A stretch of 52,861 bases of DNA, from IMG/VR virus record IMGVR_UViG_3300033149_002181, positions 1 through 52,861 of that record; one strand, 5' to 3'. Made by a program: the position numbers and the translations under genes. Below the pieces are notes generated by a model. It was not told where the DNA came from, searched no databases, and was given only the letters and a program-made list of their open reading frames with translations. Below, piece by piece: positions 1 through 52,861 of this stretch; positions within the stretch are counted from its first letter, which is position 1; every line of letters begins with the position of its first letter. This stretch comes from a virus. Its lineage: Duplodnaviria > Caudoviricetes.

Positions 1-134
1 ATCCAAACCTGAAAGTTATACAATTATAATTCAAGGATAATCCCAGCTAAAATAATTATTAACACAATTAATATAATTCAGAATAAAATATACAGAGGAC
101 AGATGTCCTTATTTTTATAGGAGGATTCTTGCTT

Positions 135-935
135 TTATTGTTCAGAATAATGATCCCAAGCGAATTCTACTGTATTCTCCCATAAATCTTTTAAATCCTC
201 CGAGATAGTGGATGAATGTGAATAAGTAAATGCTGATAATTTATAATGCACCCCATCTGCGGCAATGACTTCAAAAATCCCATTGGGGGGCATAATTTCA
301 GTTATAAAATTTTCGCTACTGGGAGTATTATATTTTTCAAAATACGCATCACGTAAAATTGAGTCTTCTAACTTTTTAATTCCGTAGGGAGCTATAATTT
401 TTGTCCTATTGTGTGAGGCACCATAAGTTTCAATATAAACATCTGCCTCGTTTATAGACACGAATGATTGAGAAGAAAAAGACCAGCCTTGATGTTCATC
501 AGTATTATTGTGGATACATTTAAAATATCCATATGCTATAATAGTTAATTCCGCCGTTTCTTCTTGATATTTAGCAAATAATTTCCCTCGCCCTTTCTGA
601 GCTTTTGGCATAACATAAATACCATTATTCCTAACTGGGTCTTTTTCCCATGTTATACCCTCTGGGAAATTTGTTGACCATTCGATAGTAGGATTTTTTA
701 TCTTATTCCCATCACTATCATATACTTCTGCCCATGCATACCATGATTTAGCTTCAGGATATGGATATCCCGCATAAACATGACCCATATCGTTCTGGCT
801 ACTAATATTTCGTATTTTTATCACAGATTCCACCTCCGGTGAATGTTTATGTTTGATGGTTATTGAATATAAATTTAGCATTGAACATCCAGAGGCAATT
901 AACAAAAAAATGATTAAAAAATATATTTTTTTCAT
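135..935 (-). CDS. Lipoprotein of unknown function (moron-like)
   Basis: MKK, hydrophobic stretch and lipobox-like ASGC; AT-rich; RBS AGGAGGGAGG. Confidence 0.65.
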   Translation of the reverse strand: MKKIYFLIIFLLIASGCSMLNLYSITIKHKHSPEVESVIKIRNISSQNDMGHVYAGYPYPEAKSWYAWAEVYDSDGNKIKNPTIEWSTNFPEGITWEKDPVRNNGIYVMPKAQKGRGKLFAKYQEETAELTIIAYGYFKCIHNNTDEHQGWSFSSQSFVSINEADVYIETYGASHNRTKIIAPYGIKKLEDSILRDAYFEKYNTPSSENFITEIMPPNGIFEVIAADGVHYKLSAFTYSHSSTISEDLKDLWENTVEFAWDHYSEQ

Positions 936-975
936 TCATCCTCCCTCCTTTTTATATTATAATAGCAAAAATTTC

Positions 976-3282
976 TTATTTTTTCAAGATCAATACACTT
1001 AACTCTCTGTCTCCTGAATATGCGTATAATCCAGCCACATCTATTTTAGCTCTGCCTTTAATAGTATGGGTTCCAGCCGATACATTTTCTTCAAAATGAA
1101 TAATAGTAATATGTGATCCTGTTAATGAAAATTGCTCTCCACCTGTAATTCTAACTCGTGCTTCTTTGTCTGTTATATCAGTTCCATCATAATTTAAACA
1201 CCATGATGCGCTTAAATTATTTGTAACAGCTTCTTCGATAACTACCCAAGCATTCACTTGCATAATAAACATGCAAGATGCTGCTTCCGATAATGTGAAT
1301 TGCTTGCTAAAATTAGTAATATCTGAATAAGAAGTACTATTTATACGTGTCCCTGTATTATCATTTTTTGTAAATATTTGACGGTTAGTAAGGGCTCCAT
1401 CGGCGATTTTTTCTGTTGTAGTTGCTCCATCTTCTATATCCTCTGTCTGAATCCTTCCCGCCACCGCGCTAACCTGACTCGTATACCCCGAATAATTTCC
1501 CGAAGTGTCGTAAGCCCGCGCTTTCACGTAATAGGTCGTGCCCGGTGTCAGGTCTACTAAATCAAATCTGGCTGCCCGCCCTTTAGCTTTAAGCGTACTA
1601 CTTGATGGCGTAAACCCGCTTGATGTGGAAACGTGGATCTCGAATCCATCCCAAGTTATCTCAGGATTTGCATTCAACGTAACCGTCAAACCACGAATAG
1701 CAGAAGTGACAGTTAAACCGGTAGGCGTAGAAATCGTCTCCGTCATCTGGACGTTTCTGGTATTCGGCCTCCCAGCCGCCCCCGGTCTGGTTTGCATTTT
1801 CAACCACCGGCGCTTACCGCCGATAATTCGACCACATCCTGTTATTTCTGTCCTATATTTATGGCTGTCGAAATCTAAGGAGTGCCGGAAGCTCTCTACT
1901 CCGTAAAAATCATTTGTCGACGATAATTGGGGATTTATTACCACTATCCCTTTAAATATGTCCATCTCCGGTAAAAACGGCATATTGATTTTAGTTGTGC
2001 TTGTCAGGTCTTTTAGATCACTTAGAGCGGCATTGGCTAAATCAGTAGCTTCAGCAGAGGTATCAATCATGGAAGCATCGTCTTCCTCTATTTGCATAGC
2101 CCTGCGCCCGTAAGCAGCTATGCTAGCCGAATCCGTTACCGTTACACTTGCCCGGTCACCGGTGGAAATATCTCGATAGGTGACCTTGATGGCATTCCGC
2201 ACGTCACGATCCGAAATGTCCAAATCCTGGACATAAAAATCGTCTTCATAATCGAGAACGAAATCAGCTCCAACTGCAACCATAGACCGGGGCGGTTCCA
2301 TGAGTGTCAATTTATATTGGCTCGTCCCGGAATCCCATCTATATCCGCAAAACCATCCGAACATGCTTGTAATTTTCTGAAGGGCATCCCATACCGACAT
2401 GTATCCAATTTTAGCCGCATCGGTGTTTAGTATGGCAAATCCGGGAGAAACAGGGGTATACAAAGTGACCGCTCCGGCTCCTAAATTGTCGTCCAGAATA
2501 GACTGCATTACAGTTTCTGCCGGCGTGCCCCCTTCGCTGCCATACTGTGTTTCCGTCTCAATATAACAATCTTGTAGACGTTTAGACAAATCCCGGCATT
2601 CGCACGAGACGGAAAAAGGGCTTGTTGCAATAGAATCCCCTAGATATCCATGAAACAATGTAATGTATCCAGTATCGGCTGCATAATGCCTATAATTCAT
2701 GAGGACTGTTATATTCTCCGGAGGTGGAGTCGTAAAAGTTACCGCGCCGGTCGTTGTGTTAACAGAAAAATCGCTGGTATATTCAGTTGTGCTTTTTAAG
2801 CTGTTCCATCTGATATTCGTCGCCTCGGCCCAGGTTATGTTATTTAGTTCAGACCAGGTGTACGAGGCTCCGGCTGAATCTATCTCTACCGAACCGGAAA
2901 CTATAGGAACATGCTCCAGATAAAAAACGGTAGTAGAACCATCTCCTACCCCAATTACTTCTTGATGAACATAGGATTCAGCGGTTACGCGCGCCTGAAA
3001 TTGTACTTCACGATTCGGCCACAATAAGGGTGCATAGCTGCCGGAAAATTGATTCCATGAACTGTTTCGATCACGAGGGGCGAATGAGTTGTTTTCATCA
3101 TTGTGCAGAGTAAACGACATCCGACGCACTACTCCGTCAACGCCTGAACCGGTTCCCACTCCCGACACATCGCCCTGTTCTATTTCAAGTCTGGAGAGAT
3201 ATTCGGTTACATCTTCCCAAGTCTCGCCGTCAGTGCGACCGATATATAGTTTTGTGTATATTTTTCTATCGGAAGGTATCAT
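976..3282 (-). CDS. Tail tip/baseplate hub protein with fibronectin type III domain
   Basis: 768 aa, downstream of the tape measure gene; FN3 signature (LTPGTTYYVKARAYDTSGNYS). Confidence 0.75.
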   Translation of the reverse strand: MIPSDRKIYTKLYIGRTDGETWEDVTEYLSRLEIEQGDVSGVGTGSGVDGVVRRMSFTLHNDENNSFAPRDRNSSWNQFSGSYAPLLWPNREVQFQARVTAESYVHQEVIGVGDGSTTVFYLEHVPIVSGSVEIDSAGASYTWSELNNITWAEATNIRWNSLKSTTEYTSDFSVNTTTGAVTFTTPPPENITVLMNYRHYAADTGYITLFHGYLGDSIATSPFSVSCECRDLSKRLQDCYIETETQYGSEGGTPAETVMQSILDDNLGAGAVTLYTPVSPGFAILNTDAAKIGYMSVWDALQKITSMFGWFCGYRWDSGTSQYKLTLMEPPRSMVAVGADFVLDYEDDFYVQDLDISDRDVRNAIKVTYRDISTGDRASVTVTDSASIAAYGRRAMQIEEDDASMIDTSAEATDLANAALSDLKDLTSTTKINMPFLPEMDIFKGIVVINPQLSSTNDFYGVESFRHSLDFDSHKYRTEITGCGRIIGGKRRWLKMQTRPGAAGRPNTRNVQMTETISTPTGLTVTSAIRGLTVTLNANPEITWDGFEIHVSTSSGFTPSSSTLKAKGRAARFDLVDLTPGTTYYVKARAYDTSGNYSGYTSQVSAVAGRIQTEDIEDGATTTEKIADGALTNRQIFTKNDNTGTRINSTSYSDITNFSKQFTLSEAASCMFIMQVNAWVVIEEAVTNNLSASWCLNYDGTDITDKEARVRITGGEQFSLTGSHITIIHFEENVSAGTHTIKGRAKIDVAGLYAYSGDRELSVLILKK

Positions 3283-3374
3283 TGTATCACCCCAACTATT
3301 AAAATGTCATCGATAGAGCTTGCCAGTCCCGTCGGTGGCGAAGAGGCTCGGAGGTTTCGTCTTCGAGCTTTGGG

Positions 3375-4154
3375 TTATTTGTAGCGGCCTCGTGCGCTTA
3401 CATGTACGTTGCACGTGTCCCCGCTTTGAAATGCCCCATTAGACATGATGTCTAATATAACGCTTGAAATACTAAAGGTCCCCAATCGGAAATGTGTTTC
3501 ACGTTTATCTAAGCCAATATCGTCTGTAGCTGTGTAGTTAATATAAAATTGAGTATCCATAAACGATACAGGAAACAGCCATGTCCCTCGTATAGTGAAA
3601 GAGCTAACATAATCGCAAGTCAAGATTCTATAACACCATTGCTCTCCGTCTGCCGTTCTTTTCCATTCACCATACTCATTCTTCCCGCTTTCCGCTCCGC
3701 CTTCGCCACAATTGATAATATACCACGTCGTTGCGTTTACTCTATATACGGCCCCAATAATTCTCTCGTCCGTATCATAATAATAACCCTGTTTGGCATG
3801 ATTATACCCGCTCCATTGAAAATAAGCATCGGTCGGTCTTTCTGTAGCGGCACCGGTAGCAGAACGAAGCGTCACAGTCCCAGAAGTGTCTATGGTTACA
3901 TAATACCACTGTGCCCCCAATCCTGATTCACCGGTAAGCTCGGTTTCGGAGGTTTTCACCACGCCATAATCATTAGAACCATCATTGACATGTATAAACC
4001 CCGGAGTTATGCGTATATCATCTGAACCATAATAATAAATTTCAAGCCCTCTTTTTGCGCCCCATATCGACGTATTGAAATTCTCTCTGATATGTTGTGC
4101 GCTTACATTTATATAATCATTATCAGCCGGTTTATTATTATTCCAAATCGCCAT
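3375..4154 (-). CDS. Putative tail fibre/receptor-binding protein
   Basis: Position in tail module; C-terminal GEWKRTADGEQWC...FPVSF...ARGRYK resembles gp53-like tail fibre ends. Confidence 0.6.
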   Translation of the reverse strand: MAIWNNNKPADNDYINVSAQHIRENFNTSIWGAKRGLEIYYYGSDDIRITPGFIHVNDGSNDYGVVKTSETELTGESGLGAQWYYVTIDTSGTVTLRSATGAATERPTDAYFQWSGYNHAKQGYYYDTDERIIGAVYRVNATTWYIINCGEGGAESGKNEYGEWKRTADGEQWCYRILTCDYVSSFTIRGTWLFPVSFMDTQFYINYTATDDIGLDKRETHFRLGTFSISSVILDIMSNGAFQSGDTCNVHVSARGRYK

Positions 4155-4168
4155 ATTTTTTCACCTCG

Positions 4169-4525
4169 CTACTGTTCTGTTACCGTAAATGATAGTTCCC
4201 GATACTGATATGGCCACAAAGCGCGACTTTCCTTGTCCACCTCTACATAAGCGGAAACAGTATTAGCCTCATCTCCAAATTCATCAAGCCAGAAATCGAC
4301 AGTGCCAAACGAAATAGCTTCCAGGTAACTTAAAATAGCATCTGCCTGCGCTTTGGAAATCAAACGGGTCTCAATCTTCCATATACGTTTATAAGAAGCG
4401 GCGGCAAGCGTATCTTGTCTTAACTTGCCGCCGGCCGTCCGGGCTTTGTCTCCTAGTATTTCCCTTGAGATTTCCTGCACATAAACGCGGGGAATTTCTA
4501 TCGTATCAAATTTCGCTATTGCCAA
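4169..4525 (-). CDS. Distal tail-like protein
   Basis: Directly after the tape measure gene; likely TTG start at 4525 with GGGGGTG RBS (ORF track start 4624 overlaps the tape measure gene). Confidence 0.55.
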   Translation of the reverse strand: MAIAKFDTIEIPRVYVQEISREILGDKARTAGGKLRQDTLAAASYKRIWKIETRLISKAQADAILSYLEAISFGTVDFWLDEFGDEANTVSAYVEVDKESRALWPYQYRELSFTVTEQ

Positions 4526-4526
4526 T

Positions 4527-7499
4527 TTAGTACACCCCCTGACCGGCGAGGTTAAGTGAGCGGCCGCGTCGCCCGACTGCCAGGTTGACTTTGCGTTCAA
4601 AATCGTCATAGCCGTAAACGTCACCGTATATATTAATCGTTAGTCCGCCGCGTACCCTGGATTCAGGGGTGATATATTCCCCCTCTCCGCCTTCAGCCAC
4701 TCGGACGATTCGTCCGCCCGGAGTCGGCGGGATATAACCACCGTTGGCAAAACCGGGTATGGGAATGGCCCGCGCTACTTGGAAACGGGTCAGGACGTAT
4801 TTAAAACCGGCAGGGATATTCCTTAGAGACTGACTTACCTTATCTGCAGTTTCGGCCAAATCCTCAGCGGAATCAGCCGCTTGAGCTTGCGCCATAGCCG
4901 AATCCCAAGTTAGATTAGCCAGCTCATTTAATCCTTCTTGCAGCGGTTCTGTATTTATTGTCCCTAAATGAACTCCCAGCCAACCTAGTGCCCAATTAAT
5001 AGCTCTGGCAACAGCGTTCCAGGCGTGGGCGATGCCTAAAGCCAAAGCGGACACTACTATACCAAGCAACTTAAATACCGGGAAAAGCGCCTGCAGAACC
5101 GGCATAAAAATCGCGGAGAAAATAACACTCAAAACTTTCAGGACCGGGGCTAGGGACTTAGAAATCACTAGAATCAACGGCAATAACGGCTGCAATAACA
5201 TACCTACAGCATCAGCGGCCGCCTGTAGGAGAGGATTGATGATGTTTAGAATTTGTGCAAAAGTCTGCGAATTAGATATAACAGCCGTCAGGGCGCCGGC
5301 GGCCATCCCAACCGGTCCGCCTGCAGCTCCGGCCTGCGCTCCTTGTATTGCCGCAAAAACTATCGGAATGTTTTGGAGCAGCTTATCTATCGCGAAGTCT
5401 TTGATAGATTTCAGGCTGTCCGTTAACTGTTGCCATAGAGTCTTTTGTTCTTCTATGACCGGTCTCATTTCCGCTACTTGCAACATGATATTTATCAAAC
5501 TGCTAGTGGCTTCTTCTGCAAAGAAAAAAGAGTCTATAAAGTCCTCCAGTTTTGTCCGCAGCTCTGCAAAGGTGCTTTTTATCTGCTCGACTTTTTCCTC
5601 ACCTAATATGGCTATGGCCAGTTTCTCAACTGCAGTAGCAATGATCTCAAAAAGTCGCGTAAATCCTGCAAGTAATGATCGACCAAGAGAACGGAACATG
5701 TCTCTCATATCGGTTACTGTCGCTTTGGCCTCGCTTAAACCGGGAACGGTAGCCTGTGGCGCGTAGCCTTCCTGGAAACCAGGTACTCCCATTGCTCGGA
5801 ACCATCCGGCCACAGCGGGTAAACCACCCTGTACAATTTTTGCAGGCACAACCGCTTCGCCGGGTGCGAGGAGAGCGGGGAATTGGTCAGGACCGAAGGC
5901 GCCGGGTAAAACAGCCCCTTCTTGAAATCTCCACTTGAACAATTCACCAAGATTCGGCATAGTAAGTGGTTTCCTAAATCCCTCCTTAGTGGCTTCACCG
6001 AATTCTCTGCCGAATTCTTTCACCTTCTGCATAAAGCCAGAGCCTAATTCAAGGTTTAACGCTATTGTGAACGCTAGTACACCGGCTTGAGGGCTACCAG
6101 TAAACACTCCTATCCCTATCCCGGCTGCCAGCGCTAACGCCATATCCTGGCCAAATTTTTTGAAACTACCGGCTGCAATGGCTTCGGATAGTTTTATTCC
6201 GACAGTGAGCAGACCGATGCCCAGCGATAACCCGCCTATCCCCAATTTTCCGCCGACATTGCCAAATACTGAACCAATAGCAGTTAAAATTTTTGCCGCC
6301 GCACCTTTGGCCAACATTAAACTAATAGCAATCACCGCACCTTTAGACCATAAATCGGAAATCGTACCAAAAAACGTTGCCCAGTCACCGGATTTTAGGG
6401 CTTCCCAAAGTGTTCCGCCGATATTAATTACCCAGTTCCAAGCTTTTTTCACATAATCCCAAAGAGTCTCAAATACCGGCCTGATAGCGTCCCAAACGGC
6501 TAAAGTCTTATCCCGTATCCCGCCCCAGTTGTCTTTCCATACAACGTACAAGAGGGATAGACCTGCAGTGATCAGCATAAAGGGCGAAGTCAGAATGCCG
6601 GCGATAAATGCTATGACCCCCCCTATCAGGGTAAGGCCTTTTACGAAAACAGCAATCCCGGCGACTACAACACCAAAAACGGTAACCAGTCCTAAGATGG
6701 CAGCTGCAAGAACGCCCCAACGAGCAATTTGAGACTTTGTCGTATCATCTAACTGACTTAACTTCTCGACCAGGCGGCTTGCTTTGCGGGTAATTTTCTG
6801 GAATACTTTTACAAGCGGTTGTTCAATTATAAATCCCATCTGTTCCGCTAAATCGCCAAGCACGTTTTTCATCTGGGTAAACGCACCCATCGCTGTTTTA
6901 GTCATTTCCCGGGCGGCCGGGCCAGTGTTCTTGTCGAGAATCCGCATCAACAAAGCAATTTTTTCAAATTGATTAGCAGCATCAAATGCTTTTCGTTCTG
7001 CCTCGGTGAGGACAATACCATAACGCGAAAGTGCCCCGGCCCCCGTTGAGAGCGCGCGGCCGACCTGCACAGCAGCCTGGCGCAAATCCATATTATACAT
7101 AGCGGCCAAATTTTGTACTCTAGGAAGTAAGTCAAGAATTTGCTTTTCCGTCAGTTGAAATGTAGTCAGCATAGCAGCAGCTTCAATAGTGGCTTCGTCA
7201 CCGTATTTTGTAAGTTTCTGCAGTTGACTGGCATACCGCTTAATTTTCTCAATATTAATGGCCTGTCCGGTGCCCTTAATCGCCGCCGCTAGTTTTAGTT
7301 CCGCCTCCCTTTGTTTTGAAGCTGCTGCGACAAGACCCATGGAAACAGCAGTAAACCCGGCTAGGGCGACCGTAGCTCGTTTTGCGAAGCGCGTTGCTAC
7401 ATTTTGAAGCCCGTCTAATTTTTTATGCACCCGCGCGAGACCTGCTTCAAACCCCCGTGTGTCCGCGCCGATTTTAAATTCAATCGTCCCTACTCGCAT
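4527..7499 (-). CDS. Tail tape measure protein
   Basis: 990 aa, Ala/Gly-rich helical; N-terminal IGADTRGF motif, hydrophobic segments, WxxNWGGIRD motif; follows the tail chaperones. Confidence 0.92.
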   Translation of the reverse strand: MRVGTIEFKIGADTRGFEAGLARVHKKLDGLQNVATRFAKRATVALAGFTAVSMGLVAAASKQREAELKLAAAIKGTGQAINIEKIKRYASQLQKLTKYGDEATIEAAAMLTTFQLTEKQILDLLPRVQNLAAMYNMDLRQAAVQVGRALSTGAGALSRYGIVLTEAERKAFDAANQFEKIALLMRILDKNTGPAAREMTKTAMGAFTQMKNVLGDLAEQMGFIIEQPLVKVFQKITRKASRLVEKLSQLDDTTKSQIARWGVLAAAILGLVTVFGVVVAGIAVFVKGLTLIGGVIAFIAGILTSPFMLITAGLSLLYVVWKDNWGGIRDKTLAVWDAIRPVFETLWDYVKKAWNWVINIGGTLWEALKSGDWATFFGTISDLWSKGAVIAISLMLAKGAAAKILTAIGSVFGNVGGKLGIGGLSLGIGLLTVGIKLSEAIAAGSFKKFGQDMALALAAGIGIGVFTGSPQAGVLAFTIALNLELGSGFMQKVKEFGREFGEATKEGFRKPLTMPNLGELFKWRFQEGAVLPGAFGPDQFPALLAPGEAVVPAKIVQGGLPAVAGWFRAMGVPGFQEGYAPQATVPGLSEAKATVTDMRDMFRSLGRSLLAGFTRLFEIIATAVEKLAIAILGEEKVEQIKSTFAELRTKLEDFIDSFFFAEEATSSLINIMLQVAEMRPVIEEQKTLWQQLTDSLKSIKDFAIDKLLQNIPIVFAAIQGAQAGAAGGPVGMAAGALTAVISNSQTFAQILNIINPLLQAAADAVGMLLQPLLPLILVISKSLAPVLKVLSVIFSAIFMPVLQALFPVFKLLGIVVSALALGIAHAWNAVARAINWALGWLGVHLGTINTEPLQEGLNELANLTWDSAMAQAQAADSAEDLAETADKVSQSLRNIPAGFKYVLTRFQVARAIPIPGFANGGYIPPTPGGRIVRVAEGGEGEYITPESRVRGGLTINIYGDVYGYDDFERKVNLAVGRRGRSLNLAGQGVY

Positions 7500-7789
7500 T
7501 TTTTCTTATCCCTCCGCCTATCTACGCCGCCGAAGAAAACATTCAGTCGTTCTACGATCACAAGTTGTTCCTTCCAGCTTTTTGGCTTTTTCGGGAATCG
7601 CGGCATAAAATCTTCTGGTTTGAGTCGGTGACCTTTTTTTGCGAAAATGTTGGCCAACGTCGAACAGATTAAACCGGTCTGCCAGCTCTCCCATCGTTTC
7701 TGCTCCTCCAGCCTTTCCACCAAAGCCGAATACTGCCGCGGCGTCAACCTCCAAAACTCTTCGTCACCAAGCCCCAGGTCATACCGCAC
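7490..7789 (-). CDS. Tail assembly chaperone, frameshifted C-terminal part (gpGT-like)
   Basis: EFWRLTPRQ motif; joined to the upstream chaperone by a -1 shift at C CCT TTA (7828-7834). Confidence 0.8.
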   Translation of the reverse strand: MRYDLGLGDEEFWRLTPRQYSALVERLEEQKRWESWQTGLICSTLANIFAKKGHRLKPEDFMPRFPKKPKSWKEQLVIVERLNVFFGGVDRRRDKKKCE

Positions 7790-7803
7790 AACTGACCAGA
7801 CAG

Positions 7804-8154
7804 TCAGCCAGTCTGTTCGTTTCCTGCTAAAGGGGATTCCTCAGCCTCCGTATTGTTCTCGCCGTTCTCAATGAGCGAATTATTCATCAGATCAGAGAGG
7901 CTTGAAATGATTTTTGTCATATTCCCGGAGTGAATCAGTCTGCCGACGTCCTCTATGTTGATTTCGGGGTCACTGCCAGAACGAATACACGCCCAAAGCA
8001 AGGCCCTGATGCTCCGGGCACTGGCCTGATTTTGTAGTTCAAAAATGGTTATGCCAGTAGTCTCTTCAAAATTGACAAGGGCGTTGAAGTCAAGCCGCAG
8101 GGTATATTTCTTTCCTTCGAGTTCTAGTTCTACGGTTGGAGATATTGGATTCAT
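7804..8154 (-). CDS. Tail assembly chaperone (gpG-like)
   Basis: Between tail tube and tape measure genes; LRLDFNAL motif. Confidence 0.8.
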   Translation of the reverse strand: MNPISPTVELELEGKKYTLRLDFNALVNFEETTGITIFELQNQASARSIRALLWACIRSGSDPEINIEDVGRLIHSGNMTKIISSLSDLMNNSLIENGENNTEAEESPLAGNEQTG

Positions 8155-8165
8155 ATTTAATCACC

Positions 8166-8600
8166 TCACACTAATGTTGGTTGACCGGAAATTTTAAGGG
8201 TAATACTGCTCTGGAGTCTACCGGCCACCGGAGCCGACGGCTCCATCCCGGTTACAAGCGCCGAGAAGGACCAAGTGGTTTGACCCGCATCGGGAAATAC
8301 TAGCTGAAAGTTCCGAAGCGTCCGATTCATCATATCGGCAACTAGACCGGTACTAGCATCGTGAGTTCCATGGGTCGGAATATAATTGATATCGAACGTT
8401 ACCTCACCTGATCTCAAGATAGTCCCGATGTGTTCCTCCCAGCCACCAGTGGAGTCATGGCTGGTAACGTCTTCTGTGTCCAGGCTGAGACTGGGGCCGG
8501 TGATGTCAAGGACCTCAGCGATGGTCGTGAAGTTCTCGGTGGGCTCTGCACCGTCGCCAATTTTTAACAGCGTCCCAAATGAGCTAATAGCATTAGACAT
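8166..8600 (-). CDS. Major tail tube protein
   Basis: DTEDVTSHDSTGGWEE...SGEVTF...TLKISGQP, a lambda-type tail tube pattern. Confidence 0.85.
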   Translation of the reverse strand: MSNAISSFGTLLKIGDGAEPTENFTTIAEVLDITGPSLSLDTEDVTSHDSTGGWEEHIGTILRSGEVTFDINYIPTHGTHDASTGLVADMMNRTLRNFQLVFPDAGQTTWSFSALVTGMEPSAPVAGRLQSSITLKISGQPTLV

Positions 8601-8620
8601 TTTTTATTTACCTCCTCTCG

Positions 8621-8968
8621 TTAAGGCAGCACTATAACGCCGAATTTGATATCCGCAGTGCTGGCCTCCAGATAAATTTTCCCATCCGACTGCTGCCAAC
8701 CAAGTGTCGGAAATGGACCAAAAATTGCAATTCCGCCTGCATCGATACTGTAATCCGTGATGTCCTCCGTCCGCCCATAAGGATCGGCAGTGGAATTAAT
8801 AGTCACAGTTCCACTGCTTGCACCCGTATTCTGTGCAACCACCAGTTCCTTTCCCGTTGAAACGAACTCATTTTTATTGGTAACATCCGCCGCCGCCAGA
8901 GTTAATGCCGCTCCGGTCGAGGCATAATAACCTGGAGCATTGGTCTTAGTTAAAGTCGCTCTGGCCAT
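8621..8968 (-). CDS. Virion structural protein, hypothetical
   Basis: Beta-rich small protein in the head-tail operon, with RBS. Confidence 0.5.
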   Translation of the reverse strand: MARATLTKTNAPGYYASTGAALTLAAADVTNKNEFVSTGKELVVAQNTGASSGTVTINSTADPYGRTEDITDYSIDAGGIAIFGPFPTLGWQQSDGKIYLEASTADIKFGVIVLP

Positions 8969-8972
8969 TTAC

Positions 8973-9200
8973 TCATTCCTCCTTATCCCCGATTAAGTTT
9001 CCGAATCGGTCATAAATCGGTACTGTTACCGGTTTTATTTTTGGTCGGGGGGTGTGTCTTGCCAGGATGTGTTCTTTTATGTCACTTTCGTCCAATGAAT
9101 CATAAGCGCATAAATTACACCGATAGCAAGACGTCCCCCGCCATGTGCCGACTGTATATTGTTGATGTTCTTCTGCTTCTACGCGTTTTCGTCTGGCCAA
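8973..9200 (-). CDS. Small C2H2-like zinc-binding protein
   Basis: CNLC...HILARH; RBS GGAGGTG. Confidence 0.5.
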   Translation of the reverse strand: MARRKRVEAEEHQQYTVGTWRGTSCYRCNLCAYDSLDESDIKEHILARHTPRPKIKPVTVPIYDRFGNLIGDKEE

Positions 9201-9216
9201 TTCAGCACCTCCTTAA

Positions 9217-9600
9217 TTAGGAGTACGAACACTCAACGTTCAAACTCCACTCGTAGTTACCATTCGCGTCCTGACCTAGATATATCGGTTCCGACTGAAG
9301 GAGTAAAAAATCCATGTAGCCTGGATACCGGAGGTCGAAAAGCGCATCGTAGACTGCCGATGCTTTCTCGTAACCCTCGGCAAAACTTTCCGCCCTCACT
9401 CGAATTTGCGCTGTTGGGTAGCGAATCTCCGACCGGTCGGAATGGATACGCTGCCCTGCTCGACCGCCGGTAGCAAGAACGAAAATGGAATCGACAGGGA
9501 TACCGTTGGCCGGACGCACGGGACCTTTGAAAATGTCTACTCCTAATGTTCCCAGCCCCGCCTGCTGGAGGGCGAGGGCAATGTCATGCGCTGGTTCCAA
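9217..9600 (-). CDS. Tail terminator/minor capsid-type protein
   Basis: Synteny; QIRVR and IYLGQDANGNYEWSLN motifs. Confidence 0.7.
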   Translation of the reverse strand: MEPAHDIALALQQAGLGTLGVDIFKGPVRPANGIPVDSIFVLATGGRAGQRIHSDRSEIRYPTAQIRVRAESFAEGYEKASAVYDALFDLRYPGYMDFLLLQSEPIYLGQDANGNYEWSLNVECSYS

Positions 9601-9603
9601 CTG

Positions 9604-10002
9604 TTACACCCCCAGCCGTTTTTTCACAAATTGCCCGACTCGTCCCGCCATACCGGTTGCAGCTCCTTTGGCCGGGTCTTCCAAATATTTGGCTTTGCCA
9701 GTCGCGTGACTCAATTCCGTCCGTTCGTGGACGTAAATGGCGTATGGTGCGGCCGGGCCTCCATACCCGAGCGTGACGGAAATACTGCGACCCTTGAATT
9801 TCGGTTTCTCCACGTGCCCGGTACCGCGGAGCGTTCCGGTATCCACGGGACATTCCCGTTTCGACTCGGTCATGATCTCCTGTCCCTCTACATAAAGACC
9901 GGCGGCAAACGCCCTGCGGCCCCTTTCTCCAAACCGGTTCAGCTCCTTCAAGACTTTGTCGAGTCCCTTAATTTTGACGTGGATTTGGGTTCTCCGAGCC
10001 AA
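9604..10002 (-). CDS. HK97 gp10-like tail completion protein
   Basis: IKGLDKV, PVDTGTLR, YAIYVHE and KYLE motifs. Confidence 0.8.
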   Translation of the reverse strand: MARRTQIHVKIKGLDKVLKELNRFGERGRRAFAAGLYVEGQEIMTESKRECPVDTGTLRGTGHVEKPKFKGRSISVTLGYGGPAAPYAIYVHERTELSHATGKAKYLEDPAKGAATGMAGRVGQFVKKRLGV

Positions 10003-10019
10003 AATGCACCACTCCTTTT

Positions 10020-10346
10020 TTAGCCGAAAAATACTACCTCGTGATGATCGCCATTCTCATCAGGGAACTTGGCCACGGCCAGGATGGGTGGGGATGAGCC
10101 GTCGGGCAATGTTACCCGATCTTCAGGGCTTACGTTGGAAATCTCGTAGATATAGACTTGGCTGGAGGAGACCTTCTCTTCTCCGGACGGAGTCCGCACC
10201 AATTTTTGTTTACCGACCACCCGCGCATTATAACTGGTCGCATCTCCATATATCGGCTCTCCATAGTCATTACGGCCAAGGAACGGCTCTATGACAATAG
10301 TATGGGGGAAAAAGTCTTTGAAATCGACTTCCATTGAACTTTCCAC
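10020..10346 (-). CDS. Head closure/stopper protein
   Basis: Synteny; DYGEP and DRVTLPDG motifs. Confidence 0.65.
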   Translation of the reverse strand: MESSMEVDFKDFFPHTIVIEPFLGRNDYGEPIYGDATSYNARVVGKQKLVRTPSGEEKVSSSQVYIYEISNVSPEDRVTLPDGSSPPILAVAKFPDENGDHHEVVFFG

Positions 10347-10371
10347 CTCTCAAAGGAAATCCTGTTAGCCG

Positions 10372-10905
10372 TTACTCCTCTATAACTGAGAAGCGTATTA
10401 GTATCGTGCTGCTGGCCGAGCCGTCATTTGTGATTGATATGACGTAATCTTCATCAGCCTTAAGCATAATGGGTTTCTGTCCCGTAAGTATGTCGCCTCC
10501 AACCGCTTTAAATCCCACAGAGCCACCAACATAAAACTCGTCAATCTGGGTGCCGCCAGAAACGTCGGATGGATCAGAATAAACACCTACAGAAGAAGTA
10601 TTCGAGCTAGCACGGTTACGATTGATTAAAATAACAGCAGAGGTTCCGTCCGTTATTGTGGGATTCTCGTACATCTTTAAGGTCATTTTATCCCCGTCTG
10701 TCACAACCGAGTCAACCATGAAGCATGCTGCAGTAGAGTCAGTCTTTATTTGTAAGTGTACGGTTGCCTCAGCATCAATCGTATATTTCACGTACCCGTG
10801 ATAAGCATTGCCGTCTAAGCAGTGTTTCATAAGCAAGTCCAAAAACACAAACGCGTTCTGCGTTTTGTCATAGCCATTTGCGGTTTTTATGGTCGCGGTG
10901 CTCAA
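10372..10905 (-). CDS. Hypothetical virion protein
   Basis: Beta-rich ORF inside the structural operon. Confidence 0.5.
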   Translation of the reverse strand: MSTATIKTANGYDKTQNAFVFLDLLMKHCLDGNAYHGYVKYTIDAEATVHLQIKTDSTAACFMVDSVVTDGDKMTLKMYENPTITDGTSAVILINRNRASSNTSSVGVYSDPSDVSGGTQIDEFYVGGSVGFKAVGGDILTGQKPIMLKADEDYVISITNDGSASSTILIRFSVIEE

Positions 10906-10922
10906 ACCATCACCACCTAAAT

Positions 10923-11309
10923 TTAATCGTCATCTTCATCAGTCAGGTAGGAGTCGTTCTCCATCATACCGAGCTCAAACCGCGCATCTTCTTCCGGCTC
11001 CTGCCATGTCGGATAAACAGATGCGGTTACAGCGCGTTTCTCCAGGTCGGTGGCCAGAGCCATATACGTCTTGGCCTTCTGGCTAAGGCTTATGCGGAGA
11101 TCGCCTACAGCTTTATCCGCCTGGCGGGAAAACTTGGCCGTTATCGCTTTTGCAGCCCGACTTGCCGCTAATAAAACATTTGTTGTTTCAGTCAGCAGGT
11201 AAGTTATCTCTTCATCTTGCAGAAGCTGGTCCGTTTCGTCCGTATCGCCGATGTGAAAGCGCACCTTGTCCTTGTCGGTCGACAAACTGCTGTCATAGCT
11301 CCATGTCAT
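10923..11309 (-). CDS. Head-tail adaptor protein
   Basis: DKVRFHIGDT...LQDEEI...VGDLRIS pattern. Confidence 0.75.
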   Translation of the reverse strand: MTWSYDSSLSTDKDKVRFHIGDTDETDQLLQDEEITYLLTETTNVLLAASRAAKAITAKFSRQADKAVGDLRISLSQKAKTYMALATDLEKRAVTASVYPTWQEPEEDARFELGMMENDSYLTDEDDD

Positions 11310-11321
11310 TTAACCCACCAC

Positions 11322-11675
11322 CTAAAACGAAGTCCCGGCATACTGTGTAGACAGCGTGCCGTGTTGATCCGCTATTGCTGGTTTTACCTGTACCTTGAGA
11401 TTGGTGTAATAAGACGTTACCTCTTTTGTTACCGCTGCCGCAGTTGTAACCGAAAACTCACTGACTGCCGTATACGGGTAGGTCGCGCCGCCGTCCATGC
11501 TCCCTAACACCTTGACGGTCAGGTCATTAGTTGTTGTAGCAAACAGAAACGTTTTAGTTTTGAGGATCATGGTATCCCATGCTCCCGCGTCCGCGTAATC
11601 ATTGCCTGTAGTGGTATAATCGTCGAACGAATCGTACATGGCATACAGATATCTATTCAGTAATCTCTGGACCAT
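11322..11675 (-). CDS. Hypothetical virion protein
   Basis: Thr-rich beta protein in the structural operon. Confidence 0.5.
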   Translation of the reverse strand: MVQRLLNRYLYAMYDSFDDYTTTGNDYADAGAWDTMILKTKTFLFATTTNDLTVKVLGSMDGGATYPYTAVSEFSVTTAAAVTKEVTSYYTNLKVQVKPAIADQHGTLSTQYAGTSF

Positions 11676-11829
11676 CAGGCGCCACCTCAGCTTCTGACTG
11701 GTCGATTAGTCCCAACCAATATTCGCAATCCTGGATCGCTCCGTTATAAGCGTTGAGGTTGGCAAGAAGCTGTTCGCGCTCGGCTTTCAGCTTCGCCAGC
11801 CTCTGCTCAATCTTCTCTTTTGTCAGCAC
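11653..11829 (-). CDS. Small coiled-coil protein (58 aa, not in ORF track)
   Basis: GTG start after GGTGGTGG; translates as MLTKEKIEQRLAKLKAEREQLLANLNAY...; fills the gap in the operon. Confidence 0.55.
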   Translation of the reverse strand: MLTKEKIEQRLAKLKAEREQLLANLNAYNGAIQDCEYWLGLIDQSEAEVAPDGPEITE

Positions 11830-11840
11830 GATGCCACCAC

Positions 11841-12515
11841 CTAGCTAGCCGAGTACAGCGGGATAGCGTAATCAGCACCGTCCAAGCTTACCTTAAGGAA
11901 CTTCTTGGTGGTGCCAGCATACTCGCTGTCGGTCAGCATATCTCTGGAACTGCCCTGGATTGTCAGGAACGTGTCTGGCAGGGCAATTCCCTGGAAGTAT
12001 ATCCCGGTCTTCGCTACACCCGATCCTTGCAGTGACATCAGAATGAACGCATCAAGGCCGCCCTTGGTTGTGGTTTCTCTTTGTAGCCATAAGTTTGTCA
12101 GGTAATCAGTCGCACCAACTTCTGCTAAATGCACGTTCCAACCCGTGACCGCCTGGGACGAAAGATCCGGAGTCCCGCTCTTGCCGATATAGATATAGCC
12201 GCCGTTGACATTCGCTGTCTCGCCTACTGTCAAGTCCGCCGCTAAACCGTTCCACTGGGAAACGGCAGATCCCCCAGTCTTTGCGCCCGTGTTTGATGCC
12301 ACCAGGTGAAACATGTTGGCATAACCGCTGGAGAATGTGGAGCTATCGGTTACAGTTAGCGAAAACGCATCATCTGCAGCTGATCCAGCGATTGTACCTA
12401 GAGCTATGTCAACCGCCCCAGCCGCACTGTTCGTGATTGTGGAACTGTTATTCAAAGTGACTTTACCTGTAGCCAAGCTACCAACTATAGCTTTACCTCT
12501 TGTCAGCAGGTTCAC
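11841..12515 (-). CDS. Hypothetical virion (head fibre-like) protein
   Basis: Gly/Ser/Thr-rich, downstream of the capsid gene. Confidence 0.5.
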   Translation of the reverse strand: MNLLTRGKAIVGSLATGKVTLNNSSTITNSAAGAVDIALGTIAGSAADDAFSLTVTDSSTFSSGYANMFHLVASNTGAKTGGSAVSQWNGLAADLTVGETANVNGGYIYIGKSGTPDLSSQAVTGWNVHLAEVGATDYLTNLWLQRETTTKGGLDAFILMSLQGSGVAKTGIYFQGIALPDTFLTIQGSSRDMLTDSEYAGTTKKFLKVSLDGADYAIPLYSAS

Positions 12516-12526
12516 CCATCATCGCC

Positions 12527-12865
12527 TCACTTTCCTTTCGCCTTGTCAAGATTAAGTGGAGCCAGCTCCTCCATCATACGTTCCTCTCGTTCTGCCCGCC
12601 TGTCTTCTTCTTCCGGCGTTAAGACTTTTCCAGAATGCTGTTTGTTTCCATGGTGAGTGCGCTCTGCGGAACCGATGAACTCAGCCCCGCAGATGGCACA
12701 CTGGTATGTTTCAGCCTTCTTCCCGACCGGGGCGAAATAGCCGAGGCGGACGAGCTTCTCATCATTCCGCGCGCCTACGAGCTCTACGATTTGTCCTCGG
12801 TCAAGCTCCTGTCCCGCATAGCCAAAGGGTCTCCTTGCCCAATAACGTTGCTTGGTAGTTGCCAT
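12527..12865 (-). CDS. Hypothetical protein with zinc-finger-like motif
   Basis: CAICG...HH; follows the capsid gene. Confidence 0.5.
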   Translation of the reverse strand: MATTKQRYWARRPFGYAGQELDRGQIVELVGARNDEKLVRLGYFAPVGKKAETYQCAICGAEFIGSAERTHHGNKQHSGKVLTPEEEDRRAEREERMMEELAPLNLDKAKGK

Positions 12866-13821
12866 TATACCACCGCCCCACTCATAAAGAGACCGGCATT
12901 TGTGCCGGTTGCTTTTTGGTCAAAATAGGTGTTAGCCTCGATGATATCCACCTCACGTTCCTCATCGCGCATCCGTTTGATATACTGAAGCGCATTGGCT
13001 ACTATTTGCCAGACGAAGGTATAACCGGCAGCAGGAGTTAGCAGAGACGGCCTCTCTGGAACGTAAATCATCAAAGCATTCTTGCCCCAAATCCTGGAAT
13101 ACGACACTGAGGATTCGGCAGTGCCCTCGGCAGAGGCAGTGTAAATTGCCCGACCGATCAGTACTTTGTCAAACTCAGCCAGCGAAGCAAACAGATCTTT
13201 GGTCATCTGTCCTTTCTGGGTGTACTTGATGGTGTCAATCAGATCCGGATGCCATTTGAGCTTAAGCCAAACCTGTTTCCCTAGTATGAGGGCGTTAGGT
13301 TCGCGGCCAATCAATGCCTCGACCGTGTCCTTGTAGTCGTCAAGATCAGTCAGCGGACTGGAGTTAGCATAGTCTGACCAAACGGTGAAGTCGGACCCGC
13401 CAGTCTTGTCGGTGCCCCAAACACCGGTCGTAAAAAAGTCGGTAGCGAACGCCACCTCACGCCGCATTTGGATTTTATCCGTCACCCACTCGGTTGCATC
13501 CCGGTCCAGGTTGAACGGAGCGTCCGCATTCTTCCTGGTCTCATCGTCGATCTCTTTCCGGATGGAAAAGCGGTCGCAGAAATACTTCGCGGTGGTTGTT
13601 ACCTTCCACCCACCACCAGCGGACTTAGTCCCCGGGGCCCTCAGTTTGGCCTCATCCCTAAACCAGTGAGACTGATCGTACTGCGGGATGATGTCAGACT
13701 GCTTCTGCACCGGCACGATCGGAAAGATCTGGTCGGCAATGTATTCCGGATTCTTGTACCCGATAGAAATATTGGTCAACAATTGGTCTACATGAAGCGT
13801 GCTTGCTACAGGATTAGGCAT
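12865..13821 (-). CDS. Major capsid protein (capsid E-like)
   Basis: 318 aa; HVDQLLTNISIGY...IADQIFPIVPV N-terminus typical of this capsid family; synteny. Confidence 0.88.
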   Translation of the reverse strand: MPNPVASTLHVDQLLTNISIGYKNPEYIADQIFPIVPVQKQSDIIPQYDQSHWFRDEAKLRAPGTKSAGGGWKVTTTAKYFCDRFSIRKEIDDETRKNADAPFNLDRDATEWVTDKIQMRREVAFATDFFTTGVWGTDKTGGSDFTVWSDYANSSPLTDLDDYKDTVEALIGREPNALILGKQVWLKLKWHPDLIDTIKYTQKGQMTKDLFASLAEFDKVLIGRAIYTASAEGTAESSVSYSRIWGKNALMIYVPERPSLLTPAAGYTFVWQIVANALQYIKRMRDEEREVDIIEANTYFDQKATGTNAGLFMSGAVV

Positions 13822-13852
13822 TACTAATCACTCCTTTTTCAAAATAAATTCA

Positions 13853-14245
13853 CTAGGTCGTGCTCAGCGTAAACGGCCCGGTCAGCAGTACACGAATAAC
13901 CGTCCCGTCGGCAGACGAAGCATCAAGCGCAATACCGGCGATATAGTTGGTGTCAGACGCTTTTTTCACTGCTTTGCCGCTTGCATCGGTGCCGACGTAA
14001 TCGCCAACGGCAATGTTGGTGCTGGAGCCGTCAGATACGACCTTGCTAATGCCCAGCACCCTTACTTGTGCCGCATGATACTGGGTCGGCTTGTTCTGCA
14101 ATACACCGATAGGCTTATCTGCCGCATTGTCACAGACATCAACTTGATCAGTACCACTCAATTCAACAAAGTAATATTGCTTTGCGCTCAGATCGTTCTC
14201 AGCCTTTGCGCTGATGTCGAATACAGCCATTTCGGTTGCCATCAA
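13853..14245 (-). CDS. Capsid decoration/cement protein
   Basis: IGVLQNKP...VGTDASGKAV...GIAL...DGTVIRVLL; directly upstream of the capsid gene. Confidence 0.75.
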   Translation of the reverse strand: MMATEMAVFDISAKAENDLSAKQYYFVELSGTDQVDVCDNAADKPIGVLQNKPTQYHAAQVRVLGISKVVSDGSSTNIAVGDYVGTDASGKAVKKASDTNYIAGIALDASSADGTVIRVLLTGPFTLSTT

Positions 14246-14256
14246 TATCTACCTCC

Positions 14257-15141
14257 TTAAATCCTAACCGCAGTCTCTTTGCGGTACTGTTCATAAAGCT
14301 GCGGGTTTTCAGCCAGCACTTTCGCCAGCGCGTCCATCCTGCTTAAGTTGGCGTTTTTCTGCACTAACCCCGCTGCCATGGCCTCGACTTTGGCAACAGC
14401 GGAGTCGCCAGCGGGCATGCCGCCTCGGCCAATCTCAGCATAGAGCGCGCCTTTCTCGATGGCTTCACTGGCCGCCTTCAGCACACCTTCAAGCTTGGTA
14501 TATTCTTCCGGCGCCTTTTCAGCCAAACCCTTCAGCACCAAACCAAATTCTTCCGGCTTGGTCGGCAGGTTGGTAAAGTCAGTCGCGGCCTTTTGCACGA
14601 ACTCCTTGCGAAGCTGCTTGTCGCGTTCTTCCTTAAGCACCTTCTCAAGCTCTTCGGCTTTCTTGATGGCTTCCTGCTGCTCTTTCCAGAGTGCCTCTAC
14701 CGCAGGACGAACTTCTTCCGGAATACCGGAAAAGTCATAGCTTCCGTCTTCCTTTTTGGTCGGTGCAGGATAACCATATTTCTTCTTCTTGTCTTCTTCT
14801 TCCTCGTCTTTTTTGTCCTTAGCCTTCTCGGTCGGTGCAGGATAGCCGTAGCCGGCCAACTCGGCCAGAGTCTTCATGATGTCCTTGGGCAAGGAGTCCT
14901 TATAAGCGTTGAGTAGTCGTAAAGCGCCTTTGACTGCATTCTGTGCCTTGTCGGATAGCTTGGCTGCTTTCAGGACTTCCTCCACTTTCTGCTCATCTTC
15001 AAGTTCAGTTTCTAAAACAGCCTTAAGAATTTCTTCCATTGAACTTCCCTCCTCAGATTTGTAAATAAAAAAGCGCTTTTTTACAGCGCCTCTTGGTACA
15101 AGACTAACTTCTGGAATTTCTAAATCACTTAATTGGTACAC
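14257..15141 (-). CDS. Scaffolding protein with N-terminal XkdF-like EVSLV segment
   Basis: Charged coiled coil; N-terminus LSDLEIPEVSLVPRGAVKKRFFIYKS; two YGYPAPT repeats. Confidence 0.7.
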   Translation of the reverse strand: MYQLSDLEIPEVSLVPRGAVKKRFFIYKSEEGSSMEEILKAVLETELEDEQKVEEVLKAAKLSDKAQNAVKGALRLLNAYKDSLPKDIMKTLAELAGYGYPAPTEKAKDKKDEEEEDKKKKYGYPAPTKKEDGSYDFSGIPEEVRPAVEALWKEQQEAIKKAEELEKVLKEERDKQLRKEFVQKAATDFTNLPTKPEEFGLVLKGLAEKAPEEYTKLEGVLKAASEAIEKGALYAEIGRGGMPAGDSAVAKVEAMAAGLVQKNANLSRMDALAKVLAENPQLYEQYRKETAVRI

Positions 15142-15153
15142 ATAACCACCCTC

Positions 15154-18100
15154 TTACGCTATTTGGATGTCAATAAACTCCACCTCCGGTAACTTTGGTT
15201 TGTCAATTGAGGTCCTCACGCCAAAACCACCAACAGAATAACTTGTTAGCCTTCTTTCTTCGACCTCTTTCCATAATCCATCGGCCTGAATTTTACTGCC
15301 GAGAATCCATGCCCCGGAATGGAATATCTCTCCGCCGCACTTAACCCTGTACGCCCTATGTGGCTTCCCTTCCATCGCCTTCTGCCAGTCATCATATGAG
15401 GGGTACGGGAATAGATAACTCTCGACAGGCACAGCATCGGCCTTCTTATGATGTCGATAGCCTAACAAACGAGATTTGATCAGCCAATTATGTGCCACCT
15501 GCTCAACATCTGCTGGACTTACCCAATCGTCCTGGGAATCAACTTGATAGGGATCCAACGCTACACCATACACAATTCGTCGGGGCTGATCGATTTTAAT
15601 GATCGGAGCCTGGTACTCTTTAGCAATTTTCGCTTTTGCCACATCAATTTTCTGTACGGGCTTACCTGGTTCATCAGCCCAAAGTAACCATTTTTGACCT
15701 TTCTCTTTTAGTTCGCTTATGACATCAGCGAGTTTGTGCGTTTTTGTATATGGTTCCTGCGATTCTGGCCGGTTTACTAACCATACTCTTCGCCCCTGTC
15801 CCAACGGAGCATATTGTATAAGTAAACGGCCTTTCAAGTGTTTGCCGTTCAAAAAAAGTTCACGTCCGTGTTCCCGGGCAAAAGAAAACTTGTACTCGCC
15901 ACCGTCAAGTTTAAAAAACTTTGAATAAGTTTTGCTCGTAGACCCGGGGCCTCCGGGTTCAGAAATATACGGACCTTTATCTGTAATGGTTATCCACCTA
16001 ACAGGTTGGAACAGTTTGAACTGGCCTTGTAGACTGTCATCAGGCGGTAATTCAAGCAGACGACTTCCGTACTCCGTCTTACGGATGTCTTCGGTATCGC
16101 CCTCAAAGACTGAGAACCCCCAAGCTGTCTCATCGTCTATCTGGAAGCGCAGGTCGCCGTGGACACTATGGTTGGTTTTCAATAGCTCTTCGTGGCTAAG
16201 TTTGGTTTCTTCCTCGCTCAGCCCGCGCCAGTGCATCTGATAAACCCATCTGCCTCGTCCAGATTTCGGGTACATGTTGTGCCATTCTTCTTCATACAAC
16301 TTCTCCGCTATTTCAGCCCGAGTGTCGCCTTCCTCGCCTAAACGATCAGCTTTTTCCACCTGTTCTAGTGCACGTTTAATTTGCTTTAGCTTCCTCGCTA
16401 CCTCCCCGCTGTCCCCGAACCGCCTAACCGCCATCGGGTGAGGCAAAACAAAATCCGCTCTTTCACCTAGAGCGGACTTAGCGGTCTGACCTAACGCAAC
16501 TATAATTTGCGGATTGGCTTTGTCTAGTTCGTTAAACAGCCAATCGCGCCATTTTTCTATTTCTTCTTTGCTTGGTTCGCGCACCCGACCTTTTTCATCG
16601 GTCAGGAACTGGGGAACTGCATTGGTGAGAAACACTTCATTAGGCTTGAGACCCAACGGTTTCAAATAAAGTTCTTTAAATGTTTCCCCGCTGGGGCCGG
16701 TAAACGGTTCCCCCCTAGCTGCCTCAACCCGGCCGGGAGAGGCACCTACAAAGACTAGTTTTGCGTTTTTAGGTCCCCGACTGGGAACTATGTCCTGCAT
16801 CGATTTCTGAAGCACCTGCCCGCGCTTCGCAACATCGATAGCTTGAGCAGCAGTGTAAGGTTCTTTTCGAGTATCATCCACATCAATTACACGAGCTCCA
16901 AGCCAAGCGAGAACTTTCTTCTGTTCGTCCGGGATAAGCTCCAGCACCTCGCACGTGATAATGTCGCCAACCTTGGCCTTAATGTTTGTAGAAAACGTCT
17001 TACCTAAATCAATGTACTTCTTGCCGTTTAGTTCCCGAACGTTGCGCCACTCCATACCTACGCTCGGCAGGAGACCGCCCCAATAGTTGTAGTCTCCAGC
17101 TTTCGTGCGCTGTACGTCAAGCACGATAACTTTCAGCTCAATAACTCGCTTTAGCTTGAACCACTCGTCGGTGGCCCCGCTCAGTTCGTATTTACCTCCG
17201 GCAGACTTCGCTACTAGCCCCTCGGAGCGGTCCTGGTCGAACGCCCAGCGAGCGGCCACCTTAGCTTCCTGTGGCGTCTTGCACCATTTCAAGGGAGAAA
17301 TAGTTAACAGCTTTCTGAGGTTCAGCGACTCCAATATCTTGCGCCTTTCCTTGAACGGTTTATCGCTCAAATCTTCTCCCCAGTACGGCACATCAAAGAC
17401 CGTCAAAATAGGCGTCTCGTTTTCAGCGAACTCTGGTTTCTCGCGGTTGAACTTCATTAGATCTGGCCTTGCCACCCGCTTACCGTCGCGCAGCATGCCC
17501 AAGTCGCAGTCTAGGATAAAGTCAGCGTTAAGCTTTTCCAAGACCGCTTTTATCTCGGGGAATTTGTGCAGTTGGTCTTTGCCATATTGCCCCTCAAACC
17601 AAAGCCGTAGCTGGCTGCCCTTTTTTTCGGCAATGCTCCTGAAACCATTATGCTTCGGCTCTACAGCTATCGGCCAGCGGTTTTTTGCCCACTCTAGCAG
17701 TTCGTCTATGGTGTAAGCTTCTGTGTATTCGGCCATGCTCGGTTTGGGCGGTACAAACTTCTCAAATGGCTCCAACCCCGCCTTGCTTACTGTCTCCGGC
17801 TTACGTAATATACCTCGGACATAAACCAAATCGTCATTCTGGATTTCCTCCAGCTTCTCAACCTCGAACTTCGGGCGGCCTTCAAGTAGGTTATCCTGCG
17901 TCCAAAAGACGAAGGTGGACTTATTCCAAAAGCTCTTGTGGTCGGGGTGGTTAAACGCGCCCTCTCCTTTCGTACTCGGCACTTCGAAGACAAACTTGCC
18001 GCCGGGCTTTAAAACCCGGTGGATTTCGACCATGATGTGCTCTTTATCCGCGAGATGCTCCAGGACGTGGTTTGCGCGTATTTCATCCGCGCTGTCGTCA

Positions 18101-18939
18101 GGATAGGGTATACCCTGCTCTAGGTCATATACTACATCAACCTGCGGGCCCGGTTCTTTATCGATTCCCGTATAGCCGTCGGGTTTAGAATCGCCACAGC
18201 CGAGATCTAGTTTAAGTGCGTCTCCTTTCACTACTTGGCGTCTCGGTTCCTCGCGCCGGAGAACTAGCGAGTAGCACGGTATGAAATCTGCATGGCTGCC
18301 TTGTGGCGAATCTATAAAATGGAGTATTCCTTTTTTCTCGGGGTCAAGCACCTTTCGCACCGGTAGCCAGACATTATCTGCATGGATCAGAAAGTTCTCA
18401 CCAGATTTATCCCTGTTTGCCCTGAATAGTACATCTATATCTTCCGGGTTTTCCTTGCCCACGGCTGCTGATCCCACAACAGAGACAAAGTTAGGAACAA
18501 CAACCACTTCCTGCGGCAGGCTTGCCAATTTCGTCTCTATACTCTGGGCTTTTTTCACGTCCTGGAGCTTCTTTGCTTCCTGCACCAGTTCACTGTTTTC
18601 GTCGTAGTCAAAGCCCCGGTGATCGAATTCCTCCATTACCCAGATGGCGGCATTGACAATCTCCTCCGCCGGTTCTTTACGTTTCTTGGCCGCACTATAC
18701 CACTGGTGCAGTCTAAGCCACGCTTGCCTTACCTCTTCATCCGGCGCCTCTTTTAGCTTATCAGGCCGTATTTCAGCCAGAGCCATTTTTTCTAAAAAAG
18801 ACGGTTCCTCCGGCTCGCGCCATCGGGCCTTACCACCAGCAGCGGGAAGAGCGGCCTGATGTATAGCGTTCCAGGCCCAGTCTGGAAGCAGCTCCTTTGC
18901 TTTTTCTAGAGCTGTCTCAAGGTATTCTTTGCTTGGCAT
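15154..18939 (-). CDS. Multidomain head-module protein: NTase, SAM methyltransferase, ATP-dependent DNA ligase, UDG-like, LigD phosphoesterase-like and XkdF-like protease domains
   Basis: VVGS...EDIDVLF; LDLGCG...HVLEHL...LKPGG; EPKHNGFR, FDV, EGLVAK, WFKLK plus OB fold; FVGASPG, TNAV, HP; QMH...HGDLRF; RRIVYGVALDP...SYSVGG. Confidence 0.82.
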   Translation of the reverse strand: MPSKEYLETALEKAKELLPDWAWNAIHQAALPAAGGKARWREPEEPSFLEKMALAEIRPDKLKEAPDEEVRQAWLRLHQWYSAAKKRKEPAEEIVNAAIWVMEEFDHRGFDYDENSELVQEAKKLQDVKKAQSIETKLASLPQEVVVVPNFVSVVGSAAVGKENPEDIDVLFRANRDKSGENFLIHADNVWLPVRKVLDPEKKGILHFIDSPQGSHADFIPCYSLVLRREEPRRQVVKGDALKLDLGCGDSKPDGYTGIDKEPGPQVDVVYDLEQGIPYPDDSADEIRANHVLEHLADKEHIMVEIHRVLKPGGKFVFEVPSTKGEGAFNHPDHKSFWNKSTFVFWTQDNLLEGRPKFEVEKLEEIQNDDLVYVRGILRKPETVSKAGLEPFEKFVPPKPSMAEYTEAYTIDELLEWAKNRWPIAVEPKHNGFRSIAEKKGSQLRLWFEGQYGKDQLHKFPEIKAVLEKLNADFILDCDLGMLRDGKRVARPDLMKFNREKPEFAENETPILTVFDVPYWGEDLSDKPFKERRKILESLNLRKLLTISPLKWCKTPQEAKVAARWAFDQDRSEGLVAKSAGGKYELSGATDEWFKLKRVIELKVIVLDVQRTKAGDYNYWGGLLPSVGMEWRNVRELNGKKYIDLGKTFSTNIKAKVGDIITCEVLELIPDEQKKVLAWLGARVIDVDDTRKEPYTAAQAIDVAKRGQVLQKSMQDIVPSRGPKNAKLVFVGASPGRVEAARGEPFTGPSGETFKELYLKPLGLKPNEVFLTNAVPQFLTDEKGRVREPSKEEIEKWRDWLFNELDKANPQIIVALGQTAKSALGERADFVLPHPMAVRRFGDSGEVARKLKQIKRALEQVEKADRLGEEGDTRAEIAEKLYEEEWHNMYPKSGRGRWVYQMHWRGLSEEETKLSHEELLKTNHSVHGDLRFQIDDETAWGFSVFEGDTEDIRKTEYGSRLLELPPDDSLQGQFKLFQPVRWITITDKGPYISEPGGPGSTSKTYSKFFKLDGGEYKFSFAREHGRELFLNGKHLKGRLLIQYAPLGQGRRVWLVNRPESQEPYTKTHKLADVISELKEKGQKWLLWADEPGKPVQKIDVAKAKIAKEYQAPIIKIDQPRRIVYGVALDPYQVDSQDDWVSPADVEQVAHNWLIKSRLLGYRHHKKADAVPVESYLFPYPSYDDWQKAMEGKPHRAYRVKCGGEIFHSGAWILGSKIQADGLWKEVEERRLTSYSVGGFGVRTSIDKPKLPEVEFIDIQIA

Positions 18940-18940
18940 T

Positions 18941-19834
18941 TCACAATTTCCTCCTGACTAACCCTTCTGTACATCGACATTGCGGATGTAAAATCGGACC
19001 CACAATCCCGCCTTCATATGCGCCTTCAATCGGAGCCCGTTTACCATCCATCGCCATGCATTGCTCACATGAACGTTCGTCGGGAGTATAAATCCATTCA
19101 CGTTCCATTTCTGCAGGATCAAGATACCCCTCATCTACCGCTTGTCTCCAGGCTTCTCGCTGTCCCTCATTAGCCGCCATCATGGTTTCTGTACGTGCAA
19201 TCACTTTTGACCGATAACGCAACAATTTCCGAGAATAACTATCAGCCATTTCATTTACTCGTTTTAATGATCGCGTGCCATCCTCTGCTAACCTGGCCCA
19301 ATAATTATCTACGGCACGCATCTGTCGCTCGGTAAGACCAATGTAATTTCGAATCTTCCTTGCCTGTTGATAAGGATGGCCACCTTCCTCAAAAGCTCGG
19401 CGAATTATTGCCTGAATAGCCTGTCGACTTTCCTCCGTTATCTGAGTGATAAGTTCTCCGGTATGCCGGTTAATAAACTCAACTGCACGCGGGTTAAGTA
19501 GGTCAAAACGAAGCTCCATTTTTAATCTCTTACTTAATCTTCTTACTGTTGCTTCTCCAGCTTTATTTATAATATTTTGAAAAATCTTTTTAAATGCCCA
19601 AAGACCGGCACCAAAAGCGACCCAGTCGATTGAGTTTTCAACGGAGGTTTGATTCCCTCTTTCTATACCTTCGGCCATTTCTTTTACCTTGACTTTCTCT
19701 TTAGTTTCGGTAACTGCTGATAAAAAAGATCTCTCAAAGTTGTCTTGTTCATCATCCGCTATACGATGTATCACACGCCATTCTGGACTTCTTGACTGAT
19801 CAGCTTTCAAAATAGGTTCGCGAAAAACAAACAC
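18941..19834 (-). CDS. Head morphogenesis protein (MuF/SPP1 gp7 family)
   Basis: IARTE, C..C and HPQCRC motifs; follows the portal gene. Confidence 0.9.
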   Translation of the reverse strand: MFVFREPILKADQSRSPEWRVIHRIADDEQDNFERSFLSAVTETKEKVKVKEMAEGIERGNQTSVENSIDWVAFGAGLWAFKKIFQNIINKAGEATVRRLSKRLKMELRFDLLNPRAVEFINRHTGELITQITEESRQAIQAIIRRAFEEGGHPYQQARKIRNYIGLTERQMRAVDNYWARLAEDGTRSLKRVNEMADSYSRKLLRYRSKVIARTETMMAANEGQREAWRQAVDEGYLDPAEMEREWIYTPDERSCEQCMAMDGKRAPIEGAYEGGIVGPILHPQCRCTEGLVRRKL

Positions 19835-19859
19835 AATCTATACCTCCGCATTAGGACTG

Positions 19860-21131
19860 TCATTCTTCTATACCTTCACTGGGTAGATTTGCCACCTCTA
19901 ATAAGTACTTCTCAAGTTCTTTGTTCGGGAATAAAGGCATTCCCGCCATCGCCAGTCGGGATATGAAATTGCTTAATTCCTCCAGACTAATGGACTCAAT
20001 GTCTCCATGCCTCAGCTCAGGATATTTTTCTATTTTGAATTCGTTCAACTTAAATAACCTCGGTACTGCATGAGTATTCAGCACGGCTTCAATTTCATCC
20101 AGAAAGGCGCCTATTGCAACGGCGAAAAGCTCCGTTTTTGAGCTTGCCAGTGCGAAACTACCCACCTTCTGAGTCCCCAACATAATAAAGTCCGCCAGTA
20201 CTGTTTGTGCTATCTGCGTATTATACCGTTGGATAATGGTGCTGGTATCGAACTGTCGTCTGCCTCCGGTAGAAAGCAACTGTATATCGTACAGCTTATT
20301 TCCTTCTTCATCATAGGCCAGCGGCATAACAATTCCTTCCTGCTGATCCCGGCGGATCTTGGTTACCAGACTCTTAAACGCATTTAGGACCGTAGTTTCA
20401 GCGTCTGTTGACGGATTTGCTACGTTAGGCGGTACCCAGACAACGGGGAGTCCAGCTAAATCGCGCTCTACACCGATACCCTCAATAGTCTCAATATTTT
20501 TCTTGAAATACCAGGGTTTGTAACAATTCCTCAGCATGCTCCGCCCCTGTGGCGAATTCTTCATCGATTCTGTCCTGAAAAGGAGCAGCTTCTCAATCGG
20601 TATCTCCCGGAGCTTATAGTCTGGCGGCGCTACTTGTCTTATGCCTTGGATCCCGCCTTCCTCATCGAATATCCATTCTTGTATTGAGTCTTGACTGCGA
20701 ATCGAAAACTTCCGCCAGCCTATTCTGCCGTCGTTATATTTGCTACGTTTTCTAGGATCCTGATTGTCTCCCAATCGACGCTTATATACAATCTCAAAAA
20801 CCGAGTAACCGTACACCAACATAGATAAAACTTCGCTTATGAAGTCCTGCCATGAATGGCTAGTATCATGGATACATTCCTCCAGAAACCTGGCTGCTTC
20901 TCTATCGGCGTTGCTGGCACCTGCTGCGTCAACCCGCCATGGAACTTGACGACATAGCATCCTTATGGCGAAAAGAATGGCACCGATTATCGGGTCGTTA
21001 TCAGCCATCTCCCTGTACACACGAGTAGCTTTAACGCCTTGTAAATCTGGAAGCCACTCTTCATATATATTTCCGCCCCATCTACTAAGGCCCGTAGATC
21101 CTAACATAGTATACAAGTCTATTTTAGCCAA
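19860..21131 (-). CDS. Portal protein (DUF935/Mu gp29-like)
   Basis: After TerL; YGYSVFEIVY, PQGRSMLR, ERDLAGLP and GSFALA motifs. Confidence 0.88.
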   Translation of the reverse strand: MAKIDLYTMLGSTGLSRWGGNIYEEWLPDLQGVKATRVYREMADNDPIIGAILFAIRMLCRQVPWRVDAAGASNADREAARFLEECIHDTSHSWQDFISEVLSMLVYGYSVFEIVYKRRLGDNQDPRKRSKYNDGRIGWRKFSIRSQDSIQEWIFDEEGGIQGIRQVAPPDYKLREIPIEKLLLFRTESMKNSPQGRSMLRNCYKPWYFKKNIETIEGIGVERDLAGLPVVWVPPNVANPSTDAETTVLNAFKSLVTKIRRDQQEGIVMPLAYDEEGNKLYDIQLLSTGGRRQFDTSTIIQRYNTQIAQTVLADFIMLGTQKVGSFALASSKTELFAVAIGAFLDEIEAVLNTHAVPRLFKLNEFKIEKYPELRHGDIESISLEELSNFISRLAMAGMPLFPNKELEKYLLEVANLPSEGIEE

Positions 21132-21134
21132 CTT

Positions 21135-22484
21135 TTATCGCCTCCAGCGGCTTTCACCGTCGATGCCAACAGGCGAGAGAATCGGCGTCTGCATGCCAGA
21201 CTTTACTGCCCAGCATGCTAATGCCAGACTCATCACACAGTCGTCATGCCGACCTTCCGGTGCTTCGGGCCGTACGTTCATTCCACGTCGTACCCGCCGG
21301 AAAAATCGAAGCTCATCCCTTATGGTTGTATTACTTGTCGGTAGAAGCAGCTTTTTTTGTTCGACCTGGATCATCAAGTTTGAAATAAGCTCCTCTCGGC
21401 TGCGTTGCGTGAATACAAACGGCACGCAGTCCTGTACCTGCTCCGCTACAGGATCGCCTACGCCCGTAGCATCAAGATAAACCTTAGCCGCATACTTTGA
21501 CTGCAGATTGTTCACTTGGGCCACAATATCACCGTAAAGCCTGCTGCGGTAGCGATACCACTCGACGATCCTGTATGGTGTCATTGTTATGTCCAATACT
21601 GTTATAACCGTGTAATCTTGATATTTTGCTAAATCCACACCGATGCTGTATACATGGCCTTGCTCCCGCGCGCCCTCAGGTCTATAATCTTCAAACACGT
21701 GCTGGAGAACTGACCAAGGAAAAACTATTGTATCGTCATCGATGAACTCCGCTAAGTACTCTACCCGGAAAGCTAACTCAGGAACTTCTTTGCGAATTCG
21801 TTCAACTTCTTCCAAATCCAGACGGGGGTTATCGAAAACCGTGGCATGAAAGCTTCGGTAGTAACCACTGGCATCATTTAACCCCTGTTGATAGAGCTGA
21901 TATATATATCCCTGGTTACCGTTAGGTGTGGTTTCAGCCCGGATTTTCCCTTTCCGATCTAGAACCATAGCCCTAATGACATCGTTATAAACTTTATCCT
22001 TTACGAATGCAGCTTCGGTAATGACAACTCCATCCGCACCTTTACCTCGGAGATAAACCCCGTCCCGGGCAGTAGACCGCGCCATAATCCGGCTCCCGTT
22101 GATAAGTTCAACTTTCGGAAAAGGAGACCACTTAAATTTTTTCCCCGGCACCAAAATGGAAAGCAGCGGGTTTTCCATCCGCTGCTCAAGCTCGCTAAAA
22201 TATATTTTCGCCTGATCCATACTGGGAGCCGTGATATACCAGCGCTGTTTTTGCTTAGTGGCGCATTCATGAAGTATATCCACCAAGGTAGTTAAAGTTT
22301 TACCGAAGCGTCGGCCAGCTACTTTTACTGAGACCTTGCCACCCAAGTTAACCGCCTTGGACTGTTTTTCTTCCAAAACCACGCCTAGAAACTTTTCAGC
22401 GAAATAAACTTTATCATTGCGACACCTTTTAAGCACATCTCTGGCCTTCCGTTGTTGCTCAACCGTCCATATCATCATCATCAT
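21135..22484 (-). CDS. terL: Terminase large subunit
   Basis: Walker A AGRRFGKT, LRG..AD, TTPNG motif C, nuclease GVDLA, DATGVG and HDDCVMSLALA; start probably in the MMMM run (22475-22484). Confidence 0.93.
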   Translation of the reverse strand: MMMMIWTVEQQRKARDVLKRCRNDKVYFAEKFLGVVLEEKQSKAVNLGGKVSVKVAGRRFGKTLTTLVDILHECATKQKQRWYITAPSMDQAKIYFSELEQRMENPLLSILVPGKKFKWSPFPKVELINGSRIMARSTARDGVYLRGKGADGVVITEAAFVKDKVYNDVIRAMVLDRKGKIRAETTPNGNQGYIYQLYQQGLNDASGYYRSFHATVFDNPRLDLEEVERIRKEVPELAFRVEYLAEFIDDDTIVFPWSVLQHVFEDYRPEGAREQGHVYSIGVDLAKYQDYTVITVLDITMTPYRIVEWYRYRSRLYGDIVAQVNNLQSKYAAKVYLDATGVGDPVAEQVQDCVPFVFTQRSREELISNLMIQVEQKKLLLPTSNTTIRDELRFFRRVRRGMNVRPEAPEGRHDDCVMSLALACWAVKSGMQTPILSPVGIDGESRWRR

Positions 22485-22965
22485 CCCAAAGTGATTGAAA
22501 AGCGTCGACCAAACGGGATTGCGGGTCATCACCGATAAGTTCTTGCCGTGTTCGCATTGCCTGGCGTATTTCGCTCTGCAACTTCTCCCGTAGCTGGACC
22601 AGTGCAAGTGGCGGATTTCTCCTCTCTTTAATGAGGTCTTTTAGCCAAGCTTGTGTTGCTCGACTAAGTTCATAGTTATCCGTTATAGTAGCATCCAATA
22701 TTTCAACGTCACTCAGCCTTTTCTTGACCTGCTGTTGCATTTGTTCCTGGCTCTTCCAGTACTGCTCCCTAACTTCAGCTTTAATGTCAAAATGTTCATT
22801 CATGTGTTTCCAGATGGACTGGTGGCTTATTTTTTCCCCATGATCTTCAAACAGCTTTACAGATGCGGCTCTGGGACTAAGACCTTCCTCTTTGCACCAT
22901 TTTTCTATTTCAGCCCGGCGCTGACTGTTGCATACCTTGCACCGGGAAGAATATCCAGTCGGCAC
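22459..22965 (-). CDS. Putative terminase small subunit
   Basis: Directly upstream of terL; CKVC...H..H plus HTH-like region; GTG start at 22965 after AGGAGGTGG. Confidence 0.65.
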   Translation of the reverse strand: MPTGYSSRCKVCNSQRRAEIEKWCKEEGLSPRAASVKLFEDHGEKISHQSIWKHMNEHFDIKAEVREQYWKSQEQMQQQVKKRLSDVEILDATITDNYELSRATQAWLKDLIKERRNPPLALVQLREKLQSEIRQAMRTRQELIGDDPQSRLVDAFQSLWDDDDDMDG

Positions 22966-22989
22966 ACCGGGCCACCTCCTTGTTCGTTG

Positions 22990-23065
22990 TTCGTGTTCGT
23001 GTTGTTTGTGTTCGTGTTGTTTGTGTTCGTGTTGTTTGTGTTCGTGTTGTTTGTGTTCGTGTTCG
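22990..23065. repeat. 15-bp tandem repeat (gttcgtgttgtttgt), about 4 copies plus partials
   Basis: Read directly from the sequence; lies upstream of the terS RBS. Confidence 0.9.
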
Positions 23066-23092
23066 ATTGCCCAGCACGTTCTTGCCCAATAG

Positions 23093-23118
23093 AAAAACCC
23101 TGCCGTTATGACAGGATT
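23093..23118 (-). terminator. Intrinsic terminator-like hairpin upstream of terS
   Basis: CCTGTC-ATAAC-GGCAGG then GTTTTT on the minus strand. Confidence 0.55.
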
Positions 23119-23330
23119 GGAGTTTCGCGCCCCAAACATTGCCCGGAGCTTTGCCAGAACCTAAGACTCATCTTGTGATACGGGTCACGATACACCTCCG
23201 CGACAGTCACCTGTAACCGGGCAGTTAGGACTATGGCTCGTATCACATAATGGTCCCTTAACATTTTTTAGTTTCGGGGGTTTACTCACCTACCCACCAT
23301 TCGGTGTATCAGTGAAACCATTTTATTATA

Positions 23331-23462
23331 GTGATACGGGCAAGGATTTGCACCTTGCATGATAACGCAAACCACTTAGATAGGGGTCTAAGTCCCTTTG
23401 ACACATTCCTTAATGCGCTATCTAACCTCCACCAGCGTCTACCTATTCCGCCACCGTATCAC
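23331..23462 (-). ncRNA. tRNA-like structured RNA lacking a canonical anticodon arm
   Basis: 9-bp acceptor-like stem GTGATACGG/CCGTATCAC; Leu-type D arm TGGCGGAATAGGTAGACGC; T arm GCAAGG-TGCAAAT-CCTTGC; branched insert of about 75 nt. Confidence 0.75.
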
Positions 23463-23647
23463 CTTATACTGGTTCTCCTAACATTTTTCAGTTCTTGTTT
23501 AAAGCATACTGCATATCTTTTACCTAACAAAACCATCCAAGCATCTTTAAGTCGAATTTTTAATGAATTCCATATGATAGGTTTTGCTATATACCATTTA
23601 CCGTCTATTTCTACTTGGTTATCGACTAAAGTGTCAATTAAAATCAC
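23459..23647 (-). CDS. Hypothetical phage protein
   Basis: RBS GGAGGAG; IDGKWYIAKP...RLKDAW.VL.GK pattern. Confidence 0.55.
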   Translation of the reverse strand: MILIDTLVDNQVEIDGKWYIAKPIIWNSLKIRLKDAWMVLLGKRYAVCFKQELKNVRRTSIR

Positions 23648-23800
23648 TTCTTTTTTCTCCTCCCTCTAAAAAAAATAAATTTTTACCGCTTTCTCCTGCG
23701 GCCTCCTGCATTGCATCGGGTTTAATCTTCATGCAGACCCACCGGTTCATCCACAAATCAACCCGTAAGCATTGTGGTCACCCGGTTTTCACACATCCTA

Positions 23801-24064
23801 TTATACTCGCTCCCAAATTGCCACATAAAAATAACCTGCCGGAAACTTATATACACTCATTAATTTAAATAAAATTTCTTTCGGAATTTCCCAATGCCCA
23901 TTTTCGTACATGCATAATGTACCTAAATCAATTCCTAATTGTTCAGCAGCTTCTTCCAAAGTTAAACCCCTGGCTTGTCTGGCATCAACAAGACGCTCTG
24001 GAACAATATAGTCAACTATTTCTCGTTTTCTAACACGTACTTTAAAATCATGAAATAAACTCAT
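23801..24064 (-). CDS. XRE-family HTH protein
   Basis: RLVDARQARGLTLEEAAEQLGI...YENG. Confidence 0.8.
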   Translation of the reverse strand: MSLFHDFKVRVRKREIVDYIVPERLVDARQARGLTLEEAAEQLGIDLGTLCMYENGHWEIPKEILFKLMSVYKFPAGYFYVAIWERV

Positions 24065-24309
24065 TTTTAATGTTCCCTAATATGTTATTTTTCTGAATTA
24101 AATTTTATTTCCTCAACTTGAATCTGCTTTCCCTCCGGCATCATTCGAATCCCGTCTATAATAGCACTCATAATTCGTGCAGTATTTATTTCTTTGGGGA
24201 ATTTAATAATACAATCAATTTTTATTTTCATTACTGCTATTTCCTTTTAAAATATTTTTAAGCGGAGGAGTGGGGAGCTCCCTGTATGGAAAAACAGATA
24301 ACCTGATTT

Positions 24310-25002
24310 TTACCATCCTTTTCGGATAGCTCTCTCTGATACCACTATAGCACAGAAACATACCCTCTGTAGTATTGAATTTGTATGGAACGTGATTTTT
24401 TTAACAAAACATCGATACTTCGGGGAAAATAGAGATATTATGTATGCCCAGACATCCTCCCCTTTCCAACCAAAAACCGGTCGGCATTTCCATATTTCCT
24501 CCGTCTTTGAAAAATAAAACAATCCATATTTACCACTGTATTTTCGGCCTAAACTTTCCTCTCCTCGTAAACCAAATATTAAACAATCTATATCAAATTC
24601 GTTAATTGCTTTCTTTATACCGGCCATTAAATTATTTTTTAAAATTTCACGTTTGATATTACTTAACCCGCCTGCTTCCCGATATATTTCAAAAATTTCT
24701 TTCGGCGTTTTAACTCGATGATAATTCAATTTATACTTTTGCGCATAATTATCATACATTTCAACAGCTTCTTCTAAATCTCCGCCTTGACCCCGATCGA
24801 TATTTATAATCAATATATCCGGCTTAATCTGCCTTGCAATATCCACACAAACAAGACTATCTTTGCCAAAACTAAAACTAACTGCTGGATTTCGGCATGT
24901 TTTAATCGCTTGTTTAAGCGCATTTTGCGCTTCTTCCAAGCGGCGCTTAAATCTTGGTAATAACGCTGTCATAAAATACTGATCTTTTTGCCATTGTTCC
25001 AT
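24310..25002 (-). CDS. cysH: CysH-like PAPS reductase family protein associated with type IV-B Cas; C-terminus possibly truncated
   Basis: PP-loop VSFSFGKDS, GLRGEES..R and CRPVFGWKGEDVWAYI motifs. Confidence 0.85.
   Translation of the reverse strand: MEQWQKDQYFMTALLPRFKRRLEEAQNALKQAIKTCRNPAVSFSFGKDSLVCVDIARQIKPDILIINIDRGQGGDLEEAVEMYDNYAQKYKLNYHRVKTPKEIFEIYREAGGLSNIKREILKNNLMAGIKKAINEFDIDCLIFGLRGEESLGRKYSGKYGLFYFSKTEEIWKCRPVFGWKGEDVWAYIISLFSPKYRCFVKKITFHTNSILQRVCFCAIVVSERAIRKGW
24344..24390 (-). promoter_or_regulatory. Putative late promoter (extended -10 TGCTATAGT)
   Basis: TGn-TATAGT without a clear -35, pointing towards the packaging genes. Confidence 0.4.
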
Positions 25003-25871
25003 CTCCTATACCCCCAGACAGTGTAAAGAATCATCGGCATAACAATAAATATCCGCGCCGTCGCATACCATGTCCATATCTGCGTCGCTGTTTTAGTTGC
25101 AAATAATGGCCATGAAAATAATGCGGCAACGGATATAACAACTGCCAATATGTCACCAGATAGATCTTGCAATGCCGCAATACATGAATCGAGTGTCGAC
25201 GTTGCCACGGCTATGATTATAATCGCAAATAATATTTGTGAAATTGCGCCTTGAGATAGAAAGGCGAAAAATACCAGGCTTAAATATAGGCCAAAAGCCA
25301 AAGATGCCAAAAGCCACGGATTGACACCTTTAATCCTTTCTGCACGTTGAAATTGCTGGCCGTCGAGAAATGGCCCGGCCATCAATCCTATACAAGCAGA
25401 TACAACCCAGCTAACATTAACCGGCTGATAATTTAAAACATTAAGATTAAATTTGCCTGTCAAAATAACAAGCACCAATCCACCAACCATAGCTAAATAT
25501 TGCCATTGATCACTTTCAACAGAAAACTTAAATTTATATTTATATGTCAGAAGAAATATTATGGTCGCGACAGTAGTTGCCCATCCGTTGCCAATATAAG
25601 TTGCCATGATCCTAATATTAATCCATATACAAAATATTTGTATCCCAATCATAGCTAATTTGATAAATATACTATTCTTTAATTTGATATAACCCGGATA
25701 TTTTCTTACGAACGCCCCATAAATAAATAGTGATAAAATGTTACATACCGCCCATGGCAGAAAAGAATGTAAGCCCATAGTTTTTAAAATACTAAAGCTC
25801 ACGCCCAAACTAACTCCCCAGGCCCAGGAAGCGGCTGCACTAATACCTAATTTAAACTGTTTGATTTGCAT
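24969..25871 (-). CDS. Polytopic membrane protein, sodium:solute symporter-like
   Basis: About 9-10 hydrophobic segments; SAAASWAWG, SVESDQWQY, GPFLDGQQFQRA and STLDS resemble SSS-family motifs. Confidence 0.6.
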   Translation of the reverse strand: MQIKQFKLGISAAASWAWGVSLGVSFSILKTMGLHSFLPWAVCNILSLFIYGAFVRKYPGYIKLKNSIFIKLAMIGIQIFCIWINIRIMATYIGNGWATTVATIIFLLTYKYKFKFSVESDQWQYLAMVGGLVLVILTGKFNLNVLNYQPVNVSWVVSACIGLMAGPFLDGQQFQRAERIKGVNPWLLASLAFGLYLSLVFFAFLSQGAISQILFAIIIIAVATSTLDSCIAALQDLSGDILAVVISVAALFSWPLFATKTATQIWTWYATARIFIVMPMILYTVWGYRRWNNGKKISIL

Positions 25872-26526
25872 TGCATGCTAACCTCCGATCGTTTGGTATT
25901 AATACTCTCGTCCACTGCCACGCAAGCCAATATGGTGAACGAATACCCATTTCAACATCTCCGTTTTCATCGGGAATGGCCCGGAGGTAAGAAAGATCCT
26001 CCGGCCACTCCCCGACTGTCCAACGTACCACTCGTCCAAACCCCTGGCTACGTTTTTTACCGATGTGAGTCACGTATTTTAGCAATATTTCTATTTTGTT
26101 TTTTTCTCCTACTGCATACCATTCCAGCTTTGGCATAAGATATGTCACCAGCGGCATTCGATAGTTTTTATATTGACCTGACTTAACATTGACCTTTCCG
26201 CGTTTTTTGCCGAAGTCAATGTATTTCTGCGCGTCATCAAAATCCAATCTTTTATGCCAGTGCACTATCTCTTCGCGTTGCGGTTTTCCGCAGGCAAACG
26301 AACAAGCCCAATACCAGTCATCATCTTCGCCTCGTTTTTCAAGCGGTAAATCAGGGACTATTAAATTTTCCGGCATAATACTGCTTTGAGAAGCAATCAT
26401 AGCTTCAGGGTGATTCAATCTAATCCAAACCTCAGCCAGAATTGAGTCGAGAGGCAGAAAAAGATCATATGTTGCTATTTTCCCAGTCTGCATATATGCA
26501 GTAATTTTCAGTGGTTGCATATTCAT
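25852..26526 (-). CDS. csf3: Type IV CRISPR-associated Csf3 (Cas5 group RAMP)
   Basis: PLKITA...LPLDSILA, WACS, G.YKNYRMP, WYAVG, G-rich loop IGKKRSQGFGRV, RSPYW. Confidence 0.88.
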   Translation of the reverse strand: MNMQPLKITAYMQTGKIATYDLFLPLDSILAEVWIRLNHPEAMIASQSSIMPENLIVPDLPLEKRGEDDDWYWACSFACGKPQREEIVHWHKRLDFDDAQKYIDFGKKRGKVNVKSGQYKNYRMPLVTYLMPKLEWYAVGEKNKIEILLKYVTHIGKKRSQGFGRVVRWTVGEWPEDLSYLRAIPDENGDVEMGIRSPYWLAWQWTRVLIPNDRRLACNANQTV

Positions 26527-27506
26527 CCTCCTATGGCGCGAATTAACGAGTCTCGTTTTTCCTCCAGATACCCAGCGTATCGGTTGAGAAACTCATCATA
26601 TTTCACCTTCGCGTCCTTCGCCGATTCAGCGAGAAAACATTTTCCGTCAGCCACACTCAAAAACGGTTCTTTTCCTTCGCCGAATAGCTCAATTTGCATA
26701 TCGACTTTTACTTTTCCCATTCCGATCCGTGCCTGTCCGCCGATGTATGGCTGCTTGGACCATTCAACGATTGCTGCCACGAAGGCGCCGAGCTCAATTT
26801 CGGTCATATCCTGAAAGACGGTTTCCTGCCATAACACAGAACCCCGGCATAATACCTCAATCATGTACCGCATCTGCTCTGGTCTATCTTTCTTCTTCTC
26901 TTTCTTCTCGTCTCCTGAGTCAAGCATCAAGGCGGCTTGTCCGCCGGTAAGTTTCGGAGTGTCATCGCTCTGGAGATATGGCCGGAGCAGATCATCTTTC
27001 GCATCGTCCTTCCGGCTATAACTAATTTCCGTTGTCATTTGCCGCCATGATAATTTCCGGTTCCCGGGAACCTCCTGTGGTATAATATGCGCCAGCTCTC
27101 TGCACACCGGCAACCCCTCACCAACAGCCAATTTCCCGGGCAACAGCATGTTTCCGACTCCACCGCCGAACACTGACAGGTGGGGTATTTGCTCCCTTAT
27201 CCGCCGTGCCTGATCAATATCGATTGACTGATCGCCACCGATTGCTCCACCTGAGAAAAACAGATAAAACATCTCAAGCGGAATCTGTAACGTTACACCG
27301 CTCCCTAATTTGTCCAGCATGTACCGGGCTCCCGAATCCCGCCACACGCCACGCAGAGCGTTCCCGGAGTATACGAATACCTGAGCGATATTTCCCTCCG
27401 CGTCCAGAATGTCCTGGGTTGACAAGTATGAATTCGGTCCGATACTCTCCCCAATATGCGATAAGGGACTTAATAGTGTAAAAACCGTTTCTATTCTACC
27501 GTTCAT
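26523..27506 (-). CDS. csf2: Type IV CRISPR-associated Csf2 (Cas7 backbone)
   Basis: LLSPLSH, YSGNALRG, LFFSGG, SVFGG, G-loop IGGQARIGMG; start MNGRIE at 27506 with GGAGGAG RBS. Confidence 0.9.
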   Translation of the reverse strand: MNGRIETVFTLLSPLSHIGESIGPNSYLSTQDILDAEGNIAQVFVYSGNALRGVWRDSGARYMLDKLGSGVTLQIPLEMFYLFFSGGAIGGDQSIDIDQARRIREQIPHLSVFGGGVGNMLLPGKLAVGEGLPVCRELAHIIPQEVPGNRKLSWRQMTTEISYSRKDDAKDDLLRPYLQSDDTPKLTGGQAALMLDSGDEKKEKKKDRPEQMRYMIEVLCRGSVLWQETVFQDMTEIELGAFVAAIVEWSKQPYIGGQARIGMGKVKVDMQIELFGEGKEPFLSVADGKCFLAESAKDAKVKYDEFLNRYAGYLEEKRDSLIRAIGG

Positions 27507-27981
27507 AAATAATCTCCTCCTCGTCTTCTTTGATAATTCCACTGACCTCAAGCGGTTTTTCTCTTTCAAGCCGGTCGCGGACTAACGCAATTACCCATGA
27601 TGTTTTTTGATATAAAATCTCCAGAATCGGTCCATGGTTCACTTGCTCCAGAATCCCAACCCAAAATTGCCGACGGCCTTTGTCTTGTTTTTGAATCAGC
27701 TCGCCGGTTTCTCTATCGACCGCCATTGTTATTGTTTCCGGGTCAGTCGCCATCCACTTGGGTTTCAGAGTAGAGCACATCAGCCGGGGTTTGAGTTTTT
27801 CGATGAAATCATGTAGATCTAACGCCCGCTTTGCGCTGCTCTTGCAAGCCCTCTCAATAATTCCCCACATGTCAGGGGTTACTTTAAAACGTTTCATGTC
27901 ACGGCTTCTGTAAATGCCGTATATAATTAAAGCCCCGATAGCCGCGTCTTCTGAATTCGTCTCGAATCCGTAATACATCAA
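27496..27981 (-). CDS. cas11: Putative Cas11 small subunit of the type IV-B complex
   Basis: 161-aa helical protein directly upstream of csf2, where IV-B loci carry the small subunit. Confidence 0.6.
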   Translation of the reverse strand: MMYYGFETNSEDAAIGALIIYGIYRSRDMKRFKVTPDMWGIIERACKSSAKRALDLHDFIEKLKPRLMCSTLKPKWMATDPETITMAVDRETGELIQKQDKGRRQFWVGILEQVNHGPILEILYQKTSWVIALVRDRLEREKPLEVSGIIKEDEEEIIYER

Positions 27982-28394
27982 ATTTCCTCCTCTCGCCTTT
28001 TAATCTCATTTAAAAATCCCGTTTTACGTGCTATTTTAAGGATCCGCGCAGGATTCATACAAAAAGACAGCACTTTCAAAACCTGCTGTTTTTCTGGATC
28101 ACCGCGGATCGCTGCCCTCCGTCGACTAAAAAATATTTCCACCGCATTCTGGCTACGATTAAGCCTCCTGGCTATGTAATCATAACTTTTACCCATTGAG
28201 TATAACTTGATCGCAATTTCTTTTTCCAGCTCTGTCCATCGGCGGACGGGCCGGCGGATAATGCCTGCTTTTTTTAGGTATCGTTCAACAGTGGTATGAG
28301 AGATATTAAGCACTGAAGCTGTTTGACGGATAGTTTTCCCGCCTTGAATCAAAAGAATAATCTTCTGTCGTTTTGCGTCGCTTATTTTTTGCAT
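27978..28394 (-). CDS. Double-HTH DNA-binding protein
   Basis: Two HTH-like units (GKTIRQTASVLNISHTTVERY; GKSYDYIARRLNRSQNAV); likely start MQKIS. Confidence 0.7.
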   Translation of the reverse strand: MQKISDAKRQKIILLIQGGKTIRQTASVLNISHTTVERYLKKAGIIRRPVRRWTELEKEIAIKLYSMGKSYDYIARRLNRSQNAVEIFFSRRRAAIRGDPEKQQVLKVLSFCMNPARILKIARKTGFLNEIKRREEEI

Positions 28395-28506
28395 TTTGCG
28401 CCCCTTCCCGCTCTTTAATATTGTCACTATTGGTAAGTGAGATTCCAAGCCATATGCTTTGTAAATTGCCTAACTGCGTGCGGAGTCACAAAATATTTTC
28501 CGGCTA

Positions 28507-29187
28507 TCATTTTTCCTCCCGCTGCGCTATAAATAGCGCTAATTGAAATAAGCTGCTTCTCCGTACCGGCGCTATGGTTTTTTCAAGTTGTTCCCAACGT
28601 TCCAAACCGAATTCCCGGATTCGGTGGCTCTGATATTGTCCTGTTTCTATTTCCTTTTTTGTAAATACCTGATATAACGACTCAATGATATTAAGCAGGT
28701 CTTTAAATCGTCCAGGCACCACCATAACGTCATAATTATCCATCCTGACAGTAAATTTCTGATTCGACAAATTAACCTTCGCCTTGAAATGCAGCCACCT
28801 TTGCCCCGACTCCGCTACCGTCATTAAAAACGGTGGTTTGGGTGGTTGCAACAACGTTTCGCGAATTTGCAGTCGTGACAGGTGATATAACCCGTTCCCT
28901 GTCGCCAGCAGAGAATAATTTCTCAATTCCCTATACGACAGAGCCCATATGCAGTGTTCGCAAACCATCTCTGACCACGGGATTTTCGCCAGATCATGAT
29001 CGGTAAATGTCGGTTTAATGATTTTCTTTTTCGGGTGGCCTGTTTCAGGACGACATCCGCAAAGCCAACATTGCCCAGATAGTTTTCCCTCCGGCGCAGG
29101 ATCATAATGGACTGTTTTCCCACTCGGTGTTTCTATGTTGGGCTTCCGCATCGCTGCACAATACAAAAAATCAACAGAGCAAACCAT
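28507..29187 (-). CDS. csf1: Type IV CRISPR-associated Csf1 (Cas8-like large subunit)
   Basis: CWLCG...TFTD...VCEHC zinc finger; PPKPPF...SGQRWLHFKAKVN; first gene of the csf operon. Confidence 0.82.
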   Translation of the reverse strand: MVCSVDFLYCAAMRKPNIETPSGKTVHYDPAPEGKLSGQCWLCGCRPETGHPKKKIIKPTFTDHDLAKIPWSEMVCEHCIWALSYRELRNYSLLATGNGLYHLSRLQIRETLLQPPKPPFLMTVAESGQRWLHFKAKVNLSNQKFTVRMDNYDVMVVPGRFKDLLNIIESLYQVFTKKEIETGQYQSHRIREFGLERWEQLEKTIAPVRRSSLFQLALFIAQREEK

Positions 29188-29196
29188 ATTCCCACC

Positions 29197-29637
29197 TCAA
29201 ATCAATTCATACATTTTTGCAATTCTGCCTAATGCTCGAAATTTAGTATCAAAATAATCGTTACGGTATCCAAACCCTAAATAGACCATCACTTCCTCAT
29301 CAGTCGGTTCTGCCGGATTGAAATACCGCGTTTCAATTAATTTTCTTTCCCGTTCTGTACAGGCCGCCAACCCTGAATCTATGCGTCCGATCCAAAATTC
29401 CAAGTCTTTTATTTTCTGATCCGTCCGCTCAGCCAGTATTCCCGCTGCACTGGTGGGATCTCCCGGTTCACCAGATTGTACCGAAATATTAACAGCCTGT
29501 CGTGACTTATAATATATATCTTGTCTATCCTGCTTAAGCTGTTTAAGCTGCGCTTTTTTAATTTTATATTCCCGGAGCTCATTTTCTATAAAAACTTTCA
29601 CATGATGAGGAAGTTTAATTTTTGGTTTTTCGCTCAA
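29197..29637 (-). CDS. RinA/ArpU-like late transcriptional activator
   Basis: IENELREY...GDPT...ERKLIETRYF; sits at the end of the early region. Confidence 0.75.
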   Translation of the reverse strand: MSEKPKIKLPHHVKVFIENELREYKIKKAQLKQLKQDRQDIYYKSRQAVNISVQSGEPGDPTSAAGILAERTDQKIKDLEFWIGRIDSGLAACTERERKLIETRYFNPAEPTDEEVMVYLGFGYRNDYFDTKFRALGRIAKMYELI

Positions 29638-29812
29638 TTTCCATCACCTGTCCTTTTTCCTTCAGCTTGATCTCTTGCGTTTCCATGTGCCTTAAAATCG
29701 CTTTATAGTCATCAATCGTTGGATTATATACCCCACCGCGGTATGGCCGGGGTGGTTTACGGCCTATTTTTTTAAAGATTTCTTCTATGATTAGCTGTTT
29801 TGTGCTTGGCAT
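29615..29812 (-). CDS. Hypothetical protein
   Basis: Overlapping operon arrangement. Confidence 0.45.
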   Translation of the reverse strand: MPSTKQLIIEEIFKKIGRKPPRPYRGGVYNPTIDDYKAILRHMETQEIKLKEKGQVMEIERKTKN

Positions 29813-30200
29813 TTTCCCTCAATCCCTCAATCTTAATAATCTCAATTTCTACCCGAGGATTCTCTCGATCAACCCCCACAATTTTTGAACCATCCAATCT
29901 CATTACATCCTGATCATCTCGTATAATCCCGGCCTTTTGGAGTATATCCTGTGTCGCCTGTATCAGTCCCACCAGATCCGGTTTTTGCCTCGTCGGCATC
30001 CAATATTCGCATTTTAACCTAACCGGCCCAGTGAAACATGGGCCGCGATACTTTTTCAGATGCCAGAGACATTCTGTCTCATAGTTTTGATACTGCTCTG
30101 ACTGCACGACAAAAGGTTTTCCTGTTTTCCGGTTTCGCCAGATTTGTTGGTGATTTTTCTTGGACATGGGCCTGCCTGGAAGGGTGATTTCAACTTTCAT
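29772..30200 (-). CDS. rusA: RusA-like Holliday junction resolvase
   Basis: PGRPMSKKN...KPDL...D.L...IIRDD...PRVEIEI. Confidence 0.85.
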   Translation of the reverse strand: MKVEITLPGRPMSKKNHQQIWRNRKTGKPFVVQSEQYQNYETECLWHLKKYRGPCFTGPVRLKCEYWMPTRQKPDLVGLIQATQDILQKAGIIRDDQDVMRLDGSKIVGVDRENPRVEIEIIKIEGLRENAKHKTANHRRNL

Positions 30201-30576
30201 TTTTCCATTTCCATTTTTCGCCATCATAACAATCATGACAAGGCTCTTCGGCGCCGCTTTGGTACTGGTATTTACAGTTTAAACAATTTCTTATAACAGG
30301 CATCTTATCTTCATCGCCAGGCGCCCTTTCCAACCACTCCTTCGGCACTCGATGAAAACCGTGCAGATCAGTGGCAACAAGGTAGACTTTTTGAGGATGT
30401 TCCGGGCAGAAAGTATGATTATCAACCCATTCTCCATCTTTCCAGATTGTCCGCACTCCACAGATAACTCCTGCCAATTTGTCCCCATGTCGCCATTCAA
30501 CCCAACCCCGTTGTTTTCTGCCGCTTTTCCGCTTCACTAACTCCTTACTAAATCTCACTTTATCGCCGAGTTTCAT
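30190..30576 (-). CDS. Hypothetical protein with Cys-rich C-terminus
   Basis: RBS GGAGGTG; CLNC...C..C. Confidence 0.5.
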   Translation of the reverse strand: MKLGDKVRFSKELVKRKSGRKQRGWVEWRHGDKLAGVICGVRTIWKDGEWVDNHTFCPEHPQKVYLVATDLHGFHRVPKEWLERAPGDEDKMPVIRNCLNCKYQYQSGAEEPCHDCYDGEKWKWKNES

Positions 30577-30748
30577 CTCGTCACCTCCGGATAAGCCAAA
30601 ATAAGAAAGTATAACACCGTTAATATCTCACATACCAAAAGAAAACCACTAAACAATATAACTCTGTAATTTTTGGCCTTTATTGTTTTAATAAAAATAC
30701 ATAGAAAAAATTGGACCAACATGATATGGAATATCCCTAAGAACACAT

Positions 30749-31315
30749 TCATCCTTCTTCACCCCTTGCCTCCTCAATAATCCCATCTATCAGCGCCAGG
30801 TAATTGATCGCATCACCAATCCGCTCACCAATCGGTCCCGTGGCTGCTATTTCCTTAACTCTTTTTAATGCAGTCTTCAAAATATCATCAACGGCCTTCA
30901 CGTCAATATGTGATACATAAACTTTATGATCACCTATATGTCCAATTTGGCTACTTGTGACCATATATATTAATCTGGCAAGGTATGCTGTCATTTCATC
31001 TCGACAACGGATCGCCTCATCCCTTTCTTTCTGTAACTGTTCAATCTCATCAAGAGCTTTCGGTAAAGCAGTACGGGCAATAGCAATAAATTTTGCATCA
31101 TCTGTCATTGGAATAAAATCTACGATCATTGTCCCGTCTTGAGTGACAATCCTTGACGGGAAAGATGTAGCATCCCACGGTCCTGGCGTAGCAGCTTCGC
31201 ATAATGCCCTCAGTCTCTTTATATCCATTTTCTTCCTCTCCTTGCCTTTTGCATTTGCATTCCTAGTCGCTCTGTAATATTTGTTCTCTTGGAATATGCT
31301 CCAATTTAAGCCCAC
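30749..31315 (-). CDS. Ead/Ea22-like hypothetical protein
   Basis: LCEAATPGPW...DAKFIAIART.LP..LDEIE motif; true start probably MDIKRL. Confidence 0.6.
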   Translation of the reverse strand: MGLNWSIFQENKYYRATRNANAKGKERKKMDIKRLRALCEAATPGPWDATSFPSRIVTQDGTMIVDFIPMTDDAKFIAIARTALPKALDEIEQLQKERDEAIRCRDEMTAYLARLIYMVTSSQIGHIGDHKVYVSHIDVKAVDDILKTALKRVKEIAATGPIGERIGDAINYLALIDGIIEEARGEEG

Positions 31316-31431
31316 TTTTTATAATCTTCGCCACATGTCGGGCGGTAAACTCCCGATTATCAGGATCATCTGCCACCACCATCAAAATAGAGCCGCATTT
31401 GCAACGACCTATATAGGACATTCTCATTTCA

Positions 31432-31620
31432 TCACTTCCTTTTTTTGCATTTACATGTCCTATTATCTGTGCGAACTTGCTCCTCAGGTATATGTTCTAG
31501 TTTGTAACCTCTTTTAATAATTTCTGCTACATATTGCGCAGTAAAAGCGGGGTTATCCGGTTCATCTACAACTGCCATTCTGATTGCGCCACATTTACAG
31601 CGACCAACATAAGCATTCAT
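31432..31620 (-). CDS. Small Cys-containing hypothetical protein
   Basis: RBS GGGGGTG; CKCG and CKC. Confidence 0.45.
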   Translation of the reverse strand: MNAYVGRCKCGAIRMAVVDEPDNPAFTAQYVAEIIKRGYKLEHIPEEQVRTDNRTCKCKKRK

Positions 31621-31706
31621 TTCATCACCCCCTTATCCTTACCGGTCTAAACTTTATTCTCATACCAAGGGATTTTATTTCGTAGCATCGCCTGCCGAAC
31701 ATGCGT

Positions 31707-32427
31707 TTAAGGAATTTCATTTTGAATCATCCTTTCAAAACTGAGGTTTTCCATCCGTTTCCATTTAACTTCCAATTCCGTCAGGCTAGTGTCTTTAAAT
31801 ACCGTCTTTCCAATTAGTTCTTCCATTTCTTTAGCTTTATAAAACCGTTCGGGATAATATCTCCATACTTTATACCAATCCCGTTTCCCGGCTTTGAAAC
31901 ATGGGATACAATTATTGTGTTTAAAATACTTGTATGGCTCCGGAAGTTTAATGCCCCATTCATTGGCAATAATACGTTTTATTTCTCTGCTTGTTATTCG
32001 CGTTTCAATTAGTGGATATTTGGCTGTTGATCCTAAAGCCTGTGCCCGTATGATTCGTCTGTATTCCTCAATATCATACCCCGACATATAACTGGTATTC
32101 TTCGTTTAATTGTTTATAAAATTTCGCGGCTGGTTTAAGTTTAAAATCTTCATTACAAAATGGAATTCGTGAACTAGGTAAACAATTATGTGCTTTAATA
32201 ACTTCCCATAATGTTCTGCCGTCTGAGACTTCGGTAATTGGTACATCTAAGAAATTAGATAGGTCATCAAGAAATGTATATGTGTCGGGATGTTGTCCCT
32301 CTGGAACATCATGGTAAAGAAGTATTACATCTTGCTTGCTATACTTTTTTATGACCAAATATGCCGCATATGCACTCCCGACACCACCGGAGAATTGAAC
32401 GATATGTTTCACTTCCTCACCTCCCAA
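31707..32427 (-). pseudogene. PAPS-reductase/adenine nucleotide alpha-hydrolase family gene split by a 1-nt frameshift
   Basis: FSGGVGS PP-loop and C...K.KP in the 5' ORF; YPL and HNNCIPCFKAG in the 3' ORF; removing one G at 32079-32082 restores YVGYDIEE. Confidence 0.75.
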
Positions 32428-32581
32428 GGGGCCGGAATCCCGGTTCTACGCAGTCATACCAAACACCGCGCCATTTTGTTCCGGAGTCATTTTTTTCTTC
32501 GGGCCGAAGTGTCATTTGTCCATGACCGGCTGGACACTCCGGAAGGTTCATCGGGAGATTCACACCGCCACCCCCAACATC

Positions 32582-32936
32582 TCAAGCCCTCTCTGCACCG
32601 TCTGCACCCGCCGAAGGTGTCTCCATGCTTTTTTCTTCGCTAGCTCCGGACTTTGTGCCGGGACCCGCATTGTAGAAGGCCAAGGCGGTCAGATAGTCGC
32701 CGTTTGCTTTGTCATAACAATATTTTAAAAATTGGATTCCTACCTCGAAAACCTGATCTAAGTTCCGGAAATCACCGGTTGGCCGAAGGATTTTAAACCG
32801 ACCATATGTAACCTGGATCGCCAACCTCTCACCAATCTATCTCAGCTTTGAGATCTGCTATTTTTTGAAATTGGCAGTAGCAGACGACACAGGCAACGAT
32901 CAGAGCAGTGAGGATAAGGGATTTTAAAACGTTCAT
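32582..32936 (-). pseudogene. Degraded lytic transglycosylase (SLT)-like gene
   Basis: Signal-like N-terminus from ATG 32936 stops early; another frame carries QV...GIQFL...GDYLTALAFYNAGPG. Confidence 0.5.
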
Positions 32937-34777
32937 GATCCGACCTCCTTTACTTCAAAGGTATCAAATATTAATTTGCTTCCGTCAAATCCATTCCGAC
33001 GGAGAGCTATATTAAGATATTCGCGGTTTAAATCAATATATATTGAGTTCCTACCTTCTTGTGCGGCTACCATTGTAACAGTCCCAGAGCCGCCGAAAGG
33101 GTCAAGAACTGTACAGGGGATTGGCTCTTCTCCGCAGTCGCAAGTCGAGTGCCAGCCGGTTGTTAGGTATTCAGCGCTTACAGATTTTTTATTTCCTTTT
33201 TGACTCATTCCTTTACCAAGGTCATCTGAATGGTCGTGATAACTTTTTCCAAGATATTTTTTATAACTTTCTGATGGCTCTTTCACTCGCTCCCACGGCG
33301 CCCCGCACCTCGGGCAACAACCTTTTTCCGACGTTCCCGCTTGGATGCAAGGCCTGACTAGATCAGGCGGGAACGTTGCGAAATGTGCTTCCGGGCAGGG
33401 ATAGGGAGGAATTTCCCAGACGGTTCTTTTATTGCGCTTGCCAATATAACTAATATTCCTTCGACCTCCTCTGTGTTGTGAAATTTGCCTGGGTGGTGGT
33501 GATTCTGATACATCACGGGCAAAAGAACAGGCTCTGTTTTCTGCTTGATTAATTGCCTCTTCTTTAATGGCTTCGTTGTCGTAATAATATTTTGTCGACT
33601 TCGTAAGCAGAAAAATATACTCATGTGCCTTTGTTGGCCTGTCTGTTATGCTTTCCGGCATAGGATTGGGCTTAAACCAGATGATTGTTGACCTACAGAT
33701 CCATCCATCTCCCATTAGTGCTCGTTTTACCAAGTCAGGTACACCAATTTCCTGTTTCTGCCTTAATGTATTTGACATTCGGTAGGCTTTATCGTATAAT
33801 TCTAAGTAATGTATAAAACTACCAAAACGATTGGAGATGAAAAGATGTCCTACACTTCTAAAAGCAATCTCAATAGCCCCCTGCATCAACGTGAGCGCGA
33901 AATGCTTCTTGCTGGCTTTAGTTACGCTGAAATCGCGCAAGCCCTCGGTGTTCGACAAAAGAGTGTCAGTGAGCGCAATCGGCTTGTCTATCGCATCAAC
34001 TTGCAAGACGCTTTTGCTAGACGAATTGAGCGCGACGGTATTCCTAACCGTTTGAATGTGAGTGATAGTTTCGGATATTGGTTTAGTGGGTTCGTTGACG
34101 GTGAAGGAAACTTTGAAATTTTTAGTCGCAGACGTCGAACAGGTAAATATGTTGAACGCCGGGCATGGTTGCAAATTATCATCCGCGACGATGACACGGA
34201 TACCATTCAATTCATTTACGATAATCTCAAGTGTGGCATTATCTACCATAACAAAGGACACGGCAGAACTAACCCAAATGTTACATTTCGTGTCGAGAAG
34301 ATTAAGGGCTTGGCAGAAATTATCGTCCCGCTTTTTGAAAAGTATCCGCTTCACACCAAGAAGGCATCGGAATTTATTATTTGGCGTAATGTTGTCAAAA
34401 CTCAATACATTCTCACTCTTGGAGGATATAGCCAACGTGTTGCAGCTACCGATGAACAAAATGCCGCCTTTAATCAAGCGTTGCAGGCAATTACAAAGAT
34501 TAGACATTATACCCCCACTAGAAAATGAATCCCCCAAATTCAGCCACAACGTCCCATCATCTCTGAGCACCCGCCAAACTTCCTGGAATACCCGAACCAA
34601 CTTTTTGATGTACTCCTCCGGCGTTTTCTCAAGCCCGATCTGTCCATCGACACCATAATCCCGAAGTCCCCAGTAAGGTGGGGAAGTTACAACAGTATGA
34701 ACAGATTTTTCAGGTATGATGCGGAGACAGTTTATTACATCGCCGAGGTAGAAGATATGGTTAGTCACAAAAATCAC
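32933..34777 (-). CDS. N4/N6 DNA methyltransferase (beta class) with an in-frame insertion of about 255 aa
   Basis: VTSPPYWGLRDY, WLNLGDS, IIWFKPNPMPES, HEYIFLL, HFATFP and VLDPFGGSGT motifs; insertion between GDSF and RQKQEIGVP. Confidence 0.9.
   Translation of the reverse strand: MIFVTNHIFYLGDVINCLRIIPEKSVHTVVTSPPYWGLRDYGVDGQIGLEKTPEEYIKKLVRVFQEVWRVLRDDGTLWLNLGDSFSSGGIMSNLCNCLQRLIKGGILFIGSCNTLAISSKSENVLSFDNITPNNKFRCLLGVKRILFKKRDDNFCQALNLLDTKCNIWVSSAVSFVMVDNATLEIIVNELNGIRVIVADDNLQPCPAFNIFTCSTSATKNFKVSFTVNEPTKPISETITHIQTVRNTVALNSSSKSVLQVDAIDKPIALTDTLLSNTEGLRDFSVTKASKKHFALTLMQGAIEIAFRSVGHLFISNRFGSFIHYLELYDKAYRMSNTLRQKQEIGVPDLVKRALMGDGWICRSTIIWFKPNPMPESITDRPTKAHEYIFLLTKSTKYYYDNEAIKEEAINQAENRACSFARDVSESPPPRQISQHRGGRRNISYIGKRNKRTVWEIPPYPCPEAHFATFPPDLVRPCIQAGTSEKGCCPRCGAPWERVKEPSESYKKYLGKSYHDHSDDLGKGMSQKGNKKSVSAEYLTTGWHSTCDCGEEPIPCTVLDPFGGSGTVTMVAAQEGRNSIYIDLNREYLNIALRRNGFDGSKLIFDTFEVKEVGS
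33772..33800 (+). promoter_or_regulatory. Consensus sigma70/sigmaA promoter for the antisense endonuclease
   Basis: TTGACA (33772-33777), 17-nt spacer, TATAAT (33795-33800). Confidence 0.85.
33845..34528 (+). CDS. LAGLIDADG homing endonuclease with N-terminal HTH, antisense within the methyltransferase
   Basis: YWFSGFVDGEGNF motif; LKCGII, IIVPLFEKYPLHTKKASEFIIW typical of single-motif LAGLIDADG; GGAG RBS before ATG 33845. Confidence 0.9.
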   Translation: MSYTSKSNLNSPLHQREREMLLAGFSYAEIAQALGVRQKSVSERNRLVYRINLQDAFARRIERDGIPNRLNVSDSFGYWFSGFVDGEGNFEIFSRRRRTGKYVERRAWLQIIIRDDDTDTIQFIYDNLKCGIIYHNKGHGRTNPNVTFRVEKIKGLAEIIVPLFEKYPLHTKKASEFIIWRNVVKTQYILTLGGYSQRVAATDEQNAAFNQALQAITKIRHYTPTRK

Positions 34778-34810
34778 TCTTTCGCCGAATTGCTCCGCGG
34801 TTGGTTGCGC

Positions 34811-36136
34811 TCATGATTCATTCCTCCTTGCAGCCAAGGCGAACCTTGACTTTGATTTGAAAAATTGAAAGTCTACTCTCCCCAGTGGCCCGAATCGATT
34901 CTTTGCGATGATAAGATTTACAAGCGACGGGTCAACCGGTTCCTTCGGCGGGTTGTAATAATCCTCACGATAGAGAAACATCACAGTTGAAGCATCCTGT
35001 TCCAGAGTTCCAGAATCCCGAAGGTCGGCCAGCTTCGGGATTTTGTTATTTCGATTTTCAACATCCCGGGATAATTGGGAGAGAGCCAGAATTGGGATAT
35101 TAAGTTCTTTTGCTAGCCCCTGAAGGATTCCGGAGGTTTCGGATACCTCTTTATTCCGGTCAGCATGTCTCTCGGGCGCCATAATCTGAATGTAGTCCAC
35201 TATCACAAGGCCGATCTGATGTAATGCGGTGAATCGCCGGAGCCTAACTGCCAAATCTGAAGCGCGGATCCGGTGGCTATCGTCAAGATATAAACTCGAT
35301 TCGGCAATCCGTCCGCAGGAGCGGGTGATATGTCGCCAATCCTGATCAGTTAGCTTTGTAGTATTTTGCAGAAGTTGAGAATCTAAACCGGCGTCTTCGG
35401 TGATCAGTTTCTCAACCAACTGATCGTTGGTCATTTCCAGTGATACGAAGATGGTCGGAATCCGCTCCTTCAGAGCTGTATATTTGGCAACATTTAGAGC
35501 TAGGGTAGTCTTTCCCATCGACGGCCGCGCGGCCAGGATATGTAAATTTCCCTTCCGTAGACCGCCGATTTTTCGGTCAAGATCACTATAACCGGTCGGG
35601 ATCCCGATGATTCCGTTTGTCTCTTTACGATCCTCCAAACTCCCGTAAACCTCAAAAACTTTTTGCCTAACGTGGATAATTTCTGACTTCGTCTTGTCGG
35701 CAATAAGTTTTGAATCCTGGATCATTCCTTGAGATATAACCTCAACCGGATCCTCATCGTCATAAAGTTTTTCTGCTGTCTCGAAACACTGGCGGATTTT
35801 TTGACGTGCAAGGCTTTTCTTTCTAACTATCTCTGCATAATGTTTGATGTGGGCTGCGGTCGGGACCACACTGGCCAGGTGTAGGATATAAGCATCGCCG
35901 CCTATTTTCTCCAGTTCGTTTTTGAGCTTTTCTTTGACTGTGATAAAATCGATTGGAGTTCTATCGTTTGACATTTTGACGATTGCGTCCCATATCAGCC
36001 GGCGCTTTTCGTCGTAGAAGTCGTAGGGGAAAATAATTTCTCTTGCTTCATTGACTACAGCCAGCCCGCCAATGAGACAGGATCCAATGACAGCTTCTTC
36101 AGCTTGATCGTTATGTGGTGGTACTTTTTCAATCAT
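34811..36136 (-). CDS. dnaB: Replicative DNA helicase
   Basis: PPHN..AEEAVIG, AARPSMGKT, SLEM, VDYIQ, LSQLSR, DLRDSGTLEQDA, IAKNRFG. Confidence 0.96.
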   Translation of the reverse strand: MIEKVPPHNDQAEEAVIGSCLIGGLAVVNEAREIIFPYDFYDEKRRLIWDAIVKMSNDRTPIDFITVKEKLKNELEKIGGDAYILHLASVVPTAAHIKHYAEIVRKKSLARQKIRQCFETAEKLYDDEDPVEVISQGMIQDSKLIADKTKSEIIHVRQKVFEVYGSLEDRKETNGIIGIPTGYSDLDRKIGGLRKGNLHILAARPSMGKTTLALNVAKYTALKERIPTIFVSLEMTNDQLVEKLITEDAGLDSQLLQNTTKLTDQDWRHITRSCGRIAESSLYLDDSHRIRASDLAVRLRRFTALHQIGLVIVDYIQIMAPERHADRNKEVSETSGILQGLAKELNIPILALSQLSRDVENRNNKIPKLADLRDSGTLEQDASTVMFLYREDYYNPPKEPVDPSLVNLIIAKNRFGPLGRVDFQFFKSKSRFALAARRNES

Positions 36137-36140
36137 TCAA

Positions 36141-36962
36141 TCACCCCATTTTTCCGTAGAATTCGAGGGTTGCGGCAGTGGGGTCTGGTTCATTTATTTG
36201 GTTGATATACTCCTCAAAAGGTTTATCTGGACCAAGGAATGTGGCAGCGTGTTTTATAAACCTCTCTTCAATCTTTTCTTTCTGACAATACGCTGCATAA
36301 TTTTTAGCTGCATTAATCAAGTCTTCGGACTTAAAATCTTCTTTTAGCCTTGTTTTCCAACATCTAAAAGCCCGTTTCTTTTCTTTTTTTCTGGGGTATA
36401 CCTTCCAAAACTCCTGAAACTTTTCGGTGTATTCGTCACTTTTTGAGTTGCTTTTTTCTTTTTGTTCATCACCATGCACACATATATTATTTCTTAGATC
36501 TATATCTAGATCTAATGCGTTACATTGCGTTACATCAGCGTTACCTGTAACGTTACATGTAACGTTACCATCAGGAAGTTTTTGACGTTCTCTGTACCTC
36601 TGAACCCTGAGCCTGGTTTGTTCGCGAATCCGTTCCATCCCCTCAATACTCTGGTGCTTTTCCCAATTAGTTATAAATATGGCTCCGGCAATACGTTCAA
36701 TCATTTTGAGTTTTTCAAAGGTAGCTAATGCCAACTTAACGGTATTTATAGGCCGGCGGAATTTATGAGCAAGCATTTCCTCTGTGTACGGAATATTTTC
36801 AGTTAGGAGAATATATCCACCGGCATTACACTTCCCGGCAAGGGTTAAAAGTTTTATCCAAATCACGAGGATTGTATCGCCGTCAGGAAGGCTTTCGATG
36901 TAGTCGATTTTTTCGTCATCAAACATAGAGGTGGTAATTTTTATCCATTTAATTTCCGACAT
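36141..36962 (-). CDS. Phage replisome organizer/replication initiator
   Basis: WIKITTSMFDDEKI N-terminal domain; C-terminal FQEFWKVYPRK...FIKHAATFL. Confidence 0.9.
   Translation of the reverse strand: MSEIKWIKITTSMFDDEKIDYIESLPDGDTILVIWIKLLTLAGKCNAGGYILLTENIPYTEEMLAHKFRRPINTVKLALATFEKLKMIERIAGAIFITNWEKHQSIEGMERIREQTRLRVQRYRERQKLPDGNVTCNVTGNADVTQCNALDLDIDLRNNICVHGDEQKEKSNSKSDEYTEKFQEFWKVYPRKKEKKRAFRCWKTRLKEDFKSEDLINAAKNYAAYCQKEKIEERFIKHAATFLGPDKPFEEYINQINEPDPTAATLEFYGKMG
36497..36570. repeat. Iteron-like repeats (gcgttaca/gtaacgttac), probable replication origin
   Basis: Several direct and palindromic GTTAC units plus tagatcta palindromes inside the initiator gene, next to an A/T tract. 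Confidence 0.7.
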
Positions 36963-37098
36963 TCAGCCTTCTCTCCTAAAAACTTATTTTTTTATTAAGT
37001 GAATGTATCTCATTTAAGGAAGGGTATCGGGAATATACTGGGTTTATACGATAGGGGGAGTATGGTAATGGATAAATTAATACCCCCCTACCTGCGAT

Positions 37099-37803
37099 TT
37101 ATGGAATATACACAGGTTTACCCGTAAGTTCCTGAATCTCCCGCTTAAACCTCTCAGCGTCACTATTCTCATCAGAGAGATGCAGAAGCCATATCTCCTC
37201 CACCTGGCTCAGGTCATTAGCCCGGAGAAATTCTTTTACGTTCTCTAGACTGAAATGCGATTGAATAAGCCGGTTTTTCATAGCCATTGGTATCACTCCC
37301 GATTCGACGTTGCGGTCAAGAATGTCGTAAGAATGGTTGCATTCGACCATGATATGGCTTAATCTGTTGAATCGATACCGAATATAATATGTATCAGTCG
37401 CATATAAGAGCTTTTCGCCGGTTCTGTTTGCCAGTAGGAACCCCAGAGGTTCCGCGGCATCGTGCTGAACATCGAATGGGAGAATGGTCCAGGTACCGAT
37501 TTTGAATTGTTCTTTGGGCTTTACAACCTTTATCCGGTGGAAAATAGGAATGCCTAATGCCTCTCTGGTTCCTTCACTCATGTAAATATCGATTCCATAT
37601 TTGGCTAATTTAAAGAATTCCATACTGTGATCGTTATGTTCATGAGATATGAGGCACCCAATTATATCTGACATCTGAAAATTCAACTTCCTTCGAATCC
37701 CATCAAACCGTATCCCGCACTCCAGAAGGAGCGGGGTCTTGCCATCAGTCACGTGATAGCAATTCCCCGCACTCCCGGAGGCCAGGGCCCGAATCCCAAT
37801 CAA
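37099..37803 (-). CDS. MBL-fold metallo-hydrolase (putative exonuclease partner of RecT)
   Basis: ASGSAGN, SHEHNDH, HD, TDT, ECNH, LHLS. Confidence 0.9.
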   Translation of the reverse strand: MIGIRALASGSAGNCYHVTDGKTPLLLECGIRFDGIRRKLNFQMSDIIGCLISHEHNDHSMEFFKLAKYGIDIYMSEGTREALGIPIFHRIKVVKPKEQFKIGTWTILPFDVQHDAAEPLGFLLANRTGEKLLYATDTYYIRYRFNRLSHIMVECNHSYDILDRNVESGVIPMAMKNRLIQSHFSLENVKEFLRANDLSQVEEIWLLHLSDENSDAERFKREIQELTGKPVYIP

Positions 37804-38645
37804 AAACCCGGACCTTCTTTCTCCTCTTTTTTTGGTTCAAGCTTGAATTCCTCGGCGGATTCCTCTTCTTGAACCTCGGCCTCGATATCGATTGTTTCAG
37901 AATTGGCGTTGGCTTCGATCTCCTCGGCCACCCCGCTTTCCTCGTTGAAGTCTCCGTCATTAGTAAGGGCGGTCATCATTTCGGTTGAGAGGAATCCGTA
38001 GTGAGACAGGAGTTTTCGAATTACAGTTTTTTGTGCCATCTCATCAAAGTTTGTTTTCCAAGCTGAGGAATTGCTCTTGAATGATGGGCTATACCGTTTG
38101 GCATGTGCCAGGACCTCATCCTTAGTCATATACACCGTCTTTGAAAACCCATTCAAGAGTTCCATATATGCAAAGTATCCTTGGGGTTTATCGCTGGTCG
38201 GTTCGCCTGAAAACTCAATCCTACCGGTCAGAATATCTCTATTGACTCCAACTCCCTCTTGGATTATACCAGCGTTGATATACCGATACTGTCCGGTTCT
38301 CATAGCCAACTGTATATATCCTTTGTAACCGATTTGGAATTGCGGAATTGGGACGTTGTTTTTCTTGTATGGTACAATCCAGGCAAATCCAAGCTGTTTG
38401 TTAATAGGGAGTTTCAAAGTGGCAGCTTTAAGTGCTTCCATGACGACCTGATTCGGATCACACTTCTGGAGATAAGTATCGCTGCTATAAAGGTCAATGA
38501 TAGAGGCCACGAATGCCCCGGTATTTTCCTGGAGAGCATTTTTAAATTGCTGTTGTACGCTCTCGGCATTGAGGACTGCTTTAAGTTTATTAACAGAGGA
38601 TATCGTTATTTGATTTTTATTTTTCGAACTTGCCATTATTGGCAC
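37800..38645 (-). CDS. recT: RecT-family single-strand annealing protein
   Basis: LGFAWIVPY, QFQIGYKGYIQLAMRTGQY, W..NFDEMAQKTV. Confidence 0.93.
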   Translation of the reverse strand: MPIMASSKNKNQITISSVNKLKAVLNAESVQQQFKNALQENTGAFVASIIDLYSSDTYLQKCDPNQVVMEALKAATLKLPINKQLGFAWIVPYKKNNVPIPQFQIGYKGYIQLAMRTGQYRYINAGIIQEGVGVNRDILTGRIEFSGEPTSDKPQGYFAYMELLNGFSKTVYMTKDEVLAHAKRYSPSFKSNSSAWKTNFDEMAQKTVIRKLLSHYGFLSTEMMTALTNDGDFNEESGVAEEIEANANSETIDIEAEVQEEESAEEFKLEPKKEEKEGPGF

Positions 38646-40582
38646 ACCTCCACGTTTAATTTATTGTATTTTTTCCGGTCATTTTCCGTCTCAATCTCCG
38701 GTTTGATTAACCTGATAACTTGGGCTTTCATTATCGGTAAGGTGGTCACCGATTCGGCATTATCGATGAATATCGGCGCCCAAAAACCGTAATGCTCCGA
38801 AAGAGTATTAATAATGTCCAGTCCCACGATGATCCGGTGCCCGGAATTGAGACCAGATGAATATGGAACGCCATTATATAATGTCTCACAGCATTCCTCC
38901 ACCCCGCCATTGACAAGCTGGTTAAAGAGCTTGAATTTAGCCAGCTTGAACCGGGAATTGATTTTTCCCTCCAGCAGATTGACCTTGGTTCGGATAAATT
39001 CTTCGGTGAGATAAAGCTCATGTTCCAGCTTCTCATATTCCTTGGCAAGCTGCTTTTCCTGCGCCTCAAGCTCTTTGATCCGGGTCTGCCCTTGGCGGTA
39101 TTGATTCATCTTTTGTTTGGATTCTTCGAGGGTCTCCAGAGCCGTTTCAAAATGTCCAATCTCCTCCTGGAGCTTTGCGACAGTCTCCTGGCTCCCGGCT
39201 TTTAAATCGGTGATAGCTGCCTCCAAAGTCGCTTTCTCTTTCGACTTGGTCATATACGCCGGGGTCTTGATATCGCCAGCGCAAAGTTGGTCGATTTCTG
39301 CTTTGATTTGTGCGATCTGAGTCTCAAATTTCTGAATTTCTTGGCGTGTTTCTTTGGCTTGTTTAGATTGTTTTTTGTTCTCGGCTTTGGCGCGCTCGAG
39401 AGCGGACCTTTTTTCTTGCCCTTCTGCATTGATTCGTTCAAGTTCTTCTGCCTTCTGGCGGCTGAAATTAGTTCTGGCTTCCTCGATTTTTTCTGCCGGT
39501 AATACCTGTCCGCAGGTTGGGCAAGTATCGGGTGCGGAGAATTCGCGGGAGTTGACTTCATGCCATTTGTCGCGGAGCCGTTGGATCTCTTTTTCAAGTG
39601 ATTCTAAGCTCATCATCGGCGGGTTCGCTTTTGGCCGCAATTCCGCTATTTTGTCTTGTAATTCCATAATCTTTCTGCGTTTGCTGGTGGCTTGCGTCTC
39701 AATATTGGCTCGGAATTCATTCTCAATTTGAAGTAGTTCGCTTTCAACCTGCCGAAGTTGTTTTGTCTTTTCCGCAATCTCCCCACCGTTTTCTATCCGG
39801 CTTAATTCGGCTTGCTTCTTGTTTATTTCATTTTTCAGTTTCTGAATATCTTCAGAGAGCTTGTCCGGAACGATTCCGCTGATGTCCGGCAGGTTCCGCT
39901 CCACTTCATCAATCCGGGTCGGGATTTTCTCAAGTTCATCATTGATTTTCTTCTTCTTGCTGGCGATGAGTTTTCGGTGCTCATCTATGTCCCGGTCACC
40001 CAGGATTTTAGCCAGGTTCCGGAGTTCTTCGTTAGCATACATAACCTCCTCATTCGATACATCACCGCAGATCCTGAGAAGCGTTTTCCGCCGCTCTGTC
40101 CAGTGAAGCTGTTCGTTGAAATACGTCGGCGAAGTTAACAGCATAAAGACCTTCTCGTCAATCAGTTCCGCGATCCGGGCTTCATACTCGCCTTTCTTCA
40201 CTGGGACATCGTTGATGTAATAGTTTGTTGTATGGCCGGTGAAAACGGCTTTAGCTTGTCCGCGCTTTTTGGTCCATTTCTCGGAAAAGACTTTTTTCAA
40301 TGTCATCTGCTTTTCATTGATTGAAATAACTCCCTCGACCTCATGCTCCAGGCCATGAATTGGCTCATTATTTTCATCAAGAGTTTTGATCGGGAATTCC
40401 TTGACTCCTCGGCTGTCTTTGTCAAACAGAAGCCATGACCAACCGTCCGCCAGGGTTGTTTTGTACGTTGCATTGTCGCCGCGGACATTGGCGTTTTTGC
40501 CTTCGGGACGGAGTTCAAAGTCACGAAGACCTTTAAAGTTTCGGTATTTAAGGCTCATCAATCTAATCTCAGTCAAGTACAT
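38636..40582 (-). CDS. SMC/Rad50-like coiled-coil ATPase
   Basis: NFKG, GDNATYKTT Walker A, CPTCGQ zinc hook, LNSG signature, PIFIDNAES Walker B. Confidence 0.88.
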   Translation of the reverse strand: MYLTEIRLMSLKYRNFKGLRDFELRPEGKNANVRGDNATYKTTLADGWSWLLFDKDSRGVKEFPIKTLDENNEPIHGLEHEVEGVISINEKQMTLKKVFSEKWTKKRGQAKAVFTGHTTNYYINDVPVKKGEYEARIAELIDEKVFMLLTSPTYFNEQLHWTERRKTLLRICGDVSNEEVMYANEELRNLAKILGDRDIDEHRKLIASKKKKINDELEKIPTRIDEVERNLPDISGIVPDKLSEDIQKLKNEINKKQAELSRIENGGEIAEKTKQLRQVESELLQIENEFRANIETQATSKRRKIMELQDKIAELRPKANPPMMSLESLEKEIQRLRDKWHEVNSREFSAPDTCPTCGQVLPAEKIEEARTNFSRQKAEELERINAEGQEKRSALERAKAENKKQSKQAKETRQEIQKFETQIAQIKAEIDQLCAGDIKTPAYMTKSKEKATLEAAITDLKAGSQETVAKLQEEIGHFETALETLEESKQKMNQYRQGQTRIKELEAQEKQLAKEYEKLEHELYLTEEFIRTKVNLLEGKINSRFKLAKFKLFNQLVNGGVEECCETLYNGVPYSSGLNSGHRIIVGLDIINTLSEHYGFWAPIFIDNAESVTTLPIMKAQVIRLIKPEIETENDRKKYNKLNVEVCQ

Positions 40583-40781
40583 CCTCTCCTTTCATACACT
40601 TCCTACACTCTCCATTCGGCCCGGCCTCGCCCCTCTTGACCACCCGCCCACACCGAGGACAAAGCTCTCTCAGGTAGCGATCTAAATAGCGATCTAAATA
40701 GCGATCTAAACAACGTAAGCACATAAATACAGCAACTGTCATACTTATAAGAACCAGGATCTCTTTGAAAATGGCATTCAT
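40569..40781 (-). CDS. Small membrane/zinc protein containing a 12-bp tandem repeat (LDRY x3)
   Basis: tagcgatctaaa x3 at 40675-40710; CPRC and CRKC. Confidence 0.5.
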   Translation of the reverse strand: MNAIFKEILVLISMTVAVFMCLRCLDRYLDRYLDRYLRELCPRCGRVVKRGEAGPNGECRKCMKGEDVLD

Positions 40782-41047
40782 CTCCTCACCACCGAAAACA
40801 AATATTCATGCGTCCGCAGGTCTTTCCGTAGATCCCGAGCTTTTCGTATTCGGAAGATTATGGACAAATGAACCACCTCCGTATATAATGGAATTGTCAG
40901 TATTTTTGTTATGGCCTCTTTTGAGGCATTTTTTATTTAAGGCTCCCAGTATGATATCTCGTCTTCGATAGCTGCGTTTAGGTCCGCTATAGTTTTGATT
41001 GGTTCATATTTCTCATCGTTTGCAAAAGTCGTTAATTCGTCTTCTAA

Positions 41048-41650
41048 TTACCCTGCATTAATAAATATTCTAAGATTTTTCAATAATCGGAGTAACTCGT
41101 TATAAACCATTTTCACTCTTTCCCTTCCCTTTACGTTACTCCTTAATTTTTTTTGTATAATATTAAGCTGTTTTTCACGTTCAGCGTTCTTGGTTGCGAC
41201 CCGTATAACTGCGAGGTTAGCTGCGGTCCAGGCTATGGTTTCGGCCTCGGTTTTAACTGCGATTCTAGTTGCAGTCATGATTATACTTTTAGCAATATCG
41301 GGTATGGTTTGGGCTGCATATCTAACTGTGTCTAATTCTTCTTTTGTTGCTCGACCTCGTATATATCTCCGTGCAGTTTCTATTACTACACGAGGTCTGT
41401 CGTCATTTGGATATTTTTCTTCGTATATATGCAATGTGCTCTCAGCAAAGTCACACGCTAATTCCTGTAATTCCCGCTCGCTAAAAAATTCATTATGCAG
41501 CAGGGCCCAAACTCGATCTTCCGCCGGTATGTCAAGATCAAGAATTTCTATTGCGCTTAAAGTCTCGCGTCCGGCGAAAAGTTCTTTAATTCGTTCTTCA
41601 ATGTAACACGGGTTCCAGTTCATTACATCCTTTAGGGTTACTGTTTTCAC
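41048..41650 (-). CDS. Imm5-like domain protein
   Basis: LACDFAE..L.IYE..YP.DDRPR..IE.AR motif. Confidence 0.6.
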   Translation of the reverse strand: MKTVTLKDVMNWNPCYIEERIKELFAGRETLSAIEILDLDIPAEDRVWALLHNEFFSERELQELACDFAESTLHIYEEKYPNDDRPRVVIETARRYIRGRATKEELDTVRYAAQTIPDIAKSIIMTATRIAVKTEAETIAWTAANLAVIRVATKNAEREKQLNIIQKKLRSNVKGRERVKMVYNELLRLLKNLRIFINAG

Positions 41651-41692
41651 TTTATGTCACCCCCCGTTTCATTTTTCTAAAATGATTTCCCC

Positions 41693-41977
41693 TCAATCCT
41701 TCCCCGGCTTTATAAAGTTTTCAATGAGATTTCGGGGGATTTTCCTCCCTCCGAAACGCGAACATTTTTTGCCCCAATATACATCACATTTATGGGGGCA
41801 ACCTAACTGCCGACATTCCGCCTCTGCATGCCGGCCCTCAGCCCGCAGTTTTATGATCAACCGTGTCATCCAAATATTCCGGGCGAAATTCTTTTTCTGC
41901 CAAGTTGTTTCAGGAACGATATCCTTGTGAGGATATGTATCAATAATGTTTCGCTCCCACTTTTCAAGCTGAATCAA
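41693..41977 (-). CDS. Hypothetical protein
   Basis: Overlapping operon arrangement. Confidence 0.4.
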   Translation of the reverse strand: MIQLEKWERNIIDTYPHKDIVPETTWQKKNFARNIWMTRLIIKLRAEGRHAEAECRQLGCPHKCDVYWGKKCSRFGGRKIPRNLIENFIKPGKD

Positions 41978-42248
41978 GAGTTTTCACCCCCCTATACTGC
42001 AGATTTTCGATCCTTTTGATTGTCCGATCTATGGCGCCTTGGACTTTTCTGTGTGTGCCGAACGAAACGACACTTGAACACATCGCCGTATTCATGACGT
42101 TGAATGCTCTTAGCCAAGAGCAAGTTCTCTGCTGTTCGCGCTGGAAATCTTCTCTATCTTCTATCATTTTTAGATCTTTCCAAAGCCTGAGAAGTAGCCA
42201 GGCGACTTCAGAGACATAATTGGAATCAACGTCCTGAATGCTTCTCAT
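41964..42248 (-). CDS. Hypothetical protein
   Basis: RBS GAGGTG; operon context. Confidence 0.5.
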   Translation of the reverse strand: MRSIQDVDSNYVSEVAWLLLRLWKDLKMIEDREDFQREQQRTCSWLRAFNVMNTAMCSSVVSFGTHRKVQGAIDRTIKRIENLQYRGVKTLDSA

Positions 42249-42423
42249 TTATTTCACCTCTCTCTATTTTTAAAATTTTTCTCGCCATAGCGCGGGCTTC
42301 CAGAATGTTACGATCAGTCAATTCATATGCGCAGAATTCAGCCAGTTTTAGCAGGTTTTCTCTCTCGACAGTCTCATCTATCTGATCCTGAAAGACTTCG
42401 CTCGCCTCATTTATTGCATCCAT
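42226..42423 (-). CDS. Hypothetical protein
   Basis: RBS AGGAGGTG; operon context. Confidence 0.5.
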   Translation of the reverse strand: MDAINEASEVFQDQIDETVERENLLKLAEFCAYELTDRNILEARAMARKILKIERGEINEKHSGR

Positions 42424-42454
42424 TTTTTCACCTCCTTTCTCTGTTTGTTCACTT

Positions 42455-42727
42455 TCACCACTCTGTACAAGCGATAATAAACGGTCCCTCGATATTGCTT
42501 TTTTTGATTACCTCGCGGAAAGTAGTTTTTTTCTGCAACATATCTCGATAGATGAAAACACCGTCTTTTGTTGTGATTGAACGAATTTGAGGATGCTTGT
42601 GCTCTTTCGGGTCTATATCCTCATCGTCAATACCGCATTCTTTTTTGTACCATTCTGCCGCTTCTTCAAGCGAATGAGCTGCCACCCAGGCACAATCATC
42701 CATTTGAAAAACTTTCATGTCAGACAC
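42455..42727 (-). CDS. Hypothetical phage protein
   Basis: MKVFQMDDCAWVAA.S.EEA..WY...PFIIACTEW pattern. Confidence 0.55.
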   Translation of the reverse strand: MSDMKVFQMDDCAWVAAHSLEEAAEWYKKECGIDDEDIDPKEHKHPQIRSITTKDGVFIYRDMLQKKTTFREVIKKSNIEGPFIIACTEW

Positions 42728-42765
42728 TCTTTTTCACCTCCTTTCACTGCTTGTTCATCCGGGCA

Positions 42766-42993
42766 TTAGGCCCGGAGGTTTTCACTGTTGACTTCCTGCT
42801 TCCCGTTTCGCACCCAACCAATGACATCTTGCTTGTAGATCCGCCACCCGCGGTTAAAGTGTTTGCAAGGAATTTCCCCGCTTGTCAGGAGTTTTATGGC
42901 GGTTCCATAGCCTACTCGGAGGTAGGCCATAAATTCCGCCAGGTTCATAACCTCTGGGAAATCTCGTTTTTCAGTTCTTTTTTTACGCGGCAT
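42766..42993 (-). CDS. Excisionase-like HTH_17 protein
   Basis: EVMNLAEFMAYLRV...GEIP.....GWRI.K. Confidence 0.75.
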   Translation of the reverse strand: MPRKKRTEKRDFPEVMNLAEFMAYLRVGYGTAIKLLTSGEIPCKHFNRGWRIYKQDVIGWVRNGKQEVNSENLRA

Positions 42994-43002
42994 GGTATCA
43001 CC

Positions 43003-43755
43003 TCAAATAATTTTCTTGCGAAAAACATCTAACAAAGCCTTTCTTCCGGCCTCGTTATACCGCCACGTTTGGACTTGCTTTGGAGAGTTTGGGGACTTAT
43101 CCCAAACATAGAGGCCATATCCAGGCGATTTTAGGTTGTGCCGGTTGGCGATCCGCCCGACCATATTGGCAGTGATGCCGAGTTCTTTGGCGATGTCTTC
43201 CGCGGAATAAGTTTTTTCGGTCTCTGGTAGCGGGAGTAATGGTTTTCCGGCTATAAGTTTGCTTGCGTGGGAATATAGAACTTGTTTGTACTCCTTGGGG
43301 ATATCGTTATCTTTGGCGATCTTGAGGAGTATGTTCGCCTGGCGGGAACGGGCATTTTTAAGACGGGCTTCAAGTTCAAGCTTTTTATATTTTTCAGCCA
43401 TCATCAGTTTAACCTCGCCTTTACGGAGACCTTCTAAAATTTCATATACCCAGTCGTAAAATTGGTCCGCTTTGGGTTGACGCGACCAGCGACAGATCTC
43501 GTAGACACCCTTGGCATTGTAAAGATAAGTGTTATATAGTTTCCCATCAGTACCGGACAGTTTGACCGTTACTGAAAATTTATCTAATCGTTCTTTGTTG
43601 CGTTCGTGAATTTTTCTGATGCTATCACCGGGATTTGAGTACTCCAAAGCTGTCCCAATTTGTTCCCTGGTCATCCATATTTCCTTGTCATCGCTGTAAA
43701 AATCACACTTTACCGTCCCAAAGTTTTCAGATTTGATTAAAGTCAAGTTAGTCAC
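43003..43755 (-). CDS. BRO-N domain antirepressor
   Basis: WMTREQIGTALEY...GVYEICRWSRQPKADQFYDWV. Confidence 0.85.
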   Translation of the reverse strand: MTNLTLIKSENFGTVKCDFYSDDKEIWMTREQIGTALEYSNPGDSIRKIHERNKERLDKFSVTVKLSGTDGKLYNTYLYNAKGVYEICRWSRQPKADQFYDWVYEILEGLRKGEVKLMMAEKYKKLELEARLKNARSRQANILLKIAKDNDIPKEYKQVLYSHASKLIAGKPLLPLPETEKTYSAEDIAKELGITANMVGRIANRHNLKSPGYGLYVWDKSPNSPKQVQTWRYNEAGRKALLDVFRKKII

Positions 43756-43993
43756 CTAATTCATCTCCTTTGAAATTAAACTCTATTTCAGAGTTAAATA
43801 CATCAGGAAAAAGTACTTCTTTAGGAACACCAAATAATTTTTCCAGAAATAACATTTTTTTAATCGGGGGAGTGGTTCGCCCAACTTCCCAGTGACTGTA
43901 TGTTTGTTGTGCTACACCACATTTTTTAGCAATATCTGCCTGGGATTGGCGTCCCCGCGCATTAATTAAAGAGTATCTCTTCATTAAAATCAC
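43748..43993 (-). CDS. Cro-like XRE regulator
   Basis: SQADIAKKCGVAQQTYSHWEVG; divergent from CI. Confidence 0.85.
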   Translation of the reverse strand: MILMKRYSLINARGRQSQADIAKKCGVAQQTYSHWEVGRTTPPIKKMLFLEKLFGVPKEVLFPDVFNSEIEFNFKGDELGD

Positions 43994-44014
43994 CTACCAT
44001 AAACTTTTATTTTG

Positions 44015-44044
44015 AGTATAACACAATAAAATAGAGTATGTCAA
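44015..44044 (-). promoter_or_regulatory. Lytic (cro) promoter in the immunity switch
   Basis: TTGACA, 18 nt, TATACT with extended TG; gagtat/atactc half-sites nearby may be operators. Confidence 0.6.
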
Positions 44045-44137
44045 TATTTTTTATAGTAATTTATTTATATATACTCATAAATCCAGTATAATACTTACTA
44101 ATATTTCTTGTATTTTCAGGAGGGAGCATGATATGAT

Positions 44138-44473
44138 ATGTTTAAAGAAAGATTAAAATTATTACGAATTGAAAAAGGATTAACTCAGGAACAACTGGGC
44201 AAAATGGTTAATCTTGCCCAACAAACAATAAGCCATTATGAGAAAGGTGCACTCCAACCTGATTTGAAGTCTTTAGTAGAATTTGCAAAGATATTTCAGA
44301 CAACAACAGACTATTTATTAGGAGTTACTAATGATCGATATAAACCCGAATATGCCAATACAGCTCATAAATTACTAAATGAACTAACGGAAAAAGAAAA
44401 AATGTATGTAAAGTCTTTCTTAAAATATTTAATAGCGCAGCGCGACGAACAAGCAGCAGCTGGGGGAAAGTAG
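44138..44473 (+). CDS. CI-like XRE repressor
   Basis: RLKLLRIEKGLTQEQLG...ISHYEKG...TTDYLLG. Confidence 0.9.
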   Translation: MFKERLKLLRIEKGLTQEQLGKMVNLAQQTISHYEKGALQPDLKSLVEFAKIFQTTTDYLLGVTNDRYKPEYANTAHKLLNELTEKEKMYVKSFLKYLIAQRDEQAAAGGK

Positions 44474-44617
44474 CGCTTTTTACCCCGCGAAATTAGGAGG
44501 TGGTGGAAGAGGTACTGTAAGAATAATTCTGGAGGGCCTTTTAAGTAAAAGATTATCGAAATAAGGAGGAGTGTTAAAACGAATAGAATCAAAAGATACT
44601 ACAGTACTAGTATTATT

Positions 44618-45331
44618 ATGTTAGTAGTATTGATAATGAAGTGCATATTATCAACTCCGGCAAACGCTAGCGAATGGAGGTCGGGACTCTCTTGTTCCAG
44701 CAAAGGACTCGGGATCAAATTAATTGAATATATAAATGGAGATTGGGGGTTTTTTGCAGACTCATTTATAACTGAAGATTCTAACAAAGAACTGGAAACA
44801 GTAACAACTAGGATAGGAGTGAAGATTTATTTAAATAAAATTAAGCGAGGTTATTTTTTAAATGGATCTATTTCATCTTATGAAAGTACCACGGGAGAAG
44901 GGCCTATAGATGGTTTTTCGCTTGGTTGTGGTTATATATATGACCTAAGTGATTCTTGGTTTGCTAATATTGAAACCGGATTTCTTTATTTAGGTAATAA
45001 TAATTCTGGATTTTATTTGGCAGGGTCTTGCGACCTTTCTTGGACATCACTTTTTAAAAACAGAAGGAAGAAAAGAGAAGAACAGTTAGCTAAAACAGGG
45101 TGGTCTAGGGAAATTATAAATGCAGTTATGGAACATAAAATAAGAGTAGGAATGACCATGGATCAAGTTTTAGAAAGCTGGGGGAATCCAGATTCAAAGT
45201 ATACCAGCGGTAATTATCAAATTTGGCAATATGAAACATTTTATTCTTATAGTGGTTATTATCATAGCTACACCCTTTATTTTACTAATGGTATACTAAA
45301 TCACTGGGACGAATATGAAAGTAATAATTAA
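44618..45331 (+). CDS. Secreted/outer-membrane-like protein with C-terminal SmpA/OmlA-like domain
   Basis: Signal peptide (ANA-SE), amphipathic beta strands, IRVGMTMDQVLESWGNP...WQY motif. Confidence 0.55.
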   Translation: MLVVLIMKCILSTPANASEWRSGLSCSSKGLGIKLIEYINGDWGFFADSFITEDSNKELETVTTRIGVKIYLNKIKRGYFLNGSISSYESTTGEGPIDGFSLGCGYIYDLSDSWFANIETGFLYLGNNNSGFYLAGSCDLSWTSLFKNRRKKREEQLAKTGWSREIINAVMEHKIRVGMTMDQVLESWGNPDSKYTSGNYQIWQYETFYSYSGYYHSYTLYFTNGILNHWDEYESNN

Positions 45332-45390
45332 TTGATTGCATAAGCTTAACGTTAATAATAAAGCATAAAAATAAGGGAGGGGGAACTATT

Positions 45391-46017
45391 TTGAAAAAAT
45401 TTAACTATTGTTTAACCGTTTTGTTACTGCTTGTAATATTAGCTGGTTGTTATTCTGAACCGGATGGGACATCGACGGGAAATGTAACAATAACCGGCTA
45501 TAAAATAGCCGCTGTTAATGGTGCAACAGAGTTAAAAACTGACTCCGTCGATACTCAATGGACGGCAACAGCAGGAAGTTTTGATAAGACAACCGGTGAT
45601 ACTGTAATTTGGAAGGCTCCGGCAACATCAGGAGTTTATCAAGTTAGTGCTAAATCTGGCGTACTGACAGGAACCGTAAATATAACAGTTAAAAGTACTC
45701 CATTAATAATTACGGGGTGGGAATTAGTTCCCGATTCAATAGGTGGTAAAGATATAAAAATAACTGTACAAAATAACGGTTCCAAAACAATAAATGCTTT
45801 TAGAGTATATATAGTAATGTGGAATAACTTCAACGAAAGAGTTGATTATTTAGGAGAGGATATTTTTAGTGGGATAGCTTCTGATGTATATATTCAACCA
45901 GGTAATTCCTCAGTACATACTTGGAGCTTATACTGGGCAACAGGAGTGACAAAGGCCCTTCCATGGGTTTACCAGATTGCATATACAGATGGAACAACTT
46001 GGAACTTATACGAGTAA
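45391..46017 (+). CDS. Lipoprotein (possible superinfection exclusion)
   Basis: Lipobox LAGC; Ig-like domains; lies between repressor and integrase. Confidence 0.65.
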   Translation: MKKFNYCLTVLLLLVILAGCYSEPDGTSTGNVTITGYKIAAVNGATELKTDSVDTQWTATAGSFDKTTGDTVIWKAPATSGVYQVSAKSGVLTGTVNITVKSTPLIITGWELVPDSIGGKDIKITVQNNGSKTINAFRVYIVMWNNFNERVDYLGEDIFSGIASDVYIQPGNSSVHTWSLYWATGVTKALPWVYQIAYTDGTTWNLYE

Positions 46018-46020
46018 ATT

Positions 46021-46040
46021 AAGCCCGGTCTCCGGGCTTT
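46021..46040 (+). terminator. Intrinsic terminator
   Basis: aagcccgg-tct-ccgggctt followed by T. Confidence 0.7.
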
Positions 46041-46066
46041 TAAAATAATGAATAGGTGGTGATCTC

Positions 46067-47197
46067 GTGGCCGGTAAGGGCTCGCTGGTCGAAAAGAATG
46101 GTAAGTGGTATCTAGTTTTAAGTATCAACGAAGGCGGTGGTAAATACCGTCAGAAGTGGCTTGCTCTCAAGGCAAAAACAAAAGCCGAAGCTAAAAAGGA
46201 ACAAAATCTTATCTGGGCCGAGCGAGAACGCGGAGAATGGGTGGAACCGGCTAAGATCACCGTGAACGAGATTTACGAACGGTGGATTTATCATCTTCGA
46301 AACCGGGCGAAACCGGCTGGCCGGCGGACGATAGAAGAGTATGAAAAAATATATCGAAACCACATCCGAGATTACTTGGGTCATGTAAAAATTCAGAAAC
46401 TGACCGCTAAGATGGTCCGGGAATTAATAGAATCGAAAGACAGCCCGCATAAGGCGCGTCGCACTTATGACGTGTTGAATGCCATGCTTAACCTGGCATA
46501 TAAGGATGGGGACACCGGAATTAAAGAAAATGTCTGCAAAAGGTTGACTCCGCCGAAACTCGAAAAGGGAGCCCCAGCATATTGGACGGCTGAACAGTGT
46601 AAACGGTTCCTCGCTGCCCTCCGGGATCACCGATACTATGCAGTTTTCCTTTGCGCCATGACTACTGGTATGAGGATCGGGGAAGTATTAGGGTTAAGGT
46701 GGCAAGACATTGATTTGAGGAAAAAAATTCTGTACGTAAATCAGAAGCTGGAAGCGAAGGAAAAAGGGAATCCTAAAATACAGATCGGGAATCCCAAAAC
46801 AAAAGCATCAAAAGCTCCAATTTTAATGACCGACTTACTAATAAAGGAGTTAAAAAGGGTCAAAGAGCGCCAGATGTTTGAAAAATCGGGGTATCTCGAA
46901 GAGTATGAGGATTTCGATTTTGTATTTAAGAATTTAAAAGGTGGGCCGGTTAACCTTGAATACCTGCGTCGGAAAGTCATGAATAAGGTAATTCGGGAAA
47001 TCGGCCTGCCGAGAATCCGAGTTCATGACCTCCGGCATTCTGCGGCAACTCTCCTCCGAAGTATGGGTGTGGACATACGGACTATCCAACGTTATCTCCG
47101 ACACGCCGATCTTTCCGCCACTCAAATATATACCCACGACGACGATGTGGAATTCTTGAGAGATGCGACGGAAAAAATGAACCAAGCCCTTCAATGA
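46067..47197 (+). CDS. int: Tyrosine integrase
   Basis: TGMRIGE, HDLRH, LRHA and TQIYTH catalytic motifs; N-terminal arm-binding and SAM-like domains. Confidence 0.96.
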   Translation: MAGKGSLVEKNGKWYLVLSINEGGGKYRQKWLALKAKTKAEAKKEQNLIWAERERGEWVEPAKITVNEIYERWIYHLRNRAKPAGRRTIEEYEKIYRNHIRDYLGHVKIQKLTAKMVRELIESKDSPHKARRTYDVLNAMLNLAYKDGDTGIKENVCKRLTPPKLEKGAPAYWTAEQCKRFLAALRDHRYYAVFLCAMTTGMRIGEVLGLRWQDIDLRKKILYVNQKLEAKEKGNPKIQIGNPKTKASKAPILMTDLLIKELKRVKERQMFEKSGYLEEYEDFDFVFKNLKGGPVNLEYLRRKVMNKVIREIGLPRIRVHDLRHSAATLLRSMGVDIRTIQRYLRHADLSATQIYTHDDDVEFLRDATEKMNQALQ

Positions 47198-47218
47198 GCC
47201 GAAAGGCTCTTATTTTTT
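47196..47218 (+). terminator. Integrase terminator
   Basis: gagcc-gaaa-ggctc followed by a T-rich tract. Confidence 0.7.
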
Positions 47219-47258
47219 ATGTACCGTTTTAAGTTCAGTCATGGTGCGGATTTGCAGA

Positions 47259-47488
47259 TTTTCTTAGATTTTTTCTTAGATAGAGGCAAAAGAAAAATCC
47301 TGACTTCGCGTCAGGATTGAGTTTGTGCATGGTCGGGCCGACAGGATTTGAATTTGTCATCGTATCTCTCCTAATTTTCTCTGAATTTCTAAAAACCTTG
47401 TAAAATAAAAGACTGCAGTTATTATTGTTTTTTTACGTTCCCTCAGATTTCTAAGAATTTTTCTATTTATTCTTAGAAAATTTTTAGA
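47259..47488. other. attP site: tRNA 3'-end core (47330-47352), terminator hairpin and arm-type repeats
   Basis: Minus strand TTCAAATCCTGTCGGCCCGACCA; hairpin 47296-47318; ttttcttaga repeats at 47259 and 47271 with variants at 47450-47488. Confidence 0.85.
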
Positions 47489-47654
47489 CAGGTTAAATAA
47501 AAAATAACCCGCTTTAACAGGGCTATATAAAAATCTTTTCAGCAAAGACTGATTTGGCTGAAGCCATGAAAATGATAATGCTTGCAGGAAAAGCATTTAG
47601 AGTGACAATAGAGGAGGTATAAAAAAAACCGGAATTAATTTCCGGTCTTTCAGC

Positions 47655-47903
47655 TTACCACTGGGAGAGAAAATCCTCCTCAGTGATATTTTCATGTCCC
47701 CACGCTCTGGCTTCTGCTGCTAAATGGCGGGCATCTTCGCGGAGGGTCGGACATTCTCTGACGTGTTCTTCCCACCGCTCCACCTCCCAGACTTCACATG
47801 CGTCTGTTCCTCCGTAATCGGCGGAGGCAGTTCCAATGGTGACACCGCAAAGCCCGCAAATAACATGCAATTTGTCATTGATATAAATATGTTTAGTTTT
47901 CAA
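47655..47903 (-). CDS. Small zinc-binding hypothetical protein
   Basis: CGLCG...H..EC; RBS AGGAGGG. Confidence 0.55.
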   Translation of the reverse strand: MKTKHIYINDKLHVICGLCGVTIGTASADYGGTDACEVWEVERWEEHVRECPTLREDARHLAAEARAWGHENITEEDFLSQW

Positions 47904-47926
47904 ATTTTTCCCTCCTTTTTTTTATT

Positions 47927-47988
47927 TTGGCCTGCCTCATCAGCGGTGGGCGGCCAACCTCACCGGACGCCCTGAAGGGCGTTTCGGC
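47927..47988 (-). ncRNA. Type II hammerhead ribozyme
   Basis: GCC-GAAA-CGCCC TTCA GGGCG-TC^-CGGTG...CACCG-CTGATGA-GGC; loop TTGGCC pairs with 3' GGCCAA. Confidence 0.92.
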
Positions 47989-48206
47989 TATTCTACGAAG
48001 TCCGTATCCCCGTCTGGCAACATACGGTATGTGCCAGACTTAATCCGGAAACTTCGATGATCGAAGTTTTCTGGACACCCGATGTGGAATTCGCCGTCGG
48101 TCTGGTCAAATTCCAAAATGTCTAATGGGGCTCCGCATTCGGGGCAGCGGAGATTTTCCAACCCTTCCGTGGAGCCATTCCGTTTGAAAATGACAGTGTA
48201 AATCAT
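47988..48206 (-). CDS. Small zinc-ribbon protein
   Basis: CPECG...C....H; RBS GGAGG. Confidence 0.55.
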   Translation of the reverse strand: MIYTVIFKRNGSTEGLENLRCPECGAPLDILEFDQTDGEFHIGCPENFDHRSFRIKSGTYRMLPDGDTDFVE

Positions 48207-48207
48207 T

Positions 48208-48558
48208 TTAATCCTCCTTTTTTCTGTTTCTTTCTAAATGGTATTCACACATACATGTACTACGTGGAGAAATTGGGCGCGTACAGTACATGCAAATACC
48301 ATTCGCTTTTTTCTTGTCACGATATTGCCGCGTTTCTTCTGCTGTTCGGGGACGAGACTGGTATTTTTTCATTGCCTTACGTATTTTCCCTAAACAGCTT
48401 TGGCAATACCATTTACTAGTTTTTGCTATCGGTCTCTTGCCGCATTGGGCGCAGAGACCGGATTTTCTCAATTTTGCCTGCCGGTCGGCTTCATTTTTTT
48501 CAGCCGTTCCAAGCAGGCAAAACAAATTGTTTTGCCTGGAAGGGCAGGATTTGAACAA
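48208..48558 (-). CDS. Basic Cys-rich protein with repeated CxxC units
   Basis: GLCAQCG...CQSC; GICMYC...CEYH. Confidence 0.55.
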   Translation of the reverse strand: MFKSCPSRQNNLFCLLGTAEKNEADRQAKLRKSGLCAQCGKRPIAKTSKWYCQSCLGKIRKAMKKYQSRPRTAEETRQYRDKKKANGICMYCTRPISPRSTCMCEYHLERNRKKED

Positions 48559-48722
48559 TTAGTGCAAATCCCACCCTTCTTTTTTTGATAATATTTTTTC
48601 CTTTTTTTGTTCTAAGTGGTAATCACATAACCACTTAGAACGTTCTGAGAGCGGGCGAGAGCACTTCATGCAGAAGCCTTGCTCTCGCTTTTGACGAAAA
48701 TATTTTTGTTGGGCTTTGTATT

Positions 48723-48995
48723 TCATCCGGCAAAAACTTCGCCTTCACTTTCTACTTCATCGCCAATCAGCTCCCCGTCCTCGATATGAACGGGGATATG
48801 ATTTTCGTATGTGGCGGAGAAGGTTTTCTGAGATAACGGAATTTTCTCGGTATATAATGAAGTTTTGTCCCCGGGGATATCCGATGGGACGACGATCATG
48901 GCGGTATCTTCTTGGATGCGAAGTTCGAAGCCCCGAGGAAGTAATTTTTTTGTTTCAGGATGATAGATACATCTGTCAATCCAGTAGGTTTTCAT
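48723..48995 (-). CDS. Hypothetical protein
   Basis: Likely start MKTYWID after GGAGGAGG. Confidence 0.5.
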   Translation of the reverse strand: MKTYWIDRCIYHPETKKLLPRGFELRIQEDTAMIVVPSDIPGDKTSLYTEKIPLSQKTFSATYENHIPVHIEDGELIGDEVESEGEVFAG

Positions 48996-49196
48996 TTTCC
49001 TCCTCCTCTTCGGCTCTTTTAATATACCAGTCAACGTCGTAAAGACCGTTGACCTGTTTCATCAATTCTCCGGCTTTCCGGAGAACTCTCTCCCGGTATT
49101 CGGGAGTAGAAAACTTGCAAAAGTCGGTATCTTCCGCTGGCATGTTGTCTATAGTACAACAGCCAACGGTATATTGGGGACAAAATTTACATAACA

Positions 49197-49550
49197 TTAG
49201 ATATCCTCCTCTTCTAGTTTGTCTTCTTCCTCCTCGGCCATTTGTTCCTCGTAGAGCTGTTTCAGCTCTCGGAACTTCTTGGTTTCGAGGAGATTGAGAT
49301 TTTGGGACCGGAGAATCTCCTGGAGAGCTTGCTCTGCGGAAATAATTTCCGCGTAATCGCGCTCTCCTTGCCATTGTGTCCCATGGATCAGGACGTATCG
49401 ACCGTCCCGAAGTTTGGTCAGTCCTTTGTGGCGCCCCACAGAACCGCAGGTCCAATCCTGGCCATTCCAAAAATCTAAGTTTTGGTTGTACCGAACGCGG
49501 GCAATAACTTTTTTGCCCTCATAAACATTCACTCTGTATTCTTTTGCCAT
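49197..49550 (-). CDS. Hypothetical protein with acidic tail
   Basis: RBS AGGAGGAG; 117 aa. Confidence 0.6.
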   Translation of the reverse strand: MAKEYRVNVYEGKKVIARVRYNQNLDFWNGQDWTCGSVGRHKGLTKLRDGRYVLIHGTQWQGERDYAEIISAEQALQEILRSQNLNLLETKKFRELKQLYEEQMAEEEEDKLEEEDI

Positions 49551-49592
49551 ATTTTTCTCCTCCTTTCTCTGGGATCATAGCTCCCGGCCAGC

Positions 49593-50375
49593 CTAAAATA
49601 GGTCAGCTAACTGGCGTTCCTCCCACGTGGCAGAGAGGAGGGAGTCGCCTGTCCATATATAATAATGGGCTTCAGGAGCACCGTAGAGCCGTCCAGAATA
49701 ACCGGTACGGAATACGATGTCCTTCGAAATAAGGGCAATAAGCTGCTCTCCCGAACCCATTCTACCAGCATCTCCCTGGGCAATAACACCTTTGGTGAGG
49801 ATTTTTCCGGGAAATGGCGCAAAACTGAGGTGCCGCTCGAACCCCGCATCCCAGCGCCACTTGTTTGGGTCGTCATCGGGATATATGGTTTTCATGAGTG
49901 TACGGGAATACTCCCGTACTTCATCAGCAGTATACCGGTCTTGTGCCGGTATCCCGACCCGCCAGGCGTCACTGGAGCGGTAGGGAGATAACTGCCACCA
50001 TTCCGCAGTCCGGTCTCCGGTGTGGGAATTACCTCCCCGGAAACCGATACCCGTGCGAAGTACGGCAATGATTTTCTCGTCCGTGTCTGCTTCGGTCGTG
50101 GCAAAGAATTTGGGGTTGCCCGCTCGGGTCTGGCCAATGCGGGCAGTGGTAACGGTAGTACTGCCGTTTTTCTCCCATTCCTGTTGTTGTTCCGGCAGGA
50201 GTTGGACCGGCAGGACACCGAGTTGGCGCCCACGCCCCTCCTCCCCGACTAAGATAGCGGGGATAGATATCCCTGCTCCTTTGAGGGGGAGTGAGGTCAC
50301 CTGCGCTCCCTTTGTAACGGAGCCGTTTTTGATGGTGAAAATAAGCATATATAATACCTCCTTATTCTCCCTCAC
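49593..50375 (-). CDS. Hypothetical protein
   Basis: 260-aa ORF; likely start MLIFT after AGGAGG. Confidence 0.6.
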   Translation of the reverse strand: MRENKEVLYMLIFTIKNGSVTKGAQVTSLPLKGAGISIPAILVGEEGRGRQLGVLPVQLLPEQQQEWEKNGSTTVTTARIGQTRAGNPKFFATTEADTDEKIIAVLRTGIGFRGGNSHTGDRTAEWWQLSPYRSSDAWRVGIPAQDRYTADEVREYSRTLMKTIYPDDDPNKWRWDAGFERHLSFAPFPGKILTKGVIAQGDAGRMGSGEQLIALISKDIVFRTGYSGRLYGAPEAHYYIWTGDSLLSATWEERQLADLF

Positions 50376-50450
50376 ACCCTCTAGGCCGAGTCCCTTTTCA
50401 AGAGAGGGTTTGGGGAGTATTGTCTCGGTCAGTGGGGCGCTAGGCCCCGT

Positions 50451-50612
50451 TTAGCACCAGTCATCTGGTGCTACCACAACAGTGTCCTCGTCAAGACGGT
50501 ATATGGTTCCCGAAGCGGGGAGCTCTCCGTTGTAGTCGGCATAGACATTGATGTCTATGCCATCAATGAACCCAGATTCCTGTCCGGTTAGCTCCTGTAA
50601 GTTTTTGAACAT
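50451..50612 (-). CDS. Small acidic hypothetical protein
   Basis: Start MFKNLQ after AAAGGAGAAGG. Confidence 0.5.
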   Translation of the reverse strand: MFKNLQELTGQESGFIDGIDINVYADYNGELPASGTIYRLDEDTVVVAPDDWC

Positions 50613-50700
50613 TTTTCCTTCTCCTTTCTGCCGGGATAAGGCTTCCGGCGGGCCAGAATGACTAAGTAACAATTTTGGAGCGCTAAGCCCTGTCTGGTAG

Positions 50701-50901
50701 TCATGCGGATTGTAGTGGATTACCGTTATCGTTCAGCCAAAATCTGGTATAATCCTTGATCTTCCCCGCTGCTTTTGCGACTTTCAATTCTTCCAAAAGT
50801 TCCGGGGTGAGTACTTTTTGTACTCCGTCTACAACGGCATATCCCTCCATTTTTCTTTCCTTTTCCCATACGCTCTTTTTGATTCCGATTCTAACTTCCA
50901 T
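50701..50901 (-). CDS. Small hypothetical protein, first gene of the early operon
   Basis: RBS AGGAGG downstream of a strong promoter. Confidence 0.55.
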   Translation of the reverse strand: MEVRIGIKKSVWEKERKMEGYAVVDGVQKVLTPELLEELKVAKAAGKIKDYTRFWLNDNGNPLQSA

Positions 50902-50932
50902 TTAATTTCCTCCTTCCTTGATTTCTGTTTTA

Positions 50933-50961
50933 ATTGTACTACTTTTTATCCCAATTGTCAA
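50933..50961 (-). promoter_or_regulatory. Strong sigmaA-type promoter
   Basis: TTGACA, 17 nt, TACAAT on the minus strand. Confidence 0.8.
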
Positions 50962-51070
50962 TACTTTCGGGACAATATTTTTCTATCTTTTAAAATGTTA
51001 ACATTATGTTCGTATAAATCGAACAAAAGAGCATAAAAAAAGCCCCCCGAAGGAGGTATACCTGTAAAAT

Positions 51071-51096
51071 AAAAAAAACCCCCTCTTTCGAGGGGT
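51071..51096 (-). terminator. Terminator of the lysis operon
   Basis: CCCCTC-GAAA-GAGGGG followed by a T8 run. Confidence 0.8.
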
Positions 51097-51242
51097 AACG
51101 GAGAGTAGTGGTGAGTAGGTTAATTTTGCAGTACTTCGACCAGGGTTTTCTCTAATATTCTGCCGTAGCCATTATAAACAAATTCCTTGCGATAGACACG
51201 GCCATCGATGTAATAATAAACCATATTAGCACCTCCTGCCTA

Positions 51243-51404
51243 TTAAAATAGCCAACCGAACAAAAACTTAAGAATCCTTGAACCCTCAACTATCGGTTGC
51301 AACCAAAGGACAAATTTAACAATGCCGATTAAGGCACCAATAGTTAGAAGTATGCCCAAAACAAAAGTGACCTTTTCATCGATTTTCTCCCACAACTTAA
51401 ACAT
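51243..51404 (-). CDS. Small membrane protein (53 aa, not in ORF track), lysis accessory
   Basis: MFKLWEKIDEKVTFVLGILLTIGALIGIVKFVLWLQ...; RBS AGGAGG; overlaps the holin stop. Confidence 0.55.
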   Translation of the reverse strand: MFKLWEKIDEKVTFVLGILLTIGALIGIVKFVLWLQPIVEGSRILKFLFGWLF

Positions 51405-51639
51405 GCTTATCCTCCTTAATTTTATTCGCCCGAGCTTCTACAGTCTTCCGGACCTCATTTCCCACGAAATTTAGTACTCCCTGGCCAATCAGAGCGGTTA
51501 TAATCGCCGGTACGTACTTCCAGAGCTCTTTGTATTCGGGATTTTGAAAAGTCAGATACAACATAGCTACAAGGACGACAGAGGTCATGACCAGGCCCCA
51601 TACAAGAGCGATACCGGCGTATTTAGTGCCCGTTCTCAT
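51397..51639 (-). CDS. Putative holin
   Basis: Two TM segments and a basic C-terminus; adjacent to the endolysin. Confidence 0.65.
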   Translation of the reverse strand: MRTGTKYAGIALVWGLVMTSVVLVAMLYLTFQNPEYKELWKYVPAIITALIGQGVLNFVGNEVRKTVEARANKIKEDKHV

Positions 51640-52205
51640 GTCAATCCCGCCTTTTCAAGATATATCAGCACTCCCCGAACCACTGCCGCTGCATAGGTTT
51701 TCCAATTGTCGCACAGCTTTTGCCGGTCCGCCGGATTGTCTCCATAGCCATATTCAATTATGAGAGTTTGAACGGCGCCCGTCAGCCGGTGCATAAAATA
51801 ATAATCCCTCCCCGGGTAATCGTTTGATTCTCTAATTCGGATCGGGTTGACATTCGGTTTCATATCAGTTCGTCGGAGTTTCTCATATATCCACTGCGCA
51901 AACGTCGGTTTCGCATGAATTGAATGATATATTTCAAATCCGGATCTGTGACCATCAAAGGCATTCACATGATTCGAGATACACAAAAGCGCGCCTGAGT
52001 CTCTCACAATGCGCGCTCTTTTGGTCGGTTCGATATATATGTCCTCTCGCCTAGTCATAGTGGCCGGTATGCCCCACTTTTGGAATAGTTCCAACTGATA
52101 GAATGATGTATTGAGATTCCAGTCTTTTTCAGTGAAAAGAATATTTGTTCCGCCGCCCAAATCCCTCCCCCCATGTCCGGGATCGATGATAATTTTTGGT
52201 CTCAT
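51636..52205 (-). CDS. Endolysin, N-acetylmuramoyl-L-alanine amidase (Amidase_3)
   Basis: IIIDPGHGG, EKD.NL, ISNHVNA, IIEYGY. Confidence 0.92.
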   Translation of the reverse strand: MRPKIIIDPGHGGRDLGGGTNILFTEKDWNLNTSFYQLELFQKWGIPATMTRREDIYIEPTKRARIVRDSGALLCISNHVNAFDGHRSGFEIYHSIHAKPTFAQWIYEKLRRTDMKPNVNPIRIRESNDYPGRDYYFMHRLTGAVQTLIIEYGYGDNPADRQKLCDNWKTYAAAVVRGVLIYLEKAGLT

Positions 52206-52232
52206 TGTTCACCGCCGCCTTCCATTTTGCTA

Positions 52233-52511
52233 TTACTGCCCTCCATTCTTCCACTCATTAATAATAATACCGGCCAGAAGATAACCAAGCCGTTCTCCTG
52301 CGCTCCATACCCGTTTCCAGATGGTTTTCCTGACTCCAGCAGCTCCTGCTGATTGATTTTGGACTTGTTCCAATACCCTAAGCCGGCTTTCGTGATCGCG
52401 TAGTGTTCCATTTGTTCTTTTCGCCTGCTCCAGTATTTGCTCCAGTGTGCCGCGTTGTTTGCCTTGTTCTTCTTTGATTTCAAGTAGGATTTCGAGTTCT
52501 ATTGGTTCCAT
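52233..52511 (-). CDS. XhlA/holin-like coiled-coil membrane protein
   Basis: Coiled coil (RTNG.LRDHESRLRVLE) plus C-terminal hydrophobic segment; upstream of the amidase. Confidence 0.55.
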   Translation of the reverse strand: MEPIELEILLEIKEEQGKQRGTLEQILEQAKRTNGTLRDHESRLRVLEQVQNQSAGAAGVRKTIWKRVWSAGERLGYLLAGIIINEWKNGGQ

Positions 52512-52584
52512 ATAGCCAGCCTCCTTAAGTTTTTAATATATATATGACGATATTTAGTGCTGCCGATTATTAATAGGGGATAGC

Positions 52585-52612
52585 AAAGCCCGGAGGATAT
52601 CTCCGGGCTTTT
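52585..52612. terminator. Bidirectional terminator-like hairpin
   Basis: aaagcccggag-gatat-ctccgggcttt. Confidence 0.7.
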
Positions 52613-52861
52613 GGATATAAAAAAAGAGTTTTTTTAGCTCTACTTCGTCACAATTAATTTAAAATAATAATCAATGTCCGAGAAGTATTGGTAGACTACA
52701 TTTAAGCAACCTAAAAAAATAAAATATACGATTTAAAAATCCTTCCTAATTACATTTAGGACATTTGTCCTCCTAAAGATAATTCAGAAAAATTTTTATC
52801 CTCTTAAATGCCCTGCATATCTTTGGGTTTGGATATTCAAGGGCCCATTTAATGGGGGCAG

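What the first reader, a model, noticed from the sequence alone, without database searches (positions are those of the whole stretch)
33760..34530. Homing endonuclease hidden antisense inside an unbroken methyltransferase frame, with no intron or intein
Seen: the MTase ORF stays open for 614 codons, about 255 of which are the exact codon-aligned reverse complement of a LAGLIDADG gene and its promoter. The insertion lies in the variable region between WLNLGDS and the K..IG.P motif. The endonuclease therefore uses no TTA, CTA or TCA codon across about 16 Leu and 13 Ser, although TTA is common elsewhere in this genome. Its stop codon lies within the MTase GDSF codons. Promoter plus ORF fill the whole insertion, leaving no room for a group I/II ribozyme core, and the inserted peptide has no intein C-terminal HN-C/S/T or Hint motifs. 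Inference: a distinct way for a homing endonuclease to be tolerated, by keeping the antisense frame stop-free so the host enzyme carries it as a loop. I do not know of a described class like this.
Basis: partly seen in the sequence, partly recalled or inferred. Interest (0 to 1): 0.93.

Follow-up and report, generated by a model that had tools for sequence, protein, structure and literature searches.

The report
Backward homing endonuclease inside intact methylase
A selfish DNA-cutting enzyme gene sits backwards inside a phage DNA methylase gene and avoids every codon that would put a stop in the methylase frame, so the methylase can apparently still be made in one piece without an intron or intein.

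Summary
The window is a complete 52.9-kb phage record. Its 614-codon beta-class N6/N4 DNA methyltransferase ORF (32933..34777, -) contains a LAGLIDADG homing endonuclease (HEG) gene in exact codon register on the other strand (33845..34528, +), with a 12/12 sigma-70 promoter and a GGAG ribosome site. The HEG uses no TTA, CTA or TCA (P=2e-4 from the phage's own codon usage).

Comparison makes the case. All 13 diverged HEG lineages (39-70% identical) lying antisense in such methylase genes have zero antisense stops, at two insertion sites. Of 73 non-embedded relatives, 6 have zero; the group averages about 4 such codons per 100.

The HEG frame is the conserved one. The antisense peptide drifts as a neutral model predicts. 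Methylase motifs are kept. Near-identical cassettes sit in different methylase backgrounds. No intron or intein signature was found. Both sites fall in regions that AlphaFold2 models as disordered.

Best reading: an intron-less, intein-less HEG carried as a translated loop. Translation, methylase activity and cleavage are not shown.

It is not unprecedented. A same-strand, out-of-frame HNH in a phage methylase (ShiLan domain, 2025) and antisense LAGLIDADG genes inside inteins are described. I file this as a new variant of a known kind.

The parts
32933..34777 (-). Whole uninterrupted ORF of the beta-class N6/N4 DNA methyltransferase (614 codons including the insert).
   Evidence: PF01555, 2e-38; the AlphaFold2 model matches M.RsrI 1nw6 (TM-score normalised to the target 0.70). 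Motif IV (SPPY) and motif I (DPFGGSGT) are intact.
34529..34777 (-). Methylase N-terminal part, up to the GDS motif. It is 91% identical to the insert-free allele P0002.
33758..34528 (.). Inserted cassette of about 770 bp (promoter, leader and HEG ORF). It replaces the native variable loop of the methylase and is read as residues 84/85 to about 340 of the methylase.
   Evidence: the same interval is 10-202 nt in 80 of 80 insert-free viral loci..
33845..34528 (+). HEG ORF from the conserved ATG. It has an N-terminal helix-turn-helix region and a single LAGLIDADG core with the DGEG acidic residue. The stop TGA (34526-34528) overlaps the Ser codon of GDS.
   Evidence: D-G-E invariant in all 15 aligned sequences. 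(I-OnuI family, E=8e-23)..
33772..33800 (+). Sigma-70-type promoter of the HEG, TTGACA-17-TATAAT. It is read in the methylase frame as ...ELYDKA.RMSN.
   Evidence: 12 of 12 matches; 9 of the 13 lineages examined carry a TTGnnn-17-TAnnnT match at the same 73-nt distance from the ATG.
33833..33836 (+). GGAG ribosome-binding site, 8 nt before the HEG ATG.
33662..33757 (-). Variant methylase segment that travels with the HEG (KQEIGVPDLVKRALMGDGWICRSTIIW...). It is either a co-conversion tract or a cleavage-immune target.
   Evidence: 53% identical to P0002 but 75-88% identical to other HEG-bearing alleles; present in 34 of 36 HEG-bearing rows and 0 of 62 HEG-free rows.
32933..33661 (-). Rest of the methylase C-terminal part (motif VIII, target-recognition region, motif I).
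   Evidence: (76% identical to P0002).

Best explanation
This is a mobile LAGLIDADG homing endonuclease cassette with no intron and no intein. It carries its own sigma-70-type promoter, a Shine-Dalgarno site and an ORF made of a helix-turn-helix region plus a single LAGLIDADG domain. It lies in reverse orientation inside a phage beta-class N6/N4 DNA methyltransferase gene, in a naturally length-variable and probably disordered loop between the GDS motif and the K.KDL.GIP helix.

The cassette sits in exact codon register with the host gene. In that register the only sense codons that create antisense stops are TTA, CTA and TCA. All three have synonyms, and the HEG uses none of them.

Inferred steps: the methylase mRNA is translated straight through the cassette, giving a 614-aa enzyme with an insertion of about 255 aa whose sequence is essentially unconstrained. 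The methylase core folds around this insertion. The endonuclease is made from its own antisense transcript, so it needs no frameshift or internal initiation on the host mRNA. It spreads by cutting insert-free methylase alleles and being copied in during repair, together with about 30 codons of flanking methylase sequence.

Shown here: the architecture; stop avoidance specific to embedded copies; purifying selection on the HEG frame but not on the antisense peptide; retention of methylase motifs; mosaic alleles; absence of intron and intein signatures.

Inferred only: translation through the insert, methylase activity, endonuclease activity and the position of the target.
For: (1) Stop avoidance. 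All 13 distinct embedded lineages have 0 stops in the aligned antisense frame over about 220 codons, against 5-27 stops in the other two antisense frames, and the N- and C-terminal methylase parts share one frame. The lineages are the window, L002, L003, L006, L007, L008/L009, L010, L011, L013, L014, L016, L085 and L172. Their HEGs are 39-70% identical in amino acids. L010 and L011 show only one methylase flank because the contig ends. One search found 0 of 187 Leu codons as TTA/CTA and 0 of 201 Ser codons as TCA. The product of the per-locus P(zero) values is 10^-37.2. That set holds 12 of the embedded lineages plus L012 and assumes independence.

(2) Independence is reasonable. At identical residues, same-codon use is 0.41 against 0.37 expected at random over 78 pairs, so synonymous sites are near saturation.

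(3) Controls; 68 distinct non-embedded LAGLIDADG hits carry 335 such codons in 7,944 (4.2%); 6 of 73 hits have none. The full-length relatives L015 (co-oriented, free-standing) and L018 have 7 and 8.

(4) Which frame is selected. Mean HEG-frame identity is 0.51. Antisense-frame identity is 0.29, against 0.26 in a neutral codon-redraw simulation.

(5) The methylase is kept. Motif IV is present in 33 of 36 HEG-bearing rows and motif I in 35 of 36. The invariant columns of the alignment run across all 99 rows.

(6) Mobility. P0006 and P0007 are 98% identical in the insert but 60% and 48% in the flanks. The window is 91% and 76% identical to insert-free P0002 in the flanks but 53% in the variant segment. 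80 of 80 related viral methylase loci lack the insert.

(7) No splicing signature. The Rfam E-value scan found no intron family. No Hint or intein Pfam family was found in 99 of 99 rows. The junction on the N-terminal side differs between alleles.

(8) Structure. In the model of the 614-aa protein the core has pLDDT above 90 and residues 112-279 are below 50. In insert-free P0002 the low-confidence stretches 87-125 and 194-247 coincide with insertion site 1 and with site 2, the one used by L016 and P0122.
Against: There is no RNA, protein or methylation evidence: no sequencing run was available.

The codon-periodicity test for methylase-frame selection in the HEG leader was in the expected direction but not significant (p=0.14).

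Two relatives that lie between genes rather than inside one (L012, L173) are also stop-free on the antisense strand. Keeping the methylase whole therefore cannot be the only selective reason.

AlphaFold2 gives the two ends of the insert pLDDT 80-90, which a purely junk peptide does not explain.

No pseudo-palindromic target was found.

A strong convergent promoter inside the gene could itself depress methylase expression.

The database proteins are biased towards open frames, because only those are called as long proteins. The unbiased sample is the set of DNA loci found with the HEG as query.
Confidence: 0.72

Rival explanations
1. The frame is kept open mainly so that ribosomes keep travelling along the long one-directional phage transcript. 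This would avoid Rho-type polarity and preserve translational coupling to downstream genes. The methylase itself would be dispensable or crippled by the insert.
For: The HEG is the only real + strand gene inside a run of more than 40 kb of - strand genes: 27 of 31 long non-overlapping ORFs are on the - strand. In L012 the antisense ORF begins 5 nt after the stop of the upstream gene and its stop overlaps the start of the downstream gene. L173 is an AT-rich contig with all genes on one strand; its HEG lies between genes and has a stop-free antisense ORF of 185 codons (P=2e-5).
Against: Methylase catalytic motifs are retained in HEG-bearing alleles (33 of 36 and 35 of 36), and the parts on either side of the insert are always in one frame. 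Free-standing relatives flanked by opposite-strand ORFs are mostly not stop-free. Of 19 hits with at least one such flank and no same-strand flank, only L012 and L173 have zero; for example L030 has 5 in 108 codons (the flank calls are crude). This rival and the best explanation are not exclusive.
Confidence: 0.13
2. The insert is removed by a splicing process that current models do not recognise. This could be a cryptic ribozyme overlapping the HEG or an unconventional protein-splicing or proteolytic step. The mature methylase would then lack the insert.
For: The ends of the insert are modelled with pLDDT 80-90 and could form a structured stalk. The leader length is fixed at 73 nt in 9 lineages. 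The authors of PMC11855218 also leave splicing open for their element (section 4.4).
Against: No Rfam family matched at E up to 10 apart from two short chance-level hits. No Hint or intein family matched in 99 rows. RNA splicing would remove any need for a stop-free, in-register frame, yet that frame is kept in 13 of 13 lineages. The junction on the N-terminal side varies between alleles, with the native loop either kept or lost. The antisense peptide evolves as expected with no constraint, which does not fit a catalytic splicing domain.
Confidence: 0.08
3. The open frame is a by-product of composition or chance, or the methylase is a dead, disrupted gene.
For: The codon-aligned antisense frame is the antisense frame most often open in any gene. 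GC-rich control hits also have zero such codons (L001, L021, L032, L174).
Against: P=2.2e-4 in this phage alone, and 10^-37 over the lineages. The loci are not GC-rich (GC 0.36-0.58). Synonymous sites are saturated. Non-embedded relatives of the same subfamily carry 7-8 such codons. The methylase parts are intact and in frame in every case.
Confidence: 0.02

Closest known systems
ShiLan domain: hidden out-of-frame HNH endonuclease in the mycobacteriophage methylase ShiLan gp65, and the Pacc40 gp60 insertion (Arsenault, Gosselin & Gogarten 2025, PMC11855218; precursor PMC9957025 seen only in a search listing)
   Same: A homing endonuclease ORF sits inside an unbroken phage DNA methylase ORF. 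There are no stops in the methylase frame. No intron or intein is detectable. The insert is predicted to be a poorly structured loop. Its distribution among related methylases is patchy, which suggests active homing.
   Different: There the endonuclease is of the HNH type, on the same strand in the +3 frame, with no detectable ribosome site, and the authors invoke leaderless translation. Here it is a LAGLIDADG enzyme on the opposite strand in codon register, with its own consensus promoter and GGAG site, so how it is expressed is no puzzle. That paper contains none of the words antisense, opposite, reverse, complement or promoter. Here the pattern rests on 13 diverged environmental lineages and two insertion sites. 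There it rests on actinophage clusters.
Non-canonical inteins with an antisense LAGLIDADG endonuclease (bioRxiv 10.1101/2025.01.02.630785, section 8, citing Gorbalenya 1998 and Gogarten et al. 2002; I did not read the cited papers)
   Same: A LAGLIDADG gene lies on the antisense strand of an insertion that stays open in the host reading frame.
   Different: Those insertions keep an intein splicing domain that removes the antisense peptide from the host protein. Here no Hint or intein family is found, and promoter plus ORF fill the whole insert, so the peptide must stay in the protein or be removed in some unknown way. The supplementary figures of that preprint could not be seen.
Free-standing homing endonucleases of T4-like phages: intronless homing, and genes split by mobE or mobA (review PMC2988022, passages read)
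   Same: The endonuclease has its own promoter. There is no intron or intein. Flanking host sequence is co-converted with the endonuclease gene. The review notes that an invading endonuclease must fit into the host's transcription programme.
   Different: Those elements lie between genes or split the host gene into two polypeptides. Here the host ORF is kept as one polypeptide by dual coding on the two strands.
Rickettsia palindromic elements inserted in frame in protein-coding genes (recalled; the term appears in PMC1779305, seen only in a search listing)
   Same: Selfish DNA is tolerated inside a coding gene because it is translated as an extra surface peptide.
   Different: Those elements are short, non-autonomous repeats that encode no enzyme. 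Here the insert encodes a full endonuclease on the other strand.

Membership tests
LAGLIDADG homing endonuclease (PF00961) | LAGLIDADG helix motif ending in a catalytic acidic residue | tested here: met
   (1e-18). D-G-E-G is invariant in 15 of 15 aligned relatives; the profile matches I-OnuI-family structures (8e-23) over residues 84-211.
LAGLIDADG homing endonuclease (PF00961) | Site-specific DNA cleavage of the insert-free allele | not testable with these tools
   No assay was possible. The search for a pseudo-palindromic target was inconclusive.
LAGLIDADG homing endonuclease (PF00961) | Mobility: presence/absence polymorphism and mosaic host alleles | tested here: met
   (insert 98% identical against flanks 60% and 48%). 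(80 of 80 related loci are insert-free).
Beta-class N6/N4 DNA methyltransferase (PF01555) | Motif IV (S/D)PPY placed before motif I FxGxG, on a Rossmann-like fold | tested here: met
   fold matches to M.RsrI, N4CMT, TTHA0409, CcrM and M.PvuII.
Beta-class N6/N4 DNA methyltransferase (PF01555) | Methyl transfer to DNA by the insert-bearing protein | not testable with these tools
   Only motif retention could be checked.
Intein | Hint splicing blocks, a Cys/Ser/Thr residue at the junctions and a penultimate His-Asn | tested here: not met
   No Hint or intein Pfam family in the window protein or in any of 99 rows. HEG plus promoter fill the insert. The junctions vary between alleles. By contrast, P0091 of the same family carries a canonical C...HN/S intein.
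Group I / group II intron | Ribozyme core recognisable by covariance model | tested here: not met
   Rfam E-value scan of 32500-35200 on both strands returned only two short chance-level hits (ssnA 0.075, ToxI 5). The in-register open frame would also be unnecessary for an intron.
ShiLan-type hidden endonuclease insertion | Endonuclease ORF in another frame inside a methylase ORF that has no stops, with no intron or intein | tested here: met
ShiLan-type hidden endonuclease insertion | HNH endonuclease on the same strand in the +3 frame | tested here: not met
   Here it is a LAGLIDADG enzyme on the opposite strand in codon register.
Intein with antisense LAGLIDADG endonuclease | Antisense LAGLIDADG ORF within a host-frame-open insertion | tested here: met
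Intein with antisense LAGLIDADG endonuclease | Flanking protein-splicing domain | tested here: not met

The most novel reading that the evidence does not exclude
Besides introns and inteins, homing endonucleases have a third general way to live inside protein-coding genes, which could be called antisense dual coding. The endonuclease gene lies backwards in codon register in a disordered loop of the host protein. It purges the three codons that would stop the host frame. It is expressed from its own promoter, and it is carried permanently as a junk peptide in a working host enzyme. This would be widespread in methylases of environmental phages, at two or more insertion sites. In related elements, the same stop-free antisense trick would serve as a bridging ORF between genes.
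Probability: 0.55. Interest if true: 0.75.

Novelty: new variant of a known kind. Interest (0 to 1): 0.62.

Why it matters
Introns and inteins are the textbook ways for a homing endonuclease to sit in an essential or useful gene without destroying it. The ShiLan report of 2025 proposed that neither is needed, but it rested on a few actinophages and left open how the hidden enzyme is expressed.

The element here, together with 12 diverged relatives, supplies two things that case lacked. The first is a clean natural control: embedded copies have zero antisense stops, and most non-embedded copies have many. The second is an arrangement in which expression of the endonuclease is unproblematic, because it has its own promoter and ribosome site on the other strand.

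The element is also a natural example of long sense/antisense dual coding, about 230 codons, in which one frame is selected for its sequence and the other only for being open.

Practical consequences follow:
- Gene callers will report the long methylase frame and miss the endonuclease, or the reverse.
- The two methylase loops are mapped as sites that tolerate insertions of about 250 aa.
- The endonucleases are candidates for new LAGLIDADG specificities aimed at conserved methylase codons.

Tried and rejected
Group I/II intron: the Rfam E-value scan found nothing relevant. Rejected.

Intein: no Hint or intein Pfam family. Rejected.

Chance open frame: rejected.

Polarity avoidance as a general rule for antisense free-standing relatives: not supported. 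Of 19 hits with at least one opposite-strand flank and no same-strand flank, only L012 and L173 are stop-free (the flank calls are crude, using stop-to-stop ORFs of 90 aa or more within 400 nt). Kept as a partial rival.

Target-site search: a scan for 22-bp pseudo-palindromes over 52 distinct insert-free alleles gave at best 4.87 of 11 matched pairs. Inconclusive.

Codon periodicity of the HEG leader in the methylase frame: p=0.14 with 9 sequences. Inconclusive.

Counting fused proteins: restricting the word-based search to the insert found only 4 proteins. A profile of 13 antisense peptides with lengths 'longer' found only 3. Both are limited by the exact-word prefilter and are not prevalence estimates.

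Phage GenBank records: no close DNA relative (24 records, each covering 10% of the query or less). The only protein match to the HEG was the sense-strand LAGLIDADG in the Mycobacterium phage Kersh methylase.

Expression: no RNA holder was listed and no run of any kind was listed.

Complex prediction was not used, because a single-motif LAGLIDADG homodimer is a textbook pair.

The supplementary files of the two Gogarten-lab papers could not be seen. They may list further antisense or out-of-frame cases.

None returned a paper describing an antisense LAGLIDADG gene without an intein inside a methylase ORF. The library holds only open-access papers and preprints.
Full report
**What is there**

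The window is a whole virus record of 52,861 bp that CheckV rates as complete. Nearly all its genes are on the - strand: 27 of 31 long non-overlapping ORFs.

The region of interest lies in the replication module. Upstream are a replisome organiser/DnaD-like gene and a DnaB-like helicase. Downstream is a PAPS-reductase-like gene.

ORF 32933..34777 (-) has 614 codons and is a PF01555 N6/N4 DNA methyltransferase. It has motif IV (SPPY) near the N-terminus and motif I (DPFGGSGT) near the C-terminus, which is the beta-class order. An AlphaFold2 model matches M.RsrI, a rotifer N4-cytosine methyltransferase, TTHA0409, CcrM and M.PvuII.

On the + strand, 33809..34528 encodes a PF00961 LAGLIDADG protein. 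Its N-terminal region matches a helix-turn-helix family weakly. Alignment with relatives places the real start at ATG 33845, preceded by GGAG at 33833-33836.

The only 12-of-12 sigma-70 promoter match in 32400-36300 is TTGACA-17-TATAAT at 33772-33800 on the + strand.

The two ORFs are in exact codon register. The HEG stop TGA (34526-34528) is the reverse complement of the Ser codon of the methylase GDS motif.

**Is the open frame more than chance?**

In the codon-aligned antisense frame, only the sense codons TTA, CTA and TCA create stops. The phage uses them for 31% of Leu and 17% of Ser. TTA alone accounts for 21% of Leu. The HEG has 16 Leu and 13 Ser and uses none of the three codons, giving P=2.2e-4.

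The comparative evidence is much stronger. I searched public viral, metagenome and genome contigs with the HEG protein as query. That query does not depend on what the other strand looks like.

Every relative that lies antisense between methylase N- and C-terminal matches has zero stops in the aligned antisense frame over about 220 codons. The other two antisense frames have 5-27 stops. The two methylase parts are always in one frame.

- These are 13 distinct lineages: the window, L002, L003, L006, L007, L008/L009, L010, L011, L013, L014, L016, L085 and L172.
- Their HEGs are 39-70% identical to each other.
- L010 and L011 show only one methylase flank because the contig ends.
- Across the 13 lineages (12 of these plus L012), 0 of 187 Leu and 0 of 201 Ser codons are of the forbidden kind.
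- The product of the per-locus probabilities is 10^-37, if the lineages are independent.

Independence is a fair assumption. At residues that are identical between two HEGs, the same codon is used 41% of the time, against 37% expected at random. Synonymous sites are therefore close to saturation, and the avoidance must have been maintained, not merely inherited.

**Natural controls**

- 68 distinct LAGLIDADG hits outside methylase genes carry 335 such codons in 7,944 (4.2%).
- 6 of 73 hits have none, and four of those six are GC-rich.
- Two full-length members of the same subfamily that are free-standing, L015 and L018, have 7 and 8.

**Which strand is selected for what**

Mean pairwise identity is 0.51 in the HEG frame and 0.29 in the antisense frame. 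A simulation that keeps the HEG proteins and redraws synonymous codons gives 0.26 for the antisense frame. 18 of 78 pairs exceed the simulation, mostly the closer pairs.

The HEG is therefore the conserved coding sequence. The antisense peptide is constrained in little beyond having no stops. The catalytic DGEG is invariant in 15 of 15 relatives.

The methylase parts are also conserved in alleles that carry the HEG. Motif IV is present in 33 of 36 rows and motif I in 35 of 36. P0001, one of the three rows that lack motif IV, begins in mid-protein; P0021 and P0023 were not examined.

**Where it is inserted**

In 80 of 80 related viral methylase loci without the HEG, the interval between GDS and K.KDL.GIP is 10-202 nt. 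It is a naturally variable loop. Other unrelated insertions of about 200 aa occur there too (P0103, P0118).

In the AlphaFold2 model of the closest insert-free allele, P0002, this loop (residues 87-125) and a second variable stretch (194-247) have pLDDT below 50.

The second stretch is where L016 and the database cluster P0122 (25 member sequences) carry a 46%-identical HEG. That HEG is again antisense, and the methylase ORF is open for 700 codons.

In the model of the window protein the core has pLDDT above 90 and residues 112-279 of the insert are below 50. The insert ends (86-111 and 280-340) score 80-90, which I cannot explain.

**Mobility**

The window methylase is 91% identical to P0002 in the N-terminal part and 76% in the C-terminal part. 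It is only 53% identical in the 32 codons next to the HEG promoter. In those codons it is 75-88% identical to other HEG-bearing alleles, which otherwise share 40-65% with it.

This variant segment is present in 34 of 36 HEG-bearing rows and 0 of 62 HEG-free rows.

P0006 and P0007 have inserts that are 98% identical inside flanks that are 60% and 48% identical. L008 and L009 have 99% identical HEGs inside different methylases.

This is the pattern expected from homing with co-conversion, or from a cassette that carries its own cleavage-immune copy of the target. I could not locate the target.

**Not an intron, not an intein**

The Rfam scan found no intron family. No Hint or intein Pfam family appears in any of 99 aligned methylases. 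Promoter, leader and ORF fill the insert. The junction on the N-terminal side varies:
- In the window, L011, L013, L014 and L085 the HEG stop abuts the GDS codons.
- In L002, L003, L008 and L009 part of the native loop remains.
- In L006 and L007 the HEG ORF runs on into the methylase N-terminal coding region.

An RNA-spliced element would not need an in-register open frame. The same methylase family does host a canonical intein at a nearby site (P0091), so the contrast is real.

**Complications**

L012 and L173 are LAGLIDADG genes lying antisense between genes, not inside one. They too have stop-free aligned antisense ORFs (P about 4e-4 and 2e-5).

In L012 the antisense ORF starts 5 nt after the upstream stop and ends overlapping the downstream start. 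This suggests that uninterrupted translation of the host-strand transcript may itself be selected.

Other free-standing relatives flanked by opposite-strand ORFs are not stop-free. I therefore keep this as a partial rival, not a general rule.

The periodicity test in the HEG leader was not significant. No expression data could be obtained.

**What is known**

PMC11855218 (abstract and sections 1, 3.6 and 4 read) describes the ShiLan domain. It is an HNH endonuclease hidden in the +3 frame of the same strand inside an unbroken mycobacteriophage methylase ORF. It has no intron or intein, a predicted loop and a patchy distribution. How it is translated remains an open question there.

The same paper mentions a lone in-frame LAGLIDADG in those methylases. 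That fits what I saw in phage Kersh gp68 and in L004. The paper does not contain the words antisense, opposite, reverse, complement or promoter.

The preprint 10.1101/2025.01.02.630785 (section 8 read) lists antisense LAGLIDADG endonucleases inside inteins and cites reports from 1998 and 2002 that I did not read.

The present element combines the two: antisense LAGLIDADG, but no intein. It adds its own promoter, a second insertion site, a travelling variant segment and a broad environmental distribution.

Seven literature searches found no description of this combination. The library is limited to open papers and preprints, and supplements were closed.

**Verdict**

The loop-carriage mechanism is well supported by comparison but untested at the bench (confidence 0.72). 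The claim of a wholly undescribed class is not upheld. I rate it a new variant of a known kind, with interest 0.62.

Noticed in passing
L004 2830..4827 (+) (same contig as L028 and L175); L001 2333..4309 (+) = Mycobacterium phage Kersh gp68: These methylase ORFs carry a LAGLIDADG domain in the sense frame. In L004 it sits about 20 residues after the DPPY motif, with no obvious Hint blocks. This looks like the 'lone LAGLIDADG' mentioned in PMC11855218.
   Followed up: partly
L012 439..1224 (-) and L173 2450..3007 (-): These LAGLIDADG genes lie antisense between genes, yet their codon-aligned antisense frames are complete ORFs with no stops (P about 4e-4 and 2e-5). In L012 the ORF starts 5 nt after the upstream stop and ends overlapping the downstream start.
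   Followed up: partly
L006 about 1744..1794; L007 about 2320..2358: The HEG ORF has lost its usual stop and runs on for 12-16 codons into the conserved methylase N-terminal coding region (the ...DGT.W... codons). That gives a true overlap of two conserved coding sequences on opposite strands.
   Followed up: no
P0091 (724 aa): A member of the same methylase family carries a canonical LAGLIDADG intein (C...HN/S) between the DIIW and KPNPMPES motifs, close to the variant segment.
   Followed up: no
P0103 and P0118: Other insertions of about 200 aa, Cys- and Ser/Gly-rich, occupy the same GDS-to-KPKDL loop. They show no likeness to the HEG antisense peptide. No DNA was available to test whether another gene is hidden in another frame.
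   Followed up: no
P0073 (381 aa): An insert-free methylase with no loop residues but a variant-type segment (..ALMEDGWICRSTIIW..). It may be the ancestral lineage of the travelling segment or the product of a precise loss of the HEG.
   Followed up: no
window 31707..32087 (-) and 32074..32427 (-): A PAPS-reductase-like gene (phrog_424) is split into two ORFs that overlap by 14 nt and match consecutive profile positions (160-278 and 277-378). That suggests a frameshift or a sequencing error.
   Followed up: no
window 32400..32850: This stretch is GC-rich (up to 0.56, against about 0.42 elsewhere). It lies between the methylase and the PAPS-reductase-like gene and holds an 80-aa ORF (32582..32824, -) with no PHROG match.
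   Followed up: no
window 34445..34522 and 33758..33939 (methylase residues 86-111 and 280-340): AlphaFold2 gives the two ends of the antisense-encoded insert pLDDT 80-90, while the middle is below 50. Yet the peptide evolves as if unconstrained.
   Followed up: partly
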